Origin: Eledone cirrhosa | Lineage: Eukaryota | Direction of reading: 5' to 3' | NCBI GenBank assembly: GCA_964016885.1 | Contig: OZ024740.1 | Coordinates: 70,308,001 to 70,372,000, forward strand | Length of the DNA stretch: 64,000 bases | Shown here: positions 1 through 64,000 of the stretch, in pieces | How the letters are laid out: every line of letters begins with the position of its first letter | How positions within the stretch are numbered: the first letter of the stretch is position 1 | Notes under the pieces: generated by a model | Seen by the model: only the letters and a program-made list of their open reading frames with translations | Databases searched by the model: none | What the model was told of the DNA's origin: nothing | Program-made: the position numbers and the translations under genes

Positions 1-567
1 AAATTTGTGTTCAAGAATTAAATGTTTCGGTGGCAGATTTGTTAAATTTCACACAAAATTTGATAATGTACGATTGTTAGATATTTTCCTGCATCGCAAA
101 CATAACAGAGGTTATAAACACCTTTGTGTATAAACAGCAATAACTCGCGACTGACTCGATCGATCGTGTTAAATCATGTATGTACGTGCAGCCTATGTCA
201 TAACCAACGGACGTATGTACTTTAACGAAGTGCTGCGTTACTATGTCGTACATAGGAAAATCAATACTCTTACTTTGGGGACAAACCGCGTAGGTACATA
301 TATTGGATATTGCAATAGGGGATGCAGATACATATGTGTAAGCGTGTGTACATATGTATGTGTCTGGTTATGTGTAAATAGTCCGTCATATACACAGTGA
401 ATACTTTCATACACACATATAAATATGTAAGTATGATTATATGGTGTGTTATTGGGTAGGGGTGCGTGAGAGAGTATGGGATGAGAGTGTGTGTATGTGC
501 GTTGAGTGTGTATGCGCATTTGTGTGTGTATATATGTGTGTATATATGTGTATATATAATTCATATG

Positions 568-624
<57 letters not shown>

Positions 625-1408
625 GGGTTGTGTTAATAATCTGTCTACACCTATACAGGAGATACACATAATAAAAACTTGTGTTTATGCGTCAATTGTA
701 TGTGTATGTTTGCAGACAAACACGTATACACACATTTATTCACACAGACGTATAATGTACATTCATATATATATATAGAGGATGTATATATGTGAATTAA
801 CTTTTTCGTTCTCTTTTCCACGCATGGAAGTAAGTGAATGTGTGAATATGTTAGTGTGGAGTGTATGTATGTCTGAGTGTGTAACATGGAATCTTTCATT
901 TGAATGTTAGCCATTTTGTAAATATTCCCTTTCTCAACATGGCGACCAGTAAATATCCCGATGGTTGTTAAGGAAACGTCACGACAGCGTGTTAACGTCA
1001 GAAGTACCATCAAAATAGAGACAGGAAATGAAAGATGAAATAGTATAGAATTCATGTGGTTCTAACAGTTGTTAAGGATTAAGGTGATGGGGTTAGCACT
1101 CTTAGTTGGAACAGTGTCCGGCATTTAATCTGTTTTTTGTTTGTTCCTCATAATATATTTTTGTTTTGTTTTTCTTGTATTATATCCACCCTATTGAATG
1201 TTGGGAATGCTTTTTATTCTTTTATTTGCTTATTTATTTTTGCTGTTTTTGTTTCGGTTCGATTTTCGTTTTGTATCTTTTTTTTATTCATTTTCTTTTT
1301 TGTTTTGTTTTGTTTTGTTTTGTTTAGCCCCATGTCAGGATTGATTGAGCAGAGCTATCATGAAATATTTTTAAACTGTTATCATTTAGTCTATTTTATC
1401 TTAAGGTA

Positions 1409-1555
1409 TAATTGTTTCTACTTCAGGCACAAGGCCAGCAATTATCCAGTGCATTACTGGTACTTTATTTTATCGACCTCGTAAGGATGAAAGGCAAAGT
1501 CAACCTCGGCGGGATTTGAACTCAGATCGTAAAGGAACGTAACTATACTGGAAAG
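1409..1555 (-). mobile_element. tRNA-derived SINE, family A (partial)
   Basis: Reverse complement of the core GAGTTCAAATCCCGCCGAGGTTGACTTTGCCTTTCATCCTTACG..GTCGATAAAATAAAGTACCAG seen at 33530-33721. Confidence 0.8.
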
Positions 1556-2029
1556 CATCTAGGACTACATTCTAGGTTGAAATATCAATTGAGATATATT
1601 TGACTGCTATTTCTAGCAGGTCGATTAAGTACGAAGTAGAAAGGCAAGCCAGTTGAAAAGCAGAGGAATATAAATCGGAACAATTAAAAAGAACAGTCGG
1701 TATTTTCTATTTGGCTATTTCTTGATAGTATCATGTAAGATGTGTCGGTGTTCAGAAAACACGGTCTTGCCATGTTGGTGCATCTCTTCCTCGTCTTGAG
1801 AGCCTATGATAGGTAGATATGGCAGGTTTAAAGAGAAAGAGGAAGGAGCACAAGGCGTGGCCATATTCGATAGCGAATCGATAGTCTTATCGATAATAAT
1901 TTTCGGTACCCGTTCGGATCGAACGCGAAACGCGCGTCACAAGTGAATAAATAAATATAATGATGGTTTTGTGATAATACGTTCCTGTTTTTTACAAATG
2001 TTATATATATATATACATATATATATATA

Positions 2030-2225
<196 letters not shown>

Positions 2226-2384
2226 AGAGGAGCCGGGACTCTACGGCTGAGCTCCTACAGTTTTAACATATATATATATAATTATATATGTAACATATGA
2301 GCACGTATATACACACACACATATATATATATATAGCTTAGCTGACACGAAAAATAACTGCGGTAAGAAATTTGTTCTTATATC

Positions 2385-2703
2385 AAAGTTTGAAGGGCAT
2401 CCACTGATGATTTATAAGTGCCCACCTACATATGTTCTTACAGAAAATTATGTAGGCTTCTACATAAACCGGATACATTCTCCCAACTTGTAGAAAACTT
2501 ATAATGAAACAATTGTTTGGAAAGAGAGATATATTTTAATTTTAATTATATCTCATATAAAATAATACAACTGGCTTTCCACAAAATACATATAGTTAGC
2601 ACCCCAAACACAAAATTGGGATTATACTAAGGTATATCCTAATGTTTGTTGAGTGAGATGGTAGCCAGTCAGAGTTTAGCTTAAAGCTATCTCTGTTATT
2701 GTA

Positions 2704-2708
<5 letters not shown>
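2385..2708 (+). mobile_element. Non-coding HHR-bearing repeat (Penelope pLTR/retrozyme-like), family A
   Basis: About 320 bp clearly similar to 39785-40110; both copies end in (TA)n. Confidence 0.65.
2400..2521 (+). ncRNA. Type I hammerhead ribozyme, branched stem II (family A copy 1, probably inactive GUU site)
   Basis: tcca-CTGATGA-tttataagt..[two hairpins]..acttataat-GAAA-caattg-TT-tgga. Stem I tcca/tgga; palindromic stem III; homologous to 39804-39927. Confidence 0.75.
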
Positions 2709-2779
<71 letters not shown>

Positions 2780-2905
2780 TGATCATGTGCTATATATCTA
2801 ATTGTGTATGTTTATATATAAATATATATATATATATAAAACACATGAACACGTGATGACTTGTTGTGATCACAGAATATGCACCATGCACTTGTGCAGC
2901 GGTAA

Positions 2906-2969
<64 letters not shown>

Positions 2970-3157
2970 GGTGGTGGTAATAGTAGTTAAAGTAGGGGTA
3001 TGAAAATGCCTATGTTTAGACATAAGCGTGTCACATATACACACACATATACACACATACATACACTCACACTCACACACATAGATATATATATATGTAT
3101 ATATGTATATATGTATATATATACATATATACATATATATATATTCATATATATATG

Positions 3158-3241
<84 letters not shown>

Positions 3242-4436
3242 TGTGTGCGTGTGTGTTTATGTGCACACACATACATATGCACATACACAAACATACACAC
3301 ACATATATGTTACATACATACAGAGCTAGAGTGGATGTATCAGGTATTTAATGCCAACTATTATGAAAAGTATTATTACAGTATTATTACAGCGCCATTA
3401 AACTGACAATAAGAAAGGGCAACCATTTTCGTAATGTTATACAATCATTCACTTCACACCTGAATCGGCATTTCACTACTACTGACATTGTCTGGAAGCT
3501 GATAGATCGATTGCCAGTGGGGGGTGAATAAAGTTTATGACTGAGCAGATTATTTTTGGATTGCCTTGGCAAGCAGACATGTTTCTTTTTTGCTTTGTTG
3601 TTTTATGTTTATGTTGTTGTTGTTTTTTCTATGTGTTAGTTGTTTTTTTTTTGTTTTTGTTAAGGTTTTCGTTTGTTTTTAATCTCCCTCTGCTTATGTG
3701 TATTTTTAAAGTTTACAAATAGCAACACATAATTTTATGCATATGTGAGCTTACTTGTAGACGCCACAGACAGACGTGTGTGATCGGACACTCATTTGTG
3801 TGAATATAAATATAAACGTACACAAACTCTCAATTTACTAGAGGTATGCAAATGCCTGTAGAGAACGATATGTAATGGCATGGAGTGAAATATAATGAAA
3901 GAGACAGTCTATCCAACAGGCTTCCAAATAAATTTCCGTTTATTCATTGTCACTCACTGAGGTTATGGTAAATGATACTTGGGCTCAAGATGGAAGCTAC
4001 CCGAGATATTCAGCAATGTTGCATACACATAAAGGTATACAGGCAAGTAAGTGAACAAAGAGATAGTGAGACATGTAGATAGGTAAGTGCATTGAGAAAA
4101 ATACTTTAATCAATTTTAATTTCGGAGTTCTATCCTATGCCTTTCTTTATAAGATTTGCCATTAACATGAATTGTTTTCCTTCTCATTGCGGCTGTAATT
4201 TCAGTTGATTAAAAATTGTTTTCGGTTCACTACATTGTTAACCCAGCACATAACTTTACTAATAGATAGATCGATAGATAGATAAATCAATAAATTCATA
4301 GATCAATAGATAGAATAGTCAAAATAGTCAGGGCTGGAATGTCTTTGATCTATATGTCTCTGAATTCTGAGCTAAGCTGGAGCTAAAACTATAATGGGAG
4401 ATTTTAAAAAGTAAGGTGCTGGCGAAATTTCAGTAT

Positions 4437-4600
<164 letters not shown>

Positions 4601-4969
4601 GGGAACGGACGGATGCCATGTTTCTTCTTCCGCATAGGACGGACGGTGAATGAAGAAACATGGTATTCGTCCGTCCCTTTAACTATAGGTCATATTGAAA
4701 TAGGAATGTTTATAGCATAAGTAACTTATTACGTAAAATGCTCTCTGATGAAATAATCATGAGCACCACAGAAATATGTATTACGGCAGATTCTGAATAT
4801 AATTAGTTATGAATACCTACATCTGGCATTGGACTAAAAAATCGTATTTGAAAGGATACACATATCGTTGAATCTTTGAATTTAATTACATCATCGTTTA
4901 CTGATTAGAATGTTGCATATACAGTTCGGTTGATCAACAACTTATACAAAAGTATATATATGTATATGC

Positions 4970-5076
<107 letters not shown>

Positions 5077-5593
5077 GAGAGAGATGTAATTTCACAGTGT
5101 TTCATCATTAGAGTGTGGCCACGCTGGGGCACAACATTCGAGGGTTATATTAAAGAACCCGAGGAGGCTTCTCAGTAGAACCTGAAGAAATTATAACACC
5201 GTGCAGTTTTGGGCCTAATACCACTGAAATTTGGTAGGCGAAAACCGCGAAGCCACCCATTACATCACACACACAGACACATGATTACTATCTAGTAAGG
5301 AAGATTTTGGCAATGCCTATAACCCTTTCCAGTGCTTCTAAGACTTCTGGAAGGAAGAAGGTGTCCTCAAAAAGGAAACCTAGTCTCAATGTCTGCCAAG
5401 GGCCAAACACTCGTATTAAACCGGCCGGCGGAAGTCTACCGCCGAAGCAATTTAGTTACGGTAGTATTTGCACTCAGAATGTAAAAAAGCCGAGAGAAAT
5501 TCAGCAAGGCATCTCGTTCGCTACTCTAACAATTCCACCATACCGTCTACTTTATTTTATCAATCTCAAAAGGATCAGAAGCAGGAAAGTAGG

Positions 5594-5625
<32 letters not shown>

Positions 5626-5835
5626 TATACAGGTCATAGTAGAGGTAAGCGCAGGTGTGCCTGTGTGTATGGGCCTAATATATTAAGGGGACCTGCTCTC
5701 CCTAGCTTCTAGTTCAGTTATTTTGTTTTCTTAGTTATAAGTACATCATATACACTATATCTTCATTGTACGTGTTTAGCAGTGGTTACTGATGAACAGT
5801 CAGATACATGACCTATATTTCCCATCTGGCCTAGG

Positions 5836-6042
5836 TCTGCAGAATCGGTAGAGTGTCGGACACCATGCTTCGAGGCATTGTGTTACGGCCCTTTACATTC
5901 TGCGTTCTAATTCCGCCGAAGTTAGCTTTGCCTTTCATCATTATGGGGTTGATAAAATAAAGCACCAGTAATGCACTAGGGTCGATTTAATCAATGTTCA
6001 CCTAAAATTGCTGGCCTTTTGCCTATAGCAGAAATCAATATT
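5836..6042 (+). mobile_element. tRNA-derived SINE, family A
   Basis: A-box-like GCAGAATCGG, degenerate B box, family A core and tail. Confidence 0.75.
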
Positions 6043-6285
6043 AGCTTCCTAGTGGAAGGCGACATATAACTCATGTCTGTTATCAGTTCACATCTGGCCG
6101 GGCCTATTGCCAGTGTTGACACTTCCCATATGGCCAGCATGTATTACCAGCTCCGGCAGCTTAAATTTCAAATCTGACCAGAGCTTATTGCCAGCTATGG
6201 ACGGGCCTGTGTAGGTAGGTAGGTAGGTAGGTGTGTAGGTAGGTAGGTAGGTAGGTAGGTAGGCAGGTAAGTAGATAGATAGATA

Positions 6286-6325
6286 AATTTCTTTATTAGC
6301 CACAAGGGCAAAAAAGAAGGGGACA
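6286..6325 (-). mobile_element. 40-bp 3' terminus of a Tx1-like LINE
   Basis: Near-identical to 17421-17459, the 3' end of the full-length element; lies in GATA/GGTA repeat. Confidence 0.75.
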
Positions 6326-6342
6326 GGTAGGTAGATAGATAT

Positions 6343-7149
6343 ATTTCTTTTATTTGCCACTAGGGCATCAAAAGTGGGACAAGTACAAAGGGGGGAGTTT
6401 ACACAAAAAGGCGTCCTCAATAAGGAGAAGGCAATAACAAAATATAAAAATAAAATAAGATATAACAAAAAATAAAATTTTTAACAAAATCCTCAATAGA
6501 GAGGAGGCGCCTTGGGGGGTCGCACACACCCCCGAAAAAAGTGTGCAACCCTTCTCCTCAGGAGCACAGAGAAGGGGTGCTCCCTTGGTCTTTCATCTTC
6601 CTCACCTATAGTCTGATGTAGAGTGAAGGCCCATTCACACGGGCCATTCTCGCCACTTTCACCCATCTTTCATAGAAACGGCTGGGGTGCAGCACCTCTC
6701 TCTCCATCCTGATCCTTCTTCCGAAATGATATCGGAAGAAACGGACCAGTTGTTGGCCAGAGAGAAAGGTGCCCGACCTCAGTCCTTTCAGACGCGTCCA
6801 CCATACAACCTCTTTCGCCATGGCTATTACGCACAGAAACACCGCCTCTGCTTCATCTTTGAAGGGGGGAGGCGGCTTGATCATTACAATAGACTCGGTG
6901 GTCAACCGGATCGGTCCCACCCTTGACAGCAGTTGTTCGACATAGCCCCACAGATCGGCTACGCCCGAGCAGTGTACTAATGCGTGTGCAACGGTTTCCT
7001 CGTCGCACACGCATCTGGGACAGATCTTTTTGGCGGGGTCCCTACCCGGGCGCCCGTGTCTGTAGAGCCTTTCTCGAACGGGTAAAGCCCCTCGGTAGCA
7101 CTGCCAGGCCAGGGACTTCTGGAAGTTGTCCATAGGTCCCGGGCTGAAT
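6343..7149 (-). mobile_element. 5'-truncated Tx1-like LINE (ORF2 C-terminus plus 3' UTR)
   Basis: ORF 6606-7133 has the CCHC finger CPRC..ETVAHALVHC and matches 17660-18170; AATAAA near the 3' end. Confidence 0.9.
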
Positions 7150-7520
7150 GGTAGGTAGATAGATATGTAGGTAGATAGGTAGGTTGGTAGGTAGGTTTAT
7201 AGGTAGGTAGGTAGGTAGGTAGGTAGGTAGGTAGGTAGGTAGGTAGGTAGGTAGGTAAGTGAGATAGGTATGTAGATAGCTTGGTATATAGGTAGGTAGG
7301 TAGATAGGTAGATAGGTAGGTAGGTAGGTAGGTAGGTAGGTAGGTAGATAGCTTGGTATATAGGTAGGTAGGTAGATAGGTAGGTAGTTAGGTAGGTAGG
7401 TAGGTAGGTAGGTAGGTAGGTAGGTAGGTAGGTAGGTAGGTAGGTAAGTAGCTAGGTAAGTAGGTAGGTAGGTAGGTAGGTAGGTAGGTAGGTAGGTAGG
7501 TAGGTAGGTAGTAGGTAGGT
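7150..7520. repeat. (GGTA)n/(GATA)n microsatellite
   Basis: Direct reading. Confidence 0.95.
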
Positions 7521-7699
7521 TGGGTGAGGGAGGTAGGTCTATCAGGTAATCTATCAAAATTTAAAATTAGATTCTGATTTCTAACACCATTAATATTAAA
7601 ATTTCAATTAAATTTTAATTTTAAAAATGACATAAAGCACATCATTAATGGTAACCATAAGATGAAAGAATTTGATGAGGATTAGAATGGGAGGAGGGG

Positions 7700-7980
7700 G
7701 TGAATAGGAGGGGGTGAAGAAGAAGAAGAAGAAGAAGAAGAAGAAGAAGAAGAAGAAGAAGAAGAAGAAGAAGAAGAAGAAGAAGAAGAAGGGGTGGAAG
7801 ATTTATGACGTTGATGATGATGATGATGAATGTATGAGATGGTGCGGTTGATGAAGATCTTGCTGGTGATAGTGATGATGATGATGATGAGGAGAAGGAG
7901 GAGAAGGAGGCGGAAAACGCGGATGAGCAAGTGTGTTTGAGATTGATTATAATGTGGAATAGTGTATGAGGCTCAACACT

Positions 7981-8025
<45 letters not shown>

Positions 8026-8112
8026 GTGATGGTGGTGGTGGTGGTGGTGGTGGTGGTGGTGGTCGTGGTGATGGTGGGGATGGACGATGATGGTGGTGGT
8101 CGTCGTCGTCGT

Positions 8113-8162
<50 letters not shown>

Positions 8163-8727
8163 CGATGATGATGACGACGATGACGTTGATGATGATGATG
8201 GTAGTGGTGATGATGGCGATGATATGATGATGATGGTGATGATGATACGGAAGAGGAGTATATGAGCACATACACCCCCTCTATCATCATCATCATAATC
8301 AATATAACTATGAGCACCCCCCCCCCCCCCATGATCATCATCATCATCATAATGAACATCAACTCCCATGCGATGATGTAGTTGAGTGTAAAGATGAAAG
8401 ACTAGGGAAGTGTGTGTCGTCAGCTTGTGTTATGTTCTATAGTTAGTATTAGATGTATCTAAGCTAGCTTCGTTATAAACACCGGCAATATTCTGAGTGG
8501 TATTAAGAACTGTATGAACGCCACAACACAGCCTTACTATCCATTCCACTCCGCATTCAGTGTCGTCTATTGATAGGAAAATCAATACACCATACCTAGC
8601 TAGATAATGATGGTGGTGGTGGTGGTGGTGTTGGTGGTGGTGTTGGTGCTGGTGCTGGTGGTGCTGGTGCTGGTGTTGTTGGTGGTGGTGGTGGTGGTGG
8701 TGGTGGTGTTGTTGGTGGTGGTGGTGG

Positions 8728-8758
<31 letters not shown>

Positions 8759-9661
8759 GTTGTTGGTGGTGGTGGTGGTGGTGGTGTTGGTGGTGGTGGT
8801 GGTGGTGGTGGTGGTGGTGGTGGTGGTGGTGGTGGTGGTGGTGGTGGTGGTGGTGGTGGTGGTGGTGGTGGTGGTGGTGGTGGTGGTGGTGGTGGTGGTG
8901 GTGGTGGTGGTGATGCTGGTGGTGGTGGTGGTGCTGGTGGTGCTGGTGGTGGTGGTGGTGGTGTTGGTGGCGGTGGTGCTGGTGCTGGTGGTGCTGGTGG
9001 TGGTAGTGGTGTTGGTGGTGATGTTGGTGGTGCTGGTGCTGGTGGTGCTGGTGCTGGTGTTGGTGCTGGTGGTGGTGTGATGGTGGTGGTGGTGCTGGTG
9101 CTGGTGGTGGTGCTGGTGGTGGTGGTGGTGGTGGTGGTGTTGGTGCTGGTGCTGGTGGTGCTGGTGCTGGTGTTGGTGGTGGTGGTGGTGGTGGTGGTGG
9201 TGGTGGTGGTGGTGGTGGTGGTGGTGGTGGTGGTGGTGGTGGTGGTGGTGTTGGTGGTGGTGGTGGTGGTGGTGGTGGTGGTGGTGGTGTTGTTGGTGGT
9301 GGTGGTGGTGCTGGTGGTGGTGGTGCTGGTGGTGGTGGTGGTGGTGGTGGTAGTGGTGGTGGTGGTGGTGCTGGTGGTGGTGGTGGTGGTGGTGGTGGTG
9401 GTGGTGGTGGTGGTGGTGGTGGTGGTGGTGGTGGTGGTGGTGGTGGTGGTGGTGATGCTGGTGGTGGTGGTGGTGCTGGTGGTGCTGGTGGTGGTGGTGG
9501 TGGTGTTGGTGGCGGTGGTGCTGGTGCTGGTGGTGCTGGTGGTGGTAGTGGTGTTGGTGGTGATGTTGGTGGTGCTGGTGCTGGTGGTGCTGGTGCTGGT
9601 GTTGGTGCTGGTGGTGGTGTGATGGTGGTGGTGGTGCTGGTGCTGGTGGTGGTGCTGGTGG

Positions 9662-9692
<31 letters not shown>

Positions 9693-10174
9693 GGTAGTGT
9701 TGATGGTGGTGGTGGTGCTGGTGGTGGTGCTGGTAGTGGTGTTGGTGGTGGTGTTGGTGGTGCTGGTGCTGGTGGTGCTGGTGCTGGTGGTGGTGCTGGT
9801 GGTGGTGTGATGGTGGTGGTGGTGTGATGGTGGTGGTGGTGCTGGTGCTGGTGGTGGTGCTGGTGCTGCTGGTGGTGGTGGTGCTGGTGGTGGCGGGGGT
9901 GCTGGTGGTGGTGGTGGTGGTGCTGGTGTAGTGGTGGTGGTGTAGTGGTGGTGGTGGTGGTGGTTGTGCTGCTGCTGGTGGTGGTGGTGGTGGTGGTGGT
10001 GGTGGTGGTGGTGGTGGTGGTGGTGGTCATAATGATATTGATTATGATGATGATGATGATAGTAGTAATGATGATGAGGATAAGAGTGATAGTAGTGAGA
10101 GTTGATGTTCAATACGATGATAATGATGATAATGATGATGATGATGGGAGGGTGGGCTGATAGTCATATTGATT

Positions 10175-10206
<32 letters not shown>

Positions 10207-10400
10207 AGTAATGATGATGATGATAAGAGTGGTGGTTGTGGAGGGGTTGATGTTCATTATGATGATGGTAATGGTAGTGTTATTGGTGGGGCTGTGGCTG
10301 ATAATGGCTGATTTTCTCAACTTGGTTGTCGTTATGGTGATGATGGTTATATTTCCGATAGTGATTGGTGAGAATTAAGATGATGATGATGATGATGGGG
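7700..10400. repeat. Compound trinucleotide field, (GAA)n, (GAT)n and (GGT)n
   Basis: Direct reading; the (GGT)n block spans about 8610-10026. A non-repetitive island lies at about 8370-8600. Confidence 0.95.
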
Positions 10401-10706
10401 GCGGGGGTAACTAACATAATGGCGAAGACGACGATGATGATAAATCACCTCTCCTCTTCCCTTATTAAAGATTAAGTGCACCCATGACCTTTGAAACTGT
10501 TGACTCTTCCCTACCTCCCCTCACATCCACCTCCACCTTGTAAGACACACACACGCGTAGATCCACATGCTTTCGCGAACACATACACACACATGCGTAC
10601 ATAAGCATACAGACACATACACACATGAATACATAGACAGAGGTGCGCACATAGACACTTAGGCGTATGCACGCATAGGCACACACACACACACTACATA
10701 TATACA

Positions 10707-10790
<84 letters not shown>

Positions 10791-11239
10791 TACATACGTA
10801 CATACATACATACATACGTACATACATACGCACGTGCGTACGTACGCACATATATACATACATACAAACACGTACACACACTCATTCATACACGTACATA
10901 TACATATAAATACACAAATATACACACACATACTGAGCTGTCACATATATTAATTCGCTAACAATAATTATTACAAGTCAGCTATCATGTATCGAAAAGT
11001 TCACAACAATTCGTTAATTAAGAGTTTTGTCACTAATTGCATATTGAATAATTAATTGTAGGGACGATGAGATCAAGCACCTTACAGTATTTACATCCAT
11101 TCGTCTGTTTCAAGTTCAAATCTTAACCAGGCTCGCTTTATTTTGCTATACATGTATAGCTGCATCATTCATTAGTTAGCACTCTCGCCAGAGCCATTAA
11201 AGCATTGGATTAAAACCCTCGGCATTTGTACTAAAAACT

Positions 11240-11560
11240 GGCACTCCGTCGGTTACAACGACGAGTGTTCCAATTGATCTGATTAACAGAACAGTCTGCT
11301 CGGGAAATTAACGTGCAAGTGGCTTAGCTTTCCACAGACACGTGTACTAATAACGTTCTTATCTGGGAGTTCAGCGTGACACTAAACGTAACAAGGCTGG
11401 CCCTTCGAATTACAGGTACAGCTCATTTTTGCCAGCTGAATGAACTGGAACAACGTGAAATAAAGTGTCTTGCTTAAGGACAAAACGCGCCGCCGAGAAT
11501 CGAACTTATGAACTTACGATTGTGAGCCGAATGTCTTAACCACAAAGCCACGCGCCTTCA
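11240..11560 (-). mobile_element. tRNA-derived SINE, family B
   Basis: Minus strand begins GAAGGCGCGTGGCTTTGTGGTTAAG (A box), then GTTCGATTC (B box), then TTAAGCAAGACACTTTATTTCACGTTG; recurs in the window. Confidence 0.8.
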
Positions 11561-12162
11561 GGCCGGTTCTCTGTAATATATATTCAAATGCCATCGAGGT
11601 CAATTTTTCCTTTTTTTCCTTTCGGAATCGATAAATAAAGTACCTGTCAAGGGGCGGTAGATTATTGGAATTGTTACAAAATTAAACAGGATCTGTTGCT
11701 TTATCTGATTGCATTCCGAGTTCAGATCCTACTTACAACTACCAGGGGTTGCGGTGGGCAAATAGCATCAGGAATAAAAGGATCAACCGAATCATTGCTT
11801 CCTCGGTTCGATCTGCTTCCTTTCCATCTGGGACATTTGCGTCAGATGTCATGTCAAATGGAAATCCTGCCACACACTCCAGATGGATAGTATGCTTGTG
11901 ATTTCACACAACATTACTTTGAGAATTCATTTGAATTCGATATCAGCGCTCCAGAATAAACTAACTATAGATTAGACTGCAGTAAAATTTTAAGTCGAAA
12001 CGCGAAAAGCTGGCACAGACTATACCCCCGAGAAAGAAGATGTTCATGATGTGGTATACGTTACGATGTCTCCAGTGTCTACTTTAAAGGAACCAGAAGA
12101 AATACTATAATGTATTTAGGCCCAAGCTTTAATAATTCCACCAAACCAATAACACTGGACTA

Positions 12163-12440
12163 CTGCTTTATTTTATCAAAATTGACTAGATAAGGAGTAG
12201 AATTAACCTCGACGGAATTTGAACTCAACAAAGAAAGCCCAAGTAAAAATCGCATGGCATTTTGTCCAACGCTCTAACAATACCACCACTGAACCCCACT
12301 GAATTGGTGTTTTATTTTATCAAACATGGTAGGGTGAAAAGCAAAATAGAGCCCGGTGGGGTTTGAACACAGAGCGCGACGAACCGAAGCGAACACCACA
12401 AAGCATGTTGTCCTAAACTCTAACAATTCAGCTAATTCCC
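12163..12440 (-). mobile_element. Two tandem degenerate SINE family A copies
   Basis: Two occurrences of TTTATTTTATC...TTTGAAC(T/A)CA...CTCTAACAAT. Confidence 0.6.
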
Positions 12441-13146
12441 CAGCAGTATAACTGCTGTTTCTGTAATTCTGTTATCTTTGTTTGTCTTGTTAGATATTTA
12501 TTTGTATTGCTGCTGTTGTTAGTATTGTGCTGTTAATCTGCATCAGTGCACCTCTTTGTGACGTTGCTATTGTATTCAAGCTCCTTATGACGTCTGTCCA
12601 ATCAACTCAATCTCATACAGACTATAATATAAACAACAAACAACAACAACGAAAATAGAATGTGACAGATTGACGTTGGCGTTATGCTGGAAAATGAGAC
12701 GGGGGTGCCACTGTCTATGAGGGTAGGTTAGATAGCAGCTCATGGCTTACTTATTGTTATAGAGGTGCATGATGGATTTTTTTCTTTACTTTTCTCTTTT
12801 TTTTATGGTTGGGATTTATATGATGGATTTGTGGAGAGCTAGTGCACGCTTTTGCTACCCCCACCTCTACTCTTTTGCACCTTCGCACACTTCCATTTCC
12901 ATCATTAATGTTGTCATTGATGGATACTCTACGTAGTCAACCAAATTGCTAGAAATAGCAGTCAAATTCGTATCAAGCCACACTTGACAAGCTTCAAATA
13001 TAGACTATATTTTTAATATACTTCTGGCAGAGTCGGATTAAATAAAATAGATAAGATAAGTACGTACTTATGGTTACAACGGAAAAAGTGGACCAAAAAT
13101 AGATTTTTTTTTTCTTCCTGCTGGAGTTACGATGGTTGCAATTATA

Positions 13147-13269
13147 GTTTTATTTTATCGACCTCCGCAAGGGGAAAAGGCAAAGTTGACCTCCGTGTGA
13201 TTTGAACTCAGAACAAATACTGTCAACATTTTGTCCGACGTTCTAGCAATTCCGCCAACACACCGCCTT
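13147..13269 (-). mobile_element. SINE family A (partial)
   Basis: TTTTATCGACC..AAAGGCAAAGTTGACCTC..TTTGAACTCAG core. Confidence 0.7.
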
Positions 13270-13999
13270 TAAAATAATACAAATCGTTGCTTGATTTGCT
13301 AGAAATAGCAGATATATCATCTTCGAATCCACCACCATACTTAAATAAATAAGCAATACATTGTATAATATAATTGTTTCTACGTTAGGCACAAGGCCAG
13401 TATAATATAATATCAGATATACACATATCAATTGTATAATATAATATCAGATATACACATAGAGAGACGAGCGGGTCACAGCTAGAAAGCTGTACATTCG
13501 CGAACATTCTTGCTTGATCAGGGTTTACCTACGGATGAACATCAAATATTTAACTTCAACTTCTAAACTTAGGTTGATCTTATTCACTTGACCGTATAAA
13601 AATTACAGCCAAATATCCCTGACACGAAAACCTGGTACAGCGCCTCCCAATATCTGGGTAACGGGCTACTGATATTCCGCAAAGGTACTCCTAAGGGTCC
13701 GTCAGCTAGTTAAGTCGATAAACCTTCCATGGGGTAAAGTCATTTAAACATTTCCTTACCTTATTTCTAATATAAAAAAAACACTACTTATGATTTTCAA
13801 ATGATTTTGAAAATAATTAAGAATTTGGAAGGTTTTAGTAACTTTCGCATTATTAAGCTGATGTTTGGAACAACTAACGAGTTTTACATAAGATGACGAT
13901 GGAAAGTTTTTTAGATAGGGTTTTCACATCAAGGACAAAAAGAACGAACGAAAGAACGTGACAACCATTCGTTAGTTGATTCTTGCCCTATCCTTTGTC

Positions 14000-15285
14000 A
14001 CTATACATGCATGCATACATACATAAACACATACATGCATACACACATTCACATTCACACATACATACATATATACATATATATACATACGTATATATAT
14101 GTATATACATACATACATACAAAAAATTTGTGAAATTATAAAACCAGAAGAACATACATACATACATACATGCATACATACATACATACATACATACATG
14201 CATACATGCATACATACATACATACATACATACATACATACATACATACATACATACATACATACATACATACATACATACATACATACATACATACATA
14301 CATAGTGAAATGTTGTCTATTATCCGTTCAAGGGTCTAAAAGGTTCCTGTGCATGAATGGGATTATAGTGGATATGGCTTTCACAGAACCACGCCCACTT
14401 TCCAGATAAAACCAGCAGGAAAAACCGGTGGCCCAACATAGGCTGGGACGACCAGCAATTGATTCATCTTCAGCTTTGGGGTCAGATTTTCCCTACATAC
14501 ATACATACATACATACATACATACATACATACATACATACATACATACATAAATGCATACATAAATACATACGAACATACATACATACATACATACATAC
14601 ATACATACATACATACATACATACATACATACATACATACATACATGGTGGCTGCCAACTCGTTTTCGAGTACGGCCACTACTTTATATCCATGTAGGAG
14701 AACCCCTACCGATGCGCTGAACGAGTGTGACTTTTTAGTCCAGCCAGCGACTTGAAAACTCTGGTACAAACACTACACTTGTGACAATTATTGACACATA
14801 GTGCTGGGCCCATGGTACCCTGTGACGACAAGTGCAGAGAGATCTCCAGATATAAAGCAATGCCTGTGCTGTGAAGCTTTTATAGTGAGCAAAGGCACTG
14901 CACAAAGCCAGTCCCACTCTCTTAACCAAGATGATATTTACCAAAAAGAAGAACAAGTCAACATCATTGGAAACCATCAGGGTTGCAGGTGTTATATCAG
15001 AGTTTTCCTTCTCCTAGAATTCTGCCTTGACAAAGGCTAAGGGGTCATCTCTCCCGGTGATTTTGGATGGCCATTGACTCTTAAGAGCTCCTTTGCCCTT
15101 TGACAGGTTTTGTTTTTAGTCCTGCAGGATGTCCAAAGTCACCCTCCTCACCAAGAAACCTTGGTGGGGTTGCCAGTTTAGTCGCCAACGACCCGACCAT
15201 GAGACATACATACATACATACATACATACATACATACATACATACATACATACATACATACATACATACATACATACATACATAC
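14000..15285. repeat. (CATA)n microsatellite tracts interleaved with unclassified sequence
   Basis: Direct reading. Confidence 0.85.
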
Positions 15286-16269
15286 AAACAATATGTTGGG
15301 TCGGTAAATTAAATAAAAACACTCAAAATTAAACAATTTAGTATCGTGGAACCAGGGGCCGTTTTGAGCGTTTTGGTATCAAGTGAGTTAAATAAACACC
15401 GTCCTTAATAACGAAAATGTTAGGTACCACTGCCTTACTCTCTTAAAATAGACTTTATTTGATAATATAGGTTTGGGGACACTATTTCTGAATAGAAGAA
15501 AAGAGACCGGAAGGTCACGGCTTGATTGCATTTGATCATAGGTCTGTCCTACATTAAATTCCTCTTGGAAGCTAAGCAACGATAACAATAACTGAGATAT
15601 ACCACCTAGACAGGTGTGTAGAGTCTGCATCGCTCTCACTCCCCCTCCTCTGATTTCATTATTCAGCTGTTGTTGTTGTTGTTGTTTTGCTTTTATTTGC
15701 TTTAAATATTTATTAGTTTAACGCTAGATCTAGTAGGAAAAATATTAACGTTTCCGACACTAGTCTTTCATCAGAAATAAAAGTAGAAATAGAAAGTTAT
15801 CGATTGAGAAGATAAAGAAACGGGGAAAAAAATCGTTAGTGTGTGTGCATGTTTGTGTGTGTGTGTGTGCATGTGTGTGTGCCTGTGTGTGTGTGCATGT
15901 GTGTGTGTGTGCATGCGTGTAAGTGAGGGTGTGTATGTATGAGTGCATATACGAGTGTGCATGCATGTGTGTGCATGTGTACGTGTGCGTGAGCGTGTGT
16001 TTCATTCGATTTTATTTTATTGAACCACAAAGTTACGAGATATAATAACAATAACAACAACAACAACACTGTACTTTCCTTCTTCCCAAATTTCAGATTC
16101 TAACTCTTAACACTGCCACCACTCTCACCATCGCCACCGCCAACATATCACCATTACTATCATGTTACAATCTACCTTTCATTTCTTTTGTATAAACATC
16201 ACTACTACAACTATCATTATCACCAAGACCCACACCCCTGGAGGTGGTTTACCTCCTAAACACCTCTCC

Positions 16270-16602
16270 CACACTACTACTACTACTACGACCACCACCA
16301 CCACCACCACCACTACCACCACCACCACCACCACCACCTCCACCATCACCACCAACTAATAGAATTACCGCCATCACTACACCACAATCATCACTTCCAT
16401 TATCACCAACTATTACAACCTCTGCAATCACAACCACCACAACCTCCACTGTTACCACCAGGACTACCACTAATAATAATACTACTACTGCTGCTACTAT
16501 AACTACCAGCGTCATTACTATTACCACTGCGACCACTACTACTGCTGCTGCTGCTGCTACTATTACTACTACTAATAATAATACTACTATTACTACTACT
16601 AC

Positions 16603-16671
<69 letters not shown>

Positions 16672-16687
16672 CAACAGCAGCTGCAAC

Positions 16688-16734
<47 letters not shown>

Positions 16735-16805
16735 CAGCAACAGTAGGAGTAGTAGCAACAGCAGCAGCAGTAATAGTAGTAGTAGTAGCAGCAGCAGCAG
16801 CAGTG

Positions 16806-16842
<37 letters not shown>

Positions 16843-16876
16843 CAGCAGCAGCAACAATAGTAGTAGCAGCAGCAGC

Positions 16877-16935
<59 letters not shown>

Positions 16936-16987
16936 CAGCAGCAGCAGCAGCAGCAATAGTAGTAGCAGCAGCAGTAGTAGTAGTAGC

Positions 16988-17023
<36 letters not shown>
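16270..17023. repeat. (CAC)n/(TAC)n/(AGT,AGC)n trinucleotide field
   Basis: Direct reading. Confidence 0.95.
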
Positions 17024-17024
<1 letters not shown>

Positions 17025-17659
17025 ACACCTCTGTGGATAGGGTGTGTGGGTGTCTTAACTTGCCAGTGTTCGCGGCGTGAATAATAGCGCAGCGTTATCA
17101 CACAATACATCAAACCCGGCTGTATTCTAAATAGGGTACGTGTGTTTATATGAGGGTAGATGTAAAAGAAGAAAAAAACAATCATGGCGGGAGGGTAGAT
17201 AGGAAAGCTGGATATGAAGACGGAGAGAAAAAGAAAATGATTAGAAAGAAGGATAGCAAGAGGAGAAGAAGGGAAAGCGAGATAAAGATGGATGGAGAGA
17301 AAGGACGAGAGAGAGGGGAGGAGAGATGGCGTAGAGAAGAGAGAGATTGAGAAAAGGTAGAGGAAAGGAGTGACAGTAAAGTACAAGGAAAGAAAGGAAA
17401 AAGGAGAAATAGATAGATATGTTTCTTTATTAGCCACAGGGGCACAAAAGAAGGGGACAAATACAAAGGGGGAAGTTTACATACAATAAAAACGTGTAAA
17501 ATATTATCACAAATGCAATTTAAAAATTAGTCGATTTTCCCCAATAGGGGGAGACATTACATATGGGTAACACATACCCCCGAAAAAAAATGTGCCACCC
17601 TCATCTCCAGGAGTACGAAGAGTTTGTACTTCCTTCCTCTCCTCCTCTTTTTCCTCAAC

Positions 17660-20600
17660 CTACAGGCTGATATAGAGAGAAGGCCCATTAACTCGGGCCA
17701 TTCTCGCGACTTTCACCCACCTTTCATAAAACTTGCTGGGATACAGCACCTCTCTCTCCATCCTGATTCTTCTTCCAAAGTGGTATTTGAAAAAAAGAAT
17801 CAGTTGTTGGCCGGAGAGAAAGGTGTCTGACCTCAGCCCTTTCAACCTTGTTCACCATACAACCTCTTTCGCCATAGCTATCACACAAGGGAAAACTGCC
17901 TCTCCTTCATTTTTGAAGGAGGATGGCGGTTTGATCATCACAATGGACTCGGTGGTCAACCGGATTGGTCCCACCCGCGACAATAGTCGTTCTACATAGC
18001 CCCACATGTCGGTGACGCCCGGGAAGTGTACGAACGCGTGCGTGACGGTTTCTTCGTCTCGTACGCACCTCGGGCAGAGCTTTTTTGCAGGGTCCCTGCT
18101 CGGGCGCCCATGTCTGTAGAGCTCCTCGGTAGCACTGCCAGGCCAGGGACTTTTGGAAGTTGTCCATCGTCCCGGGCGGAAGGTCCTACCGAACAGACTG
18201 GCCAGTTCGTCTTCCTCTACGACTAGAGTTTCACCGAGCGCGTCGTCGCAGTTGCTGCGGATCAACCCTCTATACAATGACGAAGTGGAGTCTCCAATGA
18301 TCGCTGGGTCCGCCTGCCAGAGGGCTGTGAGCGCCTGAGCACATTTGATGTGCCAGACACCCATTTTCCTCGGTCTTTGCTTGACCCAGGACTGCAGCTC
18401 GGTCAGCGAGACAAGTTGTCGGAAGGCTCGTCTCACGAACGGGGTCCACACCGGTTGTTCGGTGAGGAATACGTAGAGATGCAGCAGCCTGAGCGCGTGT
18501 TTGCGCATCGTCAGCCACGGCAACCCCAGCCCTCCGTTGAAAGGGTGTTGGCAGCAGATGGATCTTCTCACCAAAGGAGCCCGCCTCTTCCAAAGGAATT
18601 GGAAGAGCGCGCGCTCCATTGGGTGAGCATTTTGGCTGGACAAGGCACGTCGGTCAAGCGGTAGGGATGGCGGACGATATAAAAGTGTTCGCCACCTCCG
18701 CTAGACCTTTCAATGATAGTTTGAACTCGGCCCACTTCTGGGTGAGTGCAAACACCTTGGCCGTCACCTCGTTCCAGTACTTCTCCACCTGGAGGTCCGG
18801 ACCAAACCAGACCCCGTAGGCCGACGCCGCTTTCCGCAGTCCCGGTTCCAGAGAGATGCCCTGCAATAGCTCCAACTTCCGCAGTAGTGGCTCGAGAGTC
18901 AGTATGTACAGAAGGGAGGAGAGAGGGCATCCCTGTCGAATAGATCGCGTGATATGGAACGGCTCCGAGAGGTAGCCGTTCACCTTGACACATAGCAGAT
19001 ATTGCTGTTGTGCATTGCAGCAATCCAGCCCCTGAACACGGGTCCGAAGCCTGCCGCCTCGAGCACCGCATCCAGGTAACGATGGTCAACCCTATCGAAA
19101 GCTTTAGACTGATCCAAGTTGATCAGGGCCCCACCAAAGCCGGGTTTACACCCTACCCTCTCTATGATGTATCGCATGAGGTGCAGGTTGTCGTGTATGG
19201 ACCTGGTCGGGATTGCGCATGTCTGCGCTTCTCCCACCAGGTTCTCGACGACAAGCGCCAGCCTCTTTGCCAACACCCTGGCCAAAATCTGTAACTCTGT
19301 GTTTAGCAGAGTTATGGGCCGGAAGTTGCCTATGTCATCCCCCTTATTCTCGTCCTTCCTGACTAATGTGACTACGCCCCCGGTCACAGAACTGGGAATT
19401 CTGCCGTTCTATTGCCAGTTGCAGTAGACCGCTTCCAGGAAACCGGAGAATAAGTCCGACATTACTACGTAAAATTCGTAGGGTAGACCGTCGAGACCTG
19501 GAGATTTGCGTTTGACGCATTGGCTCAGCGCGTCCCCTATCTCAGCGGCTGAAATCGGCTTTTCGCAGAACTTTGCCTCGCTGTCCGAGAGTCGCGGTAG
19601 GCCGTCGAGGTATGGACCGAAATCCATAGCCCCTCCCGGCGCGCCGCCCTTCCCGAACAGCCAAGCAAAGTGCCGCTGAAAGGCCGCACACATCTGCTTC
19701 GGCTCGCGTATCACGCGTCCGTTTGGTCCTTCAAAGACCGAATCGTGGACTTGTTGCCACTTTTTGACTCCGTCACTCGGGCCCAGCTAACAACTTTGGC
19801 TCCCTCGTTTCCCAGAGCACGTATTTTGCTTCTGACAACGCAGCCCTCGTGCTTTGCGTCGAAGAACTGGTCCAAGGCCGTTCTCGTTGCTAGCACGCTG
19901 ACTACGTTGCCACTTCTAATTGCCTCTTCTACTTTATCTACCAGTTCCTTCTCGGTTCTATTTCTATCTAACGTTAATTCTTTACTAAAAACTAACGAGT
20001 CTAATCTAACTGCCCTCTTGAGAGAGTACCACCATCTGTTGTTGACAATGGCCCCTGTCAAGTGCTGTTTAACTAAAGCGGTAATCCGTCTACTGTAGGC
20101 TTTGCATGTTGGTAACGACAAGTTCAGCTTCCAGTAGTCGGGTCCTTGTCTATGGGTTCTATCAAGGTTGACCATGCAGGTCACTAGTTTGTGATCTGAA
20201 TAGGCAACCATGAACATTTGTGGACAGCTTAACATGTCCCTATCCTTATTTCTAACTAGAACCCTATCTAGGTACGATCTAGATGTTCCGCTAAGATTAG
20301 TCCACGTCCACAGTGGCACAGTCGGAAAATCTAGTCGATATCTATCGGCCAGGTCAAATCGGCCGATTAACTGTTTGAGGCTGTTACACCCACCCACCCC
20401 CCAGGATTCCATTCCTGTCCCCCACTAAAAAGCAAGTTGCGGGACGTTCCCAGAAAAGTCTCTAGACCTTTGAAGAAGTCTGGCCGCGGATGGAGCATAT
20501 GCGGCCATCAGCCTGAAAGCTCCACCTTCACTACCGTCAGCGTCTAGGACTACCAGTCGACCCTCCGGGTCCAGATGTACCGTCTGTGTTACGAGGCCCA

Positions 20601-20831
20601 GGTGTTTCCGCAGCAAAACGGCAACCCCGCCCCCACCCCCAGCTGACAGAAAGATGCGTAGATCTCAAAGTCATCGAAGATGGGGGCCAGCTGTCGCTCG
20701 CTGTGGATCCTGGACTCGCAAATGGCTACTACATCCATACTGTGCGTCCTGAGGTCGTTTAAGAGTTTGCCCTGTTTCCAGGGCATCCCCAGGCCGCGTA
20801 CATTCACACATTGAACTTTTATATTGGCCAT
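17660..20831 (-). pseudogene. Tx1 ORF2 (APE endonuclease, reverse transcriptase, CCHC finger), disrupted
   Basis: Endonuclease motifs NVRG, SYLDRVL, SDH; RT motifs KSPGLDGLP, FRPITLLN, DQSKAFDRVDH, RQGCPLS; CPRC finger; many frameshifts and stops. Confidence 0.92.
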
Positions 20832-20893
20832 GTTGGTTCTGAAAAGTTAAAAGAAGAGGAGAAGAAAACACTCACCTCTTCGTCTCCCGGGGA

Positions 20894-22374
20894 TCAGACC
20901 GCACGGTTTCCATGGGTGTTAGAGAGGTTGTCTAGGTGGATGGTGGTTTCCGGCAGGGTGGGGACGGAGATGTTTGGTGGGGTGAGGGTGGGGAAACTTT
21001 TTAAAAGGACGCGGTTAATGGGTTTAACACAAGGATTACCCACGTCCTTAGGAAAGTTTTTCTTTAAAGACTTATAGTTGTCCGTAGGGACCCTAATCAT
21101 CTTTAAATTAGGTTTGTCTACACAGTTCGAAAAAGTTTTCCCTTCGGTTTTCACCGAAGGGTCGTTGGAGGTGACCTCCATTAAAGTTTTGTTTTTACTG
21201 TTTATGTATGTGTAATGTTCTTGTTGTGTTGCGGTGGTTTTTGTCTGTTGTTCCTGTGGGAGCTTTCGTTTTGTTGTAGGTGTTTGTGTTTGGAGTGATG
21301 TCGTGGTTTTGTTTTCGGGACGGGGGTTTTTGTTTGTAATGTTTGTGTTGTTTGTGTTGGTGGTTGTATGTTTGTAATGATGTTTGTTGTTTTTTTGTTC
21401 TTGTGGTGTTCTTTTCTTCTTTCTTTTCGAACGGAGAGGCTCTCCTTCGTCGTCACTTGATGATGTGGGGGCCTCGTCCGTTGTAGTGTCTGTGTTATTT
21501 GGAAGGGGTATGTTTTGGGGAGCTGTTGTGTTTGTGGGTGTTTTTGCAGTGGTTTTAGGTGGAGTGAGGTTGGGTGGGACTATGCTTGCAGGTTGGTTTG
21601 TTGTTCTTGTTTTGGTTGTGTTTGCGTGTTGTTGTTGTTGTTGTTGTGGTGGTGGTGGTAGTGGTGGTGGTGGTGGTGGTGGTGGTGGTGGTGGATGTGT
21701 TGTTATTTTGGGTGTTGGCAGTAGTGTCTCTTTTTTTGTAGTTAACTGAGGACAGTCAGCCTTCAGGTAACCACTGCTTAAACAGTGGTAACATGAAGAC
21801 CGCCTACCCGCAACAGAAATGTTTATGTGTGAAATTCCATCCAGAGGCACACGTTGGGGTATTTTAGCTATCCGTTCTGGCCTCATTTAGACCAGAACTT
21901 CCATGCTTGTACCATTGAATGTGCCTCTGGAGAGTTTCCCACCGAAATGATGGTGTCTTCGTCGAAATCGATGAAGCCAGTTAGAATCCACCAGACGTTT
22001 ACATTTGGTGCAATGTTCGAAATTTTTATCTTTTGTGTTCTTTTTCCCGTATATGTGGGGGAAAAGGTGTAAAGGGGGGGGGGGGACACAATCGGCGATA
22101 CAGAATATTTTTGTGCTGTCAATTTGTCTTTCAACAACACCGAAATGCTTCCAAAAAGTTTCCCTTTTTGGATGAAGGCAATATCCTTCATGGAATTCTT
22201 CAGAACCAGTTCAATATCGTTTTGGGATAACTGAACTGGTTTTTTCGACACATTTGAAACCGTCCTTAAAATTACTGTTTTTAGAACAGTTTCTCTGCGT
22301 AACTGTTGAGGAGAAGTGATGCTGAAAGCACCACTCTCACTAAAAGTTACGTACTGTTTTGCATCGCTTAACAT
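20894..22374 (-). pseudogene. Tx1 ORF1 (gag-like), frameshifted near 21886
   Basis: Degenerate zinc knuckle CYHCLSSGYLKADCP followed by a Pro/Thr/Lys-rich tail; directly upstream of ORF2. Confidence 0.8.
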
Positions 22375-22478
22375 TTCCCTAGCATTGGAAATGTCAAGGT
22401 ATGTAGAGATAATAAGAGAGAAGGAAAATGAAGAGCAAGATGGAGATTGGAGATGGGTATAGAAAAAGGAAGAGCTAT

Positions 22479-22540
<62 letters not shown>

Positions 22541-22541
<1 letters not shown>

Positions 22542-22653
22542 TGTTTCTTTTATTTCCCACTAGGGCATCAAAAGTGGGACAAGTACAAAGGGGGGAGTTT
22601 ACACAAAAAGGCGTCCTCAATAAGGAGGAGGCAATAACAAAATATAAAAATAA

Positions 22654-22654
<1 letters not shown>
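22541..22654 (-). mobile_element. 3' UTR fragment of a Tx1-like LINE
   Basis: Near-identical to 6343-6455; (GATA)n on both sides. Confidence 0.85.
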
Positions 22655-22684
<30 letters not shown>

Positions 22685-23265
22685 TGGGAAAGATTGAGAT
22701 AAGAGAATAAAAGAGAGGCAGTAAGGAGATGGACAGACGAAAAGAGAGATGGAGAGCCAAAAGAGAGGAAATGACAGTCTTATTTATAAGTGCTTATAAT
22801 GCGTAGATGTAAAGAAACAAAACTAAAACGATGTTGTCGATAATGGGGAGGGGGGGAGGAAAGCACTATAGGAGAGAAAGAAGAGAGAGCGAAAGAAAGA
22901 TGGGTGGAAAGAAAGTAAGAGATTTGGCGAATGAAAAAGATATATATATGGAGAGAGGGAGAGAATGGTGAAGATGAAAATGGAGAGCCATAAGAGAGAA
23001 GGTGAAAGTAAAAAAAATGAGCTACGAGATAGAAAGGTAAAGAGAACATTGAAGTGAGAATAGAAGAGTGTGACATGAACAACCAGGAGAAAGACAAAGA
23101 AACTGAGAGAGTAGGAAGAAATATTGATAAACAAGAAGGGGAGAGAGTGCATGAAAAAAACAGAGAGAGAGAGTGTGTGTGTGAAGAGAGTGAGAATAAG
23201 AGAGGGGGAGAAAGGAGCAGAATTAAATGTAAATACATATATATGTATGTATATATATATATATA

Positions 23266-23561
23266 TATATTAAAATATAAGTATTAATAAAATAGATGTT
23301 CTTTTGATCAATTACATTTTATTTTACATATTTCGGATGTACGACAGTACGTCCTCATCAGACAAAATATAATGATACATGAAATACTCTGAGATGTTAA
23401 ATGGTTAAGATTTAATCAAGGTACCATTTAACATCTCAGGGTATGTCATGTATCATTATATTTTGTCTGATGAGGACGTACTGTCGTACATCCGAAATAT
23501 GTATAATAAAATGTAATTGATCAAAAGAACATCTATTTTATTAATACTTATATTTTAATAT
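23266..23561. repeat. Long inverted repeat (arms about 140 bp, spacer about 17 bp)
   Basis: 23266-23405 is the reverse complement of 23423-23561 with few mismatches. Confidence 0.95.
23460..23512 (+). ncRNA. Minimal type I hammerhead ribozyme (family C)
   Basis: attttgt-CTGATGA-ggacgtac tgtc gtacatcc-GAAA-tatgta-TA-ataaaat. An inverted copy at 23316-23368 has TA changed to AA at the cleavage site. Confidence 0.8.
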
Positions 23562-23745
23562 TAATAATTCCTGAAAATAATTTAAACCGTTGAGTGCTTC
23601 CAATCTACTGTAAAACTCATTCTTTGACAGAATATTGTTTAACAATTATATATATATATACAATGGCTATCATCGAAATATATATAGCGGTAAATAAAGG
23701 ATTATGACAATTGATTTGTTTCGTCACTATATATATATATATATA

Positions 23746-23804
<59 letters not shown>

Positions 23805-24051
23805 TAATTTTACACCTAATTGTGCATGGTTGATGATATATTTAGTCAGTTTCTACATGCTGTCGAAATGTTGGATAAATACACTATTGGGGCCACCGCG
23901 AAGAGGCCACTTTCGGTTATTTGTCGGAGATTTCTTCATAAGAGCCTTTCTTCTTATAGCTTGGTCTAATTGATTTTTTATATGGTTAATTATGCTAATT
24001 AGAAGAGGAAATAGTATATATTTTATCTAATAATTCTAAGGACATGATTTA

Positions 24052-24106
<55 letters not shown>

Positions 24107-24133
24107 CATACTCGATAACGAGGGGGCAGTCAT

Positions 24134-24195
<62 letters not shown>

Positions 24196-24207
24196 GTATA
24201 TATATAT

Positions 24208-24800
24208 AACTTTGATAACTTTGGTAGGTTCGGCCAGTATTGGCCCAGTCCATGTCTAACTTAATAGCACCACCTGGCGAAGTCTTACAAATCAGTGTTT
24301 GGGCACCATGGCCCACTCGAGCAGAGGGTTATTGTTTACGGAGGCATATCCGGGTGTAGGAGACTTATCCGGGATTTCTTGAAGGAATTTATCCAAAGGC
24401 TTCTTGAACTTGATGGGGTCTGTTTCTGCTTTGGTGTGTTTTGGTGAAATGTTAAAGAGAGCAGGGCCAATTGAGGTGAAATAATTGTGGCGTATTGTTG
24501 TTACGAGGTGCGAGTGAGATTTTTGTCGTTGGCGGATAGCACGGGGCCCAAGCCTTGGGTGTACATTAAAGGTGATGCCAACATCATTTGGACAAAGCTG
24601 ATGGAATATTTTACACATCATGCAGATAATGTAGCGCTCACGGTGACGTTGAAGAGAATAAAGGTTAAGCTTTTCTAATCGACTCCAATAGTCAAGGCCT
24701 GTCATGCCATCTATCATTTTTGTAATTGACCTTTGGGGTGCTTCAACTTTCATGATACTTTGTTTCGTGTGTGGAGACCACAGTATTCAAGATGGAGTCA
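24208..24800 (-). mobile_element. CR1/L2-like LINE 3' fragment
   Basis: ORF 24292-24753 (EAPQRSITKMIDGMTGLDYWSRLEKLNLYSLQRHRERY..FKKPLDKFL) resembles the CR1/L2 ORF2 C-terminus; short tandem tail ACCAAAGTT-ATCAAAGTT. Confidence 0.8.
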
Positions 24801-26869
24801 GGTAAAATATATATATATATATATATATACTGTACAAATGAAAGTACAGCATATTCGAAGCTCGAGCCGCAGCTAAGCTGACGAATGCCTTCAGCAGTGT
24901 AGCCAAGCACTCGACAAGATATAAGCAGGTTTGAAATTAGAAAATAGCTTTCACCGTTTTTTTGACTAAAGAAATTTAGGCCTGATAATGGGGTTTAGAA
25001 CCCTCAGATAAATGGAAAAAGATGAGTATTGACGTACATGGGAGTCGAATCCTCATCTTTAGTTATCCAGACCACTGTGCTACCATTACACCAACACATC
25101 ACCCATCTCCTTCCATTCAAATTAGAAACTACATTCTTAGCGAGTATAAATGACAAGTAAGTATGTTTTGAAACAGTGAGCAGGTTTGAAATTAGAAAAT
25201 AGAATAGCTTCACCGTATTTTTGACTAAAGAAATTTTAGCCTGATAATGGGGTTTAGAACCCTCAGATAAATGGAAAAAGATGAGTATTGACATAACAAC
25301 AGAACAAATCCGCTTCTTAAAACACTGTGTTTCCTTCGAAATATACACAACAAACATATCAAAACAAGTATGGCGTAGACATACAATACAACAGGAGGAA
25401 ACATAATAGCACCACCGACGATGTTGCAGATGTGCAACGAAAGAACTTTGTTAGACTATATATATGTGTTTGTCTCTATATTATATCTGTATTTTTGACC
25501 GTTGGTCCGTCAATGGTAACATTGAAGACCGAATAAATTAAACTAACTGATATAAAAGATACAGAAGCGAAAACCAACCAAACAGTCAGTGTGTTCCGTT
25601 ATTAATTCTGGCAATATTATTACACAAATATGACCCTCCATATATATATTTGTGTGTGCGTGTTTGTGTGCATGCACGCAAGTGTGAATAGTTGAGTGGT
25701 TTAATGGATGAGTGTATATAAAAGTAGACGGCCGGGTGGTTGGATTGGGAGATGGATTAAAGGATGAATGGCAGATATATTAACGGTTGGGCTGGACGGA
25801 CGGGTAGCTTAAAAAACGGATCCGAAAGCAAACGGAGCGAAACTTTGAAGAATTCCTGTTTTTGTTGTTGTTATTGAGGTCTGGTTGTACAGACATTTGA
25901 GCACATGCATGGTTTATCTAGGAATACATTATCAAAAATGTCCTTTCATTTTATAAAAGGCCGATTACAGTTTAAGATAAATTTGGCTGCCGTTTCTATC
26001 ATGTGAAACGGCCATGCATTTCGCTCTTAGTTGAAATAATCCTTTCAGGATTGATTTCAAAAATGCTATTCAGGTGGGATCTTCTGAGTGCCGGACGGGA
26101 TGCCTTGTAGCATTTGTTCCGCATCTTTGCATTCTAAGTTCAAATCCCACTGGGGCCTAATTTGGTGGTAGACTTAACTTGTCATCTGTTTTAATGCTAC
26201 CACCACATGGTCATTGAGTGATTTTCACTTTGTAGCAAGCATTCGGTAAGCTCTCCGTTTCGAGGATTCCTTCTTCCCTTCTACAAGTCTCTGAAGCCAT
26301 GAAAAGGTCATGTGTACTGTCCTTGCCTCACTGACCAAACAGTAAAGAAAAAGAAAAACAGATGGATGGATGAATTGCTAAATGAATGGATAAATGTTTT
26401 ACTGGTTGGGTAAATAATTGTTTGTTGAGATAGAGCAGTGGCTCCAAACTTTGGTGTGCGCAAATAAAGTGTTAGTGATCCGTGAGCTAGTTTCAAAATG
26501 TCAAGTATCCGTTGAAAATTTAATATGCACACGCTTTTGGGTATTCATTCTTCTCTCAATGCAAACATTTCCTTTTTTCTGTTATTATCACAGTAAAGTA
26601 ATCTGAGAGGGGAGAAATTTTAGGAGGAAATTTTACTGAAATGAAAGCGTTCCTTTGAGAACCATAAGGCAAGTGGGATAACTTATTGGCTTGGTGAATT
26701 GGTGTCTGGATGAGTACAGTGGTGTGCTGGAGTGTACGTCGCAAGGAGTGGTATTTGTAAACGCAAGGAGTGGTATTTCTAAACGCAAGTACCACCCCAT
26801 GAAAAACAACACAATACACATCAAAAGTGACCAAAAGTATATCTCGACAGATACTTTAACAATCCACTG

Positions 26870-27008
26870 CCCAGGTCTGGTACTTTATTTTATCGACTCC
26901 GAAAGGATGAAAAACAAAGTTGAACGCCGCACTGAGAGTTGAACTCTGAGCGCAAAGAGATTGAACAACTATCGCAAAACATTCTAACGATTCTGTCAAT
27001 TTGCCAGC
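26870..27008 (-). mobile_element. SINE family A (partial)
   Basis: CTGGTACTTTATTTTATCGACTCCGAAAGGATGAAA core. Confidence 0.7.
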
Positions 27009-27562
27009 TTTTCGATCAGCAGATGGAGATGGTGCTGGGTAAGATGGATAAGTGGATGGATTGGTGTGTAGGTGCTTCTTTGGGGCGTTGCATGAACGGA
27101 TGGATGGATGGATAAGAATATACAATGGATGGTTGGCTGATTGGTTGGTTGAATAGATGAGAGTATAGAATAGATGGATGGAGAATAAGTTATGTCTCTA
27201 GGTGTCAAGTTGAAACAGAGATAGAATACATGGTTCAATGAATAGATTAGTGATGGTTCTTCAAAAGATGATTGCATGGTTCAGTGAATCCTAGGGTTGT
27301 ACAACTATTGATGGTTAGATAACAGGGGATTTGATGGATTGTTGTGTAGATAAGTGATTGGATGATGGGATAGTATAATGTATAAGGAGGATGGGTAGAT
27401 TGATGGATCGATAATTGATGAATAGATTAAAGGAACACCATTGGTGGAGGAATAGTTACATGGGTGGAATTATTGAAGAACGGAAGAATTTGAAATATTT
27501 GTATATGTGTGTGCGAGTGTATATGTGTCTACGTATATATATATGTGTGTGTGTGAGTATGA

Positions 27563-27694
<132 letters not shown>

Positions 27695-28103
27695 TGTGTG
27701 TGTGTGTGTGTTGAGCGACGGTACGTGTATGTGTCTGTACATGCGTAGCCCCCTTCGCCTGTATGCAAGTATATAGATTACACATACACACAGTCACACG
27801 TATCTGTATATAAGTTGAATCGATGCATTTCTGTATATCGAGAAAAACAAGCTACAAGATTATGCCTGTGTTCTACTGTACTAACATATAGCAAAGACGT
27901 GTAAGTAGCAATCTTTTTTCTTCCCCTTGTACTACAATAAACTTGTAAACTCGCCTGCCACTCTTCACATTGACTAAGCGTTCATTTCTATTATCTGTGT
28001 CACAGTATAGTACAGTATAGTACCAAAGGTTCTGAATTGATTCTTTATAGATTATCTATAGCCAAAATGGCGACTGTAACTTAATTTTAACATCATATGA
28101 CAA

Positions 28104-28287
28104 ATAATTGTTTCTACTTTTGGCACAAGGCCAGCAATTACCCAGTACATTACTGGTACTTTATTTTATCGACCCCGTAAGGATGAAAGGCAAAGTTGAC
28201 CTCGGCGGGATTTGAACTCAGAATGGAAAGGGCCGTAACTCTATGCGTCAAAGCATGGTGTCTGACCCTCTACCCATACTGCCAATC
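28104..28287 (-). mobile_element. tRNA-derived SINE, family A
   Basis: Nearly complete reverse-complement match to 33530-33721. Confidence 0.85.
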
Positions 28288-29112
28288 CAGACAAATAATG
28301 ACCGCTACATTTTCTCGCATCAAACTTAAAATAGAATGCAACTGGACATAGAGCTATTGTATTTGCTGACACACACATCGTCCACTTAAACTTTCTTTCT
28401 TTCTTTTCTTTTATTTAGTTGTTTGTTTGTTTATTTGTTTGTTTATTTGACTTTTAGTCTAAGCTTATGTTCTTCATGCAGTCTGCCATTTGCTGATTTT
28501 GTTGAAGATGTTCTTACTTTAAACTAGCATCGACATCGTCGTCGTCGTCACCATTATTATCATTGTTGTCATTCTCATTATCATTGTCGTTATAATCATC
28601 GTTGTCGCCATCGTCTTCTTTACCGTCGTTTCCGTCACCATCGTTATCGTTGTCTCCGTCACCATCATCATCGTTGTCGTCGTCTTCATCATTACCATCA
28701 ACTTGGTTGTAGCTGTCGTTAGCATTGATAATGCCATCAATTTTATTTGAGCTCATATCAAGTAGTGGGGCGGATTTGTATTCTGATAATACATCCTAGG
28801 TGCCAATGGAATTATGTTGTTGATAGATACTCCGTTGATTTCTACGAGGAGCATTCAACCGTTCGATCAAACGAATTATCTACTCGCTAAATTAATTTGT
28901 AATTTGGTTAGTATTGGCTCGTTCAATTAGAATACATTGAACGTGCTTCGGCACAGTTTCTGTCTACCTAGTTTTGTTCACAAGACTTTAGTCAACTCGA
29001 GACAATGATAAAATATGCTATTCAGCCGAATTGAACTTGCTTGAACGCCTTGCACGTCGGTAAGACTATCATGTTCGATGTAGATATTGCTATTATAATT
29101 AGGATGACGGAG

Positions 29113-29460
29113 AGCGGTGGCTTGGAAGAGTCGCTAGAGCATCCAACAAATGCTTAGTAATATATGTTCCGACTCTTTACTTTCTGACTTCAAATCCCAC
29201 CGAGGTGAACTTTGCCTTTCATTATTCGAGGGTGGATAAAATAAAGTACTAATTCACATACCGGGTGTCTATGTAATTAACTTCCTTCCCCACAAATTGC
29301 TGACATTGTGCCTAAATTAGAAAGCATTGATAGAATCATTAGAGCACTGGAAAAAACACTTGCGTTTATTTTTTTTTTTTTCGGCTCTTTTCATTTTGAG
29401 TTCAAATCTTGTTAAGGGGTTAACTTTGCCTTTCATCCTTCCAATATCCATAAAATAAGC
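29113..29460 (+). mobile_element. SINE family A, one full and one partial copy in tandem
   Basis: Two B-box plus AACTTTGCCTTTCAT cores. Confidence 0.7.
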
Positions 29461-29504
29461 TACTGCTTATATATTTTGTTCTTAAACAAGAAACATTATT
29501 TCGT

Positions 29505-29800
29505 GTATAGTGCTCACTAATAAGCTTGAAACTAGTACATCGTTCCTGTGTCAGTGTTGAACAAAAGGGCGACGATGGTTGCCGAGCACTGTACGGCGTA
29601 ATTCAGGTTGTTTGTTTACTAACAAACCTAACATTATAATAAATGTTCGGTAAACCCATACGTACATATATATATGTGTGCATGTATGTATATATATACA
29701 TACTACTGTACGTCTGTATACATATATGTATGTACGTATACATACTTATATTTAGGTATCAGCCGTACTAAGAGTGAGAAATGAAATTTCGTTTCATTCT
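29505..29800 (+). mobile_element. Diverged copy of HHR repeat family H, ribozyme core damaged
   Basis: AAGCTTGAAACTAGTACATCGTTCCTGTGTCAGTGTTGAACAAAA and downstream sequence match the 63026-63590 unit; CTGATGA is missing. Confidence 0.8.
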
Positions 29801-29847
29801 TTTCCATATATATATATGTATATATATGTGCGTGTGTGTATATATAC

Positions 29848-29901
<54 letters not shown>

Positions 29902-29989
29902 CATCACATAAGAAACGGAGAATCAGTGGTGCGACGAATAAAATTGTAATATGTCTAATAAATTTATTCGTCATATTATACTCTGCTCT

Positions 29990-30049
29990 ATAAAAGCATC
30001 GAGTACTCAAACGACCTACCGCATGCGGACGCTTTAAGCACCCCACACC

Positions 30050-30105
<56 letters not shown>

Positions 30106-30417
30106 TAGGGTGTGGTAAAATACCAGTTGGACCATAACCCACCAGAGTACTCGATACTTGGGGTAGCAGAATATGAAGAGATTCGGGACCCGATGGCTGA
30201 GCTCCGGCCGTTCGGATTTAGCTGTCAAAACGGCCGGAGCTCAGCCATCGGGTCCCGAATCTCTTCATATTCTGCTACCCCAAGTATCGAGTACTCTGGT
30301 GGGTTATGGTCCAACTGGTATTTTACCACACCCTATCTGATATATATATATATATAATTGGTGTGGGGTGCTTAAAGCGTCCGTATGCGGTAGGTCGTTT
30401 GAGTACTCGATGCTTTT

Positions 30418-30418
<1 letters not shown>
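29990..30418. repeat. Near-perfect palindrome spanning internal (TA)n
   Basis: 30100-30212 versus 30229-30340 appears perfect; the symmetry continues at 29990-30055 versus 30355-30418. Confidence 0.95.
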
Positions 30419-30480
<62 letters not shown>

Positions 30481-30505
30481 AAAGTACGTCTATGGCTCTG
30501 TATAA

Positions 30506-30538
<33 letters not shown>

Positions 30539-30570
30539 AATGAAAGGTATAGAAAATATTGTAGCAAAAA

Positions 30571-30643
<73 letters not shown>

Positions 30644-30647
30644 ATAA

Positions 30648-30745
<98 letters not shown>

Positions 30746-30754
30746 ATAAATATG

Positions 30755-30809
<55 letters not shown>

Positions 30810-30840
30810 GTGTGTGTGTGTGTGTGTAAATATAAATATG

Positions 30841-30905
<65 letters not shown>

Positions 30906-30961
30906 TAGATTTACATATACATAAACTAGGTTTATGCATATGTAAATCTATATATTTTATA

Positions 30962-31013
<52 letters not shown>

Positions 31014-31377
31014 CATATTTATATTTACACACACACATATATATATATATTTATTTATATATTTATACATATATATACATATATATACATACATATGTAT
31101 ACGTACATATATATACACGTGTGTGTGTGTATTTTGATCAGTGCAAACGCCTATTTCTTTATTTACACAAGCCCCACAAAACCTTGTATAATGATTATGT
31201 TTATGTTTATTTACCTCTAGCTAAAAACTAATTATCTGTTCACTAATTAAGGTTATACAGTCTTATTTTCTTTTCTTGCTCTGCACCATTTACATTGGCT
31301 AATGTTCACAAAAATCAGGTGTTTATGATGCATGGGTGTGCAGATGTGTATGCAGGTGCATGTATACATGTACATAT

Positions 31378-31426
<49 letters not shown>

Positions 31427-31436
31427 AGTGCACCTT

Positions 31437-31467
<31 letters not shown>

Positions 31468-31631
31468 CTCTCTTTCACTCACTCTTCTCCCTGTGTATTT
31501 AATACATGTGTGTGTATGCATATGTATAAATGTAGGACAAGAGGCAGCCTAAAAAGTCGACAACACGGACAAGTAAATATTTATACATGTATATAAATCA
31601 ATTTGCGCACAGGCCTAAATATATGTAAATG

Positions 31632-31703
<72 letters not shown>

Positions 31704-31704
<1 letters not shown>

Positions 31705-31784
31705 TGGGTCGTCAAGTATGAAATTTGTAGAGATTTGTATTTTTTTTCTAAAAATTTCTACAAACTTCATACTTGACGACCCAA
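31704..31784. mobile_element. Small mariner-like MITE or fold-back
   Basis: TA-TTGGGTCGTCAAGTATGAAATTTGTAGA...TCTACAAACTTCATACTTGACGACCCAA; arms about 33 bp. Confidence 0.6.
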
Positions 31785-31856
31785 TGTATATATGTATATA
31801 TATATATATATGTGTATATATGTGTGTGTGTACACGTGTGCGTATATATACATATG

Positions 31857-31907
<51 letters not shown>

Positions 31908-32228
31908 GCCTCATCATGTGCAAATATGCACTTAGGAAGTTATGTGTCTCTGTTTAATTGTTGGTGCATCGGGACGCGATTACGTAATCATCATGAATTC
32001 CGCCCGTTCACCTCTTTTCTTACAGAATAAATTTGAAATTTATATCTGTAAAAAGATTAGTTGTCCTGCACTGGTCAGCTCTGAACAAGTGGTCGTTTGA
32101 ACAAAGAGTTTTTACCCTTCAATAACCATCTTTTTCTTTAAAAAATCAAACAAAACAAAACCAGTATATATATATATATATATTGGTTATTAATATATAT
32201 ATATATATATTGGTTATTGATTAGGCGA

Positions 32229-32342
32229 TACCCGCTGATGAAGCCGCATAAGCCGATTGTGCATTGTTGCATAATATATGCAGACGGATGGTGCAGTGCA
32301 CCTTACTGCTGCATTAGTGCGGCAGAAACTCGAGTCCGGGTA
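32229..32342 (+). ncRNA. Type I hammerhead ribozyme, extended branched stem II (family B)
   Basis: tacccg-CTGATGA-a gccgcat...gtgcggc a-GAAA-ctcgag-TC-cgggta. 6-bp stem I, palindromic stem III, GUC site. Confidence 0.85.
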
Positions 32343-32486
32343 CCCATTATAGGCACCCTTTTTACGTGTGTTGTTGAAGCAAATAACTAGGTGTATACTC
32401 TGGGAATGTATCTTACATTGCCCATGGAGTACGCTGAACTACAACCGGTACTGGCATTGATAAATATGCTGGGTCCGTCAACTCCT

Positions 32487-32532
<46 letters not shown>

Positions 32533-32539
<7 letters not shown>

Positions 32540-32770
32540 TGTATTATAGTATATTTGGCAATACACTGTATGTTTAATTAAAAACATTTTGAAGACCATT
32601 CGCTATGAGTTTCAAAGTAGTGACTTTGTCGCTTACTTATTCTCAGCTCCGATGTTTTTGCCGAGAATGTGACATAGTCACTACTTTAAAAACTCATTGC
32701 GAATGGTCTTCAAATTATTTTAATTAAACATACAGTATATTACCAAATATACTATACATAGATTCATATA
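32533..32770. repeat. Imperfect inverted repeat (arms about 100 bp) between (TA)n tracts
   Basis: 32533-32630 versus 32670-32770; related sequence at 60757-60845. Confidence 0.85.
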
Positions 32771-33529
32771 TACATCGCTATTTCAGAGCACCATTACTAA
32801 TATATATATATATATATATATATTAGTACGCTTTAAATGTCACTTTAATCATCTTAAAGAAGATTTGTCTGCTATTTCTAAAAGGTTGAGTGACCTGCTG
32901 GAGCAGTGTTTCCGAAGCTCGTCTTATCACGGAACTCTAACCTATATGCATGTATGTACATATCTATGTATGTAGTATGTATTTATGTGTGTATATATTA
33001 TATATTTATCTCTGTATGTAAGTATGTATGTTATATATATATATGTGCGTGTGTGTGTGTGTATGTGTGTGTGGGGGGCACGTGTGCAGAGGCCTTCCGA
33101 GGCCGAGAAGCTTAATGCCATTGATTTATTTGAAATGTTGCATATTCACTCTCTTAGGAAAAAACATGAAGAAGGCTGATATTCTGGTCATGAAGAAATG
33201 GGCGCAATGGCTAGCATGTGGCCTTCTCCACTCTAGCTTTTTTTTAATGACATTTTAGAGGGACAATTTATTACTATAGAAAAGGCAGTTTTAGTAAATT
33301 TTATTAAGACACATTATCCCTCAGAACCCGCTTTGGGAAACACTAGTCTAGATTAATGTTCATATTTCTGTAACCCCCTCCTCATTTACAAGTTCACCGT
33401 GCTGATTCCTACAATCTACTAACATATAAGAAAACAATAGTCTTATATACAACATAATTTATTGCATATCATTAACAGCTTTATGTTAATTAATGGTTAA
33501 CTTGGTATATCATTGTTTCATTATATCAA

Positions 33530-33721
33530 GGGCGGTGGATTGGCAGTATCGGTAGAGGGTCGGACGCCATGCTTTTCAGCACAGTTACGCCCCTTTCCGG
33601 ACTGAGTTCAAATCCCGCCGAGGTTAACTTTGCCTTTCATCCTTACGGGGTCGATAAAATAAAGTACCAGTAATACACTGAGATAATTGCTGGCCTTGTG
33701 CCAAAAGTAGAAACAATTATT
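33530..33721 (+). mobile_element. tRNA-derived SINE, family A (reference copy)
   Basis: A box TGGCAGTATCGG, B box GAGTTCAAATCC, and core GCCTTTCATCCTTACGGGGTCGATAAAATAAAGTACCAG resembling conserved metazoan SINE central domains. Confidence 0.85.
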
Positions 33722-34049
33722 TCATTATATCATTTCAATTTGTTAACAATTTAAACGTTAACATCTACTTTTAAATTCATCAGTTTTCAGATAATCAAAA
33801 CTTTGAATCCTCTGATAAATTACGCCTATGAACCTGTCCAAGCAATTTCCCCCTACACTGTACACTAAAATAGAGGTGAAGCATACCTATTACCGATTAA
33901 CGAGAGTGCAGGTGATCAACTTGGCTGGATGCCGATTAACCAGTCGAGTTTATTATATCCAGTAAGGAACATTGTGTTGTATCTTCTCTCTCAACAGCCC
34001 TGTTAATCAAGATTCAAGTAGGCAATTACTGTGTGAGTTAAAGTCTGTT

Positions 34050-34317
34050 CTAAGCAGAAGGCTCATCAGGTCGGTGCTTATTCCTGGAATCTTGGCGTTA
34101 AGCGTCTGAGAGTACAAGACTCTCCCTGGATAGGATGCCGGTCTATCGAAGGATTAACTTCCCAGCTAGTGTTAGTACTCTTTCTCAGCTGAGTGTACTG
34201 GAGCAAGGTAAAATAAACTGTTTCTCAAGCAATGAACGCAGCAACCTTTCCAGGAATCGAGCCGACGACATTACGATCCTACGTCAAGTATTCTAACCAT
34301 TAGGCTATGCGCCTTCA
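34050..34317 (-). mobile_element. SINE related to family B
   Basis: tRNA-like head on minus (GAAGGCGCATAGCCTAATGGTTAG...TCGATTCC). Confidence 0.7.
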
Positions 34318-34421
34318 CAATTACTGGTAGTGAAATAATTTACCCTACGTCTGCCCTGATCAAGTATTCTTATGGTCAAACGTTCTAGTCGTTATCATCC
34401 CGTCTTTTATATCCAAAACTA

Positions 34422-34651
34422 CGGGGTGTGCCAGAAGTTCATGACTCACTTGACTATTTATAAAATAATCAAATTTAGAAAAAATAAATTAAAAAAAGCT
34501 GTGAGGCATATTAAGAAATAAAAATATAAATTAATAAACGTGCTAAGCATATTAAGAAATAAAATAATAAATTAAAACAATACAATAACAATAGAATAAG
34601 CATTTTAAGAAATATAACTAACAAGCGGGTCGTGAATTCTGGTCCACCCTG
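34422..34651. mobile_element. Tc1/mariner-type MITE
   Basis: TA-CGGGGTGTGCCAGAAGTTCATGACTCACTTG...CAAGCGGGTCGTGAATTCTGGTCCACCCTG-TA; imperfect TIRs of about 30 bp, TA on both sides, AT-rich interior. Confidence 0.75.
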
Positions 34652-35070
34652 TACATTGACCAATGTGTCTTTTTTTCCAAGACAGTCGGTTGTGATTTAA
34701 GGGTGTTTATTTTCAAGATATCGAGCGAGTACATATAGATCCATACCCACCACACTACACGGAGAAGCTATACAGCAATCATTGACGATGACTTGCAGTA
34801 CTGAGTTAAATTTTTTCATGGAGGGTAACTACATGAGAGAGACTGGTGTTCTTTCCAGATGAAGATTTTACAATACTCGTTAATCCCAGAATTCAGCGAG
34901 GGAAAAATTCACTATCTAGCATTTTGAGAAAAGCGTATATACATACTTGTTTTGGAATTTGTCCACACATATTGTGGGGTGGGGGGCGGGCTATATTTGC
35001 ATATATGTATGTATTATATATATATTTGTATGTATAGATGTATCTAGACATGTGTGGGTGTAGCTATGTG

Positions 35071-35163
<93 letters not shown>

Positions 35164-35750
35164 AAACCGTATACATATATGTAATGCGTAACGGGTGTTA
35201 CTACATTCAACAGGGATATGGTCTGATAAGAAAATACAAGAATGATTTCTTTGCTTTGCGATTGTTTGACTGTGAATGTGTGTGTGAGTGTGTATGTGTA
35301 TGCTTGTGTATGTGGGTGTGTATAGATGTGGAAGTCTGTGGATATGTGATTGTGTGTGTAAGTTGATATATGAGTGTGTATACGTATTATACGTATATCT
35401 TTGTATGTGGTTGTCTGAGGATGTGAATGTATGTGCGGAGGAGTTTGAAAATGGGTGTGCATGTACTTGTGTACGTAGTATACTAACACGTTGTGACTAG
35501 TTCATGAAGCTGGTGGTGGAAGTGGTGGTGGTGGTGGTGGTGGAAGTGGTGGTAGTAGTTTTGGAGATGTTAGTGGCAGTGGTTGTAGTGGCGAATTTGA
35601 TGATGTTTGTGATGATGGTGGTTTTAGGGGTGATAGAGGATGTGGTGATTGTGAATGCTTTGTGATAGGGATAATGGGGAGTAGGGAGCTACTCATCGTG
35701 ATATATGTCTGTATGTGTTTATATGTACGCGCATGTGCGTCTATATGCGA

Positions 35751-35810
<60 letters not shown>

Positions 35811-35815
<5 letters not shown>

Positions 35816-36306
35816 AAAGATTGTTTAATGTTTACTTGTTCCGTTCATATTTACAGTTCTGGTATCTCAAATTAGTACCATGGAACAACCACTATTATAG
35901 ACACCATATATATTTCCGTGGGTAGTTAGTACCTACTGGAATATCTATATCATTTATCTGAATTCTCCTTAATGTTGAGAAAAAATGTTGTATTATGCTG
36001 CTATTTCTAGTAACATGAAATATCAACTAGTCTATTATTCCCGCTCTTTCTAACGGCCCATTTGTGTGGTGGTCATTTTAACGGTTTGATTCATTCACCG
36101 GGCAGAAAGCGACACATCCACATCTACGTGGATTTATATCTAGTAGGTTTGGAAAAGCTATCTGAAGAGCTGTATATTTCCATTGGAAATTCTCTGAATT
36201 TCCAATCTTTTGATAAGCGAAACCGTCGGTCATGGCACTAGAGGAGGTAAATATTTAAATCGTATTTTAATTTATTTAAAAGATTGTTTAATGTTTACTT
36301 GTTCCG

Positions 36307-36313
<7 letters not shown>
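35811..36313 (+). mobile_element. Terminally redundant 463-bp HHR unit between (TA)n tracts
   Basis: 40-bp direct repeat at 35811-35850 and 36274-36313, with one HHR inside. Confidence 0.7.
36157..36236 (+). ncRNA. Type I hammerhead ribozyme (family D)
   Basis: gctat-CTGAAGA-gct..attggaaatt ctctg aatttccaat..agc-GAAA-ccgtcgg-TC-atggc. Confidence 0.8.
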
Positions 36314-36349
<36 letters not shown>

Positions 36350-36370
36350 GAGCAACAAAAATAAATAAGC

Positions 36371-36413
36371 CTCTCTGACGACGGTTAACGAACCTGAAAC
36401 AGTACTGTAAGTG
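36371..36413 (+). ncRNA. Minimal hammerhead ribozyme (family E, weak stem I)
   Basis: ctct-CTGACGA-c ggtt aacg aacc t-GAAA-cagtactg-TA-agtg. Confidence 0.65.
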
Positions 36414-36570
36414 CGGTCTCCCTTTGTTGCTAAGAATAGCAGTGACATATCACATTTTAAAATTCATAGCGAGGTTACAGGGATGTCTATTTGAATGGAC
36501 ATTACCTATATGATTTAATATTAAAACCCCGGTTACACACACTCATTCACACACACACACACACACCTAT

Positions 36571-36725
<155 letters not shown>

Positions 36726-37265
36726 TGGGTGTATATGTAAAAAGTAAACAGAAATAACAAAGCAAATGACACAATACAATGAAGAAATATGATGGTATGA
36801 AAATATGTTAGCGTTGAGAATGGTCTAACATTGGCTCAAGCCCAGAGATTTAATGGGAGGAGCCAATACTTAACTCGTACTTTACTTTATTGACCATAGA
36901 AAGATGAAAAACAATTTTTTACTTCGACAAGATTTGCACTCAGAACGTATAATACCAGAAAAGAATGCCACAAAGCATTTTATCAGACCCTCTAATTGTT
37001 GTGCCAATCTAGCGTCTTTAGTTCTCTGGTTAATATTGACTTAAGTGGTGTTAATATGTGACACAAGTTCATCGACTGTTCATATATAGTCTCCATGTTT
37101 GACCCTGATTGCGCCAATTAACGAGGGAACTTCTACCAAAGGCCATTTCAAGATAATATTATAGTAAAATCGAAAGTTGAAGAGGGGCTGAGAGGACAAG
37201 CCGAAGGGTTGGAAGAGGCAGGGAATTAGTGCGATTCAGACAGACAAATGACACGTCAGAGAGAA

Positions 37266-37451
<186 letters not shown>

Positions 37452-37899
37452 TAGTATCAGAAAGAGAGATTGAAGGATAAAGATTACTGTTCTATTTCAG
37501 ACCACTCCCGCTTAACTCTCCGACTCGCACTTCATTAGAGCTTTCAGACATTACTCATTTTATTTCGGGGTGGTTCAGAATCGGTAATTTTTGTGCACAG
37601 ATTATTCCTACTATTAAAAAACAAACTGTCACGTTTACTATATACCTATATGAATGTGCATTACATAATTAATTATGTGCTAAGACAGATATTGCATGTA
37701 TATAGATACGCATACATAATAAGGCGAGCTAGCGCAAGTATTCATTCATGGTGTGGGGGATAGTAGCCAAATATCCCTCAAATCACACTATCATTATTTT
37801 TCAAGAAAAATGGAGAATAGTATGATGTAGTTTTAGATGCACTGTCTAGCAATGGGGATGGCCATGACTGAAACGCCTTAGATCTTTTATTGAACCTCC

Positions 37900-38185
37900 A
37901 TCGGTTCCGACGATGAGATATAAAAAGTTGTTCAAACATCGGCACAGACTGCTTATGAAATTAATCTGCAAGTGACCCAACATTCCGCAATTACGGTCAC
38001 TCTTAGCATAGTTCTCAGGGAGATTCAACATGACACAGATTGTGATAAGACCGTCCCTTTCAATTACAGATGCAATACATGCAACGTGAAATTAAGTCTC
38101 GCTCAAGACAGCGTGCCACCGGGAATCGAACCCATGACCTTTGGAACGTAATCTGAACACCTTAAAAACTAAGACACGTGCCCCC
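37900..38185 (-). mobile_element. SINE family B
   Basis: Similar to 11240-11560 along its length. Confidence 0.7.
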
Positions 38186-38474
38186 ATAAATAACATTATA
38201 TACTCGTCTAACTACTTATTAAACATATGCATATACTCCAAGACATGTAGGAGAACACAAATAACATAAATTTTGTCATACCAGAAGAGCAATGGGCGTG
38301 GGAGACGGTTAAGTCTTCAGTGAGTTACTCGAGTTAATGAACAAAATACGTAGCGTATATCACATTATCACAAACATGCACAATGTTATTCAACACTCAA
38401 ACTACATGAGAAACAGACAAGGAGAGAACGAGACGTGTCTTATGTGTACTTATGTATATTGTTTCAAGCAAGCT

Positions 38475-38584
<110 letters not shown>

Positions 38585-38789
38585 TACATATGTGTGTCTG
38601 TATGCATGTGTATGTGTAAGTATGTGTGGAAATGTGTACATATATATATTATATATATATATGTATATTATATGTATATTATATATATATATATATATAT
38701 ATATGCACCATAATTTGCCTTGGTGGCCCTTGAAATATGTATAATGAAATAAATATGGTTATATAAATATAGTTTCCATTTGTTAATAT

Positions 38790-38873
<84 letters not shown>

Positions 38874-39072
38874 TGAGAAAAACCACAGACCCTCCATCTC
38901 AACACTACTTTTGAAAAGCAGAAGAACTGCGAAACCGGTAAAGGAACCAAATAAATATATATATATTTTTTAAAATAAGACTCCAGTTGCATTTTCGATT
39001 TCATCTTTTTTTCTTTATACTTTCACTCGTGTAGGACACCTCGGTTATTTTTCATTTTGTAAAAGAAAACTC

Positions 39073-39204
<132 letters not shown>

Positions 39205-39359
39205 TGGATCTATACTATATATATATAGAAGGGGTATTTAATTTGTTGGAAGTCCGACAAATATAAATATTTATAACTGATTTAGAGCACTCAACAGTTA
39301 CTGGAGTAAATATTCAATGATATTAAATAAATGGAAACTATATTTATAAAACCATATTT

Positions 39360-39421
39360 ATTTTATTATATATATTTCTAGGGTACCAAGACAACATTGG
39401 TACGCTTTCATAAGATAAAAT
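39360..39421 (-). ncRNA. Degenerate hammerhead ribozyme (family C)
   Basis: Minus strand: attttat-CTTATGA-aagc gtaccaa tgttgtc ttggtac ccta-GAAA-tatata-TA-ataaaat. Core G mutated; flanks match 59790-60030. Confidence 0.6.
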
Positions 39422-39803
39422 ACAAAGTTTGTTTTATAAATAGAGACATACCCATGAAAACCATACCTTATCGGTTGGAAATTCACTGGATAGTGGAAAT
39501 ATATTAGGGATTATTCAAACTTATGTATATATATATATACATTTATATATATATATCGATCGTGTATACATATATTTATTCTTTTAATATCCAATTGAGT
39601 TCTTAAACACGTGGTTATAATACCTAACGTGTATATTGTTTTATATTTTAAGATGACCTCCCCTTACCCTCTTAGGGGGAGCGTATATCTTATCTTTATA
39701 AGGACTGCTGGCCTTTCGAATCTAGCAGTCTCTTTAGCGCTGAAGGAGACAATCACTAATTTATTAATGTCGATGTAATTTTTATATCGATATTATTTGG
39801 GCA

Positions 39804-39927
39804 TCCACTGATGAGTTTATAAGAGCCCGCTTGTGTATAAGACTATGGGTTATATACAAGTTTCTACATAACCTGGACATTATTTATCCCAAATTGTAGA
39901 AATCTTATAACGAAACGATCGTCTGGA
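39804..39927 (+). ncRNA. Type I hammerhead ribozyme, branched stem II (family A copy 2, intact core)
   Basis: tcca-CTGATGA-gtttataaga..[cttgtgtataa/ttatatacaag][tttctaca/tgtagaaa]..tcttataac-GAAA-cgatcg-TC-tgga. Confidence 0.85.
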
Positions 39928-40107
39928 AGGAAAGAGTTATTTATTTAATTATGTCTCATATAAAATAATACAACCAACTATCCACAAAATACTGAACAGT
40001 TAGCACCCCAAACACTAAGTTGGGAAAATACTGAGGTATATCCTAAAGTTTGTTGAGTGAGATGGAGTTGGTCAGAGTATCGCTTAAGGCTTTCTCTATT
40101 AATGTAT

Positions 40108-40174
<67 letters not shown>

Positions 40175-40218
40175 ATTTATATATATATACGTTATTCCGG
40201 GTTGAATCGGAGGTAACT

Positions 40219-40283
<65 letters not shown>

Positions 40284-40291
40284 TATATATA

Positions 40292-42716
40292 CAGTGGGTC
40301 CTCGATATACGGTAGTTCTTTATCCGGTAAATTCATAGATACGGTTTGGGGTAATTACTACCATCAATTCTATTTACGGTAAAAAAAATTCACAGATACG
40401 GTTTTTGGTCGTTTTTTGTTTATATTGTAAAGTAGTGCCACCTGTAGTAAGCAATAAATTCCCCCTTGAATTTGTGGAAACTGACTGCTATTCGAATTCT
40501 AGGAAAATTGTGTTACTACTGCTATCGTACTAACTGACCTTACAGAGAAACTGGCCAATCACGAGCGAGTTCAGATATCGGTCGATGACATCATAACTCT
40601 TAACTGATCACTTTAGTTCGGAAAACTAGCGTGTCCTCTCAGCGAGAGAATTTTTGCCGAACTGAAGTGATCAGTTAAGAGTTATGACGTCATTCAAAGT
40701 AAGAGAAAACCCGACGGCGTGTTTTTGGAGCATAATTATCACGGCATATCTTATAACCCATATCTCATGGCCCCAAAACGTCCTGCGAATATTGCTGATG
40801 CAGACGCATGAGGAAGAGCCTGACTTTGGAGATAAAGCTGGACATTTTGAAAAGGAAGGAGCAGGGCAAGGTACGTCCGCCATAAGTCGTAACTTAGGCC
40901 TAGCGCAGTCTACAGTCTGGACTGTTTTAAAAAACAGTGAGGCTGTCCAAAAGGCTGGGGAGAATGCTACGAGTCTACAGAGTAAATTGTTGACCAAACA
41001 TGGTGAGCCGATTATGGATAGGATGGAAAAGTTGCTCAAAATTTGGATCGACGACCAAAATCGTGAAATATGCCTCTGTCTTTAAATGTAATCAGTGAGA
41101 AAGCATTGTCCGTTATTGACAGGCTCAAGACTGAAATGGGGGTGGAGGACTTTGTATTCAAGACAAGCAAAGGCTGGTTTGATAAGTTCAAACGGCGTTC
41201 GAGTCTTCACAACATAAATGTTACAAAATTCAAGGCAGTGTTAGAGAAATGCATTGCAGAGAAGGGGTACAGCAAAAAACAGGTTACTAATTATGATGAA
41301 ACAGGACTTTATTAGAAAAAGATGAACAGCAATAATTATATTGACAAGGAGGAGAAAAGTGCGAAGGGGTTCAAAGCCTCGAAGGACCGCGCTACTCTGT
41401 TACTTGGAGGGAATGCAGAAGGAGATTTAAAGCTAAAGCCACTCATTATCTACCATTCTGAAACTCCAGGAGCACTCAAGGGGTTACTTAAGCAATACCT
41501 ACAAGTGATATGGAAGTCTAATAAGAAGGCATGACTGATCACTTCAATTCACCAGGATCTTTTCACCTCATATCTGTCACCAACCCTTAAGCAATATGCA
41601 TTAGCTAACGACATTGCCAACCGTTTTCTGCTATTAGTGGACAACGCCCCCAGCCACCCACGGGCAATGGCTGACTGGTCAGAAAATATTGAGATTTTGT
41701 TTTTCCCCCCAAACACCACAGCTCTCATTCAGCCGATGGATCAAACAGTCATCAAAACATTTAAGGCATACTACCAACGAGAACCATGCAGCAGCTGATA
41801 AAGGGCACAGATGGGCCTGACAAGCCCACGATCAGGGAATGGTGGAAATTGTACAACATCAAGCACGGCTTAGACAACATCAAGGCATCTTGGAAAGAAG
41901 TGAAGCAGTCTACCATGAACTTGGCCTGGAAGAAATTATGGCCAGCATGTGTGAATGACTTCCTAGACTTTGCTGAGGACATTGGTGCGATAAAAAAAGA
42001 TATTGTAAATCTCTGCCATAGAGCTGGCTTCGATGGTGTTAATGATAATTATGATGATGTGCAAGACCTTTTGGAAAACCACGCTGAACCACTCTCCAAT
42101 GATGAACTCATAGAACTAGACAAAGCGATACAGGAGACAGAAAAAGAAGAAGAGGAGGAAGAAGAACCTGTGCGTCTCGGGAGTATCGAAACAATCTTAG
42201 AAACCCTGAAGGAGCGTGACCCCAACCCTGCTAGGAGCAGCAAAGTGGCTCAAGAAAAAAGCGTCAAGATTTACCAAGAAATGTATGAAGCCAAAAGAAA
42301 CACCGCTAAACAGACCTTCATTTACTCTTTCTTCAAGCCAGTCACACCTGCCAACCGTGCTACAGCTGGCCCTTCAACATCCCCTGCAGTCAACGAGTTT
42401 GTTGGTTTTGAGTCTCCCACATCACCTTCATCCTCTCCTGCCAACTCAGCCCAAGATGAGTAAGGGCTGAAACCCATACTGTCCCTTAGCCTCGGGAGGG
42501 ATAAATGAAGAGGTACATCATCTGATGGATTACGCAGCATGTATAAGGTACAGTAAATTTTAAAAAAACATTATTTCTTTTCTGGAGGGATGACATTTTC
42601 GATGTGCTGGAACGCATCCCTATCTATTTCATGTTATAATGGGTTCTTTATACGGTAATTCGATATACGGTAAGGGTTTCTGGAACGCATATATACCGTA
42701 TATCGAGGACTCACTG
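40292..42716 (+). mobile_element. Full-length Tigger/pogo DNA transposon
   Basis: 23-bp TIRs CAGTGGGTCCTCGATATACGGTA / TACCGTATATCGAGGACTCACTG, TA on both sides, subterminal ATACGG(T/TA) repeats. Confidence 0.93.
40767..42463 (+). pseudogene. Tigger/pogo transposase (CENP-B-like HTH plus DDD), disrupted
   Basis: MAPKR start; LAQSTVWTVLKN; FKTSKGWFDKFKRR; NYDETGL; KASKDRATLLLGGNAEG; DNAPSHP; PPNTTALIQPMDQ; several frameshifts and stops. Confidence 0.92.
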
Positions 42717-42770
42717 TATATACATGGCCAGTATTGTGGTTTGAATCAACAACTTTGTTATCATTATTTT

Positions 42771-42945
42771 TCGGTAGAGGGTCGGACGCTATGCTTTGCA
42801 GCAAAGAGTTACGGCCCTTTATGATTTGAGTTCAAATCCCGCCAAGGTTAACTTTGCCTTTCATCCTTACGGGGTCGATAAAATAAAGTACCAGTAATAC
42901 ACTGGGATAATTGCTGGCCTTGTGCCAAAAGTAGAAACAATTATT
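42771..42945 (+). mobile_element. tRNA-derived SINE, family A
   Basis: Close match to 33550-33721. Confidence 0.85.
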
Positions 42946-43314
42946 TTTTATATTTAATGTTCTATTTACATTGCTGTAGTCTTCTAAAATAGTGTTCTCT
43001 CTCGTTCGTCCTCCCACTTCTCTCTCTCTCTATATATATATGTGTATATAAATATATATATATAATTGTGATAAAATTTGCTCCGGACATAACGCCCGTG
43101 TCTGAAACAACCCGCAGAAGTAGAATCAGCCAGATCCATACAAGGACCATGACTCGAGTTACATGCCGGCGAAACATTTGTAACACGAAATAAACTAAGT
43201 CCAGAAGCATCACTGATTTTTCGTTTTCTTTATAATATCTACACTCTACTCTGATGAATATCGAGTGCTAATTTTGGCATACCGCCTACGGAAGCACCAT
43301 AGCTACCACTATAC

Positions 43315-43401
<87 letters not shown>

Positions 43402-43435
43402 GAGAGAGACAGACAGATGTACAAACATCTCCATA

Positions 43436-43469
<34 letters not shown>

Positions 43470-43878
43470 CTATACCCATACAGACATATGTATATACGAA
43501 TATATGTGTGTGTACTTGCTTCCTTATGTGTGTCTGTGTATCTGTTAGAGAGACGCCATCACACAAAAATAACAATAAGAAATCAACAATAGAAAATGTT
43601 CAACATTACCAAATATGAAAGGAATATATAATATATAATATATATGATATATAAAAGATAAAGAAAACAACTGGTTATGGGGAAGGGGGAGAACGATAGG
43701 AGTCAACTATAGAAGTGGGGGATGAGTTATGGTGAAAAATGAGCGGGTTGTAGTGAGAGAAACAAAGAAACATTTAAGCTAGTAAAGAAGGAATGATAGG
43801 TGGGGGAGAGTATAATGATGGGTGGAGGAGATGAAAGAGAGAGGGTGGGTGAGGAATAGTGGGAGACAAGAAAATAAT

Positions 43879-43932
<54 letters not shown>

Positions 43933-44796
43933 TGATTGATAGGTAGATAGATAGATAAAATGAGAGAGAATGTATGTGAGTGTGTGTTAGCTCGCGTGTG
44001 AAAGCGAGACAGTGAACATGAGTAAGTGTAAGAGAAGTGGTGAGAGCTAAATAGAGAGAAAGTATATGATCAGTTAAGAAGGAAAGAGAAAAAGATAGAG
44101 GGGTGGGAGTGAAGAAGATGTGTGTGTGAAAAAGGGCAGACTGTCTGGGTTTGTGGAAGAGAAAGACGATGAGCAAAAGAGCGCGAGTAAGAAATGACTA
44201 AAATAAAGGGAAAACGAACGTGTGTGTGTGAATACGCCAAAGCCAGATAGTAACAGAGAGGGGGAGGTAGAGAATCAGATTGGATTATGAGAAAGACAGA
44301 GGGAAAGAGGGGGAGAGAGAGAGAAGGGGAGAGTGAGAGTGAGAAGGAGGGAGAGAGAGAGAGAGAATAAAAGAGATACAGAATAGGACAGAGATAAGAT
44401 AGAAGAGAGATTTTCTAAAAGTGGTCGAAAACTATAAAAAGTTACGGGACAATGGTTTTGTTTCGAAGGCGTTAAAGACTGTGTGTGTTTGTGTGTCTGT
44501 GTGTGTTTGCGTGTGCGTGCGTCAGTGTATGTGTATGTGTATGCACAAGCGTATGTGTGGACGTATGTGTGAAAGGGGAAATAGAGAGAGAAGAAAAAGA
44601 GACAGGTTAAGAGAGAAAGAAGTGAAAAAGGCAAAATAGAAAAGTCAAACAACATGATGAGGCGAATAAGCGTGTGTGTGTGTATATACGTGCGTGTGTA
44701 TGTGTGTAAAAAAGAGAGAAAGAGGGAGAAAGAAATGGAGAGGGATAAAGTCGAACATAAAACAAAGCGAATAATAGAAAAAGACAGAGGGAGAGA

Positions 44797-44877
<81 letters not shown>

Positions 44878-45319
44878 TGGAGATATAAGAAAAAGTCAAA
44901 TGAAGAGTAAAGAAATTATGTGTGTGTGTTTGTATGTGTGTGAGTGTGTGAGTGTTGTATGTGTTTGAGTGAAAGAGAGAGTGGGAGAGAGAAATAAAGA
45001 AAGAATGGATGAATGAAATTGTGAGGGTATGAGAACGTTGAACATATAAGGGGAAGAGGAGATTAAAGAGAAGGGGAGAGAGAGGTGTTGTGTGTGAGTG
45101 AGAGACAGAGACAGAGAGAGAGAGGCAGAGAGAATGAGAGAGAGGTGTGAAGGAGTCGAACGTAAGAAGATGAGGTGAAAACTTAATGGACGCCAGCTTC
45201 TTCATCTCTTTTGTATGCAATCCTCACATCTGATCGAAATGGACGTTAACAGTTGATGGTGATAGGACATGTTTGTTTGTATGTGTGTGTACGTATATGT
45301 GTGTGTATATATGTATGTA

Positions 45320-45450
<131 letters not shown>

Positions 45451-45487
45451 GTATGCATGTATATATGTGTGTATATATATATTTGTG

Positions 45488-45553
<66 letters not shown>

Positions 45554-47309
45554 CATATATATGCATGTGTGTATATATATGTGTGTGTGTGCGTGTGAAG
45601 TCAGTTTCAAGACAAAAAGGCCATTTCATTTCGTTTCATTCTCTTATATGTTGAAACCTCCAAAATCTGGCTTCAAACATCAGACATACCGCCATGTTTT
45701 ATACGAATGCAACAAAACAAATTCCCAGACATTGTGCTTCTTTGTCTTTCATCCCTTTCACACTGGGGCAATAGAATAAAGTGTTATCGTGTACTGAGGT
45801 CGATTATTACATCAACTGTTATCTTTATAAATGGATGAAACCTAAGTTGAGTGGTTTCACTGTTTCGCTTTCCAATCATGAGGTTTCGTGTTCGATCCCA
45901 CTGCTTGCCATCTTGGGCAAATGTCTTTAACATAGTTGTATTACATTGAATCTCGCTGAGAATTACGTTAAAGGAACACGTGTCTGTGTGGATGTAACAC
46001 AACCGAATGGGTAAGAAATTCTCTCCACAATCATGAGGACTCGGGTTTAATCTTAGAGCTTAACATCTTGGGCGGGTGTGTTTTTTTTATGTTTGTTTGT
46101 TTTTTTGTTTTGTTTTTTTTGTCTCAGACCCACTCAAGCCTCCAACTAAACTGGGTTGACTGATGGATTGTGGTTCTAAATCAATGGTCCAGCCGTGTTA
46201 CATTGTATAACACTGAATCGCATCAGAATTACATTAAGTGTACACGTGTTTATGTGGATGCAGTATAACCGAAAGTTTAACAAATTTGCTTTGCAATCAA
46301 AAGTTTCCATGTTTGATCTCATTGCTTCGAACCTTGGGCAATTATCTGTTATCATATCCTCGGAGCAACCGGAGCTTTTTAAGTGAAACTGGGTGGGTGG
46401 AGGCTGTCGAAGCCCGTCCCGATAGATTGTACTAATAATTCAACGATCCAGCCTTATCTTACTTTGGCTCACGTTGAGTCGCTCTGAGAATTACGTTAAG
46501 TATACACGTGTCTATGCGAACGCAGAATGGCCAAATTGTTAGCTTCTCTTTGTAATTATGAATTCCCGTGTTAGATCTGTTTTCTTAGCATCAGAATGTT
46601 CCTAGTCTTATGAATGAAATTTTCTAAACTGAAAGTGTATGGAAACCCGTCAGGTGGATTGTAATTCAAAAGAACAACTTTGTCACATATTGTGTCATGT
46701 TGATTTTCCCTTTGAATTATGTTAAGTGTTCACGTGTTTATGGAATATTAAATCCTGCCAAAGACAACTTTGCCTTTTATTCTTTCGAGGTCGATAAAAT
46801 TAGGGATTTTTACAGAGTTGGAGGTGATGCCACTGTAGTATTTGAACTAAGTGGAGTTTCATCTCAGAGCATATATACAAGGGAAATTTGACTTTCGTAA
46901 GATTTGAACTAAAAGTTCACAGAGCTTGTTTCTTGATCTGCTTGGATTAGCAGCCAGCCATTCTTCAAGCTACACGTTAGAGTTTTTAAAAGATGGAGAC
47001 ATGAGATAGTATACTCCCGCCGCATACCTTTTAAAATAGGATGGCTTCGGCTGGAAGTTTTTTTGTTTTGTTTTTTTCATAGATCTGGGGAAACAAAGTA
47101 ATATGCCATCGGTAGCAAGGATAACCGTTGAGTATTTAGTTTCGTCCCTTTATAATCTATGTTCCAATCCCACTAGAATCGAGTTCGTTTTTAGTTTCTT
47201 ACTGTTATATTTACAATTGTTCAGTTCAGTATTATGTATAAAAATCAAAAATAAGAGATGTCGCTGGGAATATACTTATATTAATTCAATATAAAATGTT
47301 CATACATGT

Positions 47310-47620
47310 ATGATTAAGAAGTTCACTTCATAAGCACGCAGTTCCGGATCCGACACAGCTATATGATACCGCTATGGGCAAATGTCTTATACTGTAGAGC
47401 TGGGTTAACCAATCAATGCTTTGTGTGGTGTTTGTGAAGCGAAAACAATGATGAAAACCGGTGTGCGCGTGTGATTATGTGTAGGAGTTGTTTTATGAGT
47501 TTATGCTTAGACATTCGATAGAGATCGTTAAATAACTACTGTGAGTCGATTTGATCGGCTAAAAGCCATAGAAGGCGGTGCCCAACATGGCCACCGTCCA
47601 ATGACAGGATCTAGTAGAAG
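47310..47620 (+). mobile_element. Degenerate tRNA-derived SINE
   Basis: Degenerate tRNA-like head, TGGGCAAATGTCTT core, tail GAAGGCGGTGCCCAACATGGCC. Confidence 0.55.
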
Positions 47621-48720
47621 AAAATAATCAAATACCTTTCTCCTACTATACCAACCACATAACCACTTCACATCAAAATGAAAAAAGAAAAAATTAGCCG
47701 TTTACTTCATCATCAAAAGATATATTTATCGTTAAAAGAAATCTTTTGTATGCAATCCTAACATAAAGTTCTATTGATCAAAAACGACGCTAACATTTTG
47801 ACGATAATGGAGCAAAAGAAAGTGATTTAAAAAAGGCCAGCATATTTTATTCCCTTCTCTTATGCTCAATACACCAAAATCTGTCTTCAAATACCAGACA
47901 CAATGCCATCTTTTATACGAATGCAAGAAAACAAATTCCTAGACATTGCGCCCTTTTTTCTTTGAATATTACTATATAAGTATTAATATTATTAATTTAA
48001 TATTCTTAATCCTATTTTTCATATTCCTTTTTTTTTTCACCCGCTTCACTTTTCTTTCTTCCTCTTCTCTGTCTCCTACTCACCAAAGAATTTGTCAACC
48101 CGAGTCTATCACAGAAGATACTTGCTTAAGCTGTTTAATAGTAGGAGTGAACTCAAAATAATGTTGTTGAACAACCTTACAATGCACCCCTATCTGCACA
48201 TATATATCGATGCACGTTTATGTTTACCCGTGTAAAATGGCAGTGTGTCCCATTATTTGAAATGTTATCAAGTTATTCGAAAAATGAAGGTCATTAAGAT
48301 AAATACTACAGTCATGATTATCTAAATACTCTTGGCGTTGGTGCCTCCGCATGGCCGCAGTCCAACGACTGAAAGCATTAAAATAAAAGTATTGCTTCCC
48401 CCTGACTCCACCCGTACAACGCCACAAAAATAATCTGCCTATTGCTTTGTCAAAAGATAACTTTTGTATGCAATCCTTACATAAACTCAAGATTCTATTG
48501 ATCAAAATGGAGGCTAACAATTTGACGATGATACAATAAAAAAAAAAATATGTATTAAAAAAGCTCAGTTTATTTCATGGCTTTCTCTTATGTTCACATC
48601 TCCAAAATCTGTCTTCAAACACCAGACACAACGTCATCTTTTATGCAAATACAAGAAAACAAATTCCCAGACATTAGGCATTTTTCTTTGGATATATTGT
48701 CATTTATCTTATTATTAGAA

Positions 48721-48761
<41 letters not shown>

Positions 48762-48762
48762 G

Positions 48763-48940
48763 GTGGTGGTGGTTTGGCAGTATTGGTAGAGTGTAAAACA
48801 TGATTTATGGCAAGAGTTACGCCCCTTAACGATCTAAGTTCAAATCCTGCCGAGGTTAGTTTTACCTTTCATCATAAATTAAAATACCAGTCATGCACTG
48901 GGGTAGATTTGATCGACCCCCCCCCCCTACACAAAATTGT
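48763..48940 (+). mobile_element. SINE family A (degenerate)
   Basis: TGGCAGTATTGGTAGAG..AAGTTCAAATCCTGCCGAGGTT. Confidence 0.7.
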
Positions 48941-48959
48941 TGTAACTGTTATTTTGTTT

Positions 48960-49128
48960 GTTCCTTTGTCGACACATACTCAAACACATTCTAACCCATA
49001 TCAGAGACAGAATTCACATACCCGAGTACTTCCACATCTCGAAGCGAAAGATAAGGGTGAACCCCCAAAACACGAAAAAAAAAGAAAGCATTTAAAAAAC
49101 CATCTTGCCTCACAGCAACACACACAGG

Positions 49129-49211
<83 letters not shown>

Positions 49212-50095
49212 AAATACACACGTCCACACACACACACACGCAGACACCAGAAAATACAGAAAACAGACCCACAACAAATACAGAAACATCTACCACAACA
49301 TGAAACCCACTAACAACACCACAACAGCCAACGCAACCAACACTACTACAACTACCCACAAAAAGAAAATATACACAACAACAACCATCATACAGACACC
49401 AAACCTCGAGCTAGTGAGGAGAGCTAGTGAGGAGAGCTGGTGAGGAGAGCTAGTGAGGAGAGCTAACGAAGAATTGATGGCTCTCATACCACAAAGTAAA
49501 TATATTGAGCGAGACGGGGCGATTTCTCGCACCAGCACTTTTAATGTGCCACAAAATCTAATGATGGCATGCATGTCTCTTAAACCTTCAAAGACATTAA
49601 GGAGGACTTCACCAACAACGTGGGAACTCCTAATGTAAGGCTTTTAAAGGGGTTCCCAGAGGATTCCCAACCAGATATAGAGATCGAACCAACTGATCTC
49701 CAACAGAACACGAAGGGCAAATAGCCCCCACCTCCTTTTTTTTCTCTAAACTCTATCAAGCCAACATAGCAATAGTAAGAAGTGTGTATAAACATACATG
49801 GCCAGAGGTCGTCATAGAAGCGAGCTCCCTTGCTCAACGACTTCAGGTCACTAGCTGTCGGCAAGGCTAGGATTTCAGTTTCGCTTGCTCTAGCCCTCAT
49901 GTTTGACGATTTTAAGATCTATGCATATCTTACGTGGCCTGGAACGGGAGCGGATAGCAATGATCTTTAGGAAAGGCCTGGATCTTGAGGAACAAATGGT
50001 AAGTTGGTGGTCGTGGGCGTAAGCAATAATGAAGGTGGTGTTTTTAATCTGGTCATCGTCTACGCCCCGACTCGGGCCGGACGACCAGATTCTTT
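48960..50095 (+). mobile_element. Old Tx1-like fragment (ORF1 end and ORF2 start)
   Basis: TFKDIKEDFTNNVGTPNVRLLKGFP resembles ORF1 NYKSLKKNFPKDVGNPCVK..LLKSFP; KLVVVGVSNNEGGVFNLVIVYAPT resembles ORF2 RLVVLDADGSEGGAFRLMAAYAPS. Confidence 0.7.
49408..49465. repeat. 13-bp minisatellite (GAGCTAGTGAGGA) x4
   Basis: Direct reading. Confidence 0.9.
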
Positions 50096-50139
<44 letters not shown>

Positions 50140-50140
50140 A

Positions 50141-50213
<73 letters not shown>

Positions 50214-51869
50214 GGTGGTGGTGATGGTAGTAGTAGTAGCTGTGGTAGCAGCAGCAGTGTAAGATAAAGAGTTATTTGACGTCCAGATAAGTAGAAAAAT
50301 GGAGAGAAAAAACTTCAGAGAAGGATGGGGTGGTGGTTACGAACAGTGGAGTTTATATAGTTGTGGTGGTGATGAAAATGTGTTTGACAGAGAGAGGGGA
50401 GTAAAGGGGAGGTTTGGTGGAGTGGTGGGAGAAAAAAGTAACGTTTGAATTGAGGAATAGTAGAGGTGATAAGATAGTGATAAAAAGATATATAAGTAAG
50501 CCTGTGGTAAATCTGTGATGATGATGATGATGATGAAGATGATGACGGTTATGGAGAAGATAAATATGTTGATAGTGATCCTGATGAATTAGTAGAGTCT
50601 TTAGAATGTGAGAAAAAATTTCTTGCAGCATTTTTTTCGGTCCTCTGCACTCTGAGTTCAAACCCCGCCGATTCATCTTTTTAAGGTCGAGTTTATCATT
50701 ACTAATGTGACGAACGTGCTTTCTCTTTTTCCCCCATCAATTTCAATGCCTCACATTTTTAACACGTTATCATGCTTTCTTCTTGCTTTTTTTCCTTTTT
50801 CCTTTGTTTCCTTCATGAGGGTTTCGGGCTATAAGAGGCACAATACCGTCCCTTGAAGTCACGTGAAATTGTATGTATACTTGTCATAGCTTAGTTGCAA
50901 TAAGTTGCTGTTTTGTCTCGTCTCTTACTCCATAGGACAGCGCTTTGACTTGTGTCAGACCCTGTGATCTCTACCAGCAATACCGCTGGTAGAGGTCGAA
51001 ACTGCCAAAGTCCATCTCAACGGCCGATGACCCTAGAGTTCTGTGTCTTTCGTTTGTATTTTTATTTTCAAAAAATTATTTTCTAAGGTTTCCCCCTTTA
51101 AAAAATTGTTTTTTCACTTTGCCTTGTTTTCGTTCGTTGTCTTGTCCTCTCTTTGTTGATTTTCCTAAGTTTATTGATATTATAAATTCCCTTGCTGTAT
51201 TTGTTCCGGCTCCTAGCGTTCTGAATCTTAATCCCGCCGTTACCTATTTTAATGCTAGACTTAACCCGCCGCCCGGTTTAACTCCACCAGACCCTTGGGT
51301 ATTCTCAGCTGAGTGAACCGTGCTGCAAGTATTTCGAGCAGGTTTTCAATTTGAGAATATCTCTCTCCCTTCCATCTCATTGGTGCTAGTGCTGGTGGAC
51401 TAAAATTTTTGTGGTGTTGGTAAAGGTGAAAATACTAGTATTGTTGTTGTTTAATTCCAAGTCAGCAAAGATATTCCAGTTGTGACCGTCTAATTGGAGC
51501 TGTTGTTGATGATGTACGTCATGAATTGGTTTTGACGATATAAGAGATGTTGGTAGTGATGGCAGTGCTAATGTTTTTTGTAGCTGTTTAACCCAAGCTC
51601 AGCATAAATCCAACTGGCTTAGGATCAAATATTTTCTAGTTTTGACCCTTTGATATGTGGTTGTTGATAGTGTACATTTTTGTGGGTCTTAGGTTTTGAT
51701 GAGTATTGTAACAATGTTAGTGTTGGTGCATTTGTTGCTGCCGTTGAGCTCCAGATGAATCCCAAATCCAAGTGACTATCTCTGTTGTGCTGTTCGTGGA
51801 GGTATAAGTTTTGGGTGGGGGTTTGGCTGGATTGGTGCTGTTGGTAGTGATGGCTATGCTCATATTGTT

Positions 51870-52070
51870 GTCATTGTTTAGCCCCAGGCCAGTAATGATC
51901 CAACAATTCTATCGTCAAAGAGGTGCTAGCGATGATCATCCCAACCATGTTATATGGCAGAGAGTACATTCACCAAGGTTTTTTTAGTTTTTCTTTTCTT
52001 TTTTTAACGATATGGTGTGATTCTAGTGAAGTTTGGCTGCTGTTTCTAATTTATCGAGCAAACTCGTAGT
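51870..52070. repeat. Old unclassified dispersed repeat
   Basis: Motif TTTGGCTGCT(A/G)TTTCTA and flanks recur at about 1600, 12945, 13290, 25980, 32860 and 58700. Confidence 0.5.
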
Positions 52071-52213
52071 GAATTCCTTATTGGCCCACAATGAATTAAT
52101 GTTGATAGAAATGATATGTGGATAGTGACAAGGTGTTGGTGCTGGTGATGATAGTAGCATGTGTGATGGTGTTAGTGATTGGAATGACACACATGGTGAT
52201 GAAGATGGTGGAG

Positions 52214-52258
<45 letters not shown>

Positions 52259-52730
52259 ATGGCGATGGTGGTGGTAGTGGTAGTGGTAGTGATGGTGATG
52301 GTGGTGGTAGTGGTAGTCATAGTGGTGGTTGTGGTGGTGGTTAAGAGGAACAAACAAAGCGAGGAGGAGGGTAAGACAAAAAGGAGTAGAAGGGGTGGGT
52401 GAGGCTAGAGAGAGTAGATTAAGGGTCGAGGTGGGGAGGGGGTGGCAAGAAGAAATGTATGTCAAGGGATGGGAAGGGAGGAGTGGTGTTGTAATGTGGT
52501 GTTGGCTTGTAAAGCAAAAGTGTTAAAGTGGTTGGAAGCTAAAGTGTGATATTGATACGGTTGGTGTAGGAATGGCAGAGTGTGAGGAGATGGTGGTAGC
52601 TAGGTGAGTAGGGTGGGATTCAGGAGGAAACGTTGAGGGGTTAGGGTAGGTAAGGTATCGGTGTAGCTAGGTCAGTAGAGTAATATATAGACCTTAGAGA
52701 TACAGAAAGAATCCACCAACTGATATACAA

Positions 52731-52792
<62 letters not shown>

Positions 52793-53134
52793 GTATATAC
52801 ATTTACATATACATATATATATATACGTGTGTGTGTGTGTGTGTATATATATATACATATATATATACATATATATATATACATATAAATATATATATAT
52901 ATATATATAAAATATTTAAAAAATTATCTTTCACCGAAAGTGATTTTTCATTGCATCTCTTCTTTCCATGATATCCGGATTACATTGAGTTCTTCATACG
53001 GATTGGACACTACCGTAAACTCTTGGTAGATTTATCTACATATATATATATATATATATATTTCGACGGCTAATTCAATCCAGAATTAGCCGTCGAAACG
53101 GCTTGAACTCTGCCGTCGGGGTCATACATTTTAC

Positions 53135-53196
<62 letters not shown>

Positions 53197-53311
53197 AGAG
53201 GTAGAACACTGGTAAACCACTCAGTCTATGGGACGAGTTACGAGGTGAGGGTCCGCTAAGGTGAAAGAATTGTTCTCGGTATGGTGAACTAACTGTTGTG
53301 TAACCACTTCC

Positions 53312-53347
<36 letters not shown>

Positions 53348-53434
53348 ATTGACGTTTATAGGCTCTTTTATGGACCACATCCAATATTCGAGGTTTTTTA
53401 CTTTTCGCGGGAGGTCTAGGAACGTAACCACCGC

Positions 53435-53604
<170 letters not shown>

Positions 53605-53726
53605 TAGTAAAGATTTGATAGAAATATCCAAGGGTAAGAGCACTCAGTCCATAGAACGAGTTTAGCACAAACAGTTACAATAGTGACTATTGAATTGAAC
53701 GATGGCCCCGGAGGGAGCCATCTAAC

Positions 53727-53772
53727 AGGCTGAATGAGTTGAGGTACAGAATCCAACGAAACTTAAGTACCT
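53727..53772 (+). ncRNA. Minimal hammerhead ribozyme with a 1-nt core insertion (family F)
   Basis: agg-CTGAATGA-gttg..caac-GAAA-cttaag-TA-cct. Confidence 0.65.
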
Positions 53773-54857
53773 TTATATGTCACGGTTGTAACTATATATA
53801 TATATAAACCCACTGGTGCGTATATTTTTATTGGCAGCCTGACCCTCCCAAAGTATAACAATATCTGTTTCAACACACGTTTTCAGATAAGAAATCTTGT
53901 AAAACAAATTAAAATACAAAGCAAACATATATATATATAGTTGAAAATTGCAAACTTGACTGTCACCACAGAATATGAACCTGAAGATTGCGAAAGCATG
54001 AAAGTACTTGTTCAATTAACACTTAACATTTAATGTTCTACCATACTATTTCATTCTAATACCATTATACATTTTAAAGGATTGTAAATAAAACGAGTAA
54101 ATCAGACAAAGTTGGAATTCCTTTTATTAATATAATCTTCTATACACAATCATACACACCCATGTATATTTATTTATTTATATATATATATATATTTGAT
54201 ATATGTTTATCCTTATCGAGCCCTCTTTGGATTTTAGTCTTCAAATTTATTATTATTACTATATATATTGCAACAATTATAAAATAATTCAATCTGTCGT
54301 ATTTAAGAAAAGATAATCTTTAAGTACACTTTTGTGGCTTTTAACCGTCACATTTTAACTATCCCAATAACTTATTTTAGTTATTATTCGCACTAGCCTG
54401 AAGTATCTGGTCTTTAATGCGAAGAAATACCTATGATGGCTAGTAGATCACTGATGATGGATTGTCCTATTTCTAAGTCTTCATTTTAATTTGTATATCA
54501 CATTTGCAACAACACAGCACGCCATTTTCATTCCTATATATATATATATATATATATATATTGGGAAGTGTATCGAGCAGGTGGATTGCATAGGTAACCC
54601 AGACTGCGTCAATGTGTGTATAAATATACATATTTTTAACATGTAAACATGTAAACATACCAGAAATACGAATTTCGCTGTAAATTGAAAAAAAAATGAC
54701 AAACATCTTTAATCCATTTGCGGACCTATTTGAGCCTTCATTGCATTTCATTATCATTATCATCAGTCCGTTTTCCATAATATCATAGGTTGATCAGGTT
54801 GTTACGATGAAGAATAGACGGATCGCGAGATCACATCTTGCTCATACGTTCGGTCGT

Positions 54858-54897
<40 letters not shown>

Positions 54898-55077
54898 TAG
54901 CCCGAATAAGGAAAGACGCCAATACTCGATTAAAGATCGCAACGTCATGAAACTTGAGTGGCCAACAAAATAATCCAGTTTAAATAGACTAAACACAATT
55001 CAACTATAAGATTCTTTTATAGTTAATAAGAATGATGGTAGCTTTTAATAGCAAAAGCAAATCAATTTCTAAATTTC

Positions 55078-55218
<141 letters not shown>

Positions 55219-55609
55219 CTGCAGGGATTTCCAGAGGTTGACTGACGAGATAGGACTGTCCGTATTTCTATTGTCTTTTTCCTGTGCTGCTCCTATTTTG
55301 AATTTATATTCATGCGGGCTTTTTCTTTTTAAACTATCATATAACAGACATCACGCCGCTCGGCCTGTTTTCTTCTATTCTCCCTTCTTACCTTTTCTAT
55401 GCCTCAGTTGCTCGTTCGACTACAGTCATAATCCTTTTCCGTTTGACTATTTCTCTCCTTTCTATATATTGTTTTTTCCTTTGGCGAAACCCTTGCGCAC
55501 TGGAATGAATTGTATCAGTCTTAATGCACATAGACCTTAGGGATTTCCAGAGGTTGACTGTGGAGATGGGACTGACCGTCTTTCTGTGGTCTTTTCCATT
55601 GTCGTTGTC

Positions 55610-56826
<1,217 letters not shown>

Positions 56827-57006
56827 ATTTATATATATATGTATATAACTGATGCTGGTTTTCCGAAGGAGATCGGAATGAAAACAGAGTTAAATACATT
56901 AATATTATCTGCCCTAAAGAAATCTATTGATACCAATCTTGACCAATTTTATCGGACATTCCTGGTGACTTCATACAAATGAAACAGCTCTAACTCTGTA
57001 GAAGTA

Positions 57007-57152
<146 letters not shown>

Positions 57153-58237
57153 GTGTCTGTCTGTCTGTCTGTCTGTCTGTGCGTGTGTTGTGAATGCATG
57201 TGTTTATGTAGTAATATATATTTCCATACTGACATAACCAAGTTTGGGCGTTAGTCTGTGTATGACAGGTATTTATGCACAAGTGTATATATCTAGCAAT
57301 CCATTTTTTTTTTACTGTTGACATCTCTGTCTCTTTCTCCCTTCTCCCTTTCTCTCTCTTATTCCTTCCCTGTCTCTGTTTCTCACACACTGCCTTCTTA
57401 TCTTTTTCTCCACACACACACTCTCTCTGTCCTTCTCTATATTTTTCTTTCAGCACATGAATCACCAGTTCTTTTTTTTTTCTATCTGGCTTATCTTTAT
57501 TCACACGCAGACATAGTCATAGCCACTCAAAATCACACATGTATACGCATATGTGTGTGTCTGGATGCGCGCATGCGTATGAAAAAGAGCTGCTGAGTGA
57601 AATATGTGCGAGCAAGTAACTTAGAAAGCGAGTGTTAAGAGTATGAGGACAAGAATGAAAAAAATACCCCTCCTTTATCTTAGCTCTATGATGATATGAA
57701 AGAGCGAAAAAAAAAGATAATAATAAAACTGGAAATATCTAGCAAATAAAAGTATAAACGAAGTGTATATAAAAGAAATACAATAGACGAAAGTAAAGCC
57801 ATAAGGAATTCCGACACCCTTTAACAGCTAAGCAACGCCAACGTGATATTTCTCGCCTTGGAAAAATTACTTCGTCTTTTGCTGCCATTTTTCTTTTTAT
57901 CTTTTACAAAATGGAGGTTTTTGCGGCTATTCAGACATGTTTTTACACCCGTCAGGATAAGAACGAGAATAAGTAAGGTAAAATAAAATATAAACAAAGT
58001 TAAAGAAAAAATATGAAGGACTTTAAAACGAAGGAGGAAGTTTTATATTTATTTTATTACAAGTAGCTAATTTTTTTTGTTTTGTTTTGTTTTATTTTTT
58101 TGAAAGGGCTTGTTTATTTTGTAAATTTGAAACGGAGATGATTCATTTATTAGAGTTTTGACATCCAACCTTATTTCCATTGAAATGGAGACACATACAC
58201 ATCCAAACACAGATGCACATGCACGTACGTACGCACA

Positions 58238-58342
<105 letters not shown>

Positions 58343-59692
58343 TGGTCACAAAACAATGAAGTCAACCTTTAAAGGAGTACCCAGTATATGATTAAAGTTA
58401 ATCTCGAGAGTTTATATATATTTTTACTTGAATTTGAATTTGACAGTTCGATTCAACCGTTTCAATCGAACACGTTGAGCTCAATGGCTGAACGAAACGG
58501 TTAAATTCTGCCGTAGTAGAAATAGATAGTATGCAATAGTATTGAAATATGCAACTCTTACAGGTCCAGTTATTTTATTGGAGAGACACGTTAGTTAAGC
58601 TTGGACTAGAAAAAATCTTTCTTGATATGCTCTAAGTGCTAAACAACAAACTACACACTCATTGTAAGGACCAACGTGGAACCTCTACGCGGTGGCTTAA
58701 CCTGATAGAAATGCAGCCTAATCTCCCTCGAATCGTAATCTATTTTTTCTTTCAAAAGAAAAGGGATATTGGATAATGTAATTATGCAGTAAGTCTAAAA
58801 GAGTTGGGATGACCATGAGTCGAATGCTTTTGTTCAAAGATCTGTCCGACAAATGGTACACAGTATATCAAATGTAATTAATGCATTTTAACCAGAGAAC
58901 AAATTACTAAATAACCTATATAAGTTACCTGGTAATAGCAAAATCTTAGTAGGAGTTACAACGCGACGCCGTGAAAGTATTTTATTAGAATGAGAATGGA
59001 TCAAACATGAATCGCCGATAGACTCCAGAAATTGATCTTTCCAAACAAAATATAAAAACCAATAATTTAATATGAAACATCCACCTCCTATCTATCTATC
59101 TCTCTATATATGTGTGTGTTTGTGTGTGTGTATGTGTATGTATGTATGTATGTATGTATGTATTAATGTATGCATATGTATGTATTTGTGTAAATTCGTA
59201 TATATATACGTGTGCATGTGTGTATTTCTCTATGGATTCTGTACTTACCTTCAAAGGTCTAGCAATCGGTTTCACATCTAAGTATATTTTTGCCTGTCTA
59301 TTATTTTTTCCCAGGTGTTTACTTATACTTTTTGTGATCGTCCAAGTTGCTTGTTTGTCTGTCTGTGCGTCATCCACACGTGTTCTTTCATTCGTGTTGT
59401 TCATCTCCTCATCTCCTTTCAATGACACCTTCCTAATTTGGAAGAGTTGTCATGGTAGAACTCTAACCTACGGCTTCCCGATTGTCTGCCTACCGAAAAA
59501 CCGTGAGTCGGTTAAAAATAGGAATTTTCCTTGTATTAGTTGTCTGTCACATTCCCCAGTTTTTTTGTTGTTTTTTCCCCGGCAGTTCCTGTATCATCCT
59601 GTCTGTTCGTATTTCATCCCATCGTTTCTTTGCGTTTGATTTATCACATTCCAACACACACAGTACTCTCTTATCTCTTTCACTTTGGTTTT

Positions 59693-59754
<62 letters not shown>

Positions 59755-59840
59755 AAAGTTCTATTTAAAATTGTTGGGATACAACAAGTAAATATTTTTA
59801 TAACTGATATAAAGCACTCGACAAATTTTTGGAGTAGATA

Positions 59841-60720
59841 TACGATATTAATAAATGGAAACTATATTTATAAAACCATATTTATTTCATTATACATATT
59901 TCAGGGATATCACATTAAATTATGGTATGCCTTCATCAGACAAAATACAATATATAACAGTTTTACAAATAGGTTTGACGTACCCTTTAAAATACAACCA
60001 TTACTTTTGGAGGCTGTCTGGATAGTGATTTGTTCATATAATAAGTCATAGTGTTAAGCACAATTAGAAAAAGACGGAGAGAAAGAAAACCTGGAGAAAT
60101 ATCGGAGAGAGAAAAGTATGGAGAAAAGAAAGAGATAGATAAAGATAGGAGGAAATAAAAAAGAAAGAAAAGGAAGGAATAAGTTTCTCTTTCTGTATGA
60201 AGGAATGAGTTTCTCTTTCTGTATGAAGGAATGAGTTTCTCTTTCTGTATGAAGGAATGAGTTTCTCTTTCTGTATGATGACTTGATATCTCTCTGTTGC
60301 TTTCCTTTGTTTTTCTTATTCCTTTGTTTTTCTTATTCCTTCCTTTTCTTTCTTTTTTATTTCCTCCTATCTTTATCTATCTCTTTCTTTTCTCCATACT
60401 TTTCTCTCTCTTTCCGATATTTCTCCAGGTTTTCTTTCTCTTTTCTTTCTCTCTCTCTGTCTTTGTTCTTTTCTATTTCTTTCTCTCCGTCTTTTTCTAA
60501 TTGTGCTTAACACTATGGCTTATTATATGAACAAATCACTATCCAGACAGCCTCCAAAAGTAATGGTTGTATTTTAAAAGGTACGTCAAACCTATTTGTA
60601 AAACTGTTATATATTGTATTTTGTCTGATGAAGGCATACCATAATTTAATGTGATATCCCTGAAATATGTATAATGAAATAAATATGGTTTTATAAATAT
60701 AGTTTCCATTTATTAATATC

Positions 60721-60722
<2 letters not shown>
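59841..60722. repeat. Inverted duplication (arms about 350-390 bp) of HHR family C with a central 26-bp tandem array
   Basis: 59841-60183 is the reverse complement of about 60330-60722; (GTTTCTCTTTCTGTATGAAGGAATGA) x3.7 at 60183-60278. Confidence 0.92.
60618..60680 (+). ncRNA. Minimal type I hammerhead ribozyme (family C), inverted twin at 59884-59946
   Basis: attttgt-CTGATGA-agg..cct-GAAA-tatgta-TA-atgaaat. Confidence 0.75.
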
Positions 60723-60757
<35 letters not shown>

Positions 60758-61094
60758 TATTAGTATTGGTGCTCTGAAATAACGATATATACATGAATGT
60801 ATGTATAGTATATTTGGCAATATACTGTATGTTTAATTAAAGACATTGACTACATATAATTAGCTATGTTGCATTATATGGTGAACAATAACATTGTTTA
60901 TTAGAGTAATCCACCGAGTCAATCGAGGTATTTCTAACGGCGAGACGAGAGAGTGTCTTTGTGACTCGGTGTAGAACGAATATTACAAGCGACAAATTGC
61001 GAAAGGTGCCGACTTTACAGATTTTCGCCGCTGTTTACATTCTTCGTCGATGACTATACAGCACACATTTAACAATATGGTAATACACCTAGCA

Positions 61095-61724
61095 ACCTAT
61101 CTACCGAACTACCGACCTCCCTACCGAACTACCTACCGAACTACCTACCGAACTACCTACCGAACTACCGAACTACCTACCGAACTACCTACCGAACTAC
61201 CGAACTACCGACCTACCTACCTACCTACCTACCTACCTACCGAACTACCGAACTACCTACCGAACTACCTACCGAACTACCGAACTACCGACCTACCTAC
61301 CTACCTACCTACCTACCTACCTACCGAACTACCGAACTACCTACCGAACTACCGAACTACCTACCTACCGAACTACCGACCTACTTACCTACCTACCTAC
61401 CTATCTCCCTACCTACCTACCTACCTACCTACCTACCTACCTTCCTACCTACTTACCTACCTACTTACCTACCTACCTACCTACCTACCGACCTACCTAC
61501 ATATCTCCCTACGTACCGACCTATCTACCTACCTACCTACCTACCTACCTATATACCAAGCTACCTACATACCTATCTCACTTACCTGTCTACCTACCTC
61601 CCTACTTACCTACCAACCTACCTATCTACCTATCTACCTACTTACCTACCTACCAACCTAACTACCTACCAACCTACCTACCTACCTACCTATCTACCTA
61701 CCTACCTACCTATCTACCTACCTA
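61095..61724. repeat. (CCTA)n/(CCGAACTA)n microsatellite
   Basis: Direct reading. Confidence 0.95.
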
Positions 61725-62120
61725 CAGGCCTACATAGTCTGTGGAATTAATGCTGCGAAACATGCGGTCACCATTAAACTGGTTTACACAGAGCCATTCA
61801 TGGCGGAATGTAAAACAGACAAGCAAACGAAATTCCACGAAACAATGAAATTAAAATATCCTTAGACCGTTATATGGAAATAATAAGGAACATAAAATGA
61901 AAGCGACAAGCCACTTGGACATAATTGTTTAACAGTTAAAACAATAAAGAGTTGTACTATGATTGATAGGTCATGCCCACCAGACTGTAACAATGCAGTC
62001 AATGAATATGGCATGGAGGAAAATAACTAAAACAAAATTAAAAGTAGTAGAGTGGCTATATTTCTGTTGATATATGAACGCTTACTCTCTCACGTATACA
62101 AAAACATGGGCAAATACACG

Positions 62121-62222
<102 letters not shown>

Positions 62223-62542
62223 TTGTAATAGAATGAAACGAAATTTCATTTCTCACTCTTAGTACGGCACTTACTTAAATGTAAGTATGTATGTATACGT
62301 ACATACATATATGTATACAGACGTACAGTAGCATGCATATATATATATATAAAATATATATACATATATACATACAGGTACACATATATACATGTACGTA
62401 TCAGTTTAGCGGACGTTCATTATGACGCCCGCTTTGTCCGTTTGTAAACGGACAGCCTGATTTATGCCGTACGGACAGCCTGATTTATGCCGTACGGTGT
62501 TAAGGCAACCACGTCACCTTTTTGTTCAACACTGACACAGGA

Positions 62543-62585
62543 ACGATGTACTAGTTTCAAGCTTCTTAGCTATCATCAGCACCGT
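62543..62585 (-). ncRNA. Minimal type I hammerhead ribozyme (family H)
   Basis: Reverse complement of 63265-63307. Confidence 0.85.
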
Positions 62586-62822
62586 ATACCCTTCTGCCAG
62601 ATGGTTGAACATTCGAAAGTATATACTTTCCTTATGAAAATTAACGGCTGAGCAGCCTAATTTGCATATCGAGTGAGTTCAGTCGGCCAGGCGTACCGAA
62701 AACGATAAGTTGTAATAGAATGAAACGAAATTTCATTTCTCACTCTTAGTACGGCACTTACTTAAATGTAAGTATGTATGTATACGTACATACATATATG
62801 TATACAGACGTACAGTAGCATG

Positions 62823-62895
<73 letters not shown>

Positions 62896-62939
62896 CAGGT
62901 ACACATATACATGTACGTATCAGTTTAGCGGACGTTTAT

Positions 62940-63029
<90 letters not shown>

Positions 63030-63264
63030 TGCTACTGTACGTCTGTATACATATATGTATGTATGTATACATACATACTTACATTTAAGTAAGTGCCGTA
63101 CTAAAAGTCAGAAATGAAATTTCGTTTCATTCTATTACAACTTATCGTTTTCGGTACGCCTGGCCGACTGAACTCATTCGATATGCAAATTAGGCTGCTC
63201 AGCCGTTAATTTTCATAAGGAAAGTATATACTTTCGAACGTTCAACCATCTGGCAGAAGGGTAT

Positions 63265-63307
63265 ACGGTGCTGATGATAGCTAAGAAGCTTGAAACTAGT
63301 ACATCGT
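63265..63307 (+). ncRNA. Minimal type I hammerhead ribozyme (family H)
   Basis: acggtg-CTGATGA-t agct aaga agct t-GAAA-ctag-TA-catcgt. Confidence 0.85.
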
Positions 63308-63459
63308 TCCTGTGTCAGTGTTGAACAAAAAGGTGACGTGGTTGCCTTAACACCGTACGGCATAAATCAGGCTGTCCGTTTGTTTACAAACGGACAAAGC
63401 GGGCGTTATAATAAACGTCCGCTAAACTGATACGTACATGTATATATGTGTACCTGTAA

Positions 63460-63534
<75 letters not shown>

Positions 63535-63587
63535 TGCTACTGTACGTCTGTATGCATATATGTATGTACGTATACATACATACTTAC

Positions 63588-63646
<59 letters not shown>

Positions 63647-63796
63647 GAAATAACGCCTATGGAAGCATCTTAGCTACCATCAGACACATATATATAGAGA
63701 GAGAGAGATAGATAGATAATATACATATATATATATATATGTATATATATGTATATATATATGTATATACATATATATATACGTATATATATATAC

Positions 63797-63878
<82 letters not shown>

Positions 63879-64000
63879 CATAAATTACAATCAAATGGTG
63901 TTTAAAACAATTAATAGCTTACAATCGTTTCATCTAGACATAAGTATGATATCATCGGAGCATACGAAGGTTAAAACAAATATTTTACATTGAGCTACTT

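Follow-up and report, generated by a model that had tools for sequence, protein, structure and literature searches.

The window analysed here, a stretch of 64,000 nucleotides of Eledone cirrhosa DNA, contains at 39799–39927 a sequence that reads as a hammerhead ribozyme with a large branched insert in stem II. This raises the questions of whether the ribozyme and its fold are maintained, what the insert does and what kind of element carries them. Every element named in an earlier note on this DNA was found in the sequence of the segment, which is a complete type I hammerhead on the plus strand with 97 nt separating its catalytic boxes. The boxes CUGAUGA (39808–39814) and GAAA (39912–39915), read from the sequence and aligned by the Rfam model RF00163, are followed by the triplet GUC (39921–39923), giving CUGANGA, GAAA and NUH in the order of a type I core. 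From the place of the triplet in the hammerhead consensus, cleavage is predicted 3′ of 39923. By RNAalifold and pair counts, the core is surrounded by three helices, of which stem I is the open one; stem III is predicted to be stable only in a dimer. Stem I pairs 39804–39807 with 39924–39927. The 5′ strand of stem II (39815–39824) consists of G10.1, a bulged U and an 8-bp part (39817–39824) that pairs with 39903–39910, and its 3′ strand (39903–39911) ends with C11.1. Above it lie a single-stranded junction strand GCCCG (39825–39829), which the RNAalifold consensus leaves unpaired, hairpin 1 (39830–39860) and hairpin 2 (39862–39901), the last with a 7-bp stem, an internal loop and a 3-bp inner helix.

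The RF00163 model (Hammerhead_1) aligned every core position and left 93 nt unmodelled, and its score of 18.4 bits stayed below the gathering score of 34. On six other loci it gave a match in one (19.5 bits). An Rfam scan of the entire window was dominated by microsatellite miRNA look-alikes, and the hammerhead was absent from the best 150 of its 233 matches. The motif thus escapes the standard hammerhead models, as had been predicted.

A second hammerhead of this kind is present at 2395–2521 of the window, with 95 nt between the boxes and GUU (2515–2517) as the cleavage triplet. Genomic copies were collected by a profile search, which gave 219 matches in 246 loci; the 189 full-length matches retained represent 125 distinct sequences. 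These fell into 15 clusters, six of them with at least 5 members and with medoids 65–89% identical. The sizes of these subfamilies are biased, because most loci were top BLAST hits. The core boxes are intact in all six subfamilies, with departures in 7 of 1,379 cells versus 152 of 4,896 for unpaired columns (in a sample biased to top hits), and the cleavage-site base is only C, U or A among the 125 sequences, which matches NUH chemistry. The base of stem II (10.1–11.1) is G-C in the subfamily of the window copy, A-U in subfamily C and U.U in subfamilies B, B2, D and E. A U.U at this place is reported as tolerated (PMC3088659, PMC7229834), and both the U.U and the GUU of the copy near 2400 are traits of its entire subfamily, not decay of a single copy. 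Since several subfamilies carry U.U and GUU, cleavage may be slow.

The helices were compared between the majority sequences of the six subfamilies for 28 pairs, which cover the three stems of the hammerhead, all of hairpin 2 and hairpin 1 at its base, omitting the seven upper pairs of the latter. Eight of these pairs vary, all eight changes are two-sided, and no pair is broken. When the columns were re-paired with other columns 20,000 times, the mean was 0.7 two-sided and 12.4 broken pairs, and no re-pairing had more than 5 two-sided or fewer than 5 broken pairs. Among 18 representatives, two-sided changes were seen in 9 of the 33 named pairs; none of 500 shuffles scored as high, and 0–3 pairs remained when the pairs were slid. 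Unconstrained RNAalifold on the same representatives recovered the same three-way junction, with two-sided change in 12 of 35 pairs, and an extension of stem I past GGGC was absent from its prediction. Helix by helix, two-sided change was found in 3 of the 8 pairs of stem II and 2 of the 4 basal pairs of hairpin 1; U-A is replaced by C-G in the stem of hairpin 2 and, in subfamilies C and E, in stem I, and A-U by U-A in the inner helix of hairpin 2. This covariation represents about ten evolutionary events on one tree in one genome, not a large independent sample. The earlier note had proposed a selected three-way junction capping stem II. Covariation is present in the larger alignment of genomic copies, and the two-sided changes, the RNAalifold fold and the shuffle test agree. 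Judged from these sequences, the branched three-way-junction fold is very probably under selection.

Common ancestry or CpG deamination could in principle produce such a pattern as an artefact. The independent lineages in the tree are few, and the change from CGATCG to CAATTG in stem III amounts to two CpG transitions, which fits CpG decay. However, CpG positions did not depart faster than other G/C positions within subfamilies (9 of 491 versus 124 of 5,016), most two-sided changes lie outside CpG, and the re-pairing test preserves the phylogenetic pattern of each column. An artefact of this kind is largely refuted and appears extremely improbable.

The inserts of the two window copies, folded alone, give the branched structure (z −3.0 and −4.6 versus shuffles); the fold of the entire window copy is barely better than shuffles (z −1.6). 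Hairpin 1 is present in every subfamily that was folded, with a top that varies in length and register, and the pairing of its upper part is not conserved in the fixed alignment (one pair is kept in 60 of 125 sequences). Two deletions were recorded, each in a single copy and probably post-insertion. One (L167, 140–330) removed part of the stem II insert with most of both hairpins, and the other (L030, 749–891) the top of hairpin 1.

The branched insert might also be a tolerated passenger, that is, a loop II addition to a minimal Penelope-type hammerhead that makes no specific contact, in which selection keeps the insert folded, clear of the core or within a nuclease-resistant circular RNA. The variable top of hairpin 1 and the loss of much of the insert at L167 would suit this reading. 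Modelled as circles, entire units give compact folds (66% paired; z −1.6, −4.5 and −6.0 with 15 shuffles each), and longer helices II without loop-loop contacts are described in PMC4209133 and PMC13725137. In contrast, the junction geometry (5/1/1 unpaired nt), the insert length (95–97 nt in all eight representatives), the GCCC and the internal loop of hairpin 2 are fixed among subfamilies 65–89% identical. Moreover, the 8 columns of GGGC and GCCC are all invariant across the six subfamilies, versus 1 of 8 other unpaired G/C columns, which indicates that these motifs are constrained. A passenger role is regarded as rather unlikely.

GGGC (39799–39802), the 5′ strand of a proposed pseudoknot or alternative helix, and GCCC (39825–39828) can form 4 Watson-Crick pairs in all six subfamilies. 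The complementarity reported earlier for the two window copies holds, but the motifs are identical in both, so a comparison of these two copies is silent on pairing. Among the 18 representatives, none of the 4 pairs showed a two-sided change. Genome-wide searches, which covered the first three positions of GCCC, found copies altered at the first (290), second (68) or third base (61). The GGGC partner was compensated in 1 of 100 listed of the 290, in 1 of 68 and in 2 of 61, about the expectation for independent mutations; most of subfamily B fell outside the first-base search, and most of C outside the other two. The first G of GGGC is altered, uncompensated, in about one tenth of the copies, which weakens that pair. 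Departures within subfamilies kept pairing in 17 of 55 cases in proven helices and in 3 of 18 in GGGC/GCCC. Because departures break the proven helices as often, they were taken as mostly post-insertion noise and excluded as evidence of pairing. A CCC in hairpin 2 was also considered as a partner of the GGG and rejected as inconsistent, since by eye it offers 7 bp in A and only 3 in B. The stem I–stem II pseudoknot suggested in the earlier note is thus unproven: both 4-mers are conserved, yet they never covary, compensated changes are at chance level, and a competing hairpin could arise from these same pairs.

This hairpin leads to another explanation, in which GGGC:GCCC is a co-transcriptional off switch and not a pseudoknot. 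The hairpin, enclosing the 5′ strand of stem I, CUGAUGA and the 5′ strand of stem II, would form before the 3′ half is made, and a protein or a dimer partner would be needed before cleavage. The helix was predicted with P of at least 0.98 in 7 of 8 transcripts ending 40 nt past GCCC. Its P was 0.23–1.0 in 7 of 8 full-length motifs; the 0.00 obtained for subfamily C may be an artefact of register in its GGGG run. In nested models, stem II gives way to GGGC:GCCC in subfamilies B, B2, D and E (P 0.85–1.0); the folding model cannot represent pseudoknots, so this competition is overstated. From geometry, a stem I of 4 bp next to a stem II of 9 bp would fit a parallel pseudoknot poorly, and Perreault et al. 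(PMC3088659) describe activity as sensitive to stem lengths. Nevertheless, the helix of the off switch is likewise free of covariation, and this explanation is considered doubtful.

On present evidence, a pseudoknot, a folding switch and a protein site are inseparable for GGGC/GCCC. The junction could keep GCCC single-stranded for pairing with GGGC, the result being either a stabilising pseudoknot, whose chance we put somewhat short of even, or a competing hairpin that delays folding, which seems rather unlikely. A tentative model, favoured by us less often than not, is that the junction domain of about 80 nt replaces the loop 1–loop 2 contact, presents GCCC to GGGC and sets the activity of the ribozyme. 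In this model it would be either a clamp or a folding switch that dimerisation or a helper reverse transcriptase releases.

For stem III, the earlier note had given CGATCG in the window copy at 39799 and CAATTG in the other. The sequences were borne out, but an ordinary hairpin stem was not, since they belong to a self-complementary 8-mer. In the window copy this is ACGAUCGU at 39915–39922, a predicted dimerisation helix with a self-duplex of −10.0 kcal/mol (−6.4 to −14.7 kcal/mol in 8 representatives). As a monomer, stem III would have 2 bp and a 4-nt loop, and a stable fold was not predicted. A pattern in which the four inner positions were left free or semi-free gave 3,410 matches. Of the first 100, 97 are palindromes (CAATTG 65, CGATCG 24, CGGCCG 8), and none has half of the AT-to-GC change alone. 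The change sits in the loop of the monomer and is paired only in the dimer. In subfamilies C, E and G, stem III is longer or of odd length and still self-complementary. Contigs of one sample (three runs; possibly the genome's own source) show presence only, with the two stem III changes at 39918/39919 at equal depth. Short palindromic helices III and activity as dimers have been described (PMC4209133, PMC7229834). The palindrome points to cleavage as a dimer, and on this model the hammerhead likely cleaves in that form. Monomeric hammerheads of coral retrozymes cleave efficiently (PMC7229834), so a dimer may be unnecessary. For predicted Xenopus retrozyme dimers, 8 of 9 were reported without cleavage in vitro (bioRxiv 10.64898/2026.07.22.740005). 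The window copy has one hammerhead and no partner in cis, and is therefore probably inert.

The hammerhead belongs to an abundant repeat. BLAST and nhmmer against other copies and tandem units delimit, at 39555–40117 (plus strand), a 5′-truncated copy of retrozyme subfamily A, about 560 of 765 bp. The hammerhead at 2395–2521 lies in a 5′-truncated copy of subfamily B (741-bp unit) at 2337–2712 (plus strand), and the two copies are about 79% identical over 320 bp extending beyond the ribozyme. The genome, which is 3.0 Gb and rich in microsatellites, was searched at the DNA level with copies A and B and with three other variants; the candidates numbered 2,095, 1,633, 1,283, 780 and 1,158, and 40 were scored each time. 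A 16-letter marker downstream of the ribozyme had 6,890 genomic matches versus 5 for a control, and a pattern of the 5′ half had 2,956 versus 0. Units stand head to tail with one hammerhead apiece (765 bp in A, 741 in B, 702 in C, 989 in D and 698 in E), with tandem spacings of 683–767, 844 and 988–1030 bp. They are non-coding: the longest ATG frame is 36–97 aa in five units, and tblastn of the units against a Penelope ORF gave nothing below E 0.089. Head-to-tail non-coding units that each carry one type I hammerhead are features of non-LTR retrozymes, whereas an autonomous Penelope-like element would have an ORF for RT and GIY-YIG between pLTRs. By its sequence, the window copy is a truncated monomer of such a retrozyme.

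Copies of the repeat end at a fixed place. Ninety loci taken in genome order contained 97 distinct marker matches, of which 57 had both boxes upstream; the remainder were mostly 5′-truncated. A TA run begins 41–62 nt past the marker in 82 of the 95 copies with enough flank, and the next unit follows in 10 of 95. In the window, the same junction leads into the (TA)n target microsatellite at 40112–40190. The common 3′ end lies about 190 nt past the predicted cut, not at the cleavage site, and directly after a conserved hairpin (40074–40097, plus strand; 7 pairs, one of them two-sided, in 14 sequences), which is a candidate start signal for reverse transcription.

Further features of the repeat were observed in single places. 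Within the D unit at L115 (989 bp), about 260 bp are duplicated (79% identical), starting around the 3′-terminal hairpin, so this unit may have two start sites for reverse transcription. Subfamily B copies at L039–L050, L056 and L057 (contigs C20 and C27) lie in near-identical flanks, and the C20 flanks recur about every 105 kb, as in a very large tandem or segmental repeat. At L015 (1387–3061), two C units are followed by an A copy joined via a short TA run, which suggests that subfamilies insert into each other's TA tails. Two small hairpins lie upstream of the window hammerhead (39704–39750), the first of which starts with a motif common to units A, B and C.

Penelope-like elements were considered as a possible helper. 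In one very young family the 1,210-aa frames are identical and contain an Asn-rich stretch; the family has tandem units of 4.1 kb and many inverted pairs, and showed 100% identity in 150 of 150 scored matches. Two of its frames are at L246 1573–5205 and 5690–9322 (C1:307339500–307349400), with a small hammerhead at L246 1345, and 27 of 30 fetched loci of the family terminate at a few discrete sites in (TA)n. Pfam found no domain in the 1,210-aa or 395-aa putative helper frames; we take the main candidate helper to be a Penelope from motifs, domain order and its tandem and inverted layout. A second Penelope-like family (L018 2060–3146, minus strand), the one place where Pfam found GIY-YIG, ends in (TA)n and carries a minimal hammerhead of its own about 210 nt ahead of that end. 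The small hammerheads of both families are unrelated in sequence to that of the repeat, and the best match between the unit and the two Penelope ends, the ones compared among the Penelope families of this genome, was 15 nt on the opposite strand. An A copy abutting a Penelope ORF (L005) was ruled out as a shared pLTR, being joined to an inverted Penelope 5′ junction. The neighbours at L018 and L037 were rejected as linked elements, the (TA)n between them pointing to co-insertion. The link between repeat and Penelope is thus suggested by the common insertion signature and the literature rather than by sequence homology. Internal initiation by the RT and AT-rich targets have been reported for a Penelope (PMC11167929).

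The same source reports that a Penelope hammerhead mutant still supported insertion in vitro, with cleaved ends absent in RNA-seq, and this bears on whether the ribozyme is needed at all. If it were dispensable, the structure would serve in binding the helper RT or in packaging, and uncleaved tandem transcripts would be the source from which the repeat spreads. The 3′ end of the copies, which differs from the cleavage site, and the weak core variants (U.U, GUU) fixed in abundant subfamilies would agree with this. The intact core boxes of all six subfamilies and the restriction of the cleavage-site base to C, U and A in the 125 sequences oppose it, and we consider it improbable.

Our main reading, with a probability of roughly two thirds, is that the locus is a branched type I hammerhead in a truncated retrozyme copy, which likely cleaves as a dimer and whose family is likely copied into (TA)n by Penelope-like enzymes. 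Read-through transcripts would carry at least two hammerheads, whose palindromic stem III strands would probably pair and complete the active site. Cleavage after GUH would then release a unit-length RNA, which, by analogy with other retrozymes, may on balance become circular. A Penelope RT/GIY-YIG protein would, with good probability, nick (TA)n and begin to reverse-transcribe the RNA from a fixed internal site, about 190 nt beyond the cut. An internal start beside the conserved hairpin would yield the common 3′ end, the ragged 5′ ends and the partial tandems that are observed, the Penelope enzyme being the presumed agent.

Other features of the window were also noted. A 31-nt stretch that includes CUGAUGA and GAAA boxes is found twice, in inverted orientation, at 62549–62579 and 63271–63301, and is possibly a minimal hammerhead in an inverted Penelope end. 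Two more loose matches to the hammerhead pattern (32235–32336 and 53981–54009) may be due to chance. Downstream of copy A, a degraded coding remnant like that of a DNA transposon (40780–41500) is presumably Tigger/pogo-like. Rfam also gave a tRNA match at 25030–25100 on the minus strand (32 bits versus a cut-off of 29).

The significance of the family is that a repeat with about 7,000 marker matches bears a hammerhead missed by Rfam. The core-only search of Craig et al. (PMC8557442) allowed 7–17 nt between the boxes, and half cores further apart were noted there. With this limit, hammerheads may be undercounted both in animal surveys and in those of 'hammerhead-less' Penelope clades. If the junction domain controls activity, long-stem-II hammerheads would form a class that current descriptors miss, and some elements now described as lacking hammerheads might belong to it. 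The six subfamilies offer a natural panel of variants for dimer cleavage and for a large stem II domain. The fixed internal 3′ end, the (TA)n target and the conserved terminal hairpin form a genomic signature for the putative partnership of retrozyme and Penelope.

Both the ribozyme class and the element class are known, and the hammerhead is a structural variant of those of animal non-LTR retrozymes. As described by Cervera & de la Pena 2020 (PMC7229834) and Li et al. (bioRxiv 10.64898/2026.07.22.740005), these likewise consist of tandem units that are non-coding and low in GC, each bearing a single type I hammerhead with a short helix III, and are dispersed as thousands of monomers, dimers and trimers alongside Penelope-like elements; the axolotl HHR_Amex2 shares the U.U at the base of helix II. 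Their descriptions have a 4-bp stem and a small loop where about 97 nt and a three-way junction separate the boxes here, and the present repeat differs further in the lack of a canonical loop 1–loop 2 contact and in the fixed 3′ end in (TA)n. Its units are 700–1030 bp, compared with about 300 typically and 51–972 in the preprint. A natural animal hammerhead with a branched stem II was not found in the literature searched, though supplementary alignments and subscription journals could hold cases.

The minimal hammerheads of Penelope pseudo-LTRs, as presented in PMC4209133, share a helix I of 4 bp, a helix II of 7–8 bp, palindromic positions 15.2–16.2 and loop 3, and predicted dimeric action. 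In contrast, here two hairpins cap helix II and the unit has no ORF. The pseudoknot-stabilised hammerheads of Perreault et al. 2011 (PMC3088659) have the same 4-bp complementarity between a strand 5′ of stem I and an unpaired strand atop stem II. Theirs commonly combine a stem II that is very short with mutational proof, whereas here stem II is 9 bp, the partner strand lies in the junction and covariation is lacking. The discontinuous Clec2 hammerhead of mammals (PMC6155905, PMC6765202) is also a natural hammerhead concealed from standard searches by a large insertion. It is described as type III, with 150–1500 nt in helix I and a place in an mRNA 3′ UTR, whereas the present hammerhead is type I, with the insertion in stem II, a short conserved branched fold and a mobile repeat as its carrier.
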